From an uncultured Ignavibacteriales bacterium (GTDB lineage: Bacteria; Zixibacteria; MSB-5A5; GN15; FEB-12): a DNA stretch of 64,000 nucleotides. Below, in pieces: positions 1 to 64,000 of this stretch (within the stretch, counting starts at the first letter, position 1; each line of letters opens with the position of its first letter). The stretch is taken from the NCBI GenBank assembly GCA_964526835.1, contig CAZGMK010000008.1:5290-69289 (forward strand). The letters are read 5' to 3'. The position numbers and the translations under genes were made by a program. The notes under the pieces were generated by a model. It saw only the letters and a list, made by a program, of their open reading frames with translations, did no database searches and had not been told where the DNA came from.

Positions 1-214
1 AAGAGGACGAGCGCGAAGAGGAAGAGGTTGAGCAGGGCAAAGATCGGCGCCCGGGTATCAGTTTCTTCGAACCTGATGACAACGGTAATGTGTAGGTTGC
101 GTCCCCACGGTTTCGACGAATGAAAACGAGAGCAAGCGCACTATATGGGTCCTGGTAGTTCAGTATCGCACCGGTCGCGGAGGGAACTCCGCAATGCGGA
201 CAGACAACTGGTAG

Positions 215-237
215 GTCAGGACCCTTGCGGTCCTGAC
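215..237. repeat. REP-like hairpin (9-bp perfect stem gtcaggacc/ggtcctgac, loop cttgc) upstream of clpB
   Basis: Perfect palindrome read directly. A near-identical copy lies at 13948-13970 and a short relative at 22441-22453. The spurious ORFs carrying the peptide GQDPCGPDI are its translation. Confidence 0.6.
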
Positions 238-344
238 ATTAAGAGAAGTGGTTTTGGAAGCCGGCAGCCCACCGCTCCTGCGGTGGGGATCTACGAGACG
301 GCAAGATGCCGGAATACGAAGATGAAAAAGAGAGGTGAGTATAG

Positions 345-2987
345 ATGAACCTGAACCAATTCACACAACGATCGGTTGACGCGATCTCCTCGGCGCAGCA
401 GATGGCGCAAAGCGAGGGGCACCCGCAGATCATGCCGGTGCACCTGCTGCACGCCCTGCTGACTCAGGACGAAGGACTGGTCGGTCAGTTGATCAAGAAA
501 CTCGGCGCCGATCTCGAAGAGATGAGGTCCGAGGTACAGGATGCGATCCAGCTCCTCCCGAGACAACAGGGAGGGCAGGTGTACGCTTCCAACGAACTAA
601 CCCAGGTCCTGAGTAAGGCCGAGTCCGAGCTCAAGGCCTTCAAAGATGAATACGTGTCGGTCGAGCATATCCTGCTGGCCCTGCTCGAGGTCAAGAGCAA
701 GGCGCAGGAGATTCTCAAGCAGCACGGGATCAAGCGCGATGAGGTCCTTAAGGCCCTGTCGAGCATTCGCGGCTCCTCGCGAGTAACCGACCAGGACCCC
801 GAGTCCAAATACGCGGTACTCGAGAAGTACTCGCGCGATCTGACCAAACAGGCCCGCGAAGGCAAGCTCGACCCGGTCATTGGCCGTGAGGACGAAATCC
901 GTCGCGTGATGAAAATCCTCTCGCGCCGGACCAAGAACAACCCGGTGCTGATCGGCGAGCCGGGCACGGGGAAGACCGCGGTGGTCGAGGGCCTGGCCCA
1001 GAAGATTGCCGCGGGTGACGTGCCCGAGTCGCTCAAAGACCGTCAGTTGGTAGCGCTCGATATTGGCGCTCTCATCGCCGGCTCCAAGTATCGTGGTGAA
1101 TTCGAGGAGCGTCTCAAGGCTATCCTCAAGGAGGTCGAGCAGGCCGAGGGACGCATTGTGCTCTTCATCGACGAGATGCACACCATTGTCGGCGCCGGCG
1201 CGGTCGGTGGCTCTCTTGATGCCTCCAACATGCTCAAGCCGGCCCTGGCACGAGGGCAATTGCGCTGTATCGGTGCGACGACCCTCGATGAGTACCGCAA
1301 ACATATCGAGAAGGACGCCGCGCTCGAAAGGCGCTTCGCGCCGGTTCTGATCGAGCCGCCGTCGGTCGAGGATACGGTCTCGATCCTGCGCGGGCTGCGT
1401 GAGCGCTACGAGGCGTATCACGGCATCAAGATCTCGGATAGCGCTATGATCGCGGCGGCCCGTCTGTCGGATCGGTACATCGCCGATCGGTTCCTGCCGG
1501 ACAAAGCCATCGACCTTATCGATGAGGCTGCCGCCGAGCTTCGTATCTCCATCGACTCGATGCCCGAGGAGCTGGATACCATCGAGAAGCGTATCCGTCG
1601 TCTCGAAATTGAGAAGGAAGGCGTCAAGCGCGAAAAGGATGCCGCTCAGCGCCTCAAGCCGATCGAGGAAGAGCTGTCGGACCTGTATGCCCAGCGCGAC
1701 GATCTCCGGACCCAGTGGACTAAGGAGAAGGAGACTGTAGACGCTATCCGCGACCTGAAGGTGCAAGTCGAGGAGCTCAAGCATCAGGCGGCCGATGCGG
1801 AACGTCACGCCGACTACGAGCGAGCGGCCAAGCTGCGCTACGGCGAGATTGCCGAGGCCCAGAAGAAACTCGAATTCCTGACCCATTCGCTGGCCGCGAT
1901 TCAGGAGAAGCGTCAACTTCTGAAGGAAGAGGTCGGTGAAGACGATATTGCGGATATTGTCTCGAAATGGACCGGTATCCCGGTAACCCGTCTGACCGAA
2001 TCCGAATCCGAGAAACTGCTGCGCCTGGAGGATGAGCTGCACCAGCGAGTCATCGCTCAGGACGAGGCCGTGGCGGCGGTATCGGATGCGGTCCGCCAAT
2101 CGCGGGCCGGGCTGTCTGATCCGAACCGTCCGATCGGTTCGTTTATCTTCCTCGGTCCGACCGGCGTAGGGAAGACCGAGCTGGCCCGGGCGCTGGCCGA
2201 GTTCCTGTACGGCACCGAAGACGCCATGGTCCGGCTCGATATGTCGGAGTACATGGAGAAGCACTCAGTCTCGCGTCTGGTTGGCGCCCCGCCGGGGTAT
2301 GTCGGCTATGATGAGGGCGGACAGCTTACCGAGGCGGTGCGGCGTCGTCCGTACGCTGTGGTGCTGCTCGACGAAATCGAGAAGGGTCATCCGGAGGTCT
2401 TCAACACCCTGCTGCAGGTGCTCGATGACGGACGCCTGACCGACAACAAGGGGCGCACTGTCTCTTTCCGGAACGTGATCCTGATTATGACGTCGAACCT
2501 CGCCGCGGAGTATATCCAGAAGGAATCCGAGGGCCTTACCGAGGGCAACCGCGACGTCATCTACGACAACATGAAGCGGAATGTCTTGCAGACCCTGCGC
2601 CAGTCGTTGCGTCCGGAGTTCCTTAACCGTATCGATGAGACTATTGTCTTCTCGTCACTTCTGGAAGAGGACATCAAGGCCATCGCCCGCTTGCAGCTTG
2701 AGCGTCTGCAGGTGTTGCTCGATGACAAGGCGATTGAGCTTGAGGTCAGCGATGCGGCGGTCACCCACATTGCGAAGGCCGGCTATGATCCGACCTTTGG
2801 AGCGCGTCCGATTAAGCGCCTGATCAACAAGGAACTCAGTCAGCGCGTGGCGCGGATGCTTCTGGCGGGTGAGCTGCGTGAAGGCCAGAAGCTGACCATC
2901 GACTTCGTCGGTGACGAGTTGACCTTCACCGGTGAGGACCGCGAGCCCGAATCCGAGGCGGAAGCCGAGGAGTGGGTGGAGGCGTAG
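345..2987 (+). CDS. clpB: ATP-dependent chaperone ClpB
   Basis: 880-aa ORF with a Clp N-domain. Two AAA+ Walker A motifs are present (GEPGTGKT and GPTGVGKT), separated by a long coiled-coil middle domain typical of ClpB. Confidence 0.97.
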
Positions 2988-3112
2988 GCTGAGTAACTGC
3001 GCGCGATCGCGCCCAAAACAAGTTTGAGCGCGGCAGCCGCGGGCGCGGCACCCGGCCGGTGGTCGTGTCGGCCGCGGTAGAGGTCCGACGTTTGTACTGG
3101 ATGTAAAGGAGT

Positions 3113-3138
3113 GGATTCCCGTTTTCACGGGAATGACA
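3113..3138. repeat. Palindromic 26-mer repeat (ggattcccgttttcacgggaatgaca)
   Basis: Stem attcccg/cgggaat. An exact reverse-complement copy lies at 6994-7019. Flanking ~100 nt (about 3060-3165) also resembles 6965-7075 in inverted orientation, for example ctctaccgcggccg versus ctctacccgcggccgg. Confidence 0.7.
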
Positions 3139-3269
3139 GACTTGGTGGGGCCGTGCTCGGTCAACGAAGGGCCGAGGAGTGAGGGGTGATCCCCTTGGCT
3201 TGACTTTCAACCGTACGCCACTACACTGGGTACAACCAGTCGAGCGAACTCAAGAAGGAGTGGTCCCAT

Positions 3270-3932
3270 ATGCGCATCACCATAGGAATCCTGGCGGCTG
3301 CAATCTCCCTGGCCTGCACAACATCGGCCGCAACTCTGTGCGAGCAGGAATTCACCGTCTACGGCAAGACAAAGGGCGATCACAGCCTGCTCTTCTGGCA
3401 TGAGTATCTGTCCGGAGAGTGCGGGCAGCACCGTACCTATGCTGTCTATCTGTCCGACACCGGCAATGTTGAACTCGACTGTCAATGGTGTTCCGGTGAG
3501 TGGGTACCCGACGTCACCGCGAATCTCCCGATGGAAGACGAAGTTGAAATACCTGTCGGCGACTCCTGCATGATCGAGGATTCAATCGTTGTTTCGCCAC
3601 CGCCGTTTGATTCCACCTTCACTACTCGGTATCGGGAGATGGTCAGAAGCGGCGCCCGCGGGACAGCCGATGACTGGAATAGGCTTACTTTCGAGAGGGG
3701 AAAGGGTGGCGACAAGGACTATCCTGTCTTCAGCGGTGGCGAAGCGCATTGCATCTACAGCCACGATCGCGGTCTATACAAGAACTACAGCTTTCAACGC
3801 GTGCTCTATTTTTCGGAATCCCGCTATGTTGTGATCATTACCGATCAACCTGTCACGGCTGTCGGCCTCGATACGCTCCACGGCCTAATGGTTTTCAAAC
3901 TCCTGGGGGAGAACGACGAAACCGGACAGTAG
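3270..3932 (+). CDS. Secreted hypothetical protein
   Basis: 220-aa ORF with an N-terminal signal-like segment MRITIGILAAAISLACTTSAA. GGAG lies upstream of the ATG. I recognise no family. Confidence 0.6.
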   Translation: MRITIGILAAAISLACTTSAATLCEQEFTVYGKTKGDHSLLFWHEYLSGECGQHRTYAVYLSDTGNVELDCQWCSGEWVPDVTANLPMEDEVEIPVGDSCMIEDSIVVSPPPFDSTFTTRYREMVRSGARGTADDWNRLTFERGKGGDKDYPVFSGGEAHCIYSHDRGLYKNYSFQRVLYFSESRYVVIITDQPVTAVGLDTLHGLMVFKLLGENDETGQ

Positions 3933-4055
3933 GCCTGCCAAATCCCCTTGCGCGTCCCGTGAATCGTCCGTATTCTATGTGATTAAGCGATTTCGCGACG
4001 TGACATTACGTATCGCATTGAACCATAAACGCTGCAACGCAGAAGGATTAACCGT

Positions 4056-5105
4056 ATGGCAGGAATTGTTGGATACGGCGCGCATCTGCCACGGCACCGC
4101 ATCAAGGTGGAGGAAATCGCCAAGGTGTGGGGCGCCGATGCGCCCAGCTACAAGAAGGGCCTGATGCTGCGCGAGAAATCGGTCCCGCCGCCCGACATGG
4201 ACACCATTACGCTGTCGGTCGAGGCTACGCGACGGGCGCTGATCCGCGCGCAGACTGTTGACCCAAAAGATATCGGCGCTATATACATTGGGTCCGAATC
4301 GCACCCGTATGCGGTCAAACCATCCGGTACTACTGTCGCTGAGGCTATCGGCGCCACCCCGGATATCCACTGCGCCGATCTGGAGTTCGCCTGTAAGGCC
4401 GGATCCGAATCGATGTACGTGGCCATGAGCCACGTGAAGGCCGGTGAGATGAAGTATGCTCTCGGCATCGCCGCCGATACCTCGCAGGGCGCTCCCTCGG
4501 ATGCCCTTGAGTTCTCCGCCGCAGCCGGCGCCGCCTCCTTTATCATGGGTGACGACAACCTTATAGCCGAGTGTACGCATACCCATTCCTGGATGACCGA
4601 CACGCCGGATTTCTGGAGGCGCGAACACGAGTTCTATCCGCAGCACGGCGGTCGTTTCACCGGCGAGGTGGCCTACTTCCGTACTACGATGGGCGCTTCC
4701 AACGCCCTGCTGGAAAAGGCCGGCATGAAGCCGAAGGACTTTAGGTGGGCGATCTTCCACCAACCTAACGGCAAGTTTCCCCAGCGCGTGGCCAAGATGC
4801 TCGGCTTCACTCAGGAACAAATCGAACCCGGCTGGCTGGCTCCGCGACTGGGCAATACCTACTCGGGTGCCTCGCCGCTCGGCCTGACCGCCACCCTTGA
4901 TGTCGCCGAACCCGGAGACATGATTTTCATGTGTTCCTACGGTTCGGGCGCCGGCTCGGATGCTTTCATCTGGAAAGTGACAGACCGCATCAAAGAGGTT
5001 CGTGACCTTACTATCAAGACAGCCAAGCTGCTCGATGAGAACCTGATCTATGTCGACTACGGCACCTATGCCAAGTACCGTCGCAAGATCAAGATGAACT
5101 ACTAA
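4056..5105 (+). CDS. Archaeal-type hydroxymethylglutaryl-CoA synthase (UPF0219 family)
   Basis: The N-terminus IVGYGAHLPRHRIKVEEIAKVWG, plus GSESHPYAVKP and ADLEFACKAG, closely match my memory of archaeal HMGCS sequences. It lies in an operon with the thiolase and DUF35 genes. Confidence 0.85.
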   Translation: MAGIVGYGAHLPRHRIKVEEIAKVWGADAPSYKKGLMLREKSVPPPDMDTITLSVEATRRALIRAQTVDPKDIGAIYIGSESHPYAVKPSGTTVAEAIGATPDIHCADLEFACKAGSESMYVAMSHVKAGEMKYALGIAADTSQGAPSDALEFSAAAGAASFIMGDDNLIAECTHTHSWMTDTPDFWRREHEFYPQHGGRFTGEVAYFRTTMGASNALLEKAGMKPKDFRWAIFHQPNGKFPQRVAKMLGFTQEQIEPGWLAPRLGNTYSGASPLGLTATLDVAEPGDMIFMCSYGSGAGSDAFIWKVTDRIKEVRDLTIKTAKLLDENLIYVDYGTYAKYRRKIKMNY

Positions 5106-5120
5106 GGAGGTGATTCTACG

Positions 5121-6281
5121 ATGAGAGATGTTTGTATTGTCGGCGCCGGCATGAGCAAGTGGGGCGAGGTGTGGAACCGGTCCCTGCGTCAGCTTTTTGT
5201 CGATGCCGCCCGCGAAGCTATAGATAAGTCCGGCGTAGATCACCTGGACAGCCTCTATGTGGGCTGTATGTCCAGCGGCGGTTTTGTCGGCCAGGAACAT
5301 CTGGGCGCTCTCTGCGCCGACTATCTCGGCCAGAAGTACCTGCCGGCCATGCGGGTCGAATCGGCCTGCGCTTCCGGCGGGATGGCGGTTCGCGCCGCCA
5401 TGTTCGAGGTCGGCTCGGGCGTCTCGGATATCGTCATGGCCTCGGGTGTCGAGAAGATGACCGATTGCTCCGGCGACGATGCCACTGCCGCCCTGGCGAT
5501 GGCCGCCGATCAGGAGTACGAGGTCTTCCATGGCGCCACTTTCCCGGGCCTTTACGCCATGATCGCCCACGCCCACATGGACAAGTACGGCACGACTTCC
5601 GAAATGCTTGCGACTGTCTCGGTGAAGAACCACCACAACGGTTCGATGAACCCGGTCGCCCAGTACCCGTTCAAGACTACGCTGGATGGTGTCCTCAATT
5701 CTGTCATGGTGGCCGATCCGCTGCATATCATGGATTGCTCGCCGATTACCGACGGCGCGGCGGCCGTGATTGTTTGCTCCGAGGATGTCGCCAGGAAGCT
5801 GGGCAAGCCGTATGTGAAGATCATCGGCTCCGGCGTCGGCACCGACACAATCGCGCTGGCCCAGCGCGAGGACATGACCTTCGCTCCCGCCGCCAAGTAC
5901 GGTGTTGAGCGGGCCCTGAAGATGGCCGGCAAGAAGCTCGATGACGTCGATTTCCTCGAGGTCCACGACTGCTTCACTATCGCCGAGCTGGTTATTCTCG
6001 AGTCGCTGGGCTTCTACAAGCCGGGGCAGGCCGGTCCGGCGACGCTGAATGGCGAAACCGCCCTTGACGGCAGACTGCCGGTCAACACATCGGGCGGCCT
6101 GAAGGCCAAGGGGCATCCGGTCGGCGCGACCGGTGTGGCTCAGGTTATTGAAGTCTACAAACAGCTCACCGGGCAGGCCGAGAACGGCCGCCAGTTGAAG
6201 TCATCGCCGAAAGTCGGCATGACCCACAACATGGGCGGCAGCGGGGCCTCCTGCGTGGTGCATATCATGGAGGTGGCGTGA
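5121..6281 (+). CDS. Thiolase (acetyl-CoA acetyltransferase, archaeal / SCP-x-like type)
   Basis: 386-aa ORF with the active-site context VESACASGG. The C-terminal GHPVGATG and NMGGSG motifs are typical of thiolases. Confidence 0.88.
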
Positions 6282-6685
6282 TGCCGAGACAATTCAGTTC
6301 GCGAGGCTGGCGGGAGTATCCCCAACGCTATCGCCTGGAGGCCTCCAAGTTCAAAAAGAGCGGCAAGACCTATTTCCCGCCGCGCGATATCGACCCGGAG
6401 ACAGGTGATACAGAATTCGAGATCGTCAACCTGCCGGACACCGGCAAGCTGGTAACCTATACGGTTATCCGCGTGGCTCCGCAGCAATGGGGTGATATCA
6501 GCCCGTACGCCATCGGTATCGCCGAGCTTGCCGACGGCACCCGGGTGATGGCGCAGATTACCGACTGCGATGTCGAGGAGGTCAAGATCGGCATGGAGGT
6601 GCGGATCGAATTCCGTCGCATCCAGACCGAGAGCCACGAGGGCGTCTTGAACTACGCTTACAAGTTCGTCCCGAAGTGGTGGTAG
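6278..6685 (+). CDS. DUF35 OB-fold / zinc-ribbon protein (thiolase-HMGCS scaffold family)
   Basis: 135-aa ORF whose start overlaps the thiolase stop (GTGATG). The pattern [12 protein letters not shown], then L.TYTVI, then a V.L.DG-like OB fold, fits DUF35. Confidence 0.8.
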
Positions 6686-6750
6686 GGGAGACGCGCCTGC
6701 GCGCTTCCCTGTAGAAACCCCTGGGGTTTCGACACTGATTCCGACACGAC

Positions 6751-6789
6751 ACCGGCAGTCCTGATTGAAGGACTGCCGGTTTCTTCTTT
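6751..6789 (+). terminator. Rho-independent terminator after the DUF35 gene
   Basis: 11-bp perfect stem accggcagtcc/ggactgccggt with an 8-nt loop, followed by ttcttcttt. Confidence 0.8.
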
Positions 6790-6902
6790 GTGCCTTGACT
6801 GTCATGCGATCTATGTGGCTGGTGTACGTCCACGAGCACGAGCTCTGTTTTGGGTGCCCGCCTCAAACTCGTTTGGGGCGGTGGTTGCATGTCGGCAGCA
6901 CG

Positions 6903-7001
6903 GTCCTCGCACGGACGGCCACACGACAGTGTCATTCGCTTTGTCCGGCTCGCCTGCGACTGTCGCGTCCTCGCACGCACGGCCACACGACAGTGTCATT
7001 C
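6903..7001 (+). repeat. Two 35-nt direct repeats spaced 64 bp apart
   Basis: gtcctcgcacg[g/c]acggccacacgacagtgtcattc occurs at 6903-6937 and 6967-7001. The second copy runs into the palindromic 26-mer. Confidence 0.75.
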
Positions 7002-7019
7002 CCGTGAAAACGGGAATCC
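6994..7019. repeat. Palindromic 26-mer repeat (tgtcattcccgtgaaaacgggaatcc)
   Basis: Exact reverse complement of 3113-3138. The spurious ORF peptides VIPVKTGIH and SRENGNP are its translation. Confidence 0.7.
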
Positions 7020-7305
7020 ATCTTTCTCGTTTTGTCGACAAGTGATCACAGTCTCTACCCGCGGCCGGTCCGAATGACCCAGAGCGTCAGAGCCTTACGT
7101 CCCGCCGTCCGATCAGAAGCAGGGGGGCGGGTCGATCATTGGCCAGGGGGTTCTCTCAATAGGTCAGTCGAAAAAGGGGGAGAGGGATTCCCCCAACCCA
7201 GAGGAGTCGCCTTCACCTCCTAACTTCCTGCCGCTAAAACAAATAGCCCTGCGGTCGATATTCGCTATAATGTCGGGCCCGAGAGCTCTTTTTTGGTTTT
7301 GCGCC

Positions 7306-7333
7306 TTGACAAGATCGATTATACGTGTATTTT
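7306..7333 (+). promoter_or_regulatory. Candidate sigma-70 promoter for rplM-rpsI
   Basis: TTGACA, a 16-nt spacer, then TATTTT, about 55 nt upstream of the rplM ATG. Confidence 0.35.
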
Positions 7334-7387
7334 CCGTGTCTGTCTGTTTTTGGGAAGTACGCCCTAAACGGTTGTTATTGAGTTGAT

Positions 7388-7819
7388 ATGAAGACTTTTA
7401 TACCAAAGGTTGACCCGAGCCGCAAGAAATGGTGGCTGGTCGACATGCAGGATGCCATCCTCGGCCGAGCGGCCGTGAAGGTGGCCACAGTTCTCAGGGG
7501 TAAACACACGCCGCTGTTTACACCGCATCTGGATACGGGCGATCATGTGGTCGTCGTCAACGCCTCCAGGATGAAAATAAGCGGGGCCAACAAGCCGCAG
7601 CAGTTGGCATACTACCGCTACAGCGGCTATCCGGGCGGCCTGAACAGGGTCCCCTACGAGAAGATGATCCAGACCAAGCCGGAGGAAGTGTTCCGTCTGG
7701 CGGTGCGTCGCATGCTGCCCAAGAATCGTCTTGGCCGCAAGATGTTCAAGAAGCTGCATGTTTACGCCGGTCCGAATCACCCCCACAAGGCTCAGAAACC
7801 CGAAGCTATTAAACTGTAG
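7388..7819 (+). CDS. rplM: 50S ribosomal protein L13
   Basis: 143 aa. The motifs KKWWLVD..GR.A..VA..LRGKH and the rplM-rpsI gene pair support the call. Confidence 0.97.
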   Translation: MKTFIPKVDPSRKKWWLVDMQDAILGRAAVKVATVLRGKHTPLFTPHLDTGDHVVVVNASRMKISGANKPQQLAYYRYSGYPGGLNRVPYEKMIQTKPEEVFRLAVRRMLPKNRLGRKMFKKLHVYAGPNHPHKAQKPEAIKL

Positions 7820-7838
7820 ATCAGATTAACGGAAACGT

Positions 7839-8231
7839 ATGGCGCAAGAAGTATACTCAGCGACCGGACGCCGCAAGCGCTCTGTTGCCCGTGTGGTTGT
7901 CAAACCGGGCAAAGGCGAATTCATGGTTAACGGGCGCAGTCTCAACGCGTATCTGACTCGTGAGACACTGGCTAACGTCGCTTCGCAAGCCCTTGACGTC
8001 GCTCAGGCCAAGGGCACTGTTGACGTTGTCTGCACAGCCAACGGCGGCGGTATTTCCGGCCAGGCCGGCGCGATTCGTCTGGGTTTGGCCCGCGCTCTCC
8101 TGCAGATGAATGAAAACCTGCGTGAGCCCCTGCGCAAAGAGGGCTTGTTGACTCGCGACCCGCGTCAGGTTGAGCGCAAGAAGTACGGCCAGCCGAAGGC
8201 TCGTAAGCGCTTCCAGTACTCGAAGCGTTAA
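7839..8231 (+). CDS. rpsI: 30S ribosomal protein S9
   Basis: 130 aa. It contains GRRK.S.ARV and the C-terminus KARKRFQYSKR. Confidence 0.97.
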   Translation: MAQEVYSATGRRKRSVARVVVKPGKGEFMVNGRSLNAYLTRETLANVASQALDVAQAKGTVDVVCTANGGGISGQAGAIRLGLARALLQMNENLREPLRKEGLLTRDPRQVERKKYGQPKARKRFQYSKR

Positions 8232-8360
8232 AGTGTGAGTATCCCCGCTTCGGCGGGGAAATAAACAGTCTCGGTCGACTCAGGCGGAGGTCCCCTTCGA
8301 GGTCCGCGCTGGGGATGACGCCGGGGCGAAGTAGCAACCATTCAATATCAAAGGTCTTTC

Positions 8361-9218
8361 ATGATTTCACCGGAAGTCAAGGAAATGCTGGAGGCAGGGG
8401 TGCATTTCGGGCATCAGACCCGTCGCTGGAACCCCAAGATGAAGCCGTTCATCTTCACAGCGCGCAACGGCATCTATATCATCGATCTTCAGAAGACGAT
8501 CAACTCCATCAGGCAGGCCCAGGAGAAGGTCCGCGAGGTGGTACAGCGGGGCAAGACCATCCTGATGGTCGGCACTAAGAAGCAGGCCAAGGAAGTCATC
8601 GATGTCGAGGCCAGGCGAGCGGGAGCGTTCTACGTCACCGAACGCTGGCTCGGCGGCATGTTGACCAACTACGAGACGATCCGCGAGTCCATCAAGAAGC
8701 TTAAAGACATCGAGAAGATGCATGAGGATGGCCGCATAGAGAAGTTCAAGAAGAAAGAGCGGCTCCGGCTGGAACGTCAGGCCGAGAAGCTGAACAAGGT
8801 CCTTGGCGGCATAAAGGACATGAATTTCCTGCCGGGACTGGTTGTCGTGGTCGATGCCCGAAAAGAGAAGATCGCGGTGGCGGAGGCCTCAAAGCTGGGT
8901 ATCCCGATTGTCGGTATTGTCGATACCAACGCCGATCCCGACCCCATCGATTTTCCGATAGCGGCCAATGACGATGCGATCAAGTCTATCCGTGTCATTA
9001 TCCGGCGTCTTGTCGACGCCGCCGTCGAGGCGCGTCAGAGCGTGACACAGGAGGAGATTGAGCGCGCCACGGAAGAGGACAGGGGCAGGGTCGCCGAGAC
9101 AGTCTCGGTCGGCGGCGAAGAGGAAGAGGAACCCAAGGCGAATACGGCTCCCGCCCCGGGCCGGAGAAGACCCGAAACACAGAAAAGCGAAGCCGGCAGG
9201 GCGACCGACACAGAATAA
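8361..9218 (+). CDS. rpsB: 30S ribosomal protein S2 (with an acidic/basic C-terminal tail)
   Basis: [18 protein letters not shown] is a hallmark of S2. At 285 aa it carries an E-rich C-terminal extension. Confidence 0.96.
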
Positions 9219-9229
9219 GGGTGACATTG

Positions 9230-9823
9230 ATGGCAATTACCGCACAGATGGTCAAAGAACTCCGGGAGAAGACCGGGGCCGGCATGATGGATTGCAAGAA
9301 GGCCCTTACCGAGACCGAAGGCGACTTCGACAAGGCGGTGAAGATGCTTCGCGAGAAAGGCATCGCCAAGGCTGCCAAGCGCGAGGGCCGCGCCACGGCC
9401 GAGGGCGTAGTGGCTTCTTATATACATCCCGGCGACAAATTGGGGGTGCTGGTCGAAGTCAACTGCGAAACCGACTTTGTGGCACGCACCGAGCAGTTCC
9501 GGAGTTTCGCCCGCGATATCGCCATGCATGTGGCTGCGGTCAATCCCCTCTTTGTCAATCGCGACCAGGTTGACCCCTCGGTGATCGAGAAGGAGAAGGA
9601 TATCTATCGTCAGCAGGCGCTCAACGACGGCAAGCCGGAGAAGGTGGTCGAGAAGATCATCGAAGGCCGCCTGGAGAAGTACTACGCCGAGATCGTTCTG
9701 CTGGAACAGCCATTTGTCAAGGACAATGACAAGACTGTCGAGGAGTACCTGAAGGAGACGATAGCGGCGGTTGGCGAGAATGTCCAGATAAACCGCTTCG
9801 CACGTTTCCGTCTGGGTGAGTGA
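9230..9823 (+). CDS. tsf: Elongation factor Ts (short form)
   Basis: MAITAQMVKELREKTGAGMMDCKKAL. The ORF-track start at 9221 is an upstream GTG; the ATG at 9230 follows aagggtga. Confidence 0.93.
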   Translation: MAITAQMVKELREKTGAGMMDCKKALTETEGDFDKAVKMLREKGIAKAAKREGRATAEGVVASYIHPGDKLGVLVEVNCETDFVARTEQFRSFARDIAMHVAAVNPLFVNRDQVDPSVIEKEKDIYRQQALNDGKPEKVVEKIIEGRLEKYYAEIVLLEQPFVKDNDKTVEEYLKETIAAVGENVQINRFARFRLGE

Positions 9824-10551
9824 GCATGGAGTCTGACTCTGATTTACCCGCGTATAAGCGGGTTCTCGTCAAAATCTCCGGAGAGGCTCTCATGGGGCCC
9901 GACAGTTTCGGGCTCCATTGGGAGACTGTCCAGAACATCTGCAGAGACATTCGTCAGGCGCGGGAGCTGGGTGTGGAGATGGGTCTGGTTGTGGGGGGCG
10001 GCAATATTTTCCGCGGCCTGCACGCGGCCGACCGCGGTATGGACCGAGTCACCGCCGACAACATGGGTATGCTCGCCACCGTCATCAATTCCCTGGCGCT
10101 GATGGATAATCTGGAACAGATGGGTATCTATACTCGAGTCATGTCGGCGATCAATATGGAAGCCATCGCGGAGCCGTACATCCGGCGTCGAGCGGTACGC
10201 CACATGGAGAAAGGGCGCCTGGTTATATTCGCCGCCGGAACCGGGAATCCCTATTTCAGCACCGATACCGCCGCCAGTCTTCGAGCCATGGAAATTGACG
10301 CCGATCTGCTGATCAAGGCGACCAACGTAGACGGCGTGTACTCCGAGGATCCTCGGAAGAACCCGGATGCTGAGTTCTGTCGTGAACTTACTTACCACGA
10401 GGTGCTGACCCGGCAGCTCCGGGTGCTGGACTCGACTGCGGTGTCTCTGCTGATGGATAACGCCATCCCGCTGAGGGTTATTGCTCTGACCGAGCCGGGT
10501 AATCTGGCCCGCGCCATCAAGGGAGAGCCGGTGGGGACCCTGATAAGCTGA
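9820..10551 (+). CDS. pyrH: UMP kinase
   Basis: KRVLVKISGEAL and VVGGGNIFRG motifs. The gene order tsf-pyrH-frr is conserved. Confidence 0.95.
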   Translation: MSMESDSDLPAYKRVLVKISGEALMGPDSFGLHWETVQNICRDIRQARELGVEMGLVVGGGNIFRGLHAADRGMDRVTADNMGMLATVINSLALMDNLEQMGIYTRVMSAINMEAIAEPYIRRRAVRHMEKGRLVIFAAGTGNPYFSTDTAASLRAMEIDADLLIKATNVDGVYSEDPRKNPDAEFCRELTYHEVLTRQLRVLDSTAVSLLMDNAIPLRVIALTEPGNLARAIKGEPVGTLIS

Positions 10552-10585
10552 AGGAAATCACTATCTCAGCATAGGAGGCTTAGAT

Positions 10586-11143
10586 ATGCTCGATGCAATC
10601 TACAAAGACACTAAGGAGCGGATGCAGAAGACCATCGAGGCTCTCAACCGAGAATTCGGCGCTATCCGCACCGGCAAAGCCTCGGTCCATCTTCTCGACA
10701 CCGTCCAGGTCGACGCCTACGGCAGCAAGATGCCGATCAATCAACTGGCCACCATCTCCACTCCCGAGCCGAGGCTCCTGGTGGTGCAGGCCTACGACAA
10801 GTCAACTGTCGGCGATATCATCAAGGCCATCCAGGTCGCTGACCTGGGACTGAATCCAGTGCCCGAGGGACAGACCATTCGCATTCCGGTTCCGGCCCTC
10901 AACGAGGAAAGGCGCAAGGAGCTGGTCAGGCTTTGCAAGAACACGGCTGAAGACTCGCGTGTGGCTATCCGAAACATTCGCCGGGACGCCAACGATCAGA
11001 TCAAGCAGGCCCAGAAAGACAAGGATATCTCCGAGGACCTGGAGAAGCGTGGTCTGGACAAGATCCAGGAAATCACCGATGAGCACATCAAGAAAGTTGA
11101 TGAGCTGCTGGAGAAGAAGGAGAAGGACGTCATGGAGGTGTGA
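10586..11143 (+). CDS. frr: Ribosome recycling factor
   Basis: 185 aa, with the motifs F..IRTG.A....LD.V.V.AYG. Confidence 0.95.
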   Translation: MLDAIYKDTKERMQKTIEALNREFGAIRTGKASVHLLDTVQVDAYGSKMPINQLATISTPEPRLLVVQAYDKSTVGDIIKAIQVADLGLNPVPEGQTIRIPVPALNEERRKELVRLCKNTAEDSRVAIRNIRRDANDQIKQAQKDKDISEDLEKRGLDKIQEITDEHIKKVDELLEKKEKDVMEV

Positions 11144-11174
11144 CGCCTGCTGAGACGAATCAGTTCAAATGCAG

Positions 11175-11200
11175 AGGCCCGGAGATATATCTCCGGGCCT
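11175..11200. terminator. Bidirectional hairpin between convergent frr and the CBS gene
   Basis: The perfect palindrome aggcccggagat/atctccggggcct-type stem (aggcccggagatatatctccgggcct) lies between the two stop codons. Confidence 0.6.
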
Positions 11201-11237
11201 TATTGCTGGCAGTCGCCAGCCGTATCCAATCGGCCGA

Positions 11238-11681
11238 CTACTCTTGCGCGCTGAAACCGTCGATGTAGATCCGCAGGTACCGGTTTTCCACTTTCATATG
11301 CTTCATCTGGCGCCGTACGATATCCGTCTGGGATACCAAACCGATCAGTTTCTTTCCATCCATGATGGGGATGTGGCGAATCCAGTTTTCGCTCATCACC
11401 CCGGCGATGTAGTCGATTTCGTCGTCCGTCACGCCCACGATCAATTTCGTCGTCATGAAGTCCTTAACCGGTATTTCAGCAAAATCGGAGCGATGTTCAA
11501 AGATGAGTTTGAATATATCCTTGTCGGACACGATCCCGACCAGATCATCGCCCTTCATAACCGGCAGGCAACTGATCTGATTATCGATCAGAAGGGTCAT
11601 GGCCTCATGAGCCGTTGTCTCCGGCGTGGCTACGATAATCGGACGCGATTCCTTGGCGTCGAGTAAGTCTCGCACGAGCAT
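11238..11681 (-). CDS. CBS-domain pair protein
   Basis: It has two CBS-like repeats (PVM.GDDLVGIVS..DI and IPIMDGKKLIGLVSQTDI). I chose the internal start MLVRDLL at 11681, preceded by aaggag. The longer track ORF (to 11855) would overlap the ilvE start. Confidence 0.8.
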   Translation of the reverse strand: MLVRDLLDAKESRPIIVATPETTAHEAMTLLIDNQISCLPVMKGDDLVGIVSDKDIFKLIFEHRSDFAEIPVKDFMTTKLIVGVTDDEIDYIAGVMSENWIRHIPIMDGKKLIGLVSQTDIVRRQMKHMKVENRYLRIYIDGFSAQE

Positions 11682-11848
11682 CGGCAAGCTCCTTTGTGTC
11701 AGTTCACGTTTGCTGACTCCAAAATAGTGAGCGGTATGGTTGCTGAGCAAGCTTTTTGGCCGCGGCGACCGGACTTGATATTGCCGCTGATTACATGTAT
11801 GTTCCACAGAGTGGAGACTGCGAACGCCCAACCTCGTCAGGAGGACAT

Positions 11849-12793
11849 ATGCCATTCGAAAAGACCAAATTCATCTGGATGAACGGGAAGCTGGTGCCCT
11901 GGGACGATGCCAGGATTCATGTCTTATCGCACGTAGTCCATTACGGCTCGTCGGTCTTCGAGGGGATGCGCACTTATGTTACGCCCAGGGGGACCGTCTG
12001 CTTCAGGCTGAGAGACCACTCGACCCGGCTTAAGAACTCGGCAAAGATTTACCGTATGGACATCCCGTACACTTGCGAGCAGATCGACCAGGCCATTCTC
12101 GACCTGATCGGCGCTAACCAGATAAAGGGCTGCTATGTTCGACCGGTTGCCTTTCGGGGCTATGAATCGCTCGGCGTTGACCCCACGCCATGCCCGGTCG
12201 ACCTGGCCATAGCCACCTGGCCGTGGGGGGCGTATCTGGGCGCCGAGGCATTGGAGAAGGGGGTGGCGGTTTGTTTTTCCTCATGGCAGAGACTGGCCCC
12301 TAATACAATGCCGGCCATGGCCAAGGCGGGCGCCAACTATATGAATAGCCAGTTGATTAAGATGGAAGCCGTCCGGCACGGCTATGCCGAGGGTATTGCG
12401 CTGGACCGCAACGGCTTCGTCTCTGAAGGATCGGCCCAGAACTTGTTCCTCTGGCATAACAACAAGCTGCTCACGCCGCCCCTGACGGCCTCCATCTTGC
12501 CGGGCATCACACGCGATACGGTCATGCAAATCGCTCGCGAAATGGGTCTGGCAGTTGTCGAACAGAACATCGCGCGCGAGATGTGCTATGTGGCTGACGA
12601 GGCCTTCTTCACCGGGTCTGCGGCCGAGATCACGCCGATCAGCAGTATCGACGGGCTCAAGATCGGCGCCGGTCGGGCCGGCCGAATCACCAAGAAGCTG
12701 CAGGCGGCCTTTTTCGATATTGTCGAGGGACGCGCCGAGGACAAGCACAACTGGCTGACCGTCGTGCCCGAGTACAAAGGAGAGGTGGTCTGA
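11849..12793 (+). CDS. ilvE: Branched-chain amino acid aminotransferase (class IV)
   Basis: [37 protein letters not shown] chose the ATG at 11849, which follows aggagga. Confidence 0.9.
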
Positions 12794-13233
12794 TGAAAGT
12801 GGCGATCGCGGCCGACCATCGGGGCCTCAAAGTCAAGGACCAGGTAAATGGCATCCTGGAATCACACGGACATGAGGTTGTCGACGTAGGCACCCAGTCA
12901 GAGGACTCGGTGGATTATCCGGACTTCGGTCTGAAGGCCTCGCGGATGGTCGCAAGGGGAGAGGTCGACCGGGCGATCCTGGTCTGCTGGACCGGCAATG
13001 GTATGGGTATAGCGGCTAACAAGGTCAAGGGCGTCAGGGCGGGGATTGCCGTAAATCGCGACATGGCCTACTTCACCCGGCTTCACAATGACGCCAACGT
13101 GCTCGTTCTCGGTTCGAAGTACATCCCTGCTGATAAGCTGGAGGAGGTCGTGATGGCTTTTGTTACAACCGATTTCGAGGGTGGCCGTCATGTGGTCAGG
13201 CTGCAGAAGATCGCTGCGGCCGAAAAGGAATGA
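12793..13233 (+). CDS. rpiB: Ribose-5-phosphate isomerase B
   Basis: 146 aa. [11 protein letters not shown], then DYPDF, then C.TG.G..IAANK is the RpiB/LacAB signature. Confidence 0.92.
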   Translation: MKVAIAADHRGLKVKDQVNGILESHGHEVVDVGTQSEDSVDYPDFGLKASRMVARGEVDRAILVCWTGNGMGIAANKVKGVRAGIAVNRDMAYFTRLHNDANVLVLGSKYIPADKLEEVVMAFVTTDFEGGRHVVRLQKIAAAEKE

Positions 13234-13253
13234 ACTGGAAAGGAGGGATTGGA

Positions 13254-13526
13254 ATGAAATCAAAGCCAGGATACATTGTCTGGATGGCAGCTCTGGCTAC
13301 TATCGTGGCGGTGACTGCCGGCTGTGACAGGTCGTCGGACAACCAGTGCAACACCTTCAGTGTGGAGGCCGGAAGCTTCGAGTCGCTCACCTGGAAGGTG
13401 CATCAGGGCGACGAGTTGTGCCGGTGGCTCGGCTACCGCGACTACTGGGGCGGGTTGTCGGATACAGTTGTGAGGGAGGGCGGTGACGAAGTCCACTACA
13501 TTACCAAGCTAACCTGCTGCAAATAA
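13254..13526 (+). CDS. Small lipoprotein, hypothetical
   Basis: MKSKPGYIVWMAALATIVAVTAGC has a lipobox-like VTAGC. aggaggg lies 6 nt upstream of the ATG at 13254. Confidence 0.55.
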   Translation: MKSKPGYIVWMAALATIVAVTAGCDRSSDNQCNTFSVEAGSFESLTWKVHQGDELCRWLGYRDYWGGLSDTVVREGGDEVHYITKLTCCK

Positions 13527-13544
13527 CGGCCACAGGCCGGCAAC

Positions 13545-13575
13545 AAAAAAGCCCCGCCGTCGGGCGGAGCTTTTC
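13545..13575. terminator. Bidirectional rho-independent terminator (lipoprotein gene / rpmG)
   Basis: aaaaaa-gccccgcc-gtcg-ggcggagc-tttt. A GC stem is flanked by an A-run and a T-run between convergent genes. Confidence 0.75.
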
Positions 13576-13601
13576 GAATTCAGCGATAGTCTCGGCTGGT
13601 G

Positions 13602-13766
13602 TTACCGAGTCTCCTTGAAGGTGACATGCTTGCGCAGGACCGGGTCGTACTTGCGGGTTTCCATACGATCCGGGTGGGTCCGCTTGTTCTTCGTAGTATA
13701 GTAAGTATACGGACTCTCGGTGCTGCGAAGCTTCACCTGAACACGAATCTTGGTCTTCTTGGCCAT
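13602..13766 (-). CDS. rpmG: 50S ribosomal protein L33
   Basis: My hand translation of the minus strand gives [54 protein letters not shown] (54 aa). YTT.KNKR....L.L.KYDP..R.HV.FKE is the L33 signature. It falls below the ORF-track length cutoff. Confidence 0.9.
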
Positions 13767-13840
13767 CTCAAATCCTCTATTCTGTCACTCCGGCCACGGC
13801 CGGAAAAGTCGTTCCTGTGCCGTTTATCGACAAGACACAT

Positions 13841-13869
13841 ATAATACCTAAGGCTTGATAATCTGTCAA
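13841..13869 (-). promoter_or_regulatory. Sigma-70 promoter for rpmG
   Basis: The minus strand reads TTGACA, a 17-nt spacer, then TATTAT, about 75 nt upstream of the rpmG start. Confidence 0.6.
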
Positions 13870-13885
13870 GAAATCAATTGGGGCT

Positions 13886-13907
13886 GTCAAGGCAAAGTAG
13901 AAATGTC
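13886..13907. repeat. Outer 22-nt segment of the left inverted repeat
   Basis: gtcaaggcaaagtagaaatgtc is the exact reverse complement of 16252-16273. About 195 bp (13910-14106) separates it from the rest of the left repeat, and that stretch is absent from the right copy. Confidence 0.85.
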
Positions 13908-13947
13908 GGGTTGGCCGCAAGACAGAAATGTCCTATTTTGTTAGCCG

Positions 13948-13970
13948 GTCAGGATCCTTGCGGCCCTGAC
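13948..13970. repeat. REP-like hairpin, second copy
   Basis: gtcaggatc-cttgc-ggccctgac belongs to the same family as 215-237. It lies inside the 195-bp stretch specific to the left repeat arm. Confidence 0.55.
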
Positions 13971-13997
13971 ATTTCCGCAGTCTGTAGCGGCGAACAA

Positions 13998-14597
13998 TCA
14001 TTCGCCGTTCGGCCATTCCCGACGGACAACACGCCCGGCTCTTTGCGTCCTTGTCGTCGCACCATAAGCTGATTCGTGGCTACGTTCTGAGGCGCTGTTG
14101 GCTTCACCGGGTAGTTCACCGCTGCTGTGGGTAAATCGCCAGTGGTTGCGCTTCGAACACAAATCGGCTTGCGGTAGAGAGGTTGTCATGCCATGCTCAG
14201 TCAGGGATGTTTCGAAGCAGGTTCGACTAGAGGAGTCTCGCTCAACGGATGACCTATGCGGAGTTTGAGAGGCAATAGCGGTGATGGGGCTTTCCCACAG
14301 CAAGCTGTGGGCCACCCAGCGGAGAAACGTCTCATCGTCTCCGTTCATGAGGTTGAACCTGGAGTCGTAGAACACCCAGTCGTCGTCCCAGTCATAGTTG
14401 TTGATGCGGTGTTGCCAGATGTCGCCTGCCGCATCGTCGAAACGGTGATCGGTTGACGGCAGGCTCGAAAGGTCGAAGAGGCGTGCGAGAAACGCCGGCT
14501 CCTCGAGGCGACCGCACCAGTTGACTTTCTCGACGTGGATTGCGTCGATGATGTCGCGTCGAGTGATCTCAGAAATTTGCATGCGCGTGCTTCCCAC
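13998..14597 (-). pseudogene. Truncated or chimeric gene: conserved N-terminal domain (~90 aa) fused in frame to repeat-derived sequence
   Basis: Residues 1-~90 (ITRRDIIDAI..WCGRLEEPAFLARLFDLSSLPSTDHRFDDAAGDIWQHRINNYDWDDDWVFYDSRFNLMNGDDETFLRW) look like a real conserved domain. From 14322 downward the ORF reads through the left repeat copy. The same frame in the right copy hits a stop, so that part is probably not genuine coding sequence. Confidence 0.5.
14107..14322. mobile_element. MITE-like ~215-bp element, left copy
   Basis: It aligns by eye to the reverse complement of 16036-16252, with identical runs of 54 nt (14264-14317), 30 nt and 16 nt. Its two ends are imperfect inverted repeats (gggtagttcaccgctgctgtggg versus the reverse complement gggtggcccacagcttgctgtggg). 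Confidence 0.6.
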
Positions 14598-14611
14598 GTT
14601 GCGGCCTAACG

Positions 14612-15382
14612 TCAGAGTTGAGGCACCCCGTCTTTGCCGCCGTTGCCTCCAGCGACTTGTTCGGCTGTTGTTGTTTGCTTCAGTTCCTTCCTTAACGAGT
14701 AGCTCTTGAAGATTCCAGTCCCATTCACCTTCTGAATTTCATCAGTGATTGGATCAATCGGAACGACTGAATCGGCAAAGCTCGCATAGTAAAGATGAGG
14801 AACTCCGCGCTCGCAGATAAACTCAAGGAGGCTAATGTCGTGCTTCGAGAACTCACCGTCGTAAAAGCCGGCCGATCGGAAATCTGCCTCACTGGGAATG
14901 GTCATTCGGTAGCGCGAGGGATCAGGATTCGGGTGGTTATGCAGAATCGCGATAGCATCTGGCCTGAGCGACCGAATCGCTGACTTGAGTGAGTGATCTC
15001 GAAGAAACGACCACACTTTCGTCCCATCAGGTCCTTTGTTCCACCAGAGGCGCCGAACATGAAGGGAATTGATGAATGCGATGACAATCCACTCATGCTT
15101 CTTGTACTTGAGCAACCCTGCGATGCGAGCAGGCGAATCACGGTAGCCCAAATCACAACCAACAAATTCACCTTGGCTTTTCATAGCTTTCTTCTCGGCG
15201 GCGTCCGCTGGTCGTTGCATAGTCGAAAAGTCGAACTTCCTGAGCGCTCGGATTCTCTGTCGCTTCATTGATAGTGCAAGGATTTCCTGATTGTTCAGTG
15301 GATGGCGGTGCCGATAAACATCAACGGCCCAGATAAGGACGAAGAAAGCTACAACTGCACCGGAGAACCAGAACGCTTCCAT
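14612..15382 (-). CDS. Membrane-anchored JAB/MPN+ (RadC-like) metallopeptidase
   Basis: 256 aa. It has an N-terminal hydrophobic helix (FWFSGAVVAFFVLIWAV). JAMM-like motifs are an upstream Glu (KKHEW), then ILHNHPNPDPSRYRMTIPSEAD (HxH ... SxxD). Confidence 0.65.
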   Translation of the reverse strand: MEAFWFSGAVVAFFVLIWAVDVYRHRHPLNNQEILALSMKRQRIRALRKFDFSTMQRPADAAEKKAMKSQGEFVGCDLGYRDSPARIAGLLKYKKHEWIVIAFINSLHVRRLWWNKGPDGTKVWSFLRDHSLKSAIRSLRPDAIAILHNHPNPDPSRYRMTIPSEADFRSAGFYDGEFSKHDISLLEFICERGVPHLYYASFADSVVPIDPITDEIQKVNGTGIFKSYSLRKELKQTTTAEQVAGGNGGKDGVPQL

Positions 15383-15494
15383 TTCTTATCCTTACGGCTT
15401 CTTACGGCTAAGGGTAGCGGCCCTATGATCGTGGACTGGATTGTTCAGCATGGGCTCTCAATCGTCATTCTGGTGGGTGCCCAACGCTGGAGTT

Positions 15495-15522
15495 AAGCCG
15501 CGGCGCGTAGCGCCGTCGGCTT
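15495..15522 (-). other. Very stable GC hairpin between the 118-aa gene and the JAB gene
   Basis: aagccg-cggcgc-gta-gcgccg-t-cggctt forms a 12-bp stem with one bulge and a triloop. There is no U-tract on the minus strand, so it could be an attenuator, a processing site or a terminator. Confidence 0.5.
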
Positions 15523-15549
15523 GAACGATTTGTTATGTGCACACCCGAA

Positions 15550-15906
15550 TTATTGGATTTGTTTTAGCAGCTTTTCAATGTGTGGCAATAAATGCTTAAT
15601 CCAAGGCCGATTTGTCATATTTTCAAGATCGCTCTCAGAGAATATCTTGCGGGTTATGTCATAGTATTCTTTGTATTCGACCAAAAACCATATGGCAGCT
15701 ATTTGCTCTGACATATTTGGAGTTGACGAACCTTTACGCTTACCAGAAATGACGCCAATAAGATCCATGTAAGTCTTGTACCTACTCTCTTTCAGCTCCC
15801 GATTTCGCGTGTCCAGCCATTTGATAAATGCAAACAACCCCGCAGATACGGCAATAATGAAACCGAGAATGTCCTTATTTTGAGTAATGAAATCTAGAAA
15901 CATCAC
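15550..15906 (-). CDS. Small AT-rich membrane protein, hypothetical
   Basis: 118 aa with one predicted TM helix (ILGFIIAVSAGLFAFI). It is visibly AT-rich compared with its neighbours. I recognise no family. Confidence 0.55.
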   Translation of the reverse strand: MMFLDFITQNKDILGFIIAVSAGLFAFIKWLDTRNRELKESRYKTYMDLIGVISGKRKGSSTPNMSEQIAAIWFLVEYKEYYDITRKIFSESDLENMTNRPWIKHLLPHIEKLLKQIQ

Positions 15907-16035
15907 AGAATCTCAATATTGTGAACCCATAACAATAATTAGATTGATCCGCATAAGATGCCGGATTCCTCGTTTTTGTCCGTATAAGACACCTTCATGA
16001 ACTCTGCAAAAGATGATTTAACCCATTGTGACTCG

Positions 16036-16252
16036 CCGCCGGGTGGCCCACAGCTTGCTGTGGGAAAGCCCCATCACCGCTATTGCCTCTCAAAATCCAC
16101 ATAGGCCATCCGCCCTCTGAGACTCCTCTAGTCGAACCTGCTTCGAAATGTCCCTGTCTGAGCATAGCATGACAACCTCTCTTGCGCAAGCCAATTTGTG
16201 TTCGAAACACAACCGCTGACGATGTACCCACAGCATAGCTGAGAGCTACCGG
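16036..16252. mobile_element. MITE-like ~215-bp element, right copy (inverted relative to 14107-14322)
   Basis: Terminal inverted repeats are ccgggtggcccacagcttgctgtggg (16039-16064) and the reverse complement of cccacagcatagctgagagctaccgg (16227-16252). The inner TIR is itself a hairpin (cccacag-cttg-ctgtggg). There is no conserved reading frame between the copies. Confidence 0.6.
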
Positions 16253-16273
16253 ACATTTCTACTTTGCCTTGAC
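16252..16273. repeat. Outer 22-nt segment of the right inverted repeat
   Basis: gacatttctactttgccttgac is the exact reverse complement of 13886-13907. It ends in an outward-facing TTGACA. Confidence 0.85.
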
Positions 16274-16289
16274 ACGGGTTCTTTGCCGG

Positions 16290-16318
16290 TTGACCACATA
16301 CGGCCATTTGAGTACATT
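16290..16318 (+). promoter_or_regulatory. Candidate sigma-70 promoter for glyA
   Basis: TTGACC, a 17-nt spacer, then TACATT, about 32 nt upstream of the glyA ATG. Confidence 0.45.
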
Positions 16319-16350
16319 GGCCGAAAGTGACTTAGATCGGAGCTGAAGCC

Positions 16351-17607
16351 ATGTCATATGTCAAGCAGGTTGATCCAGAGGTCTACGACGCGATAGTCAA
16401 GGAGACCAACCGCCAGGCCACGAAACTGGAGCTGATCGCCTCTGAGAATTTCGTCAGTGAGGCCGTTCTGGAGGCCATGGGCGGTATCATGACCAACAAG
16501 TACGCCGAAGGATATCCGGGGAAGAGGTACTACGGTGGCTGTGAGTATGTCGATGTCGCCGAGGATCTGGCCCGGGACCGGCTCAAACAGATATTCGGCT
16601 GCGAGCACGCCAATGTACAGCCCCACTCCGGTTCCCAGGCGAACATGGCTGCCTACTTCACGGTGCTGGAGCCGGGCGACAAGGTGATGGGCCTTGATCT
16701 CTCCTGCGGAGGGCATCTTACCCACGGTCATCCCATCAACTTCTCCGGGAAGCTCTACGATTTCACCGGGTATGTGGTCGACAAGGAAACCGAGCAGATC
16801 GATTACGATGAGCTACTGCGTCAGGCCAAGGAGACACGGCCGAAGATGATCGTATCCGGCGCCTCGGCCTATCCCCGGATAATCGACTTTGAGAGATTAC
16901 GTTCCATCTGTGACGAGGTCGATGCTTTCATGATGGTAGATATAGCCCATATCGCCGGACTGGTGGCGGCAGGTGTGCATCCATCGCCGGTGCCCTATGC
17001 TGATTTCGTGACCTCGACCACGCACAAGACACTCCGCGGCCCGCGTGGGGGGGTGGTGATGTGCAAGGAGAAATACGCCGCCGACCTGGATCGCACCGTC
17101 ATGCCCGGCATCCAGGGTGGCCCCCTGATGCATGTCATTGCGGCGAAGGCCGTGAGTTTCAAGGAAGCTCTCAGCGATGAGTTCAGGGCCTACCAGAGAC
17201 AGATTGTGGCCAACGCCAGGGCTCTGGCCCAGGCGCTCATGGACAAGGGCTACCGTCTGGTTTCCGGCGGTACTGATACGCACCTGATGTTAGTTTCCTT
17301 TGTCGATGTGCCCAAGGTTACCGGCAAGAAGGTCGAGAAGGCGCTCGACAAGGCTGGAATAACGGTAAACAAGAACGCCGTACCGTTCGATCCGGAGAAG
17401 CCTTTTGTGACGTCGGGTATCCGTATAGGTACGCCGGCAGTGACCACCCGTGGAATGGCCGAGCCCGAGATGCAGAAGATAGCGGAATTCATCGACCATG
17501 CGATCCAGAATCGCCGCAAGGATGAGGTCCTGGAGAAGATCGCGGAGGATGTGGCCGACCTGTGCACGCAGTTCCCTCTGTACCGTGAGAGGCAGGAGCA
17601 GGTTTAG
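16351..17607 (+). CDS. glyA: Serine hydroxymethyltransferase
   Basis: 418 aa. It contains LIASENF.S..V, YAEGYPG.RYYGG and the PLP-lysine context [12 protein letters not shown]. Confidence 0.97.
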
Positions 17608-17634
17608 CATCCTTGCCGGCCGGAAGCTTAATGT

Positions 17635-17662
17635 GGCGGGAGCCCGGCGTTCCCGCCTTTTC
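17635..17662 (+). terminator. Rho-independent terminator after glyA
   Basis: Stem ggcggga/tcccgcc with a 9-nt loop, followed by ttttcc. Confidence 0.7.
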
Positions 17663-17733
17663 CGTCGCGATCGGTTGTCTGTCGGCGTTGGGTATAGTAT
17701 ATTCGAGACAGGTCAGAGAAGCTGCGCAAGGAG

Positions 17734-18048
17734 GTGTCAGTGCTGTTTCAAGTAAGTATGTTTCCGACAAGCAAGGGTGTTCCCTCGGTCTCGGCCGATG
17801 TGGCTAAGGTTATCGATATCATTGACCGTTCCGGGTTGCCCTATCGCCTGACAGCGATGTCGACGATTATCGAGGGCAGCTGGGAGAAAGTCATGCCCGT
17901 GCTCAACCGGGCCAGAAAGATGCTCCGGCGCAAACACAGCCGGATCTACATAGTGATGACCATTGATGATCGTAAAGGAGCTCGCGGTCGTCTGTCCGGA
18001 AAGGTCGACTCGGTCCAGAGTAAGCTCGGGCGAAAGGTGAGTACATGA
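17734..18048 (+). CDS. MTH1187/YkoF-family (DUF77) thiamine-binding-like protein
   Basis: 104 aa. The pattern VS.FP...G.S.S..VA..I..I..SGL.Y.L....T..EG is typical of UPF0045. Confidence 0.7.
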   Translation: MSVLFQVSMFPTSKGVPSVSADVAKVIDIIDRSGLPYRLTAMSTIIEGSWEKVMPVLNRARKMLRRKHSRIYIVMTIDDRKGARGRLSGKVDSVQSKLGRKVST

Positions 18049-18368
18049 CCGACAATGTTCGCATTTGCATGATTTCCATTCCGCGGGACGAAGCGCGATC
18101 ATTCGCCAAGAAGCTGGTCGAGGAACGCCTGGTCGCCTGTGTCAACATCCTGCCCAAAATGGAGTCCTTCTACTGGTGGGAAGACAAGGTGCTGTCCGAT
18201 GAAGAAGCGCTTCTCATGGTCAAGACAACGGCCGAGAAGTACGCCGATCTGCAGCGATATGTTATTGATCATCATCCCTATGAGATTCCCGAGTTGCTCG
18301 CGCTGACCGTGAGCGAGGGTTTGCCTGACTACCTCGCCTGGGTTAAAGTCGAAACAGAGCGGGAGTAG
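18045..18368 (+). CDS. cutA: Divalent-cation tolerance protein CutA
   Basis: 107 aa with LVACVNI.P...S.Y.W......DEE..L..KT and HPYE.PE motifs. Confidence 0.88.
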   Translation: MTDNVRICMISIPRDEARSFAKKLVEERLVACVNILPKMESFYWWEDKVLSDEEALLMVKTTAEKYADLQRYVIDHHPYEIPELLALTVSEGLPDYLAWVKVETERE

Positions 18369-18414
18369 CGACATCGGGCTGAGTCTCAATTGACCGCACC
18401 CGGAGTCTGCCTGC

Positions 18415-18864
18415 ATGCGTTGCCCGCAATGCGGACATCTTGAAGATAAGGTCGTGGATAGCCGTTCGGCCCAGGATGGCCGGGCGGTACGACGACGCCG
18501 TGAATGTCTGGCATGCGGTCAGCGTTTCACCACTTACGAGTACGTGGAGCAGCCGGGCTTGATTGTTCTCAAGACCGATCAGCGCCGCGAACCGTTCGAT
18601 CGTCGGAAGGTTTTGCAGGGTATCAAGCTGGCCTGCAACAAGCGCCCCGTTACCACCAAGCAGATGGAGGCGATGGCCGAGCAGGTGGAGGCGGAAATCC
18701 AGGCCGCCGGCGGAACCGAGACGAGTAGTCAGAAGATCGGCGAACTCGTGATGAAGAAACTTCGTGATGCGGATGACATCGCTTACGTCAGATTCGCTTC
18801 GGTATACCGCAAGTTCGCCGACAAGCAGGAATTCCTCGAAGAGATGCGCAAATTGCTCGAATAG
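18415..18864 (+). CDS. nrdR: Transcriptional repressor NrdR
   Basis: MRCPQCG...KVVDSR, then RRRREC..CG.RFTTYE, is a zinc ribbon followed by an ATP-cone. Confidence 0.95.
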   Translation: MRCPQCGHLEDKVVDSRSAQDGRAVRRRRECLACGQRFTTYEYVEQPGLIVLKTDQRREPFDRRKVLQGIKLACNKRPVTTKQMEAMAEQVEAEIQAAGGTETSSQKIGELVMKKLRDADDIAYVRFASVYRKFADKQEFLEEMRKLLE

Positions 18865-18914
18865 ACAGGCTTTGCCGTTGACACCGGGCGGACCACCACG
18901 CGATCTTAGGACCC

Positions 18915-19703
18915 ATGACGCCGGAAGCAGATCCCTATCGCCCCATGTCGGAGAATGCAGGTAGCGGCTCGATGCCCTTTCTTGACCACCTTGAGGAGTT
19001 GCGCTGGCGCTTGCTCAAGTCCCTGCTGGCTATCGTAGTCATGGCCGGGGCCTCCTTTTACTTCCGCAATGAGCTGTTCATCTTCCTGACTCGGCCGCTG
19101 GGCGACATCCAACTGCACTTCACCGAAGTCACCGGATCCTTCTACGCGTACCTCAAGGTCGCGCTCATAATCGGTTTGATCGCCGCCCTGCCGGTGGTGT
19201 TCTATCAGATGTGGATGTTCCTCTCGCCGGGATTATACAAACACGAAAAGCGGGTCATCCTGCCGCTGGTATTCGTGTCGACTGTCCTCTTCCTGGGTGG
19301 GGCCGCCTTCTGTTATTTCCTCACTCTGCCCCTGGCCCTTGACTTTCTCATCGGTTTTTCCGGGGACCTGCTCAGCCCGGTGATCACAGTGGGCTCGTAT
19401 ATCAGCTTTGCGGGCCTGCTTCTGGTGGCCTTCGGAGTGGGGTTCCAGTTACCGGTTGTGTCTTTCTTCCTAGGCAAGATCGGCCTGGTATCATCTGCGT
19501 CGATGGGTAAGGGGCGGCGCTATGCACTGGTGATTATCCTAATCGCCGGCGCCATAATCACCCCTCCGGATATCTTCACCCAGCTATTGCTGGCCGGTCC
19601 GGTCTACCTGCTTTATGAGGTGTCGATTCTGGTCGTGAGAGTCGTGGAGCCGAGGCCCGAAAGGATCGACTCGCTCAACCCTGATGACAAACATCAGGAT
19701 TGA
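18915..19703 (+). CDS. tatC: Twin-arginine translocase subunit TatC
   Basis: It contains PFLDHLEELR.RL and is polytopic, with about 6 hydrophobic segments. The true start may be an internal Met (MSENAG or MPFLDH). Confidence 0.9.
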   Translation: MTPEADPYRPMSENAGSGSMPFLDHLEELRWRLLKSLLAIVVMAGASFYFRNELFIFLTRPLGDIQLHFTEVTGSFYAYLKVALIIGLIAALPVVFYQMWMFLSPGLYKHEKRVILPLVFVSTVLFLGGAAFCYFLTLPLALDFLIGFSGDLLSPVITVGSYISFAGLLLVAFGVGFQLPVVSFFLGKIGLVSSASMGKGRRYALVIILIAGAIITPPDIFTQLLLAGPVYLLYEVSILVVRVVEPRPERIDSLNPDDKHQD

Positions 19704-19751
19704 CTTTGAGCTGCCCCGGCGGTAGATTGTATCACGATAAGTGATTAGTCA

Positions 19752-19823
19752 GCGGGCGTAATTCAGTGGTAGAATGTCAGCTTCCCAAGCTGAACGCCGT
19801 GGGTTCGATCCCCATCGCCCGCT
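19752..19823 (+). tRNA. tRNA-Gly (anticodon CCC)
   Basis: I folded the cloverleaf by hand. Acceptor is gcgggcg/cgcccgc, D arm attc/gaat, anticodon stem tcagc/gctga with loop ttCCCaa, and T arm gtggg-ttcgatc-cccat. It is 72 nt with no encoded CCA. Confidence 0.9.
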
Positions 19824-19844
19824 TTTTCTATTGGGTTTTCTTCG

Positions 19845-21125
19845 ATGCGCGTGGTCAGTGTCAATCCAAACTCCCCTCTGTACGGTCATGTGAGGGCGGG
19901 CCATCAGCTCGTGACAGTGAACGGGCGGGAGGTTCGTGACACCCTCGACTTTCAGTTCCTGGCCTCGGACGACCTGGTCGAGCTGACCTTCGAGGATGCC
20001 GGCGGCGCCGAGCAGTCTTTTCGCTTCGATAATCTGTATCCCGGAGCCCTGGGGTTGACCTTCGAAGACGAGGAAGTACGCCGTTGCCGGTGTAACTGCG
20101 TGTTCTGCTTTGTCCGTCAGCAACCCAGGCGAATGCGGCGTTCGCTGAATGTTCGCGACGAGGACTACCGGCTAAGCTTCACTCACGGCAATTACATCAC
20201 ACTTTCGAATGTCAACCAGGCCGACCTCAATCGAATCGTCGAACAGCGCCTTTCACCGCTTTATGTCTCGGTCCATACAACCGATGATGAACTGCGACGG
20301 CGAATGCTCGGTAACAGGAAGCTACAACCCATCCTGCCCCAGTTGGAGTGGCTGACCCGGCGAGGAATTCGTCTACATACCCAGGCGGTCATTTGCCCCG
20401 ATCTCAATGACGGATCATCGTTGCACAGGACAATGGAGGATCTGGCCGGGCTGCAGCCTGAGTTGGCGACTCTCGCGGTCGTGCCGGTGGGTTTGACACG
20501 ATATCGCGAGCACCTGCCGCGCCTGCGCCGTCCCACCGCCCAGGAAGCGCGGGAGACGATCGCGGTAGTGGAGGACTTTCAGCAGCAGAGTTTGTCGGAA
20601 TGGGGCACTCGTTTTGCTTGGCCCTCCGACGAATACTATCTGCTGGCCGAGCGTCGCATTCCGCCCCTCTGTCACTACGAAGACATGGAACAGTGGGAAA
20701 ACGGGGTCGGAATGATCCGGCGGGCAACGGTTGACTTCAATCGTGGTCGGCGCTTTCTGAGTGGCATTTCAACAGATATCCGGGTTGCCTTCTTGACCGG
20801 CTTGGCCGCCGCCGAATGGCTGAAACGAACATTGGTCGGTTACCTTCGTGAGCTTGACTTGAACCTCAAGTTGCTCCCCGTAGTCAACCGTTTCTGGGGG
20901 GAGATGGTAACGGTCAGCGGGTTGCTAACGGGCGCCGATCTGCTCGCGGCCGCCGAAGCCGCGCGACGCGAATTCGATGTGGCTGTCCTGCCTCCGAACT
21001 GCCTGAACCACGAAGGGCTCTTTCTTGATGATATGTCGCTGGATGAGTTTCGCAGGCGACTGGGCAGGCCGGTGATAATCGGCCAATACGATCTCTGCGC
21101 GACGGTCAGGGAGGCCTTTCTATGA
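19845..21125 (+). CDS. DUF512 / TIGR03279-type radical-SAM protein with an N-terminal PDZ-like domain
   Basis: 426 aa with the CxxxCxxC motif CRCNCVFC. The N-terminus is PDZ-like (G.V.AG..L..VNG). It lies immediately upstream of der, which I recall as a frequent arrangement. Confidence 0.7.
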   Translation: MRVVSVNPNSPLYGHVRAGHQLVTVNGREVRDTLDFQFLASDDLVELTFEDAGGAEQSFRFDNLYPGALGLTFEDEEVRRCRCNCVFCFVRQQPRRMRRSLNVRDEDYRLSFTHGNYITLSNVNQADLNRIVEQRLSPLYVSVHTTDDELRRRMLGNRKLQPILPQLEWLTRRGIRLHTQAVICPDLNDGSSLHRTMEDLAGLQPELATLAVVPVGLTRYREHLPRLRRPTAQEARETIAVVEDFQQQSLSEWGTRFAWPSDEYYLLAERRIPPLCHYEDMEQWENGVGMIRRATVDFNRGRRFLSGISTDIRVAFLTGLAAAEWLKRTLVGYLRELDLNLKLLPVVNRFWGEMVTVSGLLTGADLLAAAEAARREFDVAVLPPNCLNHEGLFLDDMSLDEFRRRLGRPVIIGQYDLCATVREAFL

Positions 21126-22432
21126 GTCTTCCCACCGTCGCCATCGTAGGGCGCCCCAATGTCGGCAAGTCGTCATTGTTCAATCGCTTCATCCGCCGCC
21201 GCCTGGCTGTGGTGGCCGAGGAGTCCGGAGTCACCAGGGATCGCAATTACACGGTGACCGACTGGAATGGCGTCGACTTTCGGCTGATCGATACCGGAGG
21301 GATAGTACCCGCCAGCGATAACATGATGGAGAGGCTGATTCATGATCAGGCCGAGTTCGCCATAACTGAGGCCGACCTGGTCCTGCTGGTCGTCGACACC
21401 CAGGTGGGGATCGACCCGGTAGATCGCCAGATCGCCAGGCGGCTGCATCGATCCGGGCGCAAGTGCCTTCTGGTAGCCAACAAAGCCGACAACGAGATGA
21501 TCCGGCAGCAGATATACGAGTTCATGAAGCTGGGCCTCGGGGAACCGATGGCCGCCTCCGCCACGTCCGGGCTGGGAATCGGTGACCTGCTTGACGCCAT
21601 CGTGACCAACCTTCCTGAACCTGAGGAGGGGAAGGGTGAGGATGAGGCCATCAGGGTGGCCCTGGTGGGACGACCGAACGTCGGCAAGTCATCTTTCATC
21701 AACAGGCTGATCGGCCAGGACCGCCTGATTGTCTCGCCCGAGGCCGGAACCACTCGTGATGCCGTGGATACTCCTTTCGAGTTTGAAGAACACAAGTTCA
21801 TTCTCGTTGACACAGCCGGTTTACGCAAGCGCTACAAGGTAGCCGAGAACATCGAATTCTATACCAGCATCAGGGCATCCCGCGCGATTGATGAGGCCGA
21901 CGTGGCGGTGATTCTGATCGATGCCGTTGACGGCCTCACAGCCCAGGATCAGCACATTCTGGAGATGGTCCACAAGATGCGCAGGGCGGCCCTGCTTGCC
22001 GTCAACAAGTGGGATCTGGTCGAGAAGGACACCCATACGGCCGGCCGCTATACCGAGCAGATCAAGGCGACGCTCGCCCGATATTCGAATCTTCCGGTCA
22101 TCTACATTTCGGCCCTGAGCGGCAAACGTGTCACGAAAGTGCTGGAACTCGTGCGCCAGGTCCATTATGAGAACCACAAGCGCATATCGACTTCCGAGCT
22201 CAACCGGTTCCTGAAAGAGGTTACAGAACGGCAGCACCCGCCGGCCAGGGAGGGCAAGTACATCAAGTTTATGTATATCACGCAGAGCGAAGTAGCTCCG
22301 CCGACATTCATCTTCTTCGTTAATCATCCCAGGCTCGTCGATAAGTCCTACATCAGCTATCTGTCCAATCAGCTTCGGAGCCACTATGGCTTCGAGGGGG
22401 TCCCGATTCGCCTGAAGTTTCGCAGGAAGTAA
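21122..22432 (+). CDS. der: Ribosome-associated GTPase Der (EngA)
   Basis: Two tandem GTPase domains (GRPNVGKSSLFNR and GRPNVGKSSFINR) are followed by a KH-like C-terminus. Confidence 0.96.
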   Translation: MSLPTVAIVGRPNVGKSSLFNRFIRRRLAVVAEESGVTRDRNYTVTDWNGVDFRLIDTGGIVPASDNMMERLIHDQAEFAITEADLVLLVVDTQVGIDPVDRQIARRLHRSGRKCLLVANKADNEMIRQQIYEFMKLGLGEPMAASATSGLGIGDLLDAIVTNLPEPEEGKGEDEAIRVALVGRPNVGKSSFINRLIGQDRLIVSPEAGTTRDAVDTPFEFEEHKFILVDTAGLRKRYKVAENIEFYTSIRASRAIDEADVAVILIDAVDGLTAQDQHILEMVHKMRRAALLAVNKWDLVEKDTHTAGRYTEQIKATLARYSNLPVIYISALSGKRVTKVLELVRQVHYENHKRISTSELNRFLKEVTERQHPPAREGKYIKFMYITQSEVAPPTFIFFVNHPRLVDKSYISYLSNQLRSHYGFEGVPIRLKFRRK

Positions 22433-22480
22433 AGGCGGCTGTCAGGACCTGACACTCTGATTGGGGGGGCGGTCAGACTC

Positions 22481-23815
22481 GTGGCAAAGCTAAGGCCGTT
22501 TCCGGCCGATATAGTTGGTGTCATGGCGAATGCCGAGATCCTGACCGAGCAGGTAAACGAACTCGAGGCGAAGCTGGAGGCTACCAAAGCGCAACTGCGC
22601 GACGTGGCCACTATGGGGGCCGTCATCACCTCAATTCAGGAGATTGATGCGGTCCTGTCGGTAGTCATGGACATGTCCGTCCGGCTGGTCAACGGAGAAG
22701 TGGGGCTGATAATGCTGGCCGAGGAGGACGAGTTACACCTGAAGATCGCGTGGGGTCTTGATGAAGCCTTCGCCAGACGGCTGAGCTATCGGGATGATCT
22801 CGATTTGCCGACTTATGTCTTCCGGTCCCGCCAGCCGGTCACGTTGAACGATCTGTGCATGACCGATGACACAGGCCTGCAGATCGACTCGATTATTTGC
22901 CTGCCCATTCAGACCTCGAAGGCCTGCCTCGGCGTGATGATGATAGTCAACAAGGCGGGCGGGGGCAGCTTCGACGACTCCGACCGTGAAGTCCTGGAAA
23001 TGCTGGTGAATTTCGCCGCAGTTGCGATCGATAACTCCAATCTGGTCAAGGCACGCCTGGCGCAGCAGGAGCAGGAGAGGGAGTTGGCTTTCGCGCGTCA
23101 GATTCAGGAGACGATTCTGCCCCTCAGCTTCGACGACCTCCCGGGGATTGAGATCGGCGCCGCCTACTACCCGATGGGTGAAGTCGGAGGCGACTTCTAC
23201 GACGTTATTGTCTTGAACGACAATGACTTCATTGTTGTTCTCGGTGATGTGTCCTCCCACGGGGTACCGGCTGCGCTGGTCATGTCGGCTACCGCCGCGA
23301 TCATCAAGACCCTTCTCAAGGAGAATCCGGACTTGCCGGTCGGGGATGTGGCGGCCCAGACCAATACTCTCCTGGCGGATGAAATTATCAAGGACCGGGA
23401 TATGTTCGTGACCCTGTTTCTGTGTCGGGTGCGAACCGCTGTTGGAGAATTGACCTTCTGCAACGCCGGCCACCTGCCGGGTCTGTTCTGGGATGACAAC
23501 AGCAAGCAGATCGTTGAACTGGTCGACGGCGGGCCGATAATCGGGCAATTCAGCGGTGTCCCGTTTAAACAGGGACGACGCTCGATTTCGCCCGGGGACC
23601 GGCTCTTCCTCTTCACTGACGGGTTGACCGAAGCGTCTGACGCCGACGGTAATCTGTTCGGACGGGAGCGAGCCGAGCAAGTGTACTCATCGGAGATGGG
23701 ATTGGCTCCCAGCGAGTTCTGCGTTCGTGTTAAAGAATGGGTTGACAGATATACCGAGGGCGCTCCAGAGGAGACCCGCGACGACTTCACGATATTGCAG
23801 CTTAGGGTCAAATGA
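22481..23815 (+). CDS. GAF-domain PP2C (SpoIIE/RsbU-type) serine phosphatase
   Basis: 444 aa with an N-terminal coiled coil and a GAF-like region. The C-terminal PP2C motifs are GGDFYDV, LGDVSSHGV.AAL and LFTDGL.E. An alternative in-frame ATG start lies at 22523. Confidence 0.85.
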   Translation: MAKLRPFPADIVGVMANAEILTEQVNELEAKLEATKAQLRDVATMGAVITSIQEIDAVLSVVMDMSVRLVNGEVGLIMLAEEDELHLKIAWGLDEAFARRLSYRDDLDLPTYVFRSRQPVTLNDLCMTDDTGLQIDSIICLPIQTSKACLGVMMIVNKAGGGSFDDSDREVLEMLVNFAAVAIDNSNLVKARLAQQEQERELAFARQIQETILPLSFDDLPGIEIGAAYYPMGEVGGDFYDVIVLNDNDFIVVLGDVSSHGVPAALVMSATAAIIKTLLKENPDLPVGDVAAQTNTLLADEIIKDRDMFVTLFLCRVRTAVGELTFCNAGHLPGLFWDDNSKQIVELVDGGPIIGQFSGVPFKQGRRSISPGDRLFLFTDGLTEASDADGNLFGRERAEQVYSSEMGLAPSEFCVRVKEWVDRYTEGAPEETRDDFTILQLRVK

Positions 23816-23816
23816 G

Positions 23817-24242
23817 GTGGCCGCATTCGAATTCACATATCCATCGGAGATCAGCAGCGAAGATAGGATGCTGTCGGCATTGCACGACCTTCTTGAGCGT
23901 CACCGTGTTGAGCTGAGTTCCGCACGCCGGTTCATGCTGGCAGTGTCGGAGGCCTTCAACAACGCCCTGGTGCACGGCAATAAGTGTGATCCGACCAAGA
24001 GCATAAATGTTGTCCTCATTATTAACGACGCAGACCTGCGTGCCGATATAACTGATCAGGGTCATGGAGGACTCGAGCAAATTGACCGACGCGGACCGGC
24101 CGGGCTTCTCGACGAGGGCGGGCGCGGAGTCGATCTGATTCGCTACTGCGCTTCGGAAGCTACTTTTACCAAAACGGATGGGGGCAGCGTCAAGGTCTCC
24201 ATCAGAGTCGAGCGCGAGCGAGACAACGAAATGAGTACCTAA
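23817..24242 (+). CDS. Anti-sigma-factor-type serine kinase (RsbW/SpoIIAB-like HATPase)
   Basis: It contains AVSEAFNNALVHGN, DQGHGG and GGRGVDLI motifs. I assumed the GTG start at 23817, right after the upstream stop. An alternative start is the Met at 23868. Confidence 0.75.
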   Translation: MAAFEFTYPSEISSEDRMLSALHDLLERHRVELSSARRFMLAVSEAFNNALVHGNKCDPTKSINVVLIINDADLRADITDQGHGGLEQIDRRGPAGLLDEGGRGVDLIRYCASEATFTKTDGGSVKVSIRVERERDNEMST

Positions 24243-24249
24243 TACACCC

Positions 24250-24612
24250 GTGGAGGTTACCGTGGAAATCACCGTAAGAGAAGAGAAGGACGTTACTATC
24301 CTGAAGCTGGGCGGTCGGCTTGACTTGGCCAGCGGTACGACCTTGAAAGAACAGGTCAAGGAGCTGTTTGACCAGAACAAGAATTCGTTTCACTTCAATT
24401 TAGCTGAAGTCGAGTTCATAAACAGCTCGGGCCTGGGCAGCCTTGTCTCCATCATGAAGGAAATCAGACTGCGCAAAGGGCGTCTGACGTTATCGAATCT
24501 GGCCAGCTATGTTCAGGAGATCTTCGACATCACACAACTGTCGCACATCTTCGAGATTTTCGGCACCGAACAGGAGGCGCTGAACTCCTATCAGGCGGCC
24601 ACTGCCCGATAG
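24250..24612 (+). CDS. STAS-domain anti-sigma-factor antagonist (RsbV/SpoIIAA-like)
   Basis: 120 aa. The motif F.N..EV.FINSSGLG.L carries the conserved phosphorylatable Ser context. Confidence 0.85.
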   Translation: MEVTVEITVREEKDVTILKLGGRLDLASGTTLKEQVKELFDQNKNSFHFNLAEVEFINSSGLGSLVSIMKEIRLRKGRLTLSNLASYVQEIFDITQLSHIFEIFGTEQEALNSYQAATAR

Positions 24613-24639
24613 ATCCGCCTCGGAACCGAAGGGTTCAGT

Positions 24640-26547
24640 ATGAGCAATATAATAGATCATATCAGCGGCCTGTTATCGCAATTGCAGTCGCCGGATTTCT
24701 ACGAGCGCGAGGAAGCGGTCAGGCAGCTCGGCACCTTCACTGAGGATGAGGCCGTGGCCGGCCTGGTGATGGCTATCGAGGATCCCGATCTGGGGATTCG
24801 CGAGCTGGCCGCTGACCTGCTGTCGCAGATGAAGGGTGATATCGCCTCGCAATTGTTGATACGCTTTCTAGGGCACAACGACATAGGTGCGCGTAATCTG
24901 GCCGCCGAAGTGCTCGTGAGGATCGGAAACGCAACGGTAGGGCCGCTCACTGCCGAAATCGAGAACGACGACCACGATGTACGCAAGTTCATTGTCGATG
25001 TACTGGGTCTGATCGGCGACCCGGCGGCGGTGGATGCGATCTGTGGCCGCCTGCACGACGAAAATCCCAATGTCATCTGCTCGGCCGCAGAGGCGCTCGG
25101 CAAGATAGGCTCGGTCGAGGCCGTCGAACCGCTACTCGACGCCTATGACCGGGTCGAGGATGCCCGGTTGCCAGCCCTGGAAGCCCTGGGAAAGATAGGC
25201 GATCGTTCGGCTCTCGACAGGCTCTACGGCTTCCTCAAGACCATGGATCCGATGATCACTTTTGCCGCCATTGAGGCCATCGGACAGATAGGCGATCAGC
25301 AAGCGGTCCCGAAACTCATGGAGTACCTCGAATGCCCGGACAGCTCTATCGCTGAGGCCGCTCTCGTGGCCATCATCGACATAAGCCTGGCCAACAACGG
25401 ACGGCTGGATTACGATCTGCCGCTGGACCGCTTCACAGACTTCCTTTTTGACGCCATCCGGAATCGGAACAAGAAGATCACTGAGTTCACGCTGGGCCGG
25501 CTCAGTCACTGGTATGGCAACAAGGTGGTCTCCTCGCTGATCGATGTGCTGGATTCGGTTGACGATACGGAGCGGAAGCGCATTGCCGATGTCCTGGAGG
25601 ACGCAGGCCCCAGTGCGACCAGGACCATTCTCGACAAGTTTGCATCGGCCAGTGCGATCACCAAGACGACGCTGCTGGAGGTCGTACGTCAGTTCGCTGA
25701 CGAGGACATCGGGGCAGGTCTGATACCGTACGCTGACGATCCGGATCCAGAGGTGCGACAGCGGATTGCTCATGTACTCGGCATCTCGGGTTACCTTGAG
25801 GCTGTGCCGAAGTTGAAGCAGCTGGCGCATGATCAGGTGGGTCATGTCCGTGGAGCAGCCTTTGCTGCGCTTGGTTGGCTGTGCGATGAGAGCGATATCG
25901 ATTTTCTCATGAAGGGTCTTGATGATCCCTATGGGGATGTTCGCGAGGCGGCCATGGGCGCAATGATCATTGTCGGGGGGCGCCGAGTCATCGACAAGTT
26001 CACCGAAGATCTGTTTCATGACTCAATCGAGAGACAGCGCCTTGCCACCACCGCCCTCGGGCTGATCGGCGACGCCGATGTGGTTGAACCGCTGTTCAAA
26101 GCTGTGGGTCACCCGGAACCGACGATACGCAAGCAGGCCCTGAATTCGCTCAGCCGCATACGAGGAGTAGAGGACGTCGACCTGATCATCCCGGCCCTGA
26201 GCGATGAGAGCAGTTCCGTTCGCAAAGCCGCGATCACAGCCATCGCCACCCTGAAAGGTCCTAATGCGGTTCGCGATGTCAGGTTTCTGCTCGATGACGA
26301 GGATGTCTGGGTCCGGTACCACACGATAAACACCATTGGGGACTTTGGGCAGGCCGAATACTCTGACGTGATTCTGCCTTATCTGGACGATGAGAACGAT
26401 GTGATCAAGATTGCTGCCGTAAAGGCATTGGCGCAGATGCAGTCAAGGGCGTCCCTGCCTCACCTGCGTCGGCTGCGGAATGATCGCAATCAAGACGTGG
26501 TGGAAGCGGTCGACCTGGCCGTTGGGAATCTGGAGGCTGATTCATGA
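24640..26547 (+). CDS. HEAT-repeat (PBS-lyase type) protein
   Basis: 635 aa built from many ~30-aa repeats of the form D.D..VR..AA.ALG.IG...AV..L. Confidence 0.8.
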   Translation: MSNIIDHISGLLSQLQSPDFYEREEAVRQLGTFTEDEAVAGLVMAIEDPDLGIRELAADLLSQMKGDIASQLLIRFLGHNDIGARNLAAEVLVRIGNATVGPLTAEIENDDHDVRKFIVDVLGLIGDPAAVDAICGRLHDENPNVICSAAEALGKIGSVEAVEPLLDAYDRVEDARLPALEALGKIGDRSALDRLYGFLKTMDPMITFAAIEAIGQIGDQQAVPKLMEYLECPDSSIAEAALVAIIDISLANNGRLDYDLPLDRFTDFLFDAIRNRNKKITEFTLGRLSHWYGNKVVSSLIDVLDSVDDTERKRIADVLEDAGPSATRTILDKFASASAITKTTLLEVVRQFADEDIGAGLIPYADDPDPEVRQRIAHVLGISGYLEAVPKLKQLAHDQVGHVRGAAFAALGWLCDESDIDFLMKGLDDPYGDVREAAMGAMIIVGGRRVIDKFTEDLFHDSIERQRLATTALGLIGDADVVEPLFKAVGHPEPTIRKQALNSLSRIRGVEDVDLIIPALSDESSSVRKAAITAIATLKGPNAVRDVRFLLDDEDVWVRYHTINTIGDFGQAEYSDVILPYLDDENDVIKIAAVKALAQMQSRASLPHLRRLRNDRNQDVVEAVDLAVGNLEADS

Positions 26548-26936
26548 GCACCGAGCCATCGATTCTGGTTGTGGACGACGAGTTGCTCATCAGGGACCTG
26601 TTGTACGACTTCTTCACCGGACAGGGGTGGAACATATCGGTCGCCGAGAGTGCTCAGAAGGCCTTGACCATTCTGCGACAGAAGAAAGTCGATCTGGTTC
26701 TTACCGATATCAAGATGCCGGAGATGGACGGGATGGATCTGACGGTCAAGTTGCGAGAGGACTTTCCCGAGATTCCGGTGGTGGTCATGACAGGCTACCC
26801 GTCTGTGGAGTCGGCAATTCAGGCCTTGCGGCAAAGGGTGGCTGACTACATCACCAAACCGTTCAATATCAACGAGCTCTACAAGAGTCTCGAGGCTTAT
26901 CTCGAGCAAAGTCGTTCAGAGAAGACGCGGGAATAG
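26544..26936 (+). CDS. Single-domain response regulator (receiver)
   Basis: The receiver residues are canonical: VVDDE, LVLTDIKMPEMDG, VVVMTG and ITKPF. Confidence 0.88.
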   Translation: MSTEPSILVVDDELLIRDLLYDFFTGQGWNISVAESAQKALTILRQKKVDLVLTDIKMPEMDGMDLTVKLREDFPEIPVVVMTGYPSVESAIQALRQRVADYITKPFNINELYKSLEAYLEQSRSEKTRE

Positions 26937-26940
26937 CTGG

Positions 26941-27402
26941 ATGCAGGTGCGAGTGTCAGAAGAGCGTCATATCCTCGTTGCCGACGCCGATCAGCGAGCC
27001 GGCGACGACTTGAGCCGGGTGTTGCAGAGGCTGGGCTACAGGGTCAGCCGAGCGGCGGATATCCAGGATACGATGATTCGTATCAGAGCTCAATACTATG
27101 ATATCGTTCTTCTGTCGGCTCAATTGCTGGACGAGGCAGAAGTGGATATGCTAAGACGCGCTAGTTTCAACGGGAACACCGGAGGCGTCATTGTCATAGC
27201 CGATCAACCTGAGATCGACTCGGTGCTGAAGGCCCTGAGGGGCCGCGCCGTTGACTATCTGATCAAGCCCTACGGGTTGGACGACCTGACCGGCGCCATC
27301 TGCCGCGCCAGCACGGAAGGTGGGGGGAAGATTGCGGAATTCCTTCCGAGACAAGCTGTTGCAGTCGATCCAGCCAGGCGGGTGAACAGTGATCGGCGAT
27401 AA
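26941..27402 (+). CDS. Pseudo-receiver domain protein
   Basis: It has a receiver-like fold (ILVADAD ... DIVLLSAQL ... VIVIAD ... DYLIKPY). Ser sits where the phospho-acceptor Asp is expected, in LLS versus the canonical LLD. Confidence 0.65.
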   Translation: MQVRVSEERHILVADADQRAGDDLSRVLQRLGYRVSRAADIQDTMIRIRAQYYDIVLLSAQLLDEAEVDMLRRASFNGNTGGVIVIADQPEIDSVLKALRGRAVDYLIKPYGLDDLTGAICRASTEGGGKIAEFLPRQAVAVDPARRVNSDRR

Positions 27403-27421
27403 CCTTAGGCAAGGGTAACAT

Positions 27422-28414
27422 ATGTTGACCCCAAGCGCTGATAGTACAGAGATGCCCCGCGAAGACTTTGAGATGATGCGGGATTTCATCCATGAAAAGA
27501 GCGGCATATTCTTTGCGGAAAACAAGCAGTACTTGCTCAAGAACCGTCTGGAAAAGCGAATGGCGACGCTGGGTATCAAGACCTATCGCGATTACTTTTA
27601 CCATATCAAGTATGATACCTCCCAGAAGGAGTTCAACCAGCTTTTGAACCTGGTTACCACCAATGAGACCAGTTTCTACAGGAATGAGCCGCAGTTGAAG
27701 TCCTTTTCCGACGAGGTTCTGCCTCAGTTCGCCAAGGAGAAGAGCGGGGCGGTCAAGTCGCTGCGGATATGGTCGGCCGGGTGCTCAACCGGTGAAGAAC
27801 CGTATACGCTGGCGATGCTGATCACCGAGAGACTGGGTTCGCTCAATGGATGGAATGTCGAAATCTACGCCAACGACATCTCCGAAAATGTGCTGCAGAA
27901 GGCGCGCAAGGGGGAATACTCGGGGCTCACCCTGCGCAATGTCAAGCCGAGCCTCCTGGACAGGTTCTTCACACGTGGGGATAATGACCTGTATACGGTC
28001 AAGTCGGAGATCAAGTCTCTGGTGCGCTTTTCCCAGATCAATCTGAACGATCCGCGCCAGATATCCCGGTACTCGAACGTGGACGCCATATTCTGTCGCA
28101 ATGTCATGATATACTTCTCCGATGAGGTCAAGCGGCAGATCGTGCGCGGATTCTACAATTCACTTCGGCCGGGCGGCTACTTCTATATTGGCCATTCGGA
28201 AACCCTGCACAGCATTTCGAAGGCGTTCAAGCTGGTGTACCTCAAGAACGCGCTGGTGTATCAGAAGGAGGGAGTCGGGGCACCGGCCAGGGACAGAGCG
28301 CTTGCCGCGACACAGGCCGCCCGGACCAGCGCCGGCGCCCAGCCCGATGTAGGCGGAGCCGCCCGCGCCCTGGACCTTCTGAGCAAGGTTAAACCCATGA
28401 CAGCGACGAAATAA
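27422..28414 (+). CDS. cheR: Chemotaxis protein methyltransferase CheR
   Basis: It contains TNETSFYRN and the SAM-binding IWSAGCSTGEEPY motif, plus FCRNVMIYF. Confidence 0.93.
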   Translation: MLTPSADSTEMPREDFEMMRDFIHEKSGIFFAENKQYLLKNRLEKRMATLGIKTYRDYFYHIKYDTSQKEFNQLLNLVTTNETSFYRNEPQLKSFSDEVLPQFAKEKSGAVKSLRIWSAGCSTGEEPYTLAMLITERLGSLNGWNVEIYANDISENVLQKARKGEYSGLTLRNVKPSLLDRFFTRGDNDLYTVKSEIKSLVRFSQINLNDPRQISRYSNVDAIFCRNVMIYFSDEVKRQIVRGFYNSLRPGGYFYIGHSETLHSISKAFKLVYLKNALVYQKEGVGAPARDRALAATQAARTSAGAQPDVGGAARALDLLSKVKPMTATK

Positions 28415-28442
28415 CGAGAACTGCAAATACGGGACAGAACCC

Positions 28443-28814
28443 ATGCCACAGACAATACTGGTTGTAGATGATTCCCCGACGGTGGTGAAGTTCGTAGCCT
28501 TCTCGCTGAAAAACAGCGGCTATCAGGTAGTCACCGCCTGCGATGGTATGGACGCCCTGGAAAAGCTGTCCAATATGCCGCAGTCGGTTGATCTGGTGAT
28601 CACCGATCTGAATATGCCCAATCTGGACGGCTACGGGTTGATATCGACGCTACGCGATAATGAACTCCATCGCGCCACGCCGATCATTATCCTGTCGTCC
28701 GAAGAAGCCGAGGATGATCGTCGGAGAGGCATCGAAGTGGGGGCGAGCTCCTATCTGGTGAAGCCTTTCAAGTCGTCCTTGCTTCTGACTGAAGTCTCCA
28801 GGTATCTGAAATAG
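28443..28814 (+). CDS. CheY-like response regulator
   Basis: 123 aa with VVDDS, LVITDLNMPNLDG, IIILSS and LVKPF motifs. Confidence 0.88.
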   Translation: MPQTILVVDDSPTVVKFVAFSLKNSGYQVVTACDGMDALEKLSNMPQSVDLVITDLNMPNLDGYGLISTLRDNELHRATPIIILSSEEAEDDRRRGIEVGASSYLVKPFKSSLLLTEVSRYLK

Positions 28815-28845
28815 ATGATCAATTTGAAGATAGGAGGTAGGCAGC

Positions 28846-29220
28846 GTGGCTGATTTGAAAATACTGGCTGTCGATGACAGCCCGACGATGCGACGCATCA
28901 TCATCAACACTCTGAAAAGGGCGGGCTTCACGAATGTGGTCGAGGCCAGCGACGGCAAGGACGCTTTGGCCAAGATGAAGGTCGACAAGTTCAACTTCGT
29001 CATCACCGACTGGAATATGCCGGAGATGGACGGCCTCTCATTCGTGACGACTCTGCGAGGCATGGACGAGTACAAGAGCCTGCCCATCCTGATGGTCACG
29101 ACGCGGTCGGTCAAGGACGATATCGTGGAGGCCCTGAAAGCCGGCGTGAATAACTATATTGTCAAGCCGTTCACACCGGATACTCTGAAAGAAAAAATCG
29201 AACAGGTGTTGGCTGGCTGA
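28846..29220 (+). CDS. cheY: Chemotaxis response regulator CheY
   Basis: KILAVDDSPTMRRII, FVITDWNMPEMDG, ILMVTT and NYIVKPFT form the classical CheY signature. Confidence 0.93.
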   Translation: MADLKILAVDDSPTMRRIIINTLKRAGFTNVVEASDGKDALAKMKVDKFNFVITDWNMPEMDGLSFVTTLRGMDEYKSLPILMVTTRSVKDDIVEALKAGVNNYIVKPFTPDTLKEKIEQVLAG

Positions 29221-29852
29221 TGCAGGCCATGGACAGGAGAGAACCCATGTCAGAAAACCCCAAGCTTCAGGCCAAGCTGCAACAGGAGATCGGCGAACTG
29301 GCAGCATCGATCAACGCCATTGCGAAGAACTTCAGGGAATTGAACAGCCCTTTGACCGAATCGCGCGAAAAGGTACCGGTTGCCACCCAGCAGCTCGACA
29401 AGATCACAGAACAGACCGAGGCGGCCACGCATCGGATGCTCGATACGGTCGAGCAGATTCTCGGCCGTCAGGAAGAAGTCATCGACGGCCTGGCGAAGGT
29501 CAAGGAGTATGTGGACACCAAGGAAGACCGCGAGATGTCGGCAGTAGTCGACACGCTCGTGGACAAGTCCAACATCACCCTCAACGATACCTACGCCATT
29601 ATGGATGCCCTGCAATTCCAGGACATCACAAGCCAGCAGATCAACCACGCGGCCTCACTGTTGGAAGATATCGAGGGCAAGTTGTCCAGGATAGTCGGCG
29701 TTCTTGGCGGAGAGAAAGCGAACGACGGCGCCGCCGATCCATCGCCCGCAACCGCCAAGCGCGTATTTGATCCGCATGCCGATCTGAGTGACAAGAAAAC
29801 CGACCAGGCCGCAATCGATGATTTGATTTCGCAGAACGCGACCCGCAAATAG
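29220..29852 (+). CDS. cheZ: CheZ-like CheY-P phosphatase
   Basis: 210 aa and helical. The motif FQDITSQQI matches the CheZ catalytic FQDLTGQ. The C-terminal IDDLIS resembles the CheY-binding peptide. The start overlaps the cheY stop (TGATG). Confidence 0.7.
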   Translation: MQAMDRREPMSENPKLQAKLQQEIGELAASINAIAKNFRELNSPLTESREKVPVATQQLDKITEQTEAATHRMLDTVEQILGRQEEVIDGLAKVKEYVDTKEDREMSAVVDTLVDKSNITLNDTYAIMDALQFQDITSQQINHAASLLEDIEGKLSRIVGVLGGEKANDGAADPSPATAKRVFDPHADLSDKKTDQAAIDDLISQNATRK

Positions 29853-29864
29853 CTCGAGGCGCAT

Positions 29865-31712
29865 ATGTCCCAGGACCTTGAAATGGATGAGATGCGGGAG
29901 ATCATCGACGACTTCCTGCTCGAAGCCGACGAGCTGGTCGAGGGTCTTGACAACGCATTCGTGAAGCTCGAGGGATCTCCGGGCGATCTCGACCTCCTTA
30001 ACGAGATATTTCGCGCGGTTCACACGATCAAGGGAACATCGAGCTTTCTCGGCTTCGAGCAAGTCACCACTCTGTCTCACAAGATGGAGGATATACTCAA
30101 TAAACTTCGCAAGACGGAGTTGAGTGTAACCGCCGAGATCATGGATGTCTTGCTACAGGGCCTCGACCTGCTGAAAGCCCTGCTTGAGAAAGTGAGGCAG
30201 CAGTCCGACGAGACTATTCCGATAGATGATATCCTGGCTCGCCTGGCCGCGGCCGAATCCGGAGCTGAGTCTGACGAGCCGGCCCCCGAGCCCGAACAAC
30301 AAGTCGACGAATCGGCGATTGCCGGCGATCTCCCACCTGATGAGCCCGCCCGGTCGGTGAATTCTGCTCCGGAAACAGCAACCGACCCCGGACCCGCGAA
30401 GGACCATGCTCCCGCACCGGACAGCGCAGGCCAGGCAAGCTCATCCGCACCGGACAAGCAGGCTTCAGCGAACACGCAGCAGCCGACCGGCGGTAAAGGT
30501 CCGGCCAGGAAATCCGGGGAGCAGACGATTCGGGTAGGCGTCGACCGACTGGATTCGCTTATGAATATGATGGGCGAACTGGTTCTGGGACGCAATGCAC
30601 TCGTGCAGAGCCTCGGAAATCTAAACCAGCAGAACGAAGGCGATTATACGCTGGAGGGCCTCAACAGCGCTACCAAGAGCATCAATTTCATCACTACCGA
30701 GTTGCAGATGGCTGTGATGAGTATGCGGATGCTGCCGGTTGGCAAGGTGTTCAGCCGATTTCCCCGCCAGGTGCGCGACTTAGCCCGCGAGACCGGCAAG
30801 AAGATCGATCTTCATATTTCGGGAGAGAGTACAGAACTTGACAAGTCGGTCATCGAAGAAATCGGCGATCCGCTGATGCATATTGTCAGGAACTCCTGTG
30901 ATCATGGCCTCGAGCTGCCGGAGGAGCGGGTAGCCTCGGGTAAGCCCGAAGTCGGCAATGTCTGGCTGCAGGCTGCCCAGGAAGGATCGAATATCGTCAT
31001 CACTATCCGTGATGACGGTCGCGGTTTCGACGTCGACGCCATCCGGGACAAGGCGGTGGAGAAGGGTCTGGCCTCGCGAGGGGAAGTGGATCGCATGCCC
31101 GACGCGGATATCTTCCGCTTTATATTTCAAGCCGGTTTCTCCACGGCCAAGAAGGTAACCGATATTTCCGGTCGCGGCGTCGGCATGGACGTCGTACGTA
31201 CCAATATCGAGAAACTCAACGGCATCATCGAGCTTGATTCGACCAAGGGACAGGGGTCCACTGTTTCGATCAAGTTGCCGCTCACCCTGGCTATCGTCCA
31301 GGGCCTGCTGGTCGAAAGCGACGACGAGGTATTCATTTTGCCGCTGGCATCGGTGCAGGAGACAGTCAAGATTGAGCAGGCGCGGATGTATCATGTGAAT
31401 CAGCGTCCGGTATTCCGTTTGCGCAACGAGATCATACCAATTGTGAATCTAGGCCATGTCCTTGGACGCAGCCCCCAGGGCTTCCAGATCGATCGGAAGC
31501 CCTATATCGTTGTGGTCGGCCTGGCCGAGAAGAAACTCGGTCTGGCCATTGATCACTTCCTCGGACAGGAAGAAGTGGTCATCAAAGCCCTGGGCGATTA
31601 TCTGGGTTCCACCGAAGGCATTGCCGGGGCGACGATTCTCGGTGATGGTCGGATCCGCCTGATTGTTGACATGATCGGCCTGTTCAAACTGGCCCGACAG
31701 ATGGTGAACTGA
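29865..31712 (+). CDS. cheA: Chemotaxis histidine kinase CheA
   Basis: It has an Hpt domain with HTIKGTS, a low-complexity linker, a dimerisation domain and HATPase motifs (DDGRG, GRGVGMDVV). A C-terminal CheW-like domain is present. Confidence 0.95.
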   Translation: MSQDLEMDEMREIIDDFLLEADELVEGLDNAFVKLEGSPGDLDLLNEIFRAVHTIKGTSSFLGFEQVTTLSHKMEDILNKLRKTELSVTAEIMDVLLQGLDLLKALLEKVRQQSDETIPIDDILARLAAAESGAESDEPAPEPEQQVDESAIAGDLPPDEPARSVNSAPETATDPGPAKDHAPAPDSAGQASSSAPDKQASANTQQPTGGKGPARKSGEQTIRVGVDRLDSLMNMMGELVLGRNALVQSLGNLNQQNEGDYTLEGLNSATKSINFITTELQMAVMSMRMLPVGKVFSRFPRQVRDLARETGKKIDLHISGESTELDKSVIEEIGDPLMHIVRNSCDHGLELPEERVASGKPEVGNVWLQAAQEGSNIVITIRDDGRGFDVDAIRDKAVEKGLASRGEVDRMPDADIFRFIFQAGFSTAKKVTDISGRGVGMDVVRTNIEKLNGIIELDSTKGQGSTVSIKLPLTLAIVQGLLVESDDEVFILPLASVQETVKIEQARMYHVNQRPVFRLRNEIIPIVNLGHVLGRSPQGFQIDRKPYIVVVGLAEKKLGLAIDHFLGQEEVVIKALGDYLGSTEGIAGATILGDGRIRLIVDMIGLFKLARQMVN

Positions 31713-31723
31713 AGGAGGCCGAC

Positions 31724-32854
31724 TTGAGTCGCGAGACAGGCAGGCAGATACGGATCCTCATTGTCGACGACAGCGCCTTTATGCGTAAGGCGCTCCAGAT
31801 GATGCTCGAATCGGATCCCCTGATCAAGGTGATTGCCACCGCCCGCGACGGGGAGGAGGGAGTCGAAAAGGTCCGCCGGTTGAAGCCGGATCTGGTGACG
31901 ATGGATATCGAGATGCCGAGGATGGACGGCCTGGCCGCCCTGAGGGAGATCATGGCCACCAACCCCACACCGGTCATGATGATTTCTTCATTGACCACCG
32001 ACGGGGCCAGCGCCACCCTCGATGCGCTGGAAATGGGGGCGGTGGATTTCATTCCCAAGGGCCTGTCCTATGTAAGTCTCGATATTGTGAAGATCAAAGA
32101 AGAACTCGTGGCGAAGATCAAGGACATCGTCAGGCGCAAGAACCTCCTGATGGCTCGCGCCCGACGCGCCAGGTTCGCGAAGCTGACGAAGGCCCCGATT
32201 CAGAAGCCGGCTCCGGGCCAGCCGGCAGCGCGCCGTCGCCCGGCATTCGAGACCTCCGTTGCCGCCCCGGTGGCCAAGCGCTCACATCCGGTCAGCATGA
32301 TCGCTGTCGGCTCATCCACGGGGGGACCTCCGGCCCTCCAAGCCATTATTCCCCGTCTGCCGCGCAACCTGCCGGTCGGGATGGTGATTGCACAACACAT
32401 GCCCGCCACCTTCACCAAGTCCCTGGCGGACCGGCTGGACAGCCTGTCGAGGGTGGCTGTGCGCGAAGCCGAACACGGTGACCCGGTTGAACCGGGGACG
32501 GTTCTCATTGCTCCCGGCGGGCGGCACCTGACCGTCAAGAAGTATGGTGTCAGGGCCAACGTCGTAATATCCGATGAACCCTCCACCACTCTGTACAAGC
32601 CGTGCGTGGATGTTACTCTCAACTCCGTTGCGGATAACTTCGGTCGCGCCACGATGGGAGTCATCCTGACCGGTATGGGTTCCAATGGGGTCGTTGGGAT
32701 ACGCAGTATCCGTGACAGAGGCGGTGTCGTCATCGCTCAGGATGAAGAGAGCTGCGTGGTCTACGGAATGCCCCGGGCGGTGATCGAAGCCGGTCTTGCC
32801 AGTCACATCGCACCGGTCGAGAACATCGCCTCGGAAGTCCTTTCCTACTTCTGA
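31724..32854 (+). CDS. cheB: Chemotaxis methylesterase/deamidase CheB
   Basis: An N-terminal receiver (VDDSAFMR, VTMDIEMPRMDG) is followed by a methylesterase domain (GSSTGGP, QHMP..FT). The ORF track assigns a non-ATG (TTG) start. Confidence 0.93.
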   Translation: MSRETGRQIRILIVDDSAFMRKALQMMLESDPLIKVIATARDGEEGVEKVRRLKPDLVTMDIEMPRMDGLAALREIMATNPTPVMMISSLTTDGASATLDALEMGAVDFIPKGLSYVSLDIVKIKEELVAKIKDIVRRKNLLMARARRARFAKLTKAPIQKPAPGQPAARRRPAFETSVAAPVAKRSHPVSMIAVGSSTGGPPALQAIIPRLPRNLPVGMVIAQHMPATFTKSLADRLDSLSRVAVREAEHGDPVEPGTVLIAPGGRHLTVKKYGVRANVVISDEPSTTLYKPCVDVTLNSVADNFGRATMGVILTGMGSNGVVGIRSIRDRGGVVIAQDEESCVVYGMPRAVIEAGLASHIAPVENIASEVLSYF

Positions 32855-32904
32855 CCAAGTTTTTGTTGAATGCCGTCTGCCGTTAGCGTATCCCGTGCTT
32901 TAGA

Positions 32905-34290
32905 ATGGGATACGACAGGGACGACGATCTCACAATAACGACCGACCGGATCGCCGATGCCGATACGGTTGAGTCGACCACTCAGGATGACGGGCAGGCG
33001 AGCTCAGGTGATGTCTTCGACAAGGATGTCGGGCGCTTCACCGAAAACTTCGCGGCCTTCTCGCGCATAATCAATTCGTTGCAGCGCAAGTACTTGGAGC
33101 TGCAGACAGAATTCCGCAGGCAGAACGATCAACTGGTCGAAGCCAACAGCAGGCTGGTCGAGCTGAGCGAGGCTAACCTGGCCGCCACGGAGTTTCTCAA
33201 CAGCATACTCAACTCCCTGTCGGCCGGAGTCGTCGCTGTGGACAGAAGCGGCACTGTCACGCACTGCAATCCCGCAGCCGCGAGGATTCTCGGGTTACCA
33301 GTCGGGAGCATAGTCGGCAAGCCTTACAAGGATTTCCTGGTGGGTGACGGGCCGGCTGAAGCCAATGCGGTCAGGGCGGCCCAGACCGGGTGTGAGGTCT
33401 CTTCGGTTGAGAAGAAGATCAGCCTCCCCGATGGTCGTTCGGCGCAGGTCTCGGTGTCCACATCGGTACTACGCGATCGCTCACAGGCCTCAGAGGGAGC
33501 CGTCGAAGTCTTCCATGACATCACCAAGATGAAGCGGCTCGAACAGGAATTGGCCCGTCTGAACACCCTGGCCGCCCTCGGTGAAATGGCCGCCACCATT
33601 GCCCACGAGGTTCGGAACCCTTTGTCCGGAATCGCCGGATTTGCGGCCCTCCTGGAACGCGATCTGGATGAGCACGATCCGCACCGCAAGACTGTACGAA
33701 AGATCATTCGCGGAGTCGAAGCCCTCAACCAGACGGTGGCCACACTGCTGAATTACACCCGCTTCAAGGAGATCAGCCGCACCGATGTGCTGTACGCTGA
33801 CTTTCTCAGCAAGACGGTCGAGCGCTTTCGTTCGGATATCAAGGCCAAGGGGCGATCCGTTTCTATAGCGATCAGGGACCCGGAACCGCAATCCGCCGGC
33901 GTTCGGTTGAGGCTGGATGTTGTCCTGATGCGGCAGGTTATTCTCAACATACTCGACAATGGTGTCCAGGCTATGGACGGCGACGGTCGGATTACGCTGG
34001 AATTCCGACGCATGGAACCGGTCGAGTCGGTGAGGAGATTCGGCGACAAGGTGTTCCTCGGTAGTGACGAGACTATCGTGGAGACCATCATAAGCGATCA
34101 GGGACCCGGTATACACGACCATGATCTGGACCGGATCTTCGCCCCGTTCTTCTCGACCCGGCCGGGGGGCAATGGCCTTGGCCTGGCGGTGGTCTGGAAG
34201 ATTGTCAAAGCGCACGGAGGAGAAGTGTTCGCTGACGATGCCGCCGGTGGTGGCGCGGCTTTTCACATACTGCTCCCTACTCGGGCGTAG
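32905..34290 (+). CDS. PAS-domain sensor histidine kinase (FlrB/FleS/AtoS-like)
   Basis: It has a PAS-like region (GVVAVDRSG.VTHCNPAA), the H-box IAHEVRNPLSGI, and N/G boxes (ILDNGVQA, GNGLGLAVV). I see no TM segments. Confidence 0.88.
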   Translation: MGYDRDDDLTITTDRIADADTVESTTQDDGQASSGDVFDKDVGRFTENFAAFSRIINSLQRKYLELQTEFRRQNDQLVEANSRLVELSEANLAATEFLNSILNSLSAGVVAVDRSGTVTHCNPAAARILGLPVGSIVGKPYKDFLVGDGPAEANAVRAAQTGCEVSSVEKKISLPDGRSAQVSVSTSVLRDRSQASEGAVEVFHDITKMKRLEQELARLNTLAALGEMAATIAHEVRNPLSGIAGFAALLERDLDEHDPHRKTVRKIIRGVEALNQTVATLLNYTRFKEISRTDVLYADFLSKTVERFRSDIKAKGRSVSIAIRDPEPQSAGVRLRLDVVLMRQVILNILDNGVQAMDGDGRITLEFRRMEPVESVRRFGDKVFLGSDETIVETIISDQGPGIHDHDLDRIFAPFFSTRPGGNGLGLAVVWKIVKAHGGEVFADDAAGGGAAFHILLPTRA

Positions 34291-34299
34291 ACTGCAAGG

Positions 34300-35712
34300 A
34301 TGGAGCTTAGGAAGATGAAGTACACGGTTCTGGTTGTCGATGACGATACGCTGGTAAACGAGTTCCTTACTGAGACCCTCGAGCGCGCCGGCTACGAATG
34401 CCGTGCCGCGATCTCCGGTGAAGAGGCGATGCGTCTCTTCGTCGACAAGCCGACCGACATCGTGCTGACCGATCTCAAGATGCCCGGAATGTCGGGTATT
34501 GAAGTGATCGAACAGGTCAAGAACGTCAACCCCGAGACCGTCGTTGTGATGATGACCGCTTACGGCACAATCGAAACTGCGGTCAAGGCCATCAAGCTCG
34601 GGGCTTACGACTTCCTGCTCAAGCCTGTACTTCCAGAGCCTCTGGAGCACCTGATGAGTCGGGCGACCGAGATTCTCAACCTGCGCTCGGAGAACGCCCG
34701 GATGCGCCAGGACCTGCAGCGCAAGTTCCAGAACATCGTCGGCAAGTCCAGGCAGATGGAGGCGGTCTTTGACTTAATCCGCTCCGTTGCCGACGCTCGC
34801 TCGACGGTCATGATAACCGGGGGCAGCGGTACCGGCAAAGAACTGGTAGCCCGCGCCATCCACTATACATCGAATCGCAAGAACGCCCCCTTCATCAAGC
34901 TCAATTGCGCCGCCTTGCCGGAGACGCTTGTCGAAGCAGAGTTGTTCGGCTACGAAAAAGGCGCCTTCACGGATGCCAAGAAGACCCATCGCGGGCGGTT
35001 TGAGCTTGCCGACGGCGGTACTCTCTTGCTCGATGAGATATCGGAAATGCCGCTTAACCTCCAATCCAAGCTGCTGCGAGTGATTCAAGAGCGAGAGTTC
35101 GAGCGCGTCGGATCATCGGAGACCATTGCCGTGGATGTGCGCCTGATAGCAACATCAAACCGGGACCTCAAGGCCTATGTCAAGAACGGACGATTTAGAG
35201 AGGACCTCTATTACCGGCTGAATGTCATCCCGATTCACCTGTGTCCGCTTGAAGAGCGCAAAGAGGATATCCCGCTTCTGGTACAGCACTTTATTGACAA
35301 GTACAATGAAGAGAACAACAAGCAGATCAAGGGTATCGACTCCGAGGCGCTGAAGCTCTTCATGAAGTACCATTGGCCGGGGAACGTCCGCGAGCTGGAA
35401 AACCTGATCGAGCGGGCGGTGGTGACGTCACGCGGGGATTGCTTACGTGAGGACGACTTTCCTTCCGAGCTCGCCATGGGGCCGGTGGCCGATGAGCTCC
35501 CGGAGCTCAAAGTCCCGATCAGCCTCGAGGAAGGCAGCAAGTACCTGATTCTCAAGACCCTGGAGAGGTACGACGGCAACAAGACCCGAGCCGCCGAGGC
35601 GCTCGGCATAACGACACGGACGATTCGCAATAAGCTGGCCGAATACCGCTCGGATGGCGAGGAGCAGACGGATACTCAGGATCGCGACGACACCGTCTCG
35701 GCCAACCATTAG
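34300..35712 (+). CDS. Sigma-54-dependent response regulator (NtrC family; FlrC/FleR-like)
   Basis: A receiver ([17 protein letters not shown]) is followed by an AAA+ domain ([25 protein letters not shown]). A C-terminal Fis-type HTH is present. An alternative start lies at 34315. Confidence 0.93.
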
Positions 35713-35811
35713 CGTCACCGCCGGGGCCTCGAGCGCGCCGGCGCCCGTTTCACACAGAAACGCAGCAGGGGAGGGGCACCCTGTTTTTGCGGCAGAAGAT
35801 TGCATTTTGGC

Positions 35812-35838
35812 TACATTCTGAACAGGGAGTGCCGATAC
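35812..35838 (+). promoter_or_regulatory. Sigma-28 (FliA)-type promoter candidate for motAB
   Basis: TACA, 15 nt, then GCCGATAC, against the consensus TAAA-N15-GCCGATAA. It lies about 60 nt upstream of motA. Confidence 0.45.
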
Positions 35839-35896
35839 TTGAAACAGTGGCTATGGTCCGCAAAATACGGGTCAGGCAGCTCGGAACAGGCACTCT

Positions 35897-36661
35897 ATGG
35901 ATATTGCGACAATAATAGGACTACTCACGTCAGTCGGAGCCATTGGGTTGGCCTTCAGCATGGAAGGCGGAAACCTGGATGCCGTTTTTCTTACCGCCCC
36001 GATTCTTATCGTCCTGGGCGGTACCCTGGGCGCCACGACCGTGACCACTTCCATCGATACTGTGACCAGGGTGCCGATGTTCTTGAAGGTGGCTCTCGTC
36101 AGGCGGGTCTATCCGCTCGAGCCGACCATCCAGCGGGTGGTTCGCCTGGCCGAGAAGGCTCGCCGAGAGGGGATTCTCGGTCTTGAGGCTGAGCTCAAGA
36201 ACATCGGCCACCCGTTCTTCCGCAAGGCCCTGCAACTGGTCATAGACGGTACGGAGGTTACGGTCCTCAGGGAGGTTCTCGAGACCGATATCGCCTACCT
36301 GGAGGACCGCCATCGTCGAGGCATCGAGTTCTTCCAGAAGGCCGGAGGTTTCGCCCCCACTATGGGCATTCTCGGTACTGTCCTGGGACTCGTGCACACC
36401 CTGGCCAACACGGACGACGCCGCCCGCATGGCCTCGGCGATCGCCTCAGCCTTCATTGCCACACTGTGGGGCGTCGGGATCGCCAACCTGTTCTTCCTGC
36501 CGATTTCCGATAAGCTGCGCCGTCGCCACCAGGAGGAGGTCGCCTTCCAGGAACTCATCATGGAGGGTGTAATAGCGCTGCAGTCGGGTGACACGCCGCG
36601 AAACATACGTACCAGGCTCCTGTCGTTCGTGCCCGCCCGCCAGCGCACGGGTGACCTGTGA
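35897..36661 (+). CDS. motA: Flagellar stator protein MotA
   Basis: 254 aa with four TM segments. The motifs G.APTMGILGTV.GL and A..AFIATLWGV are MotA/TolQ/ExbB-type. Confidence 0.92.
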   Translation: MDIATIIGLLTSVGAIGLAFSMEGGNLDAVFLTAPILIVLGGTLGATTVTTSIDTVTRVPMFLKVALVRRVYPLEPTIQRVVRLAEKARREGILGLEAELKNIGHPFFRKALQLVIDGTEVTVLREVLETDIAYLEDRHRRGIEFFQKAGGFAPTMGILGTVLGLVHTLANTDDAARMASAIASAFIATLWGVGIANLFFLPISDKLRRRHQEEVAFQELIMEGVIALQSGDTPRNIRTRLLSFVPARQRTGDL

Positions 36662-37464
36662 TGAAGCACCGCCGCAAACGAAGAAATGGCGAGGACGAGA
36701 ATGTCGACCGCTGGCTGCTGACCTACGCGGACATGATTACCCTGCTGCTGGCGTTCTTCATTGTCATGTACTCGATTTCCCAGCTCGACGCCAAGAAGTT
36801 CGGTAAGATGGCCGAGGCTCTTAATGGCGTACTACGCGGCGGACCATCGATATTCGACAAGTACATAGAACCCCAGGCCAGCCAGGGACACGGCCTGTTG
36901 AAATTCGGTAACCTCCGAATGATTCAGAAGCTGGTCGAGGAAAAATTCGAGAAGCTGGGGCGATCCGAAGAAGTGATCACCGAGATCACCGAGCGAGGTC
37001 TGGTCGTTCACATTGTCGAATCAGCCCTCTTTCCGACCGGGAGCGCCGAATTGCAGCCCAGGTCGATGGAAGTGCTCGACCTGATTGCACGCCGAATAGT
37101 CGGCATTCCAAACCACATCAGGATCGAGGGACACACCGATGACCGCCCCATCCAAACGGCGCGGTACCCCTCCAACTGGGAGCTTTCGTCGGCTCGCGCA
37201 ACTGAGGTCGTCCGCTACTTCGTCGACAATCACGGCGTTGAGCCGGATCGTATTTCAGCGCTGGGCTATGGCAGTTACCGGCCGGTCAAGCCCAATAACT
37301 CAATCGAGAACCGGGCGAGGAATCGCCGCGTGGACGTTGTCATACTGACCATGGAACTCTCGCTCAAAGAGCCCAGCTCGCAGTTTTACACCTTCGCCGA
37401 AGAAGAACCGGAATTACCTCCATCCGAGGAAAACTTTTCCGTAATGTCACCCGACAGCATCTAG
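36658..37464 (+). CDS. motB: Flagellar stator protein MotB (OmpA-like peptidoglycan-binding C-terminus)
   Basis: The N-terminus W.LTYADMITLLLAFF carries the conserved Asp. The C-terminal OmpA-like motifs are GHTD, N.ELS..RA and NRRV. Confidence 0.92.
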   Translation: MMKHRRKRRNGEDENVDRWLLTYADMITLLLAFFIVMYSISQLDAKKFGKMAEALNGVLRGGPSIFDKYIEPQASQGHGLLKFGNLRMIQKLVEEKFEKLGRSEEVITEITERGLVVHIVESALFPTGSAELQPRSMEVLDLIARRIVGIPNHIRIEGHTDDRPIQTARYPSNWELSSARATEVVRYFVDNHGVEPDRISALGYGSYRPVKPNNSIENRARNRRVDVVILTMELSLKEPSSQFYTFAEEEPELPPSEENFSVMSPDSI

Positions 37465-37530
37465 TTATCACGCCCCCCGCATAGTCTAAGTGCTTATTGT
37501 TCCTAATGATGCGACACCGTCGCTGGGTTT

Positions 37531-37546
37531 TGGCATGGCCCTTGCA
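37531..37546 (+). promoter_or_regulatory. Sigma-54 promoter upstream of flgB
   Basis: TGGCAT-GGCCC-TTGCA matches TGGCAC-N5-TTGCW with exact GG/GC spacing. It lies about 36 nt upstream of the flgB ATG. Confidence 0.7.
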
Positions 37547-37581
37547 ATAGCCTTTGGCGAGGTAATGGATTGAAGTAAGTT

Positions 37582-37998
37582 ATGGATAATAAGATAGCAC
37601 AGTTCATGTTCGAGAAGACCGGTGTCAACAAGTTCAGCAAGTACCTGGATGTATCGTCGTTCAGGCACAAGCTGATAGCCGGGAACCTGTCCAACGTCTC
37701 GACTCCGGGCTATCGTAGTCGCGACATCGATTTTCAGGCCGAGTTCAGTCGCGCCGTGGGCCAACCATCGGGTCTGATCGGGACTACTACCCATCCGAAT
37801 CACATTCCGATCGGTGAGCATGCAGCCAAGGACCCCGATGTGGAAGAAGCCGAGCTTGTCGAGAGCGAATTGAACGCTGTCGATCCGGATCGTGAGGTCT
37901 CCAACTTGGCCCAGAATGAGTTGATCTACACTGTCGGGGCCAGGCTGCTGAAACGGAAATTCGACGGCCTGCGAAAAGCGATCACCAACGGACAATAG
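37582..37998 (+). CDS. flgB: Flagellar basal-body rod protein FlgB
   Basis: 138 aa with R...IA.N..N..TPGY...D..F, followed by flgC. Confidence 0.9.
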   Translation: MDNKIAQFMFEKTGVNKFSKYLDVSSFRHKLIAGNLSNVSTPGYRSRDIDFQAEFSRAVGQPSGLIGTTTHPNHIPIGEHAAKDPDVEEAELVESELNAVDPDREVSNLAQNELIYTVGARLLKRKFDGLRKAITNGQ

Positions 37999-38010
37999 GA
38001 TTGAATTGAT

Positions 38011-38505
38011 ATGACCCGAATACTCAACGCCATTCAGACCTCGTCTCAGGGGTTGTCGGTCCAGCGCCGCAGGATGAACACCGTGGCGGAAAATATAGCC
38101 AACGCCGAGACCACGAGAACCGAGGATGGCGGGCCATACCGCCGCAAGCGGCTGGTAGTCGAGCAGAGCGAGGTCAAGGGTACATTCGATTCGATGCTTT
38201 CGAAGGCAGGTATTCAACTCCGGCGCACCAATCCCTCTCACGTGCCATCTTACACCCACCCGAGTACTCGGAAGGTGGCCCTGCCGACCGTCGAAGCCGA
38301 GCAGGTTGTCGATCCGAAGGCCGACTACAGGCTGGTCCACGAACCCACTCATCCCGATGCGGATGAGGACGGTTACGTCCGCCTCCCGGATATAGATATT
38401 GTGACCGAGATGGTCGACATGATGGCCGCCAGCAGGGCTTACGAGGCCAACACTGTGGCGATATCGTCGGCCAAGAAGATGGCCAAGGATGCATTGGACA
38501 TATAA
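38011..38505 (+). CDS. flgC: Flagellar basal-body rod protein FlgC
   Basis: L.VQR.RMN..AENIAN..TT and the C-terminal E...M..A.R.YEAN are FlgC signatures. Confidence 0.92.
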   Translation: MTRILNAIQTSSQGLSVQRRRMNTVAENIANAETTRTEDGGPYRRKRLVVEQSEVKGTFDSMLSKAGIQLRRTNPSHVPSYTHPSTRKVALPTVEAEQVVDPKADYRLVHEPTHPDADEDGYVRLPDIDIVTEMVDMMAASRAYEANTVAISSAKKMAKDALDI

Positions 38506-38523
38506 CGAAGTAGGGTTCCAATT

Positions 38524-38859
38524 ATGAAAGTCAACCCCATCGGCGTTCAGTCGTACCAGGAGTTGGTCAAGCGTGACCAGGCTCCGGCTCAGAAGCCCCT
38601 CCAGGAGGGCGAATCCGGGCGATCCACGATCAAACCGCTGAATATCAAGCCGCAGGATGAAGCTCAGCGGTCACGCCTGGTGGTCAAGGCGCCGCGTGCT
38701 TCGTATGCAGACAACCTCAGTGAGGCCGAACAGCGGGCGCTTGATCTTCTCTTCAGCCGGTTTCGTGATACCGGTCGCTTCGGCCCCGGCTACAAGGTCG
38801 GTGATGCCGCCGGAGGCGATGAATCACCTGTCGGCAATTTCGTTGATGTGAAAGCGTAG
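38524..38859 (+). CDS. Hypothetical protein inserted between flgC and fliE
   Basis: 111-aa ORF with tight spacing in the operon. The N-terminus MKVNPIGVQSYQ loosely recalls FlgM-type N-termini, but the rest is unlike FlgM. Confidence 0.5.
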   Translation: MKVNPIGVQSYQELVKRDQAPAQKPLQEGESGRSTIKPLNIKPQDEAQRSRLVVKAPRASYADNLSEAEQRALDLLFSRFRDTGRFGPGYKVGDAAGGDESPVGNFVDVKA

Positions 38860-38867
38860 AGCTGACC

Positions 38868-39182
38868 ATGAGCGGTGATATTGTTAAGATCAATCGAGTT
38901 CTTCCTGGCCTGCTGGATGGGGTTGGGGGCGTCAAGCCGGCTGCGCCGGCCAAAACCGACGGCCCCGGCTTCGCCGAGCAGCTGGGAAAACTGCTCGATG
39001 CAGCCAACGAGGCGCAACTGGAAGCCGGCGAGATTCAGGAGGCCTTCGTCAACGGTGAGCCGGTCGAGTTGCACCAGGTCATGATAAAGGCCGAGCAGGC
39101 CGGATTGACCATGGACCTCCTGATGGAGGTAAGAAACAAGCTCGTAACCGCCTACAAGGACATGGTGACCATGCCGATGTAG
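38868..39182 (+). CDS. fliE: Flagellar hook-basal body complex protein FliE
   Basis: 104 aa. FA..L......N..Q..A and the C-terminal VRNK.V.AY.....MP. are conserved in FliE. Confidence 0.9.
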   Translation: MSGDIVKINRVLPGLLDGVGGVKPAAPAKTDGPGFAEQLGKLLDAANEAQLEAGEIQEAFVNGEPVELHQVMIKAEQAGLTMDLLMEVRNKLVTAYKDMVTMPM

Positions 39183-39250
39183 GCTTTTGGGGCCTAGTGC
39201 CCGGCGTCGCCACGGATCGGTGACGCGCAAATGCGAAATAGGATTTTCGG

Positions 39251-40813
39251 ATGGAAGGGCTCAAAGAGTTTTTTAAGGGCTTCGCCCAGTTCATCGGTCG
39301 CATGACCCCCAGCCAGGTTATGATGCTGCTGGGAGTGACCGCCGGCACCCTGGTGGGAATCATTCTCCTTGTGGGTTGGCTTGGTGATACTACCTATGCC
39401 CGCCTGTATACCAATCTCGATGAAAGAGAGGCAGGCGAGGTTATCACCTGGCTGCAGGAGAACAAGATTGACTATCAGCTCCTGGACGGTGGCCGCAGTA
39501 TCGAGGTGCCGTCCGACAAGGTGTATTCCACCAGGATAGCGCTGGCTACCCAGGGCCTGCCCAATTCGGGCCAGGTCGGGTACTCGATCTTCGACCAGAG
39601 CAATCTCGGCATGACCGATTTTCTCCAGAACCTGAATTTCCGCAGGGCGCTGGAAGGCGAGATCACGCGGACGATCATGCAGCTCGACGAAGTCGACGCC
39701 GCCCGGGTGCATATCGTCATGCCCAAGGACCGATTGTTCAAGGAAGACCAGCAGAAGGCCACTGCCTCGGTAGTGCTGAAGCTGAGGGGCAGCGACAAGT
39801 TGAACCGTCGACAGCTGGCCGGAGTGACTCACCTGGTGGCTGCCTCGGTTGAGGGGCTCGAACCCGACAATATTACCATCGTCGATTACGGCGGCAACCT
39901 GCTCAGTTCGGCCCAACAGGCCGGTCCTACTATCGGCCTGAGCAACTCCCAGCTCGAAGTCACCCAGCGTGTCGAGCAGCACCTGCAGAGCAAGGCCCAG
40001 ACCATGCTCGAAGAAGTCATGGGAGCAGGTAAGTCGGTCGTGCGGGTTACGGCCAAGCTGGACTTCCAGCAACTCGAACGAACATCTGAAGTCTTCGATC
40101 CGAACGCGCCGTCGATACGGTCCGAGGAGCGCGTCAAGGAGTCGACGAAGGAAGCGGACAAAGCCGCCGAGACGGCCGAGAGCGAGTCCGAGAATCAGTA
40201 TGAAACTACGCGCACCAACTACGAGCTAAACAAGACTGTAGAACATGTCATTGACGCGGTCGGCACGATCGATCGACTTACCGTCGCCGTCATGGTTGAC
40301 GGCGTATATGAGAAGGTCACGGCTGAGGACGGGACTATTACGGAGGTGTATAAGCCTCGGTCGACGGAGGAACTGGACCGCCTCGAGTCAATTGTGCGCA
40401 ACGCGGTCGGCTTCGATACCGAGCGGAACGATCAGATAGAGATGGTCAATATTGCCTTCGATCGGCGCAATCTCGACGAGGATCGGCAGGCTCTGGACGC
40501 CATGTATCTGCGCGACTTCTACATGGATATCGCGACCAAGGTTGGCTGGGTGTTGCTGATCCTGATCGCCGTGCTGTACTTGCGCAAAAAGGCTCGCAAA
40601 CTGTTCGCGGCGCTGGCTCAGATACTACCTCAGCCCAGGCCGGCGCGCCCCCAACCGACCGCTGGACAGCCGGCCGATGAGGAGGAAGAGGAGGATGTAA
40701 AACCGCTCAGGCCCGAGCGCCGCAAACCTAAGCTGGTCGAACGGATGCAGGAGACGGCGCGAGAACAACCTGAGGAAATCGCCAAGGTCATCAAGACTCT
40801 GATGGTCGACTGA
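39251..40813 (+). CDS. fliF: Flagellar MS-ring protein FliF
   Basis: 520 aa with an N-terminal TM segment. It contains the YAR.LY..L....A..I...L motif, a second TM near the C-terminus and a charged tail. Confidence 0.93.
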   Translation: MEGLKEFFKGFAQFIGRMTPSQVMMLLGVTAGTLVGIILLVGWLGDTTYARLYTNLDEREAGEVITWLQENKIDYQLLDGGRSIEVPSDKVYSTRIALATQGLPNSGQVGYSIFDQSNLGMTDFLQNLNFRRALEGEITRTIMQLDEVDAARVHIVMPKDRLFKEDQQKATASVVLKLRGSDKLNRRQLAGVTHLVAASVEGLEPDNITIVDYGGNLLSSAQQAGPTIGLSNSQLEVTQRVEQHLQSKAQTMLEEVMGAGKSVVRVTAKLDFQQLERTSEVFDPNAPSIRSEERVKESTKEADKAAETAESESENQYETTRTNYELNKTVEHVIDAVGTIDRLTVAVMVDGVYEKVTAEDGTITEVYKPRSTEELDRLESIVRNAVGFDTERNDQIEMVNIAFDRRNLDEDRQALDAMYLRDFYMDIATKVGWVLLILIAVLYLRKKARKLFAALAQILPQPRPARPQPTAGQPADEEEEEDVKPLRPERRKPKLVERMQETAREQPEEIAKVIKTLMVD

Positions 40814-40822
40814 GGATAGCTC

Positions 40823-41830
40823 ATGAATTACGATGACCTGAAACCAATGCAGAAGGCCGCCATCGCCCTGATCGCCTTCGGCCCCGAGGTGTCGGCCCAC
40901 GTGCTCAAGGGGATGTCGGAACAGGATCTCGAGGCGATAACCGTCGAAATCGCCAACCTTCGCGATGTGCCTCCCGAGATCGAAGAAAAGATTGTCGACG
41001 AATGCCATCAGATCTTCATGGCCCGCGAATACATTTCTCAGGGTGGTGTTGATTTCGCACGTTCATTGCTGGAGCGGGCTGTCGGCGGATCCCGGGCCAA
41101 CGAAATCCTCAAACGCCTGGAATCATCGATCAAGCACACCGGCTTTTCGATGATCAAGGATATTGATCCGAAGCAACTGGTCGGATTTCTCCAGAACGAG
41201 CACCCCCAGACCATCTCGCTTATCCTTACTCAGCTCTCGGCGCAACACTCTGCGGCGGTGCTGGCCGAGCTCTCTCCCGAACTCCAGGCCGAGGTTTCCC
41301 TTCGCATAGCAACGATGGAAAAAATCGCTCCGGAGATCCTGCACGAGATCGAGGGGACGCTTCAGGGGCACTTCGAAGGCACTGGCGGCGAGATGTCTGT
41401 ATCCGGCGGCGCCAAGGCGATCGCGGAAATACTCAATCTCATCGATACATCGGCCGAGAAGAACATTCTTCAGAGTCTCGAAGCCGAGGACCCGGACCTG
41501 GCCGGTGAGATCAAGAACATGATGTTCGTGTTCGACGACCTGATCCTGCTTGACGATCGTTCGGTCCAGCGGCTGCTCAAGGAAGTGGAGACCAAGGACC
41601 TGTCGTTGGCTCTCAAAGCGGCCAGCGACACGGTCAAGACGAAGATTTTCAGCAACGTCTCCGAACGCGTGAAAGTCATGATCGAGGAGGAAATGGAGTT
41701 CATGGGCCCGACAAGGCTATCCGATGTCGAGGCGGCCCAGAGTCGAATCGTGGAGGCCGTACGTCGTCTGGAGGAAGAAGGCCAGATTATCATCTCCGGC
41801 CGCGGCGGCAAGGAGGATGTCATTGTCTAA
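40823..41830 (+). CDS. fliG: Flagellar motor switch protein FliG
   Basis: 335 aa with KAA..L...G.E.....L, MFVFDDL and EAQ..I motifs. Confidence 0.95.
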   Translation: MNYDDLKPMQKAAIALIAFGPEVSAHVLKGMSEQDLEAITVEIANLRDVPPEIEEKIVDECHQIFMAREYISQGGVDFARSLLERAVGGSRANEILKRLESSIKHTGFSMIKDIDPKQLVGFLQNEHPQTISLILTQLSAQHSAAVLAELSPELQAEVSLRIATMEKIAPEILHEIEGTLQGHFEGTGGEMSVSGGAKAIAEILNLIDTSAEKNILQSLEAEDPDLAGEIKNMMFVFDDLILLDDRSVQRLLKEVETKDLSLALKAASDTVKTKIFSNVSERVKVMIEEEMEFMGPTRLSDVEAAQSRIVEAVRRLEEEGQIIISGRGGKEDVIV

Positions 41831-42536
41831 GATCCTCCGGCAGGTACGCAACGCCCCGGCGGTTCCGATCGGGAGCCGTGATATCGACGCGGAAGTACAG
41901 CAACACGCGGAGGAGAAGCTCCGGCGGTTGCTGCCGATGGTGGATGTCCTCACCGACTCTCGGGGTGCAAGGCTTATACCGGTGACGGAGATCACCAAGA
42001 TAGAGAAGGCCTTTCTCGACGAGATCGCCGCTTCCTCCAAACTCGGCCGCGAACAAGGAATCAAGGAGGGGCATGCCCGGGGTCTGCAGGAAGGCCTCGC
42101 CAAATCGCGCGAAGTGATGAACCAGATGCAGAAGGCAATCGGGGATGTTGTGGGTCAGAGACAGTCGCTGCTTGACGAAGCGAAAGAGCATGTCCTTGAC
42201 CTGATCCTGAAGATCAGCCACAAGGTCACCTTCAATGCGGTCGAGGTCGATCCCGAAGTAACGGCGAAGATCATCCGGGGGGTTATCGACACGTTGATCG
42301 ATCGGTCCCGTCTTAAGATAAAGGTGCATCCCGATCACCTGCCGATCATCGAACAGAACATCAATCAGTTTCTCGAAGGATCGACTTCCATCAAAGAAAT
42401 TGCGATCCAGGCCGATCCGCGGGTGGGCTACGGCGGCTGCTTCATCGAGACTCCGTCCGGGGATATCGATGCCAGGCTTGAGTCGCAGTTCGAGATCATT
42501 GCTTCGCAGTTGCGGACCGTGGAGGATGGCGAATGA
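41817..42536 (+). CDS. fliH: Flagellar assembly protein FliH
   Basis: It sits between fliG and fliI, with a coiled-coil N-half and a FliH/YscL-like C-half. I chose the ATG at 41817, which follows aaggagg. The track ORF start at 41724 lies inside fliG. Confidence 0.7.
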   Translation: MSLSKILRQVRNAPAVPIGSRDIDAEVQQHAEEKLRRLLPMVDVLTDSRGARLIPVTEITKIEKAFLDEIAASSKLGREQGIKEGHARGLQEGLAKSREVMNQMQKAIGDVVGQRQSLLDEAKEHVLDLILKISHKVTFNAVEVDPEVTAKIIRGVIDTLIDRSRLKIKVHPDHLPIIEQNINQFLEGSTSIKEIAIQADPRVGYGGCFIETPSGDIDARLESQFEIIASQLRTVEDGE

Positions 42537-43927
42537 CCTGGCTGCCATACGATATCTGGGCCGAACGTATTGACACAGCCCGGACCATCAAGCACTACGG
42601 CAAGGTGACTCGCGTGGTGGGCCTTGTGATCGAATCGGCCGGTCCGGCGGTGTCGATTGGACGACTTTGCCAGATCGAGAATTATGACAACGGCGCCCGT
42701 ATCCTGGCCGAGGTCGTCGGCTTTCGCGATGATCGGATCCTGCTTATGCCACTGGGCTCGATAACCGGAATCACTCCCGGCGCCATCGTCACCTCGACTT
42801 TCGAACAGCTCCGCATCCCGGTCGGACCGCAGCTCATCGGCAGGGTGGTCGGCGGCCTGGGTGAACCCATAGACGACAAGGGGCCGATTGCCTCCAGCGT
42901 CAACCGTTGGATCAATGCCCAGCCGATTCCGGCTCTCCGGCGCCGACGCATCGCCGAGCCGATCCGCACCGGCATCAGGGTCATTGACACGATGGCGACG
43001 GTAGGCAAAGGCCAGCGCATGGGGATATTCTCCGGCTCGGGAGTTGGCAAATCCGTGACTCTCGGCATGATCGCGCGGGGCTCTTCGGCCGACGTGAACG
43101 TGGTGGCGCTGGTGGGGGAGCGTGGTCGCGAGGTACGCGAATTCATCGAACGCGACCTGGGCCCCGAGGGCATGCGTAATTCCGTGGTTGTCGCCGTCAC
43201 TTCCGATCAGCCGGCCCTTATCCGGGTCAAAGGAGCCCTGGTCGCAACTACCATCGCCGAGTACTTTCGGGATCAGGGGAAAGACGTAATGTTGATGATG
43301 GACTCCCTGACCCGCATCGCCATGGCCCAGCGCGAAATCGGCATCGCGGTCGGTGAACCGCCCACCACCAAGGGGTACACGCCCTCGGTGTTCGCCCTCC
43401 TGCCGCAACTGCTGGAGCGGGCCGGGCAGTCTGATCGAGGCTCCATCACCGGCCTGTACACAGTGCTTGTCGAAGGGGACGACTTCAACGAACCGGTTTC
43501 CGATGCTGTACGTTCGATTCTCGATGGACACGTAGCGCTCTCGCGCCGTCTGGCCGCCCGCAACCAGTACCCGGCGGTGGATGTGCTCGACTCAATTTCC
43601 CGCCTGATGAAAGACATCGTCACCGGCGAGGAAATCGAACTGGCCGGTCGCGTCAAGCGGCTGCTGTCGATACACAGGGAGAACGAAGATGTGATCAACA
43701 TCGGTGCGTACAATCGCGGTTCCAATCCGGCCATCGACATGGCCATCGAAAAACTCGAGCCACTCATGGAGTTCTTCCGGCAGGGGATTGACGAGCGGGC
43801 CGATCATGGGGAATCGATAAGACGTCTCGCGGAAATACTCGGCGGGACCCAGACCGCAGACGACCAGAGTCAGGATGCGCAAAATGAAGAAGTTTCGATA
43901 TCGGCTGCAGGCCCTGCTCAAGGTTAA
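42533..43927 (+). CDS. fliI: Flagellum-specific ATPase FliI
   Basis: It has Walker A GSGVGKS and Walker B MLMMDSLTR, and resembles the F1 beta subunit. Confidence 0.96.
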   Translation: MTWLPYDIWAERIDTARTIKHYGKVTRVVGLVIESAGPAVSIGRLCQIENYDNGARILAEVVGFRDDRILLMPLGSITGITPGAIVTSTFEQLRIPVGPQLIGRVVGGLGEPIDDKGPIASSVNRWINAQPIPALRRRRIAEPIRTGIRVIDTMATVGKGQRMGIFSGSGVGKSVTLGMIARGSSADVNVVALVGERGREVREFIERDLGPEGMRNSVVVAVTSDQPALIRVKGALVATTIAEYFRDQGKDVMLMMDSLTRIAMAQREIGIAVGEPPTTKGYTPSVFALLPQLLERAGQSDRGSITGLYTVLVEGDDFNEPVSDAVRSILDGHVALSRRLAARNQYPAVDVLDSISRLMKDIVTGEEIELAGRVKRLLSIHRENEDVINIGAYNRGSNPAIDMAIEKLEPLMEFFRQGIDERADHGESIRRLAEILGGTQTADDQSQDAQNEEVSISAAGPAQG

Positions 43928-44339
43928 GGAGCACATTGAACGCGAGCGGCAGAAGGAACATGGTGTGGCCGTGGCCAAGGTGATGCGGCAGAAGCGCGAG
44001 CTGGCGGAAGTTGAGAATCAAAAGGACACCACCATTGAGGACCAGCGCGAACGTCTCGGGCAGCGCTTCACAGTCGCCGATATGCTGGTCTATTCTCGCT
44101 ATATTCAGAAGCTGCGACGTGACAGAGTAGTGGGGGAGAACCTGCTGGAAGGGCTCAACAAGGACGCCGAACAGAAGCGCGACAAGCTCGTCGCCGCATC
44201 GCGAGAGAAGCGGAAACACGAGAAACTGCGCGACCGTCAGAGAGAACGTCATACAAAGCAGGCCGAGGACATGATGACGAAGGACAACGACGAGACAGCC
44301 CTCAACGTCTATCGGCGTAAGGAGACGGATGTATCCTGA
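43875..44339 (+). CDS. fliJ: Flagellar export chaperone FliJ
   Basis: 154 aa and coiled-coil. F.YRLQ.LL.V is the typical FliJ start. It overlaps the fliI 3' end by about 44-53 nt, depending on which Met is used. Confidence 0.72.
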   Translation: MRKMKKFRYRLQALLKVKEHIERERQKEHGVAVAKVMRQKRELAEVENQKDTTIEDQRERLGQRFTVADMLVYSRYIQKLRRDRVVGENLLEGLNKDAEQKRDKLVAASREKRKHEKLRDRQRERHTKQAEDMMTKDNDETALNVYRRKETDVS

Positions 44340-44572
44340 CCTCGTCTGATGTCCCGCCGAGAAAACTGCCCGCCGGTTGTCAGGGGGCGGTAGTCCTCTC
44401 GGTGTCAGAATCTGCCCACAAAAGGCTCTATATGCATGCTCGTCATCGCGCCATCGCGGGAACCCGCTGCAGGCGATGAGGAATAGTTCTCATTGAACTT
44501 GAACGGATTGGACTGCGAGGCCTACCTGCGGCGAACCTCGCAGTGACATCATCAGAAAATCTCCATGACGAA

Positions 44573-45349
44573 TTAGAAGCAGGGAGCAGGAGGGTCGCCG
44601 CCCTGGAACATGTACGCAACCAGGGCAACCAGATCGGATATGTCGATTTCACCCTCGCCGTCGATATTGGCTTCTTCGGGACAGGGCGGAGCAGCGCCGC
44701 CACCGAACATGTAGTCGACCAGCGCTACCAGGTCCGAGATATCGACGTTGTCGTCGACGCTGCCGTCGACATTACCGCGGTCGCCGATGCAGCAGCCGCT
44801 CTCCTCCATACTGAGGGTTCCCGAGACAAACTGCGGGATGAACACTTCGGCTGACCCGGTGGAGAAGGACGTGCGATGTTCAACCTGGTCCTGGACTACC
44901 GTTATCGTGTCGAATGTGACTACCTGGGGATCCAGCGATGTAGGCCACCCGACATGGAGGACGCCGAGCAATCCGGCGCCAGCCGGAATCAGGTCCTCCC
45001 AGGCGATTGCGTAGATCGATACAGCCGTCGCTGAAGCCGACCATCCAATCATCGACAACGACCCGACTCGCCCGCCGGCAAAGGAGAACGAATCGACGTG
45101 AACATCGGGTGAGTCCCACGTCAGGGTTACTTCGAGTCCGCCCAACTCCTCATCGTTAACAAAATGGATTGGGATGGCGGCCTGGCCGGAGCCCACCGAG
45201 GCCGTCAGGTCGTCTACGATTACGGTGTCGGGGATTCCCGGATCATCGATCATCTGGGCCTGGGCTGTCGCCCCGGCCATGAGGATCAGCGACATACAAA
45301 TAGCCAGCGCAATTCTGCTACACATAGACATATTCCTGTTCTTGCTCAT
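44573..45349 (-). CDS. Secreted protein with a cohesin-like domain and two C-terminal dockerin-like Ca-binding repeats
   Basis: I chose the start at MSKNRNMSMCSRIALAICMSLILMAGATAQA, which looks like a signal peptide. The C-terminus has NVDGSVDDNVDISDLVALVDYMF and NIDGEGEIDISDLVALVAYMF. The upstream 70 codons of the track ORF lack coding character. Confidence 0.65.
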   Translation of the reverse strand: MSKNRNMSMCSRIALAICMSLILMAGATAQAQMIDDPGIPDTVIVDDLTASVGSGQAAIPIHFVNDEELGGLEVTLTWDSPDVHVDSFSFAGGRVGSLSMIGWSASATAVSIYAIAWEDLIPAGAGLLGVLHVGWPTSLDPQVVTFDTITVVQDQVEHRTSFSTGSAEVFIPQFVSGTLSMEESGCCIGDRGNVDGSVDDNVDISDLVALVDYMFGGGAAPPCPEEANIDGEGEIDISDLVALVAYMFQGGDPPAPCF

Positions 45350-45590
45350 TGTCAGCAGCAAATCTGATGCAACTACGCTAGCAATTATTACCGAGGCGTC
45401 TCCGGAGAAGTAAGGGACTGGTACTCTTGATCTTCGACCGACACCAATATAGGCGCATCCGGCCGCTTTGGCAACAGCTTTCTCACGGCTATCAACACCG
45501 TTTATGCAAAACGCTTCAATTCTGCGCTTACGAATGGCCGAAACCAGCGGCGCTCTCACGTTTTTTGCAGTTCCTGCCGATGCAATTGAT

Positions 45591-45803
45591 ATGAATAAGC
45601 AGCGTGGCCAGAAGAAGGTGCAGCGGTGTGTCTATGTCCAGGCCTGTTATCTGGCTGAGGAACTGAGGTGTTTCGGGTACAAGACCGACTGTCCGCTCTA
45701 TCAGGAGTCGACGGGGGAGCTTTATAACAAGGCCAGGTTCGATGAGGCCATGGACAGACTGATCAACAAGACCGCCGCCAAGTACCAGCGAAATAACAAG
45801 TAG
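45591..45803 (+). CDS. Small hypothetical protein (70 aa)
   Basis: Internal Met of the 111-aa track ORF (MNKQRGQKKV...). It is followed by a strong terminator at 45839-45875. I recognise no family, so the call is weak. Confidence 0.3.
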   Translation: MNKQRGQKKVQRCVYVQACYLAEELRCFGYKTDCPLYQESTGELYNKARFDEAMDRLINKTAAKYQRNNK

Positions 45804-45838
45804 CTCCCTTCGATCGCTGATTGGCAGGGTGCGGGGCA

Positions 45839-45875
45839 GAGGCCGACGGAAGATTTTTCCGTCGGCCTTCGTTAT
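45839..45875 (+). terminator. Rho-independent terminator
   Basis: 12-bp perfect stem aggccgacggaa/ttccgtcggcct with loop gattt, followed by tcgttattt. Confidence 0.75.
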
Positions 45876-46008
45876 TTGATTCCGCGGCTGTCTCGACCGC
45901 CGCCTTTTCGGGTAATCCGGGAACCACATAAGTAGTTAGTCGGCACAGGCTTACTGGATTGTCTGCAGCCTCGGCACGGCTGCTGCTTACATCGGGGCGG
46001 AGAAATAT

Positions 46009-46743
46009 ATGATTAAGGGACTGTATACATCCGCCTCGGGCATGTTGCCCCACATCAAGAAGCAGGAGTTGTCGGCCAATAACCTGGCTAACGCCTCGAC
46101 TTCCGGCTACAAGAAAGACCGGGTTTTCACTCGTGAGCTGACCAAAGCCGAAACCAGGCTGGCCTCGACTCCAACCGAGTGGGCCCAGCCGATGACCGAT
46201 CATATCTACACCGATTTCCAGTCCGGTGCTTTCAGTCGCACCGATAACCCCCTGGATTTCGCCATTGAGGGCGATGGATTCTTCGCCCTGCAGGCTCCCG
46301 ATGGTCAGATACTCCTGACGCGCTCGGGATCATTCGCGGCCTCACCGGAAGGGCTGCTGACCTTTCCCGGGGGAGCGCTGGTGATCGGCGAGGGCGGTCC
46401 GATTGAAATCGGCAACGGCCGGGTCGAGGTGTCCTACACCGGCGATGTTCAGGTCGACGGCTTCACGGTTGGCCGACTGGTCCCCGTAACCGTACCTGAT
46501 CTTACGCGACTGGAGAAGGTCGGCGGCTCGATGTTCGCGGTCCCGCCCGGGCAGGAACTGATCCCCCTTGAGGACATCACGATCAGGCAGGGATACCTTG
46601 AAGCCTCGAATGTCGACATCGTGTCCGAGATGGTGGATATGATTGCATCGTACCGGGCTTATGAGGCCAACGCCAAGGCGGTGCAGTCCCAGGATAGCTC
46701 ATTGGAACACCTGTTCAATCGCGTCGCGTCACGCGGCCAGTAA
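46009..46743 (+). CDS. flgF: Flagellar basal-body rod protein FlgF
   Basis: 244 aa with N-terminal SASGM......L...ANNLAN..T.GYK. The C-terminal SNV....EM..MI...R.YEAN is present. It precedes flgG. Confidence 0.82.
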   Translation: MIKGLYTSASGMLPHIKKQELSANNLANASTSGYKKDRVFTRELTKAETRLASTPTEWAQPMTDHIYTDFQSGAFSRTDNPLDFAIEGDGFFALQAPDGQILLTRSGSFAASPEGLLTFPGGALVIGEGGPIEIGNGRVEVSYTGDVQVDGFTVGRLVPVTVPDLTRLEKVGGSMFAVPPGQELIPLEDITIRQGYLEASNVDIVSEMVDMIASYRAYEANAKAVQSQDSSLEHLFNRVASRGQ

Positions 46744-46766
46744 TCGGGCAGGGATAGGAGAATAAG

Positions 46767-47555
46767 ATGCTGAAAGCCATGCGAACCGCTGCTTCTGGAA
46801 TGCAGAGCCAGCAGATGAATGTCGACAACATTGCCAACAACCTGGCTAATGTCAACACTACGGGCTTCAAGAAGAGTCGGATCGAGTTTCAGGACGTGCT
46901 CTATCAGAGGTATCGTCAGGCCGGCGTCACTTCCGCGGTAGGCTCCGAAGTGCCAAACGAACTGGCGGTCGGATACGGCGTCAAGCCGGTAGCCACCGTC
47001 CGGCACTTCTCGACCGGAAACCTCGAGCAGACCGGCAATCCTCTCGACATGGCCATCGACGGCGACGGGTTCTTTCAGGTACAGGCCCCGGACGGATCTA
47101 CCGTCTACACTCGCGATGGAGCCTTCAAGCTCTCGGCCGACGGGCGCGTTGTCAACTCGGATGGCCACGTGCTGTTGCCGGAGATCACGATACCCGAGGA
47201 CGCCGTCTCCGTATCGGTTGGTGTCGACGGCACGATCCAGGTGCGTCAGAGTGGTCAGGATATCGCCACCGATGTCGGTCAGATCGAACTGGCTCGGTTT
47301 GTTAATCCGGCCGGACTCTCAGCTCTCGGCCATAACCTTTACCGGGTGACCGGGGCTTCGGGCGACCCCATCACGGACACGCCGGGACAGGGTGGACTCG
47401 GTCAGATCAGCCAGGGCTACCTGGAGATGTCCAACGTGAGCGTTGTCGATGAGATGGTCAACATGATTGTCGCTCAGCGCGCATACGAGATGAATTCCAA
47501 GGCGATCCAGACAGCCGACGACATGTCCGGAATCGCCAACAACCTCAAGAGGTAG
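46767..47555 (+). CDS. flgG: Flagellar distal rod protein FlgG
   Basis: 262 aa with MRTAASGM.SQQ...D.IANNLANVNTTGFK, and a C-terminal LE.SNV..V.EMV.MI..QRAYE.NSK. Confidence 0.94.
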   Translation: MLKAMRTAASGMQSQQMNVDNIANNLANVNTTGFKKSRIEFQDVLYQRYRQAGVTSAVGSEVPNELAVGYGVKPVATVRHFSTGNLEQTGNPLDMAIDGDGFFQVQAPDGSTVYTRDGAFKLSADGRVVNSDGHVLLPEITIPEDAVSVSVGVDGTIQVRQSGQDIATDVGQIELARFVNPAGLSALGHNLYRVTGASGDPITDTPGQGGLGQISQGYLEMSNVSVVDEMVNMIVAQRAYEMNSKAIQTADDMSGIANNLKR

Positions 47556-47561
47556 CTCCGG

Positions 47562-48254
47562 ATGAGGATTTCAGGCACATTGGCAACCCTGCTGCTCTGG
47601 CTGTTACTCAGCTTACCGGGCGGCGCCGCAGCAATGACAATCGAGGCCGCCATAACCGAGCATATGTCGTCGTTGTACGACCTGGACATGACGCGGTACG
47701 AGATAGAGGTGCTGAGGAATCCCTTTCAGTCCGACACGGTGGCCGCCTCCGAATTTGAGCTGCAGCCGATGACCAGAAGCGAACCGCTGGGACTGTTCTC
47801 CATCCGCGCCGCCATCGTTCGCGACAACGAGGAAATCGAGTCTCACCAGGTGAGGCTGCGGATAAAGCGATACGATGATGTTATGGTTACTGTCGATCGA
47901 ATCGGTCGCTCGGAGATCATCGACGCCGGTCAGGTCGAATTGCGAAGAGTCGATATCACAGAACTCAGAGAGAAGCCAATCAGGACGGCCACAGAATTCA
48001 AAGGCCTGCGCACCAGACGAAACCTCAGGCGGGGAGAGGTGCTGACCACCGGCGACCTCGAACCCATTCCCGATGTGGAACGCGGCAGCGAAGTGCAGAT
48101 AACGTTTACTGAAGGTCTGTGTGTCGTGACCGCACCGGGCGAAGTCCTCGAAGCCGGGGCCAGGGGCGAGTTCGTCCGTGTCCGCAACAAGGCCACCAAG
48201 AAGATAATAAACGCTCGCGTCGTCGATGGATCGGCGGTCGCGGTGGATCCGTAA
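47562..48254 (+). CDS. flgA: Flagellar P-ring assembly chaperone FlgA
   Basis: It has a signal peptide, a SAF-like segment and the C-terminal V.V.N..T.K.I.ARVVD...V.V. It lies between flgG and flgH. Confidence 0.8.
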   Translation: MRISGTLATLLLWLLLSLPGGAAAMTIEAAITEHMSSLYDLDMTRYEIEVLRNPFQSDTVAASEFELQPMTRSEPLGLFSIRAAIVRDNEEIESHQVRLRIKRYDDVMVTVDRIGRSEIIDAGQVELRRVDITELREKPIRTATEFKGLRTRRNLRRGEVLTTGDLEPIPDVERGSEVQITFTEGLCVVTAPGEVLEAGARGEFVRVRNKATKKIINARVVDGSAVAVDP

Positions 48255-48267
48255 ATCGGAGATACTC

Positions 48268-48855
48268 ATGAACTATCGGAAGGTTCTGCTGTTTTTGGTA
48301 ATTCTCCTGCTGTTGCCGTTTTGCGTGAAGTCCTGGGGCGGCGATTTCGGACAGGCTCAATCCCTGTACACTGACATCAAGGCCCACCAGGTCGGCGACA
48401 TCCTGACTGTTCTGATCTATGAGAACAGCCGCGCCAGTCAACAGGTCGAATCGAAGAATGAGAAGACCGCCAAGGGATCGACCAAAGGCGGGCCCGGGTC
48501 GGGACCGCTCGACTTCATCCCCCTGTTCGGGGTCGACCTGGAGGCCAAGAACAGCCACGACGGCAAGGGCGAGAACTCGCGGCTGGGCAGCCTGCGGGCG
48601 AAGATGTCGGTCACCGTGGTCGGCCGGAAACCCAACGGCGATCTTGTCATCGAGGGTTCGCGCGCCATCGGTATCTCCAATGATCGTGAGACCATTGCGC
48701 TTTCCGGGGTCGTGCGACCGAAAGACATCACGCCCGACAATACCATCGATTCATATCTGATCGCCGACGCCGAGATAAGCTACACCGGCAAGGGTTCGGC
48801 CGAGACAGCGTCCCGTCAGGGATTTGTCGGACGCCTGCTCAACTGGCTGTTCTAG
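48268..48855 (+). CDS. flgH: Flagellar L-ring lipoprotein FlgH
   Basis: The start MNYRKVLLFLVILLLLPFCV is a signal sequence. SLY.D.KA..VGDILTV.I.E is the FlgH signature. The track start at 48226 overlaps flgA. Confidence 0.9.
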   Translation: MNYRKVLLFLVILLLLPFCVKSWGGDFGQAQSLYTDIKAHQVGDILTVLIYENSRASQQVESKNEKTAKGSTKGGPGSGPLDFIPLFGVDLEAKNSHDGKGENSRLGSLRAKMSVTVVGRKPNGDLVIEGSRAIGISNDRETIALSGVVRPKDITPDNTIDSYLIADAEISYTGKGSAETASRQGFVGRLLNWLF

Positions 48856-48858
48856 GAG

Positions 48859-49998
48859 GTGGCCATGCTGGCAGTTGTCATACGAATTCTGCCCCCGACG
48901 GGGATGATGGCGTTGCTGACCCTGTTCATCGCTCTGACTACCACGGTTGACGCCTCCAAAGTTCGAATCAAGGACATTTGCGCCTTTCAGCACAGCCAGG
49001 AGGTGGACCTGGTCGGCTACGGCCTTGTGGTCGGCCTCGATGGCACCGGTGACGGAACAGGAACCCGGTTCACGGTTCAATCCCTGGTCAACATGATGGA
49101 GCGTATGGGCCTCACGGTGAAGCCTGATCAAGTCAAAGTCAAAAACGTGGCGGCGGTCATGGTGACCGGCAGGATCACCAGCGAGATGTCCGCCGGGACG
49201 TACTTCGACGTAAACGTATCCTCGGTCGGCGATGCCTCTTCGCTGGCCGGTGGGACCCTTCTGATGACGCCCCTTACCGGTCTGGACGGAAACGTCCGGG
49301 CGGTGGCTCAGGGAGCTGTGTCGATCGGGGGTTTCAATGTCCAGGTCGACGAGGGCAACAAGATCGTCAACAATTACACTTTGGTCGGACGCGTCCCAAA
49401 CGGCGGCAAAGTGAGCGCCCCTCTGGTCGTCGAGGAGGAAGCCTCGAAGGAATTCTTCCTTTCGCTTCACAACCCGGACCTGACCACCGCCAGCCGCGTG
49501 GCCGACCGTATCAACATCAAGTACGGCCTGACCTCCTGGGCGATCGATGGAGGCACTGTTCGGGTGGTGGTGCCGGATTCGCTGTGGTATCCCTCAACCA
49601 GGACACGCTTCCTGTCCGACATTGGCCAGCTCGACGTCGTACCGGACAACCCGGCGCGGGTAGTCATCAACGAGAAGACCGGTACTATAGTGGCCGGTCA
49701 ACACGTCACTATCGAACCGGTGGCTATCGCCCACGGGACAATTACGGTTACAATCCAGTCCTCGCCGGTAATATCTCAGCCGCAACCATTCAGCCAGGGC
49801 GAGACCGTGGTAACCCAACAGCCTCGTTTGAATGTGCAGCAAGACAAGGCCCGTGTCACTTACATGAATGGGGCTGTGTACCTGAAAGACGTAGCCAAGG
49901 CCCTCAACAAGATAGGCGCCACGCCTCGCGACATAATCGCGATCTTCCAGGCCCTTAAGCAGGCCGGGGCATTGCGCTCAGAACTGATCATTTTGTGA
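48859..49998 (+). CDS. flgI: Flagellar P-ring protein FlgI
   Basis: It has a signal peptide, then RIKDI......N.L.GYGLVVGL.GTGD. Confidence 0.95.
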   Translation: MAMLAVVIRILPPTGMMALLTLFIALTTTVDASKVRIKDICAFQHSQEVDLVGYGLVVGLDGTGDGTGTRFTVQSLVNMMERMGLTVKPDQVKVKNVAAVMVTGRITSEMSAGTYFDVNVSSVGDASSLAGGTLLMTPLTGLDGNVRAVAQGAVSIGGFNVQVDEGNKIVNNYTLVGRVPNGGKVSAPLVVEEEASKEFFLSLHNPDLTTASRVADRINIKYGLTSWAIDGGTVRVVVPDSLWYPSTRTRFLSDIGQLDVVPDNPARVVINEKTGTIVAGQHVTIEPVAIAHGTITVTIQSSPVISQPQPFSQGETVVTQQPRLNVQQDKARVTYMNGAVYLKDVAKALNKIGATPRDIIAIFQALKQAGALRSELIIL

Positions 49999-50954
49999 TG
50001 ACCATATCCCAACCGACAGCACCGCCGCTGTGTCCCTCGACGGCCGGCCTCGAGAATCTGAGGGGGCGCCGGGCCGGAACCATCGAAGGCGAAAAAGCGC
50101 GTTTGCGCAGAGCCACGCGGGAGTTCGAGGCCTTCTTCACACACTACCTGTTGAAGACCATGCGCAAGACGGTCCCCGACAATCCGCTTTCCGACGGGCT
50201 GCCATTCCAGGACGGCGCCGGACGCCAGACCTTCACAGACTTGTTCGATATGGAGGTCGCCCGCCACGTCAGTTCCTCCACCAACGGCGGCCTAGCCGAT
50301 GTGCTGTATCGTGCCATGGCGCCTCTGATTGAAGCAGAGTTCGACCCGGGCCGACATCCTGGCGACATCAAGCCGCTCACTCCCGGCGACGGGGAATTCA
50401 CTCCCCTGCAGAGCGGACCGCTCGGATTGCCGGACTCCGGCCGGCGCCGGATGGTCCTGTCCGACAGAGATGAGCCGATGCGGCCGATTCGGGTGGACCG
50501 TCGCACTGTCCCCGATGATGAGATATCTTCGCATTTCGGTCGTGATATACGTGCCGCCGCACGCCGTCACAGGCTCGACCCGGCGCTGATTCATTCCGTG
50601 ATCAAGGCCGAATCGGCTGGCCAACCGCGGGCGGTCTCGCGCGCGGGAGCCAAGGGGCTGATGCAGTTGATGGACAGCACCGCCGCCTCGCTCGGACTGA
50701 CCGACCCCTTCGATCCCGCCCAGAATATCGAGCGAGGCGCAGCCTACCTCAAGCAACTGATGGATCGTTACGGTGACATTGACACGGCCCTGGCGGCCTA
50801 CAATGCAGGACCCGGCGCGGTTGATCGCTACGGCGGCATCCCGCCCTATGCCGAAACCAGAGATTATGTCGAGAAAGTGAAACGCTTCTTCGACGAGGCC
50901 AAAAGCGATTTGAATGCGATGCCGGCTAAAGCGCGATCGCATGCAAACCGATAA
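49995..50954 (+). CDS. flgJ: FlgJ-like rod-binding protein fused to a lytic transglycosylase (SLT) domain
   Basis: The N-terminal rod-binding motif is FEAFFTHYLLKTMRK. The C-terminal SLT motifs are IKAESAG, GLMQLM and AYNAGPG. Confidence 0.8.
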   Translation: MMTISQPTAPPLCPSTAGLENLRGRRAGTIEGEKARLRRATREFEAFFTHYLLKTMRKTVPDNPLSDGLPFQDGAGRQTFTDLFDMEVARHVSSSTNGGLADVLYRAMAPLIEAEFDPGRHPGDIKPLTPGDGEFTPLQSGPLGLPDSGRRRMVLSDRDEPMRPIRVDRRTVPDDEISSHFGRDIRAAARRHRLDPALIHSVIKAESAGQPRAVSRAGAKGLMQLMDSTAASLGLTDPFDPAQNIERGAAYLKQLMDRYGDIDTALAAYNAGPGAVDRYGGIPPYAETRDYVEKVKRFFDEAKSDLNAMPAKARSHANR

Positions 50955-50987
50955 ACCAACAAAGCTTGATAACAGGACAAAGAGTGC

Positions 50988-51473
50988 ATGATTGACCGTC
51001 TGATTGACATACTCGGCAGGGAAGCCGGCCTCTTCGAGGACTTTCTGCGACTACTTGAGGAGCAGCAGAAGGCGCTGGTCGAAAGAGACCTGTCGACTCT
51101 GCAGTCAGTTACGGAGAGGCTCCACGAAAAGAGTGTGGAGAGTCGGTTTCTGGATCAGCGACGTCAGCAGATCGTAGCCGAGATAAAGGCGACCGAGGGG
51201 CTCGAGGGGGACATCAACGTCACTCGTTTGCTGGAGATCACCGACGATGAGAGGGCGGACCAATTGCGCCGACTGCGCGCCCTGATCGTGAAGCTTCACG
51301 ATCAGATCGCCGACACGCGCAATCGCAACGCGCTGCTGATAAACCGTTCTCGCGAGTACGTAGCGCGGACCATGAAGATGCTCTCGGAGATCAACATGCC
51401 CAAGCCCACCTATAGCGCCGTCGGGGGTTACACCACCGAGGGTTCCGCGATTGCTGTGAACAGGAGGGCCTGA
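50988..51473 (+). CDS. flgN: FlgN-family flagellar chaperone
   Basis: 161 aa and helical. L...L..E...F..FL.LLEEQ..ALV..D is FlgN-like, and the gene lies directly upstream of flgK. Confidence 0.6.
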   Translation: MIDRLIDILGREAGLFEDFLRLLEEQQKALVERDLSTLQSVTERLHEKSVESRFLDQRRQQIVAEIKATEGLEGDINVTRLLEITDDERADQLRRLRALIVKLHDQIADTRNRNALLINRSREYVARTMKMLSEINMPKPTYSAVGGYTTEGSAIAVNRRA

Positions 51474-52861
51474 TGTCTGGATTGTTTCAGGGACTCGAGC
51501 TAGGCAAGCGGGCGCTGCTGACCCACCAGCTCAACCTGCAGACCATCGGCCACAACATCGCCAACGTCGACACCCCCGGCTTCCGCCGCCAGCGTGTATC
51601 ATTCAGCTCCAGCCTGCCGGAGCAATCGATGAAGGGACCGATCGGCACCGGGATTCAGGCGGTCGGCGTGCGACACATCCGCGATCTCTTCCTGACCGAC
51701 CAGTTCCGAAAGGACAACCGGGAGCTGGGGCAGTGGACCTACAAGGAGAAGACGCTGTCGCAAATCGAGGCGGCCTTTGGCGAGCCCAGCGACACATCGC
51801 TCTCTTCGCTGATTACCGACTTTTTCGACTCCTGGTCGAGTCTCGCTCGTGGTGATCAGGGAGCACAGTCCGCGATCATCGAACAGGCCGGGCTCCTAAC
51901 AAACGCCTTCCATGAGCTCTCCGGGAATCTCATCAATCTCCAGGACTCAATCGACAGCGACCTGGTGATGATTACTTCCGACATAAACAGCCTTACTTCG
52001 GAAATCGCCAACCTGAACAAGCAGATCAAGCGCACTGAACTCGATGGACATTCGGCCAACGACCTTCGCGATATCCGTGACTACGCCCTCGACCAATTGT
52101 CTGAACTCATCGACGTCAATACGCACGAGAGCGCCAAGGGCGACATGATCGTCTACATCGGGTCAATGGCCATCGTCGATCAGGACTCAAGCCACGACCT
52201 CGGCACGCGGGTGGTCAACATCGATGGCCGCGTCCGCCATGAACTGGTGTGGGAAGGCACCGAGATCAGCGTGAAGAATCTGACCGGCAAGCTCAAGGGT
52301 CTGATGGAGTCGCGCGACGAAATCCTGCCGCACTATCTCCAGGAGCTGGATACGCTGGCCGGGGCGCTGGTTGAGCAGGTCAATGCCGTCCACCGAGCGG
52401 GTTACAGCGCCGACGGCAGCACCGAGATCAATTTCTTCGATCCGCATCGACTCAGCGCCACCAGTATCAGGATCAACACCGAGATCGTGGGAAATCCGGC
52501 CAAGATCGCGTTCTCTCAGTCCGGCGAAGAGGGTGACACCCGGATAGCCAAGGCGATCGCCGACCTCAGAACGGCACAGGTGCTCGATAACAACACTGCT
52601 TCGCTGAACAGCTATTACAACGGCCTGGTCGGCAGCCTTGGGGTGGAAGTGCGGCAGGCCAAATCATTCGCCGAAAACTATAATGTTCTGGTTAACCAGA
52701 TAGAAAACGAGAAGTTCGCCGTACAGGGCGTCTCTCTGGATGAGGAGATGGCCAACATGGTGAAATTCCAACATGCTTACGACGCCGCCGCGCGAGTCGT
52801 TACGGTTATGGATCAGGCGCTGGATACAGTCATACACCGCCTGGGAATCATGGGCCGATAA
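51473..52861 (+). CDS. flgK: Flagellar hook-associated protein 1, FlgK
   Basis: N-terminal L...G..AL.......Q..G.NIANV.TPG. The C-terminal GVSLDEEM.NM..FQ.AY.A.A is present. Confidence 0.93.
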   Translation: MSGLFQGLELGKRALLTHQLNLQTIGHNIANVDTPGFRRQRVSFSSSLPEQSMKGPIGTGIQAVGVRHIRDLFLTDQFRKDNRELGQWTYKEKTLSQIEAAFGEPSDTSLSSLITDFFDSWSSLARGDQGAQSAIIEQAGLLTNAFHELSGNLINLQDSIDSDLVMITSDINSLTSEIANLNKQIKRTELDGHSANDLRDIRDYALDQLSELIDVNTHESAKGDMIVYIGSMAIVDQDSSHDLGTRVVNIDGRVRHELVWEGTEISVKNLTGKLKGLMESRDEILPHYLQELDTLAGALVEQVNAVHRAGYSADGSTEINFFDPHRLSATSIRINTEIVGNPAKIAFSQSGEEGDTRIAKAIADLRTAQVLDNNTASLNSYYNGLVGSLGVEVRQAKSFAENYNVLVNQIENEKFAVQGVSLDEEMANMVKFQHAYDAAARVVTVMDQALDTVIHRLGIMGR

Positions 52862-52902
52862 GGCCGGACTGAAATGCGCACGGTGACGCCACGGAGGGTC
52901 AA

Positions 52903-53247
52903 GTGCTGATTCTGACAAGGAAGTTGGGTGAATCGATCACGATCGGCGACGACATTAAGGTGTCTGTTCTGGGCATCCATGGTCGGCAGGTTCGTCTGGG
53001 CATAGATGCCCCCAGTGACGTGGTCGTCCATCGGGAAGAAGTCTATGTAAGGATACAGGCCGAGAACCGACGAGCCCAGAAATCGCTCAAGGACGACCTG
53101 TTGAACATGGTCGGAGCTATCAAAGGGAAAATCAAAGGCGACCAAACCGGCCGGGCCAGGCCGCCGGAGATCGAATACAAAGAGGACGAACGTCGCAGAC
53201 GTCATCCGCGACGTCGCAACGACGATGATCGTCCCTCCAAATCGTGA
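52903..53247 (+). CDS. csrA: Carbon storage regulator CsrA with a ~45-aa charged C-terminal extension
   Basis: (M)[47 protein letters not shown] is canonical CsrA. It has a GTG start. At 114 aa it is longer than the ~60-75 aa I recall as usual. Confidence 0.9.
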
Positions 53248-53256
53248 GGCAGTAAG

Positions 53257-55194
53257 ATGAGCCTGCGCGTCACAAACGGCATGATGTCGAACCTGGTGAC
53301 TTTCAATATGCAGAAGTCGCTTGGTAGATTCATGGAGATGCAGACCCAGATGTCCAGCGGTCGTCGGATCAACAAGCCATCCGATGATCCCCTCGGGACT
53401 CTCCGCGATTTGGACTATCGAGCGGAAATCAAGAGGGTAGCCCAGTTCCGCCGGAATATCAGTACAGCAAGCAACTGGCAGCAGACATACGATGCAGCCC
53501 TGGCGGATGTCAAAGACATGTTGACCTCGGCCAAAGAACTGGCTGTGTCGATGTCAAACGCCAGCTACGACGCCGCCGCCCGAGCCGCGGCCGCCGTTGA
53601 AATCCGGTCGGTCTATGACCGTCTCATCGGTCTGGCCAACTCCTCGATAGAGGGCAAACAGATATTCTCCGGATACAAGACCGACACCACCGCCTTCGCT
53701 GCCTCCGGCATCGGCGCGGTGTACCGCGGCGACAATGGCAGCATTGAGCTCGAGGTCGACGGAGACCTCATGATACAGATGAACAGGATCGGCTCAGAAG
53801 TATTCCTCAAACAACTGCAGACGCTCGGCGTCGACGCCGATCTGAACGTCGGCGTGACAGGATCTACGACACTGGCCAATCTGAATCGCGGAAGTGGTGT
53901 CGATCTCACTGCCGGGGCCACACCGGGCACAATTACGATTACCGACCAGAATCTGAATATCACGTCCACCATAGACCTGGCCGGAGCCGGCGTAACGACT
54001 GTTCAGGATGTTCTGGATGCGATCAACGTCCAGCTTGCGGCCGACGGCATCACCGACATAACCGCCAAGCTGGGGCCGGCCGGCAACCACATCATGCTGG
54101 AGGGGAATCCATCCGGTGTGATAACCGCCGATACCAGCCTCGGCGTCCTGCACGACGGTTACGGAGTACCGCTGAGCCCGGCGAAGATCCTGCTGCGCGA
54201 CGGCATCAATCCCGACATCGAGGTTGACCTTGCCGGTGCGACAACCATCGGCGATGTCATTACGAGATTTAACGCCGCCGCCCCGGCGGGTGTCGCCATG
54301 CAGATCGAACCGGTCAACGGCAAGAGCCTTCAGATCGTCGACAGCAACGGCGTCCCCCTTGGTCTGGAAGTAGTGGAGTATGACGAAGACGCCGACACAG
54401 CCCTGAAGCTCGGCATCCGAGGCTCAATAGACCCTGTTCTGGACGGCGATGAATTGAACCCCACGGTATCCGTCAAGGTCGAGGAGACGACCGGCACAAC
54501 CGCTTCCGACCTCGGGATTCTCGCGGAATTCACCGCCAGTTATCTCGGCAGTGACCTGGATCCCAACCTGGTCGCCACCGATGCTCTAAGCAGTCTCAAC
54601 AGCGGATCCGGCTTCGTTCTCGGCGAGATATCGATTCGGCATGGCGACCGGCAACGAACTATCGACCTGAATGATCCCGGAATATCCACGATACAGGATG
54701 TCCTGGACGCCATAAACAACTGCGGTCTGAGCATAACCGCATCTATCAATCCCGGCGGCAGCGGCATCCAGATAGTGAACGACGACACAACCCGTTCGCT
54801 GGTAGTGCAGGACACAGCGCCCGACACACGCGCCACCATGGACCTCGGCATCTTCGGGTCGAGTGATATGCTCGGTTCGCTTCTGGTACTGGCCGAGGCG
54901 ATGGAGCGCGACGACGAGGATGCCGTCAGGCAACTTGTCGGTAGTATGGAATCGGCTATCGACCACGCCGTAATCGAGCGAGCGTCGGTCGGCGCCCGCT
55001 GGTCGCAACTGGACATCACCGACGCGCGCCAGGTCGGCAAGGACCTGGCCTATACAAAGTTGCTTTCTGAGGTGGAGGACGCCGATATATCGCGGCTTGT
55101 CACTGACCTTGCCACCTACGAGAACCACTTTCAGGTGTCCCTGATGGCCACCGCAAAGATAATTCAGCCCAGTCTGATGCACTTCCTTGACTAG
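53257..55194 (+). CDS. flgL: Flagellar hook-associated protein 3, FlgL (enlarged; three internal repeats)
   Basis: N-terminal MSLRVTNGMM...G.RINKPSDDP. The C-terminal flagellin-like helix is present. Its central ~310 aa hold three ~75-aa repeats, with QDVLDAIN occurring twice and GDVITRFN once. Confidence 0.88.
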   Translation: MSLRVTNGMMSNLVTFNMQKSLGRFMEMQTQMSSGRRINKPSDDPLGTLRDLDYRAEIKRVAQFRRNISTASNWQQTYDAALADVKDMLTSAKELAVSMSNASYDAAARAAAAVEIRSVYDRLIGLANSSIEGKQIFSGYKTDTTAFAASGIGAVYRGDNGSIELEVDGDLMIQMNRIGSEVFLKQLQTLGVDADLNVGVTGSTTLANLNRGSGVDLTAGATPGTITITDQNLNITSTIDLAGAGVTTVQDVLDAINVQLAADGITDITAKLGPAGNHIMLEGNPSGVITADTSLGVLHDGYGVPLSPAKILLRDGINPDIEVDLAGATTIGDVITRFNAAAPAGVAMQIEPVNGKSLQIVDSNGVPLGLEVVEYDEDADTALKLGIRGSIDPVLDGDELNPTVSVKVEETTGTTASDLGILAEFTASYLGSDLDPNLVATDALSSLNSGSGFVLGEISIRHGDRQRTIDLNDPGISTIQDVLDAINNCGLSITASINPGGSGIQIVNDDTTRSLVVQDTAPDTRATMDLGIFGSSDMLGSLLVLAEAMERDDEDAVRQLVGSMESAIDHAVIERASVGARWSQLDITDARQVGKDLAYTKLLSEVEDADISRLVTDLATYENHFQVSLMATAKIIQPSLMHFLD

Positions 55195-55206
55195 TCGATA
55201 AAGAGG

Positions 55207-55695
55207 ATGGAACCCATGTTGATTGACAGCTTTCGCTTTGGACCCATGGAGATCCCGGATGATCAGGTGATCGAATTGAAACGCCCAATCCTGGGATTCG
55301 AGAATCTGACCAGGTTCTGCCTGGTGGAGCGTGAGGACCTGACCCCCTTTCTATGCCTGCAGTCCTGTGAGGACCCGCATATCGCGTTCCTGGCTACCAA
55401 TCCGGCCGCCTTCTTCCCCGACTATCGGATCGAGGTCAATCCCCGCGAAATCGCCGAACTCGAGATCGAGAATCTGGATGAGGTCGAGACCTACGTCATT
55501 GTGACAGTCACCGACAATCCCGAGGAAACATCGGTTAATCTTCAGGGGCCGATTATCATTAATACCAGCAATCGATTCGCCAAGCAACTCGTGCTGGTCA
55601 ACTCTGACTACCGGGTGCACCACAATCTTCTTGAAGCAATCGAGGCGTTGCAGCCAGAGGAAACCCCGGTTGGTGCGGAGCCTGTCGGCGTCTGA
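55207..55695 (+). CDS. fliW: Flagellar assembly factor FliW
   Basis: 162 aa with F......I.GF..L..F.L......PF..LQS..D....F....P, which is typical of FliW. Confidence 0.9.
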   Translation: MEPMLIDSFRFGPMEIPDDQVIELKRPILGFENLTRFCLVEREDLTPFLCLQSCEDPHIAFLATNPAAFFPDYRIEVNPREIAELEIENLDEVETYVIVTVTDNPEETSVNLQGPIIINTSNRFAKQLVLVNSDYRVHHNLLEAIEALQPEETPVGAEPVGV

Positions 55696-55760
55696 GATAG
55701 GCGACCCGATCCATCACCCTCAGTCCCGGGCGGCCTCGCAGCACCCTTCATGGAGGAAAG

Positions 55761-58430
55761 GTGATCATGTCACATAAGAAGTCCACCAGACGTGCCAGAG
55801 TGAAACGCGCACCCGCCACGAAGACCGCCGGATCATCGGCCGTCGAGTCCATGGGCCTGTCCATCGCCGGTGGTGACATCGCGAGACAACTGGGCGAGGG
55901 AATTCAGTTACTCCGCCAGAGTAGGGAGGAAGAGCTGCCGGCTCTTCTCGAACCGTTGTCCCACGAGCTTCCGGCCTCATCAGACGAGCATCGGTCGCTC
56001 TATCGCCGCCTACTTGCCTTCGGCTATGCCAACACCGGCAAGCTGTTGAAGGCGGAAGAACTGTGCCGCGAGGAGTTGCGGACTTCGGATCGGTGCATCG
56101 ACGCCCACTTCCTCCTGACATTCATCTACCTGTCTATGCGGGAATACGACAGAGCGGTCGAGCACGGTCGTCGCTACAACGAACTGGCCGCCACTAATGC
56201 GGGCGCGGCTATCGCAGTCGGTGAGAACTACCGGGCGCAGGTGCTTAACTTCATTGGTTCAGCCTGTTATGAGCAAGAGAATTACGATGAGGCCGCCGAC
56301 TGGTTCAATGATTCCATTAAACACGATCCGGCTTACCACTTGCCGTATCTCAATCTGGCCAACGCGGCCATGCGGCGCCACCGCAAGGATGAAGCCAGGG
56401 AGATCGTGGAAAGAGGCCTGCGGAAGTGCCGCCAGGTGCAGGACCTTAAACTCCTCAAGGAAACGATAGGCAAGACAGCCACAATCTCGGCCTGCCTCAT
56501 GGTCAAGAATGAGGAGGAGCTACTCCCCGGCTGCCTCGATTCGATCCGCGACTGGGTCGATGAGATCATAGTCGTCGATACCGGCTCCACCGACCGTACG
56601 ATCGAGATCGCCGAATCTTACGGCGCCAGGGTCTATCACCAGCCCTGGGAAGGCAACTTCTCCAAGCACCGCAATTACACGATCGAACTTGCTACTTGCG
56701 AGTGGGTGTTCATCATCGATGCCGATGAGCGCTTCGTCAAAAAGGATGTGCCCGGGCTTCTCAGCGCCATCAACTCCGGCGACCACGAAGTCATCTCGGT
56801 CAACGTATACAATCTGTACGGTAGATCGCAGCACAAGCTGACGTCGGTGAACTCCATTCGATTCTTCCGCCGCAAACTGAATCTTCGCTACGAGGGCATC
56901 GTTCACAACAGCCTCTACGTTCCAAAGGGCATCCGTATTGCGCGCGCGCCGTTTGCCATCGAGCACCTCGGCTATGACCTGGAGCCGGAGAAGATGGAGG
57001 CAAAATTCGAGCGCTCTCATGCCCTGCTTCTGAAACAGGTGGAGGAGGATCCGGACTTCGCCTATGCCTGGTTCAACCTGGCCCAGCTTTACCGGGGGCG
57101 ATTCAAAGACGACCTGGAGAAATTCGGCCCCAGGGTTATCGAATGTGCGCAGAAAGTGATTGAGCTGATCGATCCCGAAGATGCGCAGCGCGGCCACTTC
57201 TACATCATGGCCCATGACCAGATCGGGTGGAGCAGATTCCTTCTGGGTGATTACGACGAGGCCGAGAGATGGGCTCGCAAGGCCCTGGAACTCAAGCCGG
57301 ACTACCTGGACCCCATGATGCTGCTGGGCCATGTGCACAGTCGCCGGGGAGAGGCTGAGGAGGCTATTGCGGCCTACCGGAGATACCTGGAAGCCAGGGA
57401 CAAGTACAACGCTGACCTTGAAATCGACGCCATGATCCTTTACCACCCGGAGAACCAGGTCACGGCCTACTTTGGAATGGCGTGTATGGCCGAGATGATC
57501 GGTCGAATGGACGATGCCAGGAGATACTATCGCTGCACCCTTGATTATGACCGCGATCATCTTGACGCCCAGTTGCACCTGGGGCGGATTTACCTGCAGG
57601 AGGGGAACCTCAAGGAGGCCGAAACACTCTTTCGTAAGGCCGTGGACGGACCATACAGGTCAGCCCGAGCAGCCCTGGGCCTCGGCACTGTGTCAGCTCA
57701 ATTGGGATGTCCCGACGAAGCCGAGAAGTGGTACGAGCAGGCGCTGAGCCTGGAGCCCGACAGCCATGACATTCTGATCGAGGCGGGCAAGTTCTTCCTT
57801 GGCGCGGGGCAGATTGAACGCGCCCACGATCTGCTCGAGCGGGCGGCCTCGTCTGAGAACGCCACGCCAGAGACCTTTCGCCATCTGGCGTCATTGTGCT
57901 TTTCGAGGGGGGACTTCGAACGAGCCATCACCCTGTACAACAGAGTCGTTGCCGCGGACAGCGCGGACACTCAGGCGCACAACGATCTGGGGAACTGCCA
58001 TTTCCGTAAGGAGGACTTTGACAAAGCCGAAGCGCACTACCTGGTGGCGCTTCAATCAGATGAAGCCATGTCGGTCACCTGGCGCAATCTCGGGCTGGCC
58101 AGAGCTCGGATGGACCGTCCGCAAGACGCTCTGGCCGCCTTCGACAAGTACATGGAATTGGCTCCGGGAGATGTTCAAATTCTGCCCCTGATCGGCGATC
58201 TTCACTGCCGTCTGGGCGAGTTTCAGGCCGCGATACCGTACTATGAGAAGTTTCTGGCCCGACATCCCCATTCGGCCTCGGTTCTGTTTGGTCTTGCCGA
58301 GTGCTATCTCAATATGGGACATACCGATTCGGCGATTTTGGGATACCGGAGGGTATTGACCCTCGAGCCCGCGAACAGAGCCGCTCAAAAGAGACTGGCC
58401 GAGCTGTTCGGTTCGGCGGCCAGGGCCTGA
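55761..58430 (+). CDS. TPR - family-2 glycosyltransferase - TPR protein
   Basis: 889 aa. The central GT-A/GT2 motifs are ISACLMVKNEEELL, IIVVDTGSTDRT and IIDADE. Many TPR repeats flank it on both sides. The first ATG is at 55767. Confidence 0.85.
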   Translation: MIMSHKKSTRRARVKRAPATKTAGSSAVESMGLSIAGGDIARQLGEGIQLLRQSREEELPALLEPLSHELPASSDEHRSLYRRLLAFGYANTGKLLKAEELCREELRTSDRCIDAHFLLTFIYLSMREYDRAVEHGRRYNELAATNAGAAIAVGENYRAQVLNFIGSACYEQENYDEAADWFNDSIKHDPAYHLPYLNLANAAMRRHRKDEAREIVERGLRKCRQVQDLKLLKETIGKTATISACLMVKNEEELLPGCLDSIRDWVDEIIVVDTGSTDRTIEIAESYGARVYHQPWEGNFSKHRNYTIELATCEWVFIIDADERFVKKDVPGLLSAINSGDHEVISVNVYNLYGRSQHKLTSVNSIRFFRRKLNLRYEGIVHNSLYVPKGIRIARAPFAIEHLGYDLEPEKMEAKFERSHALLLKQVEEDPDFAYAWFNLAQLYRGRFKDDLEKFGPRVIECAQKVIELIDPEDAQRGHFYIMAHDQIGWSRFLLGDYDEAERWARKALELKPDYLDPMMLLGHVHSRRGEAEEAIAAYRRYLEARDKYNADLEIDAMILYHPENQVTAYFGMACMAEMIGRMDDARRYYRCTLDYDRDHLDAQLHLGRIYLQEGNLKEAETLFRKAVDGPYRSARAALGLGTVSAQLGCPDEAEKWYEQALSLEPDSHDILIEAGKFFLGAGQIERAHDLLERAASSENATPETFRHLASLCFSRGDFERAITLYNRVVAADSADTQAHNDLGNCHFRKEDFDKAEAHYLVALQSDEAMSVTWRNLGLARARMDRPQDALAAFDKYMELAPGDVQILPLIGDLHCRLGEFQAAIPYYEKFLARHPHSASVLFGLAECYLNMGHTDSAILGYRRVLTLEPANRAAQKRLAELFGSAARA

Positions 58431-58496
58431 TTATGCTCGGCTGGAATCGACTGTCTCATTTTCTGTCATGTCATTGGATTTTCCCCATTAAGCCCC

Positions 58497-58523
58497 TCAA
58501 GCCCCTCAAGTTTTTGCCGATTT
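58497..58523 (+). promoter_or_regulatory. Sigma-28-type promoter candidate for fliC
   Basis: TCAA, 15 nt, then GCCGATTT. It lies directly after a tandem 9-mer duplication (aagcccctc twice, 58490-58507). It would give a leader of about 210 nt. Confidence 0.4.
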
Positions 58524-58703
58524 CTTAACTAAAGATATCGAGAGGACTGATCACTGCGAATACAGATACTTCTCGGAAAGGAGGACAGCGGCGACACCGC
58601 CGCCATCGCACAACGGAGTCACATGGAAGCCGGACTCTAAGAACAGCAACATAGGAAGTGTCAGTGGATGCGTATAGCAAACCTGAATTACAATAAACAG
58701 TAA

Positions 58704-58736
58704 GGGGTACGGAGACCCCCAGCCATTCAAGGAGGA
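58704..58736 (+). promoter_or_regulatory. Candidate CsrA binding sites in the fliC leader (GGA hairpin plus GGA-containing SD)
   Basis: The hairpin ggggt-ACGGAG-acccc (58704-58719) presents GGA in its loop. A second GGA lies in the SD caAGGAGGa (58728-58736), 7 nt before the ATG. Confidence 0.5.
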
Positions 58737-58743
58737 TTTATCC

Positions 58744-60939
58744 ATGGCACTTCGCATTAACCACAACCTGGCGGCGCTCAATGCGCACAGGAACCTGGTC
58801 AACACCAACAACTCTCTGCAGCAATCGATGCAGAAGTTGTCGTCGGGCTACCGGATCAACAAAGGTTCGGATGACCCGGCCGGTCTGGTGATTTCCGAGC
58901 AGTTCCGTGCTCAGATCGCCGGCCTCAATCGCGCGATCGACAACTCCGAGGGGTCGATCAGCATGGTTCAGACTGCTGAAGGCGCTCTCGCCGAGATCAA
59001 CAACCTGCTGATCTCGATGCGCGAACTGGCCATTCACGCGGCCAACGAGGGCTTCAACGACGCCGAGCAGCTCGCGGCCGATCAGGCGGAAATCACCAAC
59101 GCGATCAAGACCATCGATCGCATCGCCGCCAACACCCAGTTTGGCACCAAGCTCCTGCTGGACGGCTCCAAGGAGAACGTGGCCGCCGTGACCACCGCCA
59201 ACGCCTCCGGCGTCAGCCTGAAGGACTCCAACCTGGACACCGGCACCTACTCGCTGGCGGCAGTGAAGGTGGCCGACGCCACCGCGACCCTGAACTCCAC
59301 CGCCAAGGGTCTCTCGCTGGCCAACACCGACGGCAACCCCTACAATCTGTCCGACGGTGTCCACAACATCGACATCGTCCAGGCTTCCGACGTTGCCACC
59401 AAGACGTCGACCGGCGTCTCGATCGCCGACACCTGGGGCAACGACCTCACCCTGGCCGCTACCGGTCGCGCCGCGTACATCTCGGCCACCGGCGGCTTCA
59501 GTAAGGTCGGCGCCGGCGCCAATTCCGGTGACTATACCTTCATCCTGAATCTGCAGGAGAATGGCGCCACCGCCGTCGGCAACCAGGCCCTGGCGATCCA
59601 CATTACCACGGCTGACACTGCGTCCACTGTTAAGACCAAACTCGAGTCCGCCATCGCCGCGAACAGTGAACTCGCCGGCAAGATCAATGTGACGACTTCC
59701 GTCGGCACGATCGGCGGCATCGCTGAGTCGGTCCGCTTCGGCTTCGAATATGCCAAAGAGGGAGCGCAGTACTCCATCAAGACGGAGGCTTCCACCACGA
59801 CGGCCTCTGGCGCCACTTTCAGCTGGGGCGCATCCAGCGACCGCGGTGTCTCCGAAAACGTCCTGAATCTCACTGCCAATTCCTCGAGTCAGTTGTTGAC
59901 TGACGATGTGACCGTAGCCGCGGCCACGTATAGCTCTCTGAGCGATCTGGTCGACGCCATCAACACTGCGATCGACGCTTCCGGCTTCGCAACCGCCGCG
60001 GACTTTGCGGCGGAGGTCTACGACACCGACAAGATCCGTTTCTCGACGCTGGACGAGGGATCGAAGTACTACCTGAAGCACAACGCGTCGGTCGGCAACG
60101 ATGAGGACCTGTCGAATGTCCTCAATTTGTCAGTGGACACAACCAACCAGACCGGTGTGGATGCGATCGTCAACTTCGATGGCTATTCCAATATCATCGA
60201 CGATGTCCAGCTTGGCTCCACGCGCCAGATCACGCTCGAGACCGCCGCGTACGGCAGTGCTGACCGCGGCACGGTCGAGATGACGGTCCAGAAGGCCTCG
60301 GCTGCCTTCGCCACCGGCGTCGGCGGCGTGGATACCGGCAACCTCCTGCTGGATGTCACCGGTACACAGCTCGATGTCCAGCTCGACGGTGCTACTGCGC
60401 AGCGCGTCACCGTCGGCCAGGATTCGGTAATCTACAATGCGGACCGGACCGAGTGGATCACGGTCAACTACGGCCTGACCTCCACCGGCGGCAACGAGAC
60501 GATCAGTTCGACCAACCAGGCGCTGGTCTTCCAGATCGGTGGTAATGTTGGTCAGACGGCCAAGATATCGATGCGCAACATGGCTTCAACGGCGCTCGGT
60601 AACGACTTGACCGGCAACACCTTCTCATCGCTGGCCGAGATCGACGTCACCACCGCCGCAGGCGCCCAGGATGCCCAGGCAGTGATCGACGCCGCCATCA
60701 ACGAAGTCTCCACCACCCGCGGATCGCTGGGTAGTTTCCAGAAGAACACTCTGGAGTCGAACCTGCGCAACCTCCGGGTGGCGGCCCAGAACCTGACCGC
60801 CTCGGAATCACAGCTCCGTGACACCGACATGGCCCGCGAGATGTCGCAGTTCACGAAGGACCAGATTCTGATGCAGGCCGGTACAGCCATGCTGGCCCAG
60901 GCCAACCAGGTACCGCAGTCGGTACTGCAACTGTTCTAA
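58744..60939 (+). CDS. fliC: Flagellin (large, 731 aa)
   Basis: N-terminal MALRINHN..AL.A.RNL......L..S..KLSSGYRIN...DDPAG. The C-terminus is LGS.QN.L......L......N...S.S.IRD.DMA.EM..F.K.QIL.Q. A ~460-aa T/S/A/G-rich central region lies between them. Confidence 0.96.
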   Translation: MALRINHNLAALNAHRNLVNTNNSLQQSMQKLSSGYRINKGSDDPAGLVISEQFRAQIAGLNRAIDNSEGSISMVQTAEGALAEINNLLISMRELAIHAANEGFNDAEQLAADQAEITNAIKTIDRIAANTQFGTKLLLDGSKENVAAVTTANASGVSLKDSNLDTGTYSLAAVKVADATATLNSTAKGLSLANTDGNPYNLSDGVHNIDIVQASDVATKTSTGVSIADTWGNDLTLAATGRAAYISATGGFSKVGAGANSGDYTFILNLQENGATAVGNQALAIHITTADTASTVKTKLESAIAANSELAGKINVTTSVGTIGGIAESVRFGFEYAKEGAQYSIKTEASTTTASGATFSWGASSDRGVSENVLNLTANSSSQLLTDDVTVAAATYSSLSDLVDAINTAIDASGFATAADFAAEVYDTDKIRFSTLDEGSKYYLKHNASVGNDEDLSNVLNLSVDTTNQTGVDAIVNFDGYSNIIDDVQLGSTRQITLETAAYGSADRGTVEMTVQKASAAFATGVGGVDTGNLLLDVTGTQLDVQLDGATAQRVTVGQDSVIYNADRTEWITVNYGLTSTGGNETISSTNQALVFQIGGNVGQTAKISMRNMASTALGNDLTGNTFSSLAEIDVTTAAGAQDAQAVIDAAINEVSTTRGSLGSFQKNTLESNLRNLRVAAQNLTASESQLRDTDMAREMSQFTKDQILMQAGTAMLAQANQVPQSVLQLF

Positions 60940-60969
60940 GCCGACTGCTCGGCTCGACAGTGAACATAG

Positions 60970-60997
60970 CCCGGGAGGAGTTGAACCTCCTCCCGGG
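60970..60997 (+). terminator. Strong hairpin terminator after fliC
   Basis: cccgggaggag-ttgaa-cctcctcccggg gives an 11-12 bp GC-rich stem 30 nt after the stop. The T-tract is weak. Confidence 0.6.
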
Positions 60998-61059
60998 AAC
61001 AATTGAATCGGTAAGCCTTATGCGGACATTGAAGTCCACACCAGCCGTAGGAGTTAACG

Positions 61060-63393
61060 ATGCCGGGCACCCAGGCTATTGATGGCATCACATCCGGTTT
61101 TGACACAACCGCGATCGTCGATGCCTTGATTTCGTTTGAGCGCCGACCTGCTGTCCAGATGGAGCAGGACCAGGCCAACAAGACCAATATGGTCACCGCC
61201 CTCAAGGCGCTTCAGGCCAAACTGGTCGCCGTCGAAACCCAGGCCGGCACGCTCCGGCGCGCTTCGACCTTCGAGAAAGCCTCAATCAGCGTCTCAGACG
61301 AACAGTATCTCACAGCTACCCGGGGCGGTGAGGTCACCAGCGGCTCCTACGACCTGCGAGTACTGGCAGTGGCCCGAAATCATCAGATAGCCTCGCAGGG
61401 CATCAGCGACGTCGATGAGGCCCTCATGGGTACCGGGACGATCACGATCGCCGTCGGTAACTCGGCCGCCGAGACGATAACGATCGACGAGAACAATAAC
61501 TCCCTGGTAGGCATCAAGAACGCCATTAACAGCGCCGGCGCGGGCGTCACGGCCAGTATCATCAACGACGGTTCTTCCTCCAATCCTTATCGTCTGGTCC
61601 TGGCCGCCAATGAAACCGGCGCCAAAAAACAGATATCATTTACCGCCTCCCTATCGGGAGGGAACAGCCTGGATTTTGATAATGCCTCGTTCGACGCCGT
61701 CGAGGAAGCGAGTATCGCCGATGCCACCACCGCCGCGATGTCGCTCGGATCGACGGCCGGCTACAGCGGCAGCACCAACAAAAGCTACATAATCACCGTT
61801 GACGGCAGCGGCAGCTACACCGTGGGCGCCGACACGATTACTCTTAACTGGACCGATGGGACCAACTCCGGCTCGATAGAGATTGACGCCGAGGACACCG
61901 AAGTGGAGTTCACCGGCGCAGGCGCCGATGGTCTCTATCTGCAGCTCGGAGCAGGTGTGGTTCACGGCGGTGATGAGTTCCGGGTCGACGCGTTCGCGCC
62001 GACCCTCCAGGATCCGACCGACGCCAGGCTGCAGTTGGGATCAAGCTCCGGCGGTGGATCGCCGATCGTGGTTACCTCAGCCTCCAACAATTTCGGGGAT
62101 GTTATCGGCGGCATCAACGTCACCGCCCGGAAGGTGACGCCGGATGACGAAGTGGTGACGGTGAGCTCTGAGATCGACACGGCCAGCATCAAGAGCTCGA
62201 TCAAGAGCTTCATCAATGCCTACAACGATGCAATGGACTACATCAACGAGCACAGCAAGTACAACCAGGAGACCGGCGAATCGGGGGTGCTTTTCGGGGA
62301 CTCGACCCTCTGGACGACCCAGAATCGATTACGATCTATTGTCACCTCGACCGTCACCGGCGTCTCTTCCAGGTACAACCAGCTCTATGGCATCGGGATT
62401 CGTCACGACGAGAACAGCAAGCTGGCCATCGCCGACTCCGGTGCTCTTGACAAAGCCCTGGCCGACGACTTCCAGGCGGTCGTGAATATCTTCACTGATT
62501 CCGGAACCTCCTCCAGCCAGTTTATCGAGTTCATCTCGATGACCGGTGATTCGAAGGCCGGTGCGACCTACGATGTCGATGTCACATCCGCGGCGACCAA
62601 TGGCAACTATGCCGCCGCCGCCATAGGCGATCCGGCTGTGAGTCCACTGACCCTGAACAGCACTAACAACCAGCTTCGTCTCAAGATTGACGGCCTGACG
62701 TCAGAGCCTCTGCTGCTGACTGAGAAGACCTACAACAGCGGCAAGGAATTGGCGACCGAGATTCAACGGCAGCTCGACGCCGACGGCCGGGTCGGTCACC
62801 TCGGCGCCCAGGTCTCGTGGGATTCGGGCAGTAGCCAGTTGATCATTACCAGTGGCTCGTATGGCTCGAGTTCGAAAATCGAGATGGATACGACAGTCGA
62901 CAACTCCGCCCACACTATTCTGGGTCTGGCCGCAGGCACGTCAACCGAGGGGACGGACGTCGCGGGGACCATCAACGGCGAGGCCGCCACGGGTCGCGGA
63001 CAGTATCTGACGGGCGACGAAGGCAACGAAAACACCGCCGGGGTCAAACTGCTCGTCACGCTCGGGCAAAGCCAGGTTACCGGCGGAGTCGAAGGCAGTA
63101 TAACTATCAGCCGGGGGGTCGCCTCACAGGCCTTCGCCTATCTCGACAAACTGACCGCGCCCACGGACGGAGTGTTTGATACCAAGATTCGGGGGATCAA
63201 CAGCCAGATCGAAAGCATCAAGGGACGGATCAGCGACATTGATGAGCGCCTGGCCATGAGGCGTGAATCGCTGATGCAGCAATTCTGGGATATGGAAAAC
63301 GCCCTGGCCGAGATGAACTCGCAGATGGACTATCTGACATCTATGGCCACACAACTCAGCAAGAACTGGCAACTTAGCGGTAAGAGAAAATAA
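61060..63393 (+). CDS. fliD: Flagellar filament cap protein FliD (enlarged, 777 aa)
   Basis: N-terminal I.GI.SG.DT..IV..L...E..P. The C-terminal FliD helix is ...RY..QF..ME..L..MNSQ...L. It contains a Flagellin_IN-like segment TITIAVGN..ETITID..NNSL.GIKNAIN. Confidence 0.92.
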   Translation: MPGTQAIDGITSGFDTTAIVDALISFERRPAVQMEQDQANKTNMVTALKALQAKLVAVETQAGTLRRASTFEKASISVSDEQYLTATRGGEVTSGSYDLRVLAVARNHQIASQGISDVDEALMGTGTITIAVGNSAAETITIDENNNSLVGIKNAINSAGAGVTASIINDGSSSNPYRLVLAANETGAKKQISFTASLSGGNSLDFDNASFDAVEEASIADATTAAMSLGSTAGYSGSTNKSYIITVDGSGSYTVGADTITLNWTDGTNSGSIEIDAEDTEVEFTGAGADGLYLQLGAGVVHGGDEFRVDAFAPTLQDPTDARLQLGSSSGGGSPIVVTSASNNFGDVIGGINVTARKVTPDDEVVTVSSEIDTASIKSSIKSFINAYNDAMDYINEHSKYNQETGESGVLFGDSTLWTTQNRLRSIVTSTVTGVSSRYNQLYGIGIRHDENSKLAIADSGALDKALADDFQAVVNIFTDSGTSSSQFIEFISMTGDSKAGATYDVDVTSAATNGNYAAAAIGDPAVSPLTLNSTNNQLRLKIDGLTSEPLLLTEKTYNSGKELATEIQRQLDADGRVGHLGAQVSWDSGSSQLIITSGSYGSSSKIEMDTTVDNSAHTILGLAAGTSTEGTDVAGTINGEAATGRGQYLTGDEGNENTAGVKLLVTLGQSQVTGGVEGSITISRGVASQAFAYLDKLTAPTDGVFDTKIRGINSQIESIKGRISDIDERLAMRRESLMQQFWDMENALAEMNSQMDYLTSMATQLSKNWQLSGKRK

Positions 63394-63421
63394 CACGATA
63401 TACAGGTCATCGGAGGAGAGA

Positions 63422-63865
63422 ATGGACACCAGCATAAGCTCATATCGGACTGTCGACACCCACGGCAGATCGCAACTAGACCTGATACTGCAAGTCTATG
63501 ACGGCGCTATCGCGGCCTACCAGCAGGCGAGTGAGTGCTACAAGACCGAGCAACTGGCCGAAGGCCGCCGGCAGATGGAGCGAGCCAAGAGGTTCGTCGT
63601 CCACCTGTACACGTCGCTGAATCCGGAGAAGGGCGGAGTGATCGCCGAGAATCTCGGGAAAATCTATGCTTTCGTAGTGCAGGAAACGGACGTCGCTACA
63701 GCCACGAAAGATACCGGGAAAATTGACGATATCATTAACATACTGGATAACCTGCGGCAAGGCTGGCGCGGGCTCAAAGAGCAGGAAGCGTCGAGGTCAG
63801 GTCCGGCCGAACCTGCGTCCGAGACCGAACCCCAGCCGGCCGGCAGCTTCAGCACCTCAGCATGA
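63422..63865 (+). CDS. fliS: Flagellin-specific chaperone FliS
   Basis: LIL..YDGAI.......E and A..I...L..SLN...GG.IA.NL..IY.F are FliS motifs. Confidence 0.9.
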   Translation: MDTSISSYRTVDTHGRSQLDLILQVYDGAIAAYQQASECYKTEQLAEGRRQMERAKRFVVHLYTSLNPEKGGVIAENLGKIYAFVVQETDVATATKDTGKIDDIINILDNLRQGWRGLKEQEASRSGPAEPASETEPQPAGSFSTSA

Positions 63866-64000
63866 GCGGCGACATGGACAACACCGACGTAACGCAGATG
63901 GAGCGAAAACTCCTGTTCATCCTCAAGGAGGAATACTCGTTCTATCAGTCCCTTTACCTGACGCTGGACAAGCAACGCGATGCGGTCAAGTACAACAATG
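63862..64000 (+). CDS. Partial ORF after fliS (helical; possible FlgN/FliT-like flagellar chaperone)
   Basis: The ATG overlaps the fliS stop (ATGA). MSGDMDNTDVTQMERKLLFILKEEYSFYQSLYLTLDKQRDAVKYNN continues past the window edge. Confidence 0.35.
   Translation, partial: MSGDMDNTDVTQMERKLLFILKEEYSFYQSLYLTLDKQRDAVKYNN

Follow-up and report, generated by a model that had tools for sequence, protein, structure and literature searches.

The 64-kb window, the whole stretch of DNA analysed, raises the question of what three genes enclosed by long inverted repeats are doing between the good promoters of rpmG and glyA. An earlier note on this DNA offered two readings, a composite, non-autonomous mobile cassette and a decayed conflict/defence module. 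Here the structure is interpreted as a decayed, non-autonomous cassette derived from an insertion sequence (IS), and each of its two inverted repeats is probably a copy of the right-end (IRR-type) arm of an IS1202-family IS ('ISNCY family' transposase at NCBI). The IS1202 family was formerly the IS1202 group of ISNCY.

Synteny in relatives, a check which the earlier note had proposed, shows that the island is absent from them. The genome of one relative (L091, approximately 85% nucleotide identity) is collinear with positions 7604-13886 of the window; its rpmG side is empty, and homology stops at the left tip of the repeats, at 13884/5. In more distant relatives glyA directly follows rpiB. The island had been placed between rpmG and glyA, but compared with the distant relatives the inserted stretch is wider, approximately 13234-16350, and takes in a 98-aa ORF and rpmG itself. 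Two further ideas were rejected. A conserved glyA leader or a promoter duplication is contradicted by the lack of any similarity between the arm and the sequences upstream of glyA in relatives. Integration at a tRNA or tmRNA was dismissed because the window has a single tRNA, tRNA-Gly at 19751.

The inverted repeats, described as approximately 240 bp long, are real, and both their arms and their tips were recovered by repeat search and BLAST (Table 1). The inner parts (14116-14325 and 16033-16242) are 88% complementary over 210 nt and the tips are 96% identical over 27 nt. The right copy runs unbroken from 16033 to 16274 (242 nt), while the left one (441 nt) is interrupted by a block at approximately 13908-14108. 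Neither contains a transposase coding sequence, and BLAST found no third arm copy in the window. Within the 210-nt block the 54-, 30- and 16-nt stretches of identity were reproduced, and the 22-nt run is the tip. The claim that the remaining differences are mostly transitions is barely true, since the 26 mismatches in the ungapped 210-nt block comprise 14 transitions and 12 transversions. These are spread 10/8/8 over the codon positions, with a conservative substitution pattern in no frame, so the arm is not a coding repeat. Nor is it a structured RNA: there was no Rfam match at the gathering threshold or at E ≤ 10, and neither strand folds better than its shuffles (z = -0.14 and -1.2). A decayed 3' half of the adjacent AbiJ_NTD3 gene was likewise rejected, as tblastn with nine full-length homologues matched residues 1-94/105 only. 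The block specific to the left arm begins with the canonical IS end sequence, and we therefore infer that the right arm carries a deletion, which would have taken place between the CGGGT microhomologies seen at 13907-13911 and 14108-14112; the direction is taken from the family consensus.

Table 1. Features of the rpmG-glyA locus (positions in the window).
Feature	Position	Strand	Remarks
rpmG promoter (native)	13841..13869	-	TTGACA-17-TATTAT, 11/12; -35 starts 15 nt outside left tip
Left tip, IS1202-family right-end-type terminal repeat	13885..13911		TGTCAAGGCAAAGTAGAAATGTC...; 26/27 identical to right tip
Putative transposase-binding 17-mer, left tip	13892-13908		1 mismatch to consensus
Left-arm-specific block, ~200 nt	13908..14108		Absent from right arm; begins with canonical IS end sequence
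Second subterminal 17-mer	13917..13933	-	GGACATTTCTGTCTTGC, then TATTTTG; 3 mismatches
Left arm, shared inner segment	14109..14325		Non-coding; 88% identical to 16033-16242
AbiJ_NTD3 gene, 5' half, truncated pseudogene	14322..14597	-	Pfam PF18860, E = 5.8e-35
256-aa JAB protein, N-terminal TM helix and RadC-like JAB/MPN+ domain	14612..15382	-	151 homologues
GC-rich hairpin between 118-aa and JAB genes	15493..15522	-	No U-tract
118-aa AT-rich protein, N-terminal hydrophobic stretch (read from translation)	15550..15906	-	42 homologues
Right arm, shared inner segment	16033..16242		Reverse complement of 14116-14325
Right tip, IS1202-family right-end-type terminus	16248..16274		...GGACATTTCTACTTTGCCTTGACA; one 17-mer site
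17-mer site, right tip	16251-16267		0 mismatches
glyA promoter	16290..16318	+	TTGACC-17-TACATT, 9/12; -35 starts 15 nt outside right tip

The identity of the repeats is revealed by their tips. On its outer side each arm finishes with 23-27 nt (TGTCAAGGCAAAGTAGAAATGTC) that are the conserved right end of the IS1202 family; they start TGTCAAGG, and their length fits the approximately 24-26-bp terminal inverted repeats of the family, which begin with 5'-TGT. The outward-facing TTGACA, correctly noticed earlier at each repeat end, is the conserved terminal hexamer of this right end. The family end consensus reads ...AAAACaGGACATTTCTACTTTGC-N8-GGACATTTCTACTTTGCCTTGACA, and the left arm has the canonical two-site architecture with 17-mers at 13892-13908 and 13917-13933. 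Three copies of the 17-mer are present in the window, always in the tips (chance expectation 0.08). IS sequence is demonstrable, however, only for the outer approximately 50 nt of the arms. The inner 190-390 nt have no match at all: a 25-mer from the hairpin core of the arm interior gave 0 matches in metagenome and viral contigs, and neither nhmmer nor blastn matched the interior to any of 120 related IS loci.

An autonomous IS1202 element has one left-type and one right-type end, and a transposase with HTH and DDE domains (NF033594) and Q at E+7. In the window both termini are of the TTGACA (right) type and the left-type end (...GCGACA) is absent. No transposase ORF lies between the arms, and tblastn with six family transposases found no remnant in the 64 kb at E < 1, in agreement with the earlier observation that no transposase is enclosed. 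The term 'non-autonomous' thus fits, the repeats being mobile-element ends without a transposase. 'Composite' does not fit, as a composite transposon has two complete IS copies around its cargo and only arms of approximately 240-440 nt remain here, the outer 50 nt or so of them demonstrably IS. There is no target-site duplication either: the sequences on the two sides of the structure, GAAATCAATTGGGGC and CGGGTTCTTTGCCGG, bear no relation to each other, and neither of these 15-nt stretches is found again inside it.

Copies of the same end are found elsewhere. The 23-mer TGTCAAGGCAARNNAGAAATGTC, matched exactly by both tips, is present in at least 120 metagenome contigs, where it terminates the conserved end of two 17-mers and TTGACA. 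A transposase-type ORF of 427-464 aa reads toward this terminus in six of the 15 contigs whose interior was examined. Two of the six ORFs were scanned against NF033594 ('ISNCY family transposase', cut-off 250) and scored 380-406 bits; in each of them a Q follows the catalytic E at a distance of seven residues, a mark of the IS1202 family. On the transposase 5' side the full copies end in ...GGACATTATCAyTTTGCyGCsACA (left end). Many contigs end 50-166 nt inside the IS end, as expected for a multicopy repeat. In addition, the RefSeq plasmids pW11NP2 and pKP91 have the same architecture 3' of annotated ISNCY transposases, with ends 80-85% identical to the family consensus and approximately 80-85% identical to the tips in the window. 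Members of the IS1202 family are known to carry passenger genes, and in pKP91 an ISKpn21-like element of the same family contains the passenger GrpB.

Among the subgroups of the family these copies appear most like ISTde1, an assignment made on two direct repeats, in L125 (15 bp, in locally repetitive sequence) and in L139 (16/17 bp), the only ones in the family sample; most metagenome contigs spanning full IS copies have none. Shared with the ISTde1 subgroup are the terminal repeats of approximately 24-27 bp starting with 5'-TGT, the outward -35-like TTGACA at the right end, the repeated subterminal 17-mers, a host range that includes soil and peat phyla and, in the full copies, the 427-464-aa transposase (HTH and DDE, NF033594, Q at E+7) and the 15-17-bp direct repeats of the two copies mentioned. 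The window copy differs in having no transposase, no left-end (IRL-type) terminus and no 15-17-bp direct target repeats, both of its termini being of the right-end type.

The gene order of the cassette is as first described, and the gene next to the left repeat is indeed cut off there. Its AbiJ_NTD3 match covers profile positions 1-87 of 167 and stops at the repeat edge, and the mechanical ORF extends through the arm to 13998. Homologues carry on as FLRFLCETIHPVVRPD... to approximately 165 aa; tblastn did not find the C-terminal half. AbiJ-type proteins combine a complete N-terminal domain with a C-terminal effector (HEPN), and here no further domain follows downstream. The second gene had been called a TM-anchored JAB/MPN+ peptidase, and this call was borne out. 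Across 36 homologues the residues E97, H148, H150, S164 and D167, which form the E...HxH...S..D metal-site motif of JAB/MPN+ (JAMM) proteins, show either no variation or a conservation of at least 90%. Foldseek matched the AlphaFold model (pLDDT 89.8) to RadC 2qlc (prob 1.00, TM-target 0.64) and JAMM1 5ld9 (prob 1.00), and the protein is accordingly a predicted metallopeptidase with an MPN fold. The HNHP...PSxxD motif, the upstream Glu and the modelled 2qlc-like fold resemble RadC-like JAB/MPN+ proteins (PF04002). The window protein differs from these in its N-terminal TM helix and helical linker, in six extra residues between HxH and SxxD, and in being a lone gene in varied contexts that lies below Pfam detection (no family at E ≤ 0.1, hence below the PF04002 gathering score); its homologue P0119 carries PF04002. 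The 118-aa protein belongs to no Pfam, NCBIfam or PADLOC family, and its 42 homologues are scattered across phyla. The very stable GC hairpin is also real (-34.6 kcal/mol, z = -3.5 for the 81 nt at 15470-15550 of the minus strand) and gave no intrinsic-terminator call. The lower GC content claimed for the whole cassette is confirmed in the 118-aa gene (40-44%), is slight in the JAB gene (~50%) and is absent from the AbiJ fragment (~58%).

Taken together, the cargo consists of unrelated, sporadically distributed accessory genes and is not a coherent defence system. Among the contigs searched, the exact JAB protein was found only on those of this same rpmG-glyA locus. Its homologues are lone genes in varied or housekeeping contexts without the other two cargo genes, those of the 118-aa protein are found alone between lysA and dapF, and the co-occurrence of the two genes, suggested earlier as a check, was not seen in any of ten other contexts. 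It is therefore very unlikely that a membrane protein, a membrane JAB peptidase and an AbiJ-like sensor form a functional conflict/defence module here, with the repeats being incidental. Such a module would agree with the occurrence of AbiJ_NTD3 in abortive-infection-type proteins, with JAB domains in several defence systems (Foldseek also matches BubCD 9ea4) and with a 118-aa homologue that adjoins a CBASS operon (L216). However, the neighbour of that homologue is not a JAB protein, the AbiJ_NTD3 domain is cut at 87 of 167 with no effector domain, and in PADLOC-DB 2.0 only this AbiJ stump had a match, a weak one to PDC-M01A (2.9e-5), PADLOC and NCBIfam both being negative for the JAB and 118-aa proteins. 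The decayed form of the module proposed in the earlier note is not upheld for the same reasons.

The promoters outside each repeat, regarded earlier as good sigma-70 promoters, are indeed good. Rather than being incidental, they represent the flank that characterises this IS family, which typically sits 15-16 bp upstream of a -35 box. In the window the -35 box is at offset 16 on both sides, and L091, the relative without the element, also has an intact rpmG promoter. Among 116 mutually dissimilar flanks of the IS end, from hosts with 35-69% GC, TTG is found at offset 16/17 in 50 (background 1.6% per position) and TTGAC at offsets 16-18 in 28 (background 0.08%). A -10-like TAnnnT follows 16-18 nt beyond the TTG in 36 of these 50 (background 2%), and an outward ORF comes next in 34 of 37 flanks. 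At the left end, a hand count from printed sequences gave TTG at offsets 15-17 in approximately 7 of 25 flanks, and the orientation of the IS relative to the promoter is biased rather than strict. We tentatively propose, at slightly less than even confidence, that one widespread subgroup within the IS1202 family finds its targets by reading sigma-70 promoters, a 15-16-bp staggered cut placing the TTGACA end against the -35 box. No description of promoter targeting for the IS1202 family, or of placement 15-16 bp upstream of -35 boxes for the ISTde1 subgroup, was found in the literature consulted. The ISAba32/ISAjo2 subgroup of the same family targets XerC/D (dif, pdif) sites. It, too, inserts in an oriented way and keeps a constant spacing to a DNA landmark that binds protein. 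In both cases the spacing is as long as the direct repeat, with 5 bp to the XerC arm in that subgroup and 15-16 bp to the -35 box in the present one. The differences are that a sigma-70-type promoter takes the place of the Xer site here, that the stagger is longer and that the orientation is not strict. By analogy with these relatives and XerC/D, the target might possibly be recognised through promoter-bound RNA polymerase or sigma.

As for the origin of the structure, each arm would have reached its place by transposition, one at rpmG and the other at glyA, and in both cases 15 nt upstream of the -35 box of the native sigma-70 promoter. This would have taken two separate end-joining events: either two insertions, or one insertion and an intramolecular duplicative inversion. 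Later deletions would have removed the transposase gene together with the partner ends, the right arm also shedding approximately 200 nt, and AbiJ_NTD3 would have been truncated when an arm came to abut the gene. What remains without a transposase would be mobile, if at all, only with one supplied in trans. Against this explanation stand the missing target-site duplication, the link of only the outer approximately 50 nt of the arms to the IS family, and the inner endpoint that the arms share (14325 = 16033). The last of these implies that they descend from an already truncated unit, and two independent insertions with independent decay do not predict it.

The shared inner boundary and the intact TGT...ACA tips count in favour of a rival explanation, in which arm, cargo and arm form a single, non-autonomous mobile insertion cassette, with two IRR-type ends, which was mobilised in trans and arrived with its three passengers. 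The passenger genes known in the IS1202 family also speak for such a cassette, and so does L193, from an unrelated AT-rich organism, where cargo likewise lies in an element that has two TTGACA-type ends and no transposase. Like mobile insertion cassettes and transporter IS, the structure has IS-type inverted termini around passenger genes and no transposase. Nevertheless, we consider this origin unlikely. A 15-17-bp target duplication and a second copy, which would mark movement as a unit, are lacking, and the flanks are unrelated, with a separate promoter at offset 16 in each, an arrangement that one insertion alone does not create. Among the contigs searched the cassette is found at this locus only, no cargo gene lies near an IS end elsewhere (no IS-end motif was seen near the homologues), one passenger is a truncated gene, and the arms of 240-440 nt extend far beyond an IS terminal repeat. 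Still less probable is an invertible segment whose 210-nt repeats flip the cassette as a phase-variation switch, a possibility we regard as slight. The 54-nt identical run could support RecA-dependent inversion, and the Logan short-k assemblies break inside it and hence do not fix the orientation, but no site-specific invertase or recombinase is found in 11.5-19 kb, the 12% divergence of the arms shows that they are not homogenised, and flipping would leave the targets of the outward promoters unchanged because both arms are equivalent. Moreover, the IS origin already explains the repeats. A chimeric assembly join across the repeat is hardly credible. Most contigs spanning full family copies are without direct repeats, which suggests that chimeric joins are common, but every unique junction is recovered at 100% identity in Logan assemblies made independently from four runs, namely that between the rpmG flank and the left arm (L093, L094), the interior (L001) and that between the right arm and glyA (L002, L003). 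In addition, reads can tell the arms apart by their 26 differences in 210 positions.

With the interpretation as a decayed IS-derived cassette, what looked like an unexplained island, with its long inverted repeats and a suspiciously good promoter on each side, becomes a decayed IS structure, and the suggestion of a new defence system at this locus is removed. If promoter targeting is true, the IS would have a 'safe haven' just upstream of genes, and transposase-less derivatives such as those in this window and in L193 would park accessory genes between housekeeping promoters. If the fixed distance of 15-16 bp reflects target choice, the IS would be an example of promoter homing by a bacterial transposon, comparable to the homing of Ty1 and Ty3 to Pol III genes. 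Promoter homing, if true, would explain how the IS spreads without killing genes, would offer a natural route to rewiring the regions upstream of promoters, and might provide a tool for promoter-directed insertion.

The locus between rpmG and glyA is a decayed, non-autonomous derivative of the IS1202 family (formerly the IS1202 group of ISNCY) that brackets unrelated accessory genes, and it is no new defence system. The terminal 23-mer of its inverted repeats, TGTCAAGGCAARNNAGAAATGTC, was found in at least 120 metagenome contigs and one viral contig. In a common orientation these contigs read ...AAAAC-aGGACATTTCTACTTTGC-N8-aGGACATTTCTACTTTGCC-TTGACA|flank, and all similarity stops at TTGACA. 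Many of them end 50-166 nt inside the terminus, a pattern typical of multicopy repeats, at which assemblies break. Among the 15 long contigs with the interior listed, six have a single ORF of 427-464 aa just inside, reading toward the TTGACA end. Two of these ORFs were scanned and scored 380-406 bits against the NCBIfam model NF033594 ('ISNCY family transposase', with its cut-off at 250 bits), with Pfam rve and HTH domains, and both have Q seven residues past the catalytic E, which is a mark of the IS1202 family. Full family copies are 1.4-2.05 kb long and their opposite end differs (...GGACATTATCAyTTTGCyGCsACA). The direct repeats seen in two copies are 15 bp and 16/17 bp, a length range that defines the ISTde1 subgroup. 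Two RefSeq plasmids, pW11NP2 from Polaromonas and pKP91 from Klebsiella variicola, likewise have two 17-mers followed by TTGACA, 80-85% identical to the consensus; in both, this end is 3' of a gene with the annotation 'ISNCY family transposase'. The outward-facing TTGACA noticed earlier at each repeat is real and represents the conserved terminus of an IS end. It is accounted for by what the literature notes of IS with copy-out-paste-in transposition, whose right end typically has a -35 element pointing outward. In the ISKpn21-like element of pKP91 (34839-36956), a GrpB-family passenger comes after the ISNCY transposase gene and before the 2x17-mer plus TTGACA end; its gene order shows that IS1202-family passengers can sit in the right-end arm.

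The ~240-bp inverted repeats were borne out by both repeat search and BLAST, and BLAST with the right copy as query revealed no third copy in the 64-kb window. The right copy is unbroken, and the left one has ~200 extra nt at about 13908-14108. The ungapped block has 26 mismatches, and their positions recover identical runs of 54, 30 and 16 nt; that the differences are mostly transitions held only marginally (14 transitions vs 12 transversions). The mismatches are spread 10/8/8 over codon positions and the repeat is therefore non-coding. The Rfam search of the arms gave no match, and on neither strand did they fold better than shuffled sequence. Only the outer ~50 nt are linked to the family: the inner part had no match in the 120 related IS loci, and a 25-mer from the arm interior had 0 matches in metagenome and viral contigs. 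The window has three occurrences of the 17-mer, each of them in a tip (chance expectation 0.08). The right arm has one 17-mer site, followed directly by sequence matching the left arm beyond 14108, and because CGGGT is also present at both ends of the missing segment, we infer that the right arm is a deletion derivative. Independent Logan assemblies reproduced all unique junctions; their contigs end within the 54-nt identical run, and either cassette orientation is compatible with them. The absence of a transposase inside the island extends to the whole 64-kb window, where neither a transposase nor a remnant of one was found.

Features of the rpmG-glyA locus (positions in the window)
Feature	Position	Strand	Basis
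Tips of the arms	13885-13911 vs 16248-16274		27 nt, 96%; repeat search
Inner arm segments	14116-14325 vs 16033-16242		210 nt, 88% complementary; repeat search
Two-site end of left arm	13892-13908, 13917-13933, then TATTTTG		canonical layout
AbiJ_NTD3 fragment ORF	13998-14597	-	Pfam AbiJ_NTD3 E = 5.8e-35, profile positions 1-87 of 167
JAB gene	14612-15382	-	RadC-like fold and metal-site residues
118-aa gene	15550-15906	-	no family assigned; 42 homologues

The gene reported to have its conserved N-terminal domain cut off at the left repeat is the AbiJ_NTD3 ORF, the profile match of which ends at the arm edge. A set of 100 AbiJ_NTD3 homologues runs on as '...FLRFLCETIHPVVRPD...', reaching about 165 aa; the window copy departs from them at FLRW|VAHS, which is that edge. 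The missing half was not found in any frame of either arm, and the ORF is a truncated gene. All 100 homologues found (P0121-P0220) are at most 167 aa long, even where the contig spans 20-235 kb, and the point at which they end differs in many; the subfamily may consist of stand-alone domain proteins prone to truncation. The JAB protein had no Pfam match but has 151 homologues, spread over many phyla. In 36 homologues E97, H148, H150, S164 and D167 are fully or almost fully conserved, and its model (pLDDT 89.8) matches RadC 2qlc and archaeal JAMM1 5ld9 with probability 1.00, which supports its reading as a TM-anchored JAB protein. Profile searches placed the 118-aa protein in no known family, and its homologues are scattered. 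One of them (L216:3269-6110) is directly beside a CBASS pair (CD-NTase and Cap15), and next to it comes an unrelated protein of 250 aa that belongs to no Pfam family. The stable GC hairpin that separates the 118-aa gene from the JAB gene was confirmed (z = -3.5); it lacks a U-tract. The low GC ascribed to the whole cassette applies to the 118-aa gene (40-44%); the JAB gene is intermediate and the AbiJ fragment native.

The earlier note considered a conflict or defence module, which does not stand, as the cassette genes occur elsewhere without each other and PADLOC, run as that note proposed, matched only the AbiJ fragment among them, and weakly. Four contigs from other samples (L004-L007) match the JAB gene at 88% nt identity over exactly the ORF +/- 8 nt (window 14604-15389) and have unrelated flanks, which suggests a lone gene moving or exchanged without a visible vehicle. 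JAB homologues adjoin glycosyltransferase, LpxR/GlnS or ribosomal-protein genes, with the other two cassette genes absent there, and 118-aa homologues lie alone between lysA and dapF. Judged by such neighbourhoods, the three genes do not form a system. Taken alone, the cassette is a minor variation on a familiar type.

The nearest glyA genes (75-82% aa) are those of Zixibacteria/FCB-group MAGs. In five of these MAGs glyA-ThiBP-CutA-NrdR-TatC comes straight after rpiB, 140-200 bp away, and rpmG is there in none of the five; in other relatives the rpiB-glyA gap is filled by unrelated genes. Among Zixibacteria relatives the gap from rpiB (or ilvE) to glyA varies (L012, L019:3335-6000, L021:4730-6000); L019 has a response regulator plus further ORFs there, and L021 an FAD-type oxidoreductase-like ORF. 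A close relative (L091/L092) shows about 85% nt identity to the window and an identical L33 protein; the window protein (13602-13766) has no cysteines, i.e., it is of the zinc-independent type. L091 is collinear with window 7604-13886, and homology breaks off at 13884/5, at the base just outside the left tip. The element is absent from L091, where the rpmG promoter is conserved together with the 14 nt that precede its -35 box; past these come 500 nt, tRNA-Thr and then tuf-tRNA-Trp-secE-nusG-rplKAJL-rpoB, rpmG being divergent from these genes (L091:3600-6165). The 500-nt stretch from tRNA-Thr to the rpmG promoter (L091:5373-5880) is non-coding and has an inverted TGTCAAG...CTTGACA pair. Since homology with L091 ends at the left tip and the island is missing from the relatives, as the proposed synteny comparison revealed, the island is not ancestral, and collinearity breaks off sharply at the left tip. 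As rpmG is outside the ancestral rpiB-glyA order and divergent from the rpoB cluster in L091, a large rearrangement that begins at the IS tip separates the genome of the window from that of L091.

The target signature of the family is present at both outer junctions, so each of them most probably arose by transposition. Insertion of the whole unit in one step does not agree with the lack of a direct repeat around the structure, nor with the two 15-nt flanks, which are mutually unrelated and do not recur in the interior. The outer junctions could have been created by two separate insertions, or by one insertion followed by intramolecular duplicative inversion, which would give two inverted copies with the same end outward and without a flanking repeat. 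The common inner boundary of the arms (14325 = 16033) implies that they descend from an already truncated unit, which is not fully reconciled with this junction history. The transposase-less architecture with two TTGACA-type ends may recur: a 4.7-kb element of an AT-rich organism (L193:3081-7797) has a 30-nt perfect inverted repeat and encodes a 162-aa product that is hydrophobic at its N-terminus, together with an 849-aa UvrD-type helicase and a 228-aa RNase_T exonuclease. Like the window structure, it has TTGACA-type ends, neither a transposase nor a direct repeat, and promoters just outside, its promoter-like sites being 16 nt from both ends and one of them upstream of uvrB.

The good sigma-70 promoters described immediately outside each repeat were confirmed for rpmG (TTGACA-17-TATTAT) and glyA (TTGACC-17-TACATT), with the -35 boxes 15 nt from both tips (spacers 13870-13884 and 16275-16289). 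The rpmG promoter is kept in the element-free L091 and is therefore older than the element. In the IS1202-family group (loci L095-L215) the TTGACA end sits 15-16 bp upstream of sigma-70-type -35 boxes. Among the matches listed, 116 flanks of this end were compared, none at least 70% alike pairwise and with host GC from 35% to 69%. Counting outward from the TTGACA tip, TTG is at offset 16 or 17 in 50 of the 116 (background 1.6% per position) and TTGAC at offsets 16-18 in 28 (background 0.08%). TAnnnT follows 16-18 nt further outward in 36 of the 50 TTG-bearing flanks (background 2%), and in 34 of the 37 long ones an outward ORF starts within 300 nt. In L125 the 15-bp direct repeat adjoins the -35 box. 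No description of such promoter-proximal placement was found in the literature searched. The sister subgroup ISAba32 inserts 5 bp away from XerC sites; by analogy, this IS1202 subgroup may use the promoter as an insertion landmark, the distance equalling the direct-repeat length in both and the landmark being a XerC site there and a -35 box here. The promoters outside both repeats are thus accounted for by a family-wide placement next to promoters, and it is this placement, which explains the locus, that deserves attention.
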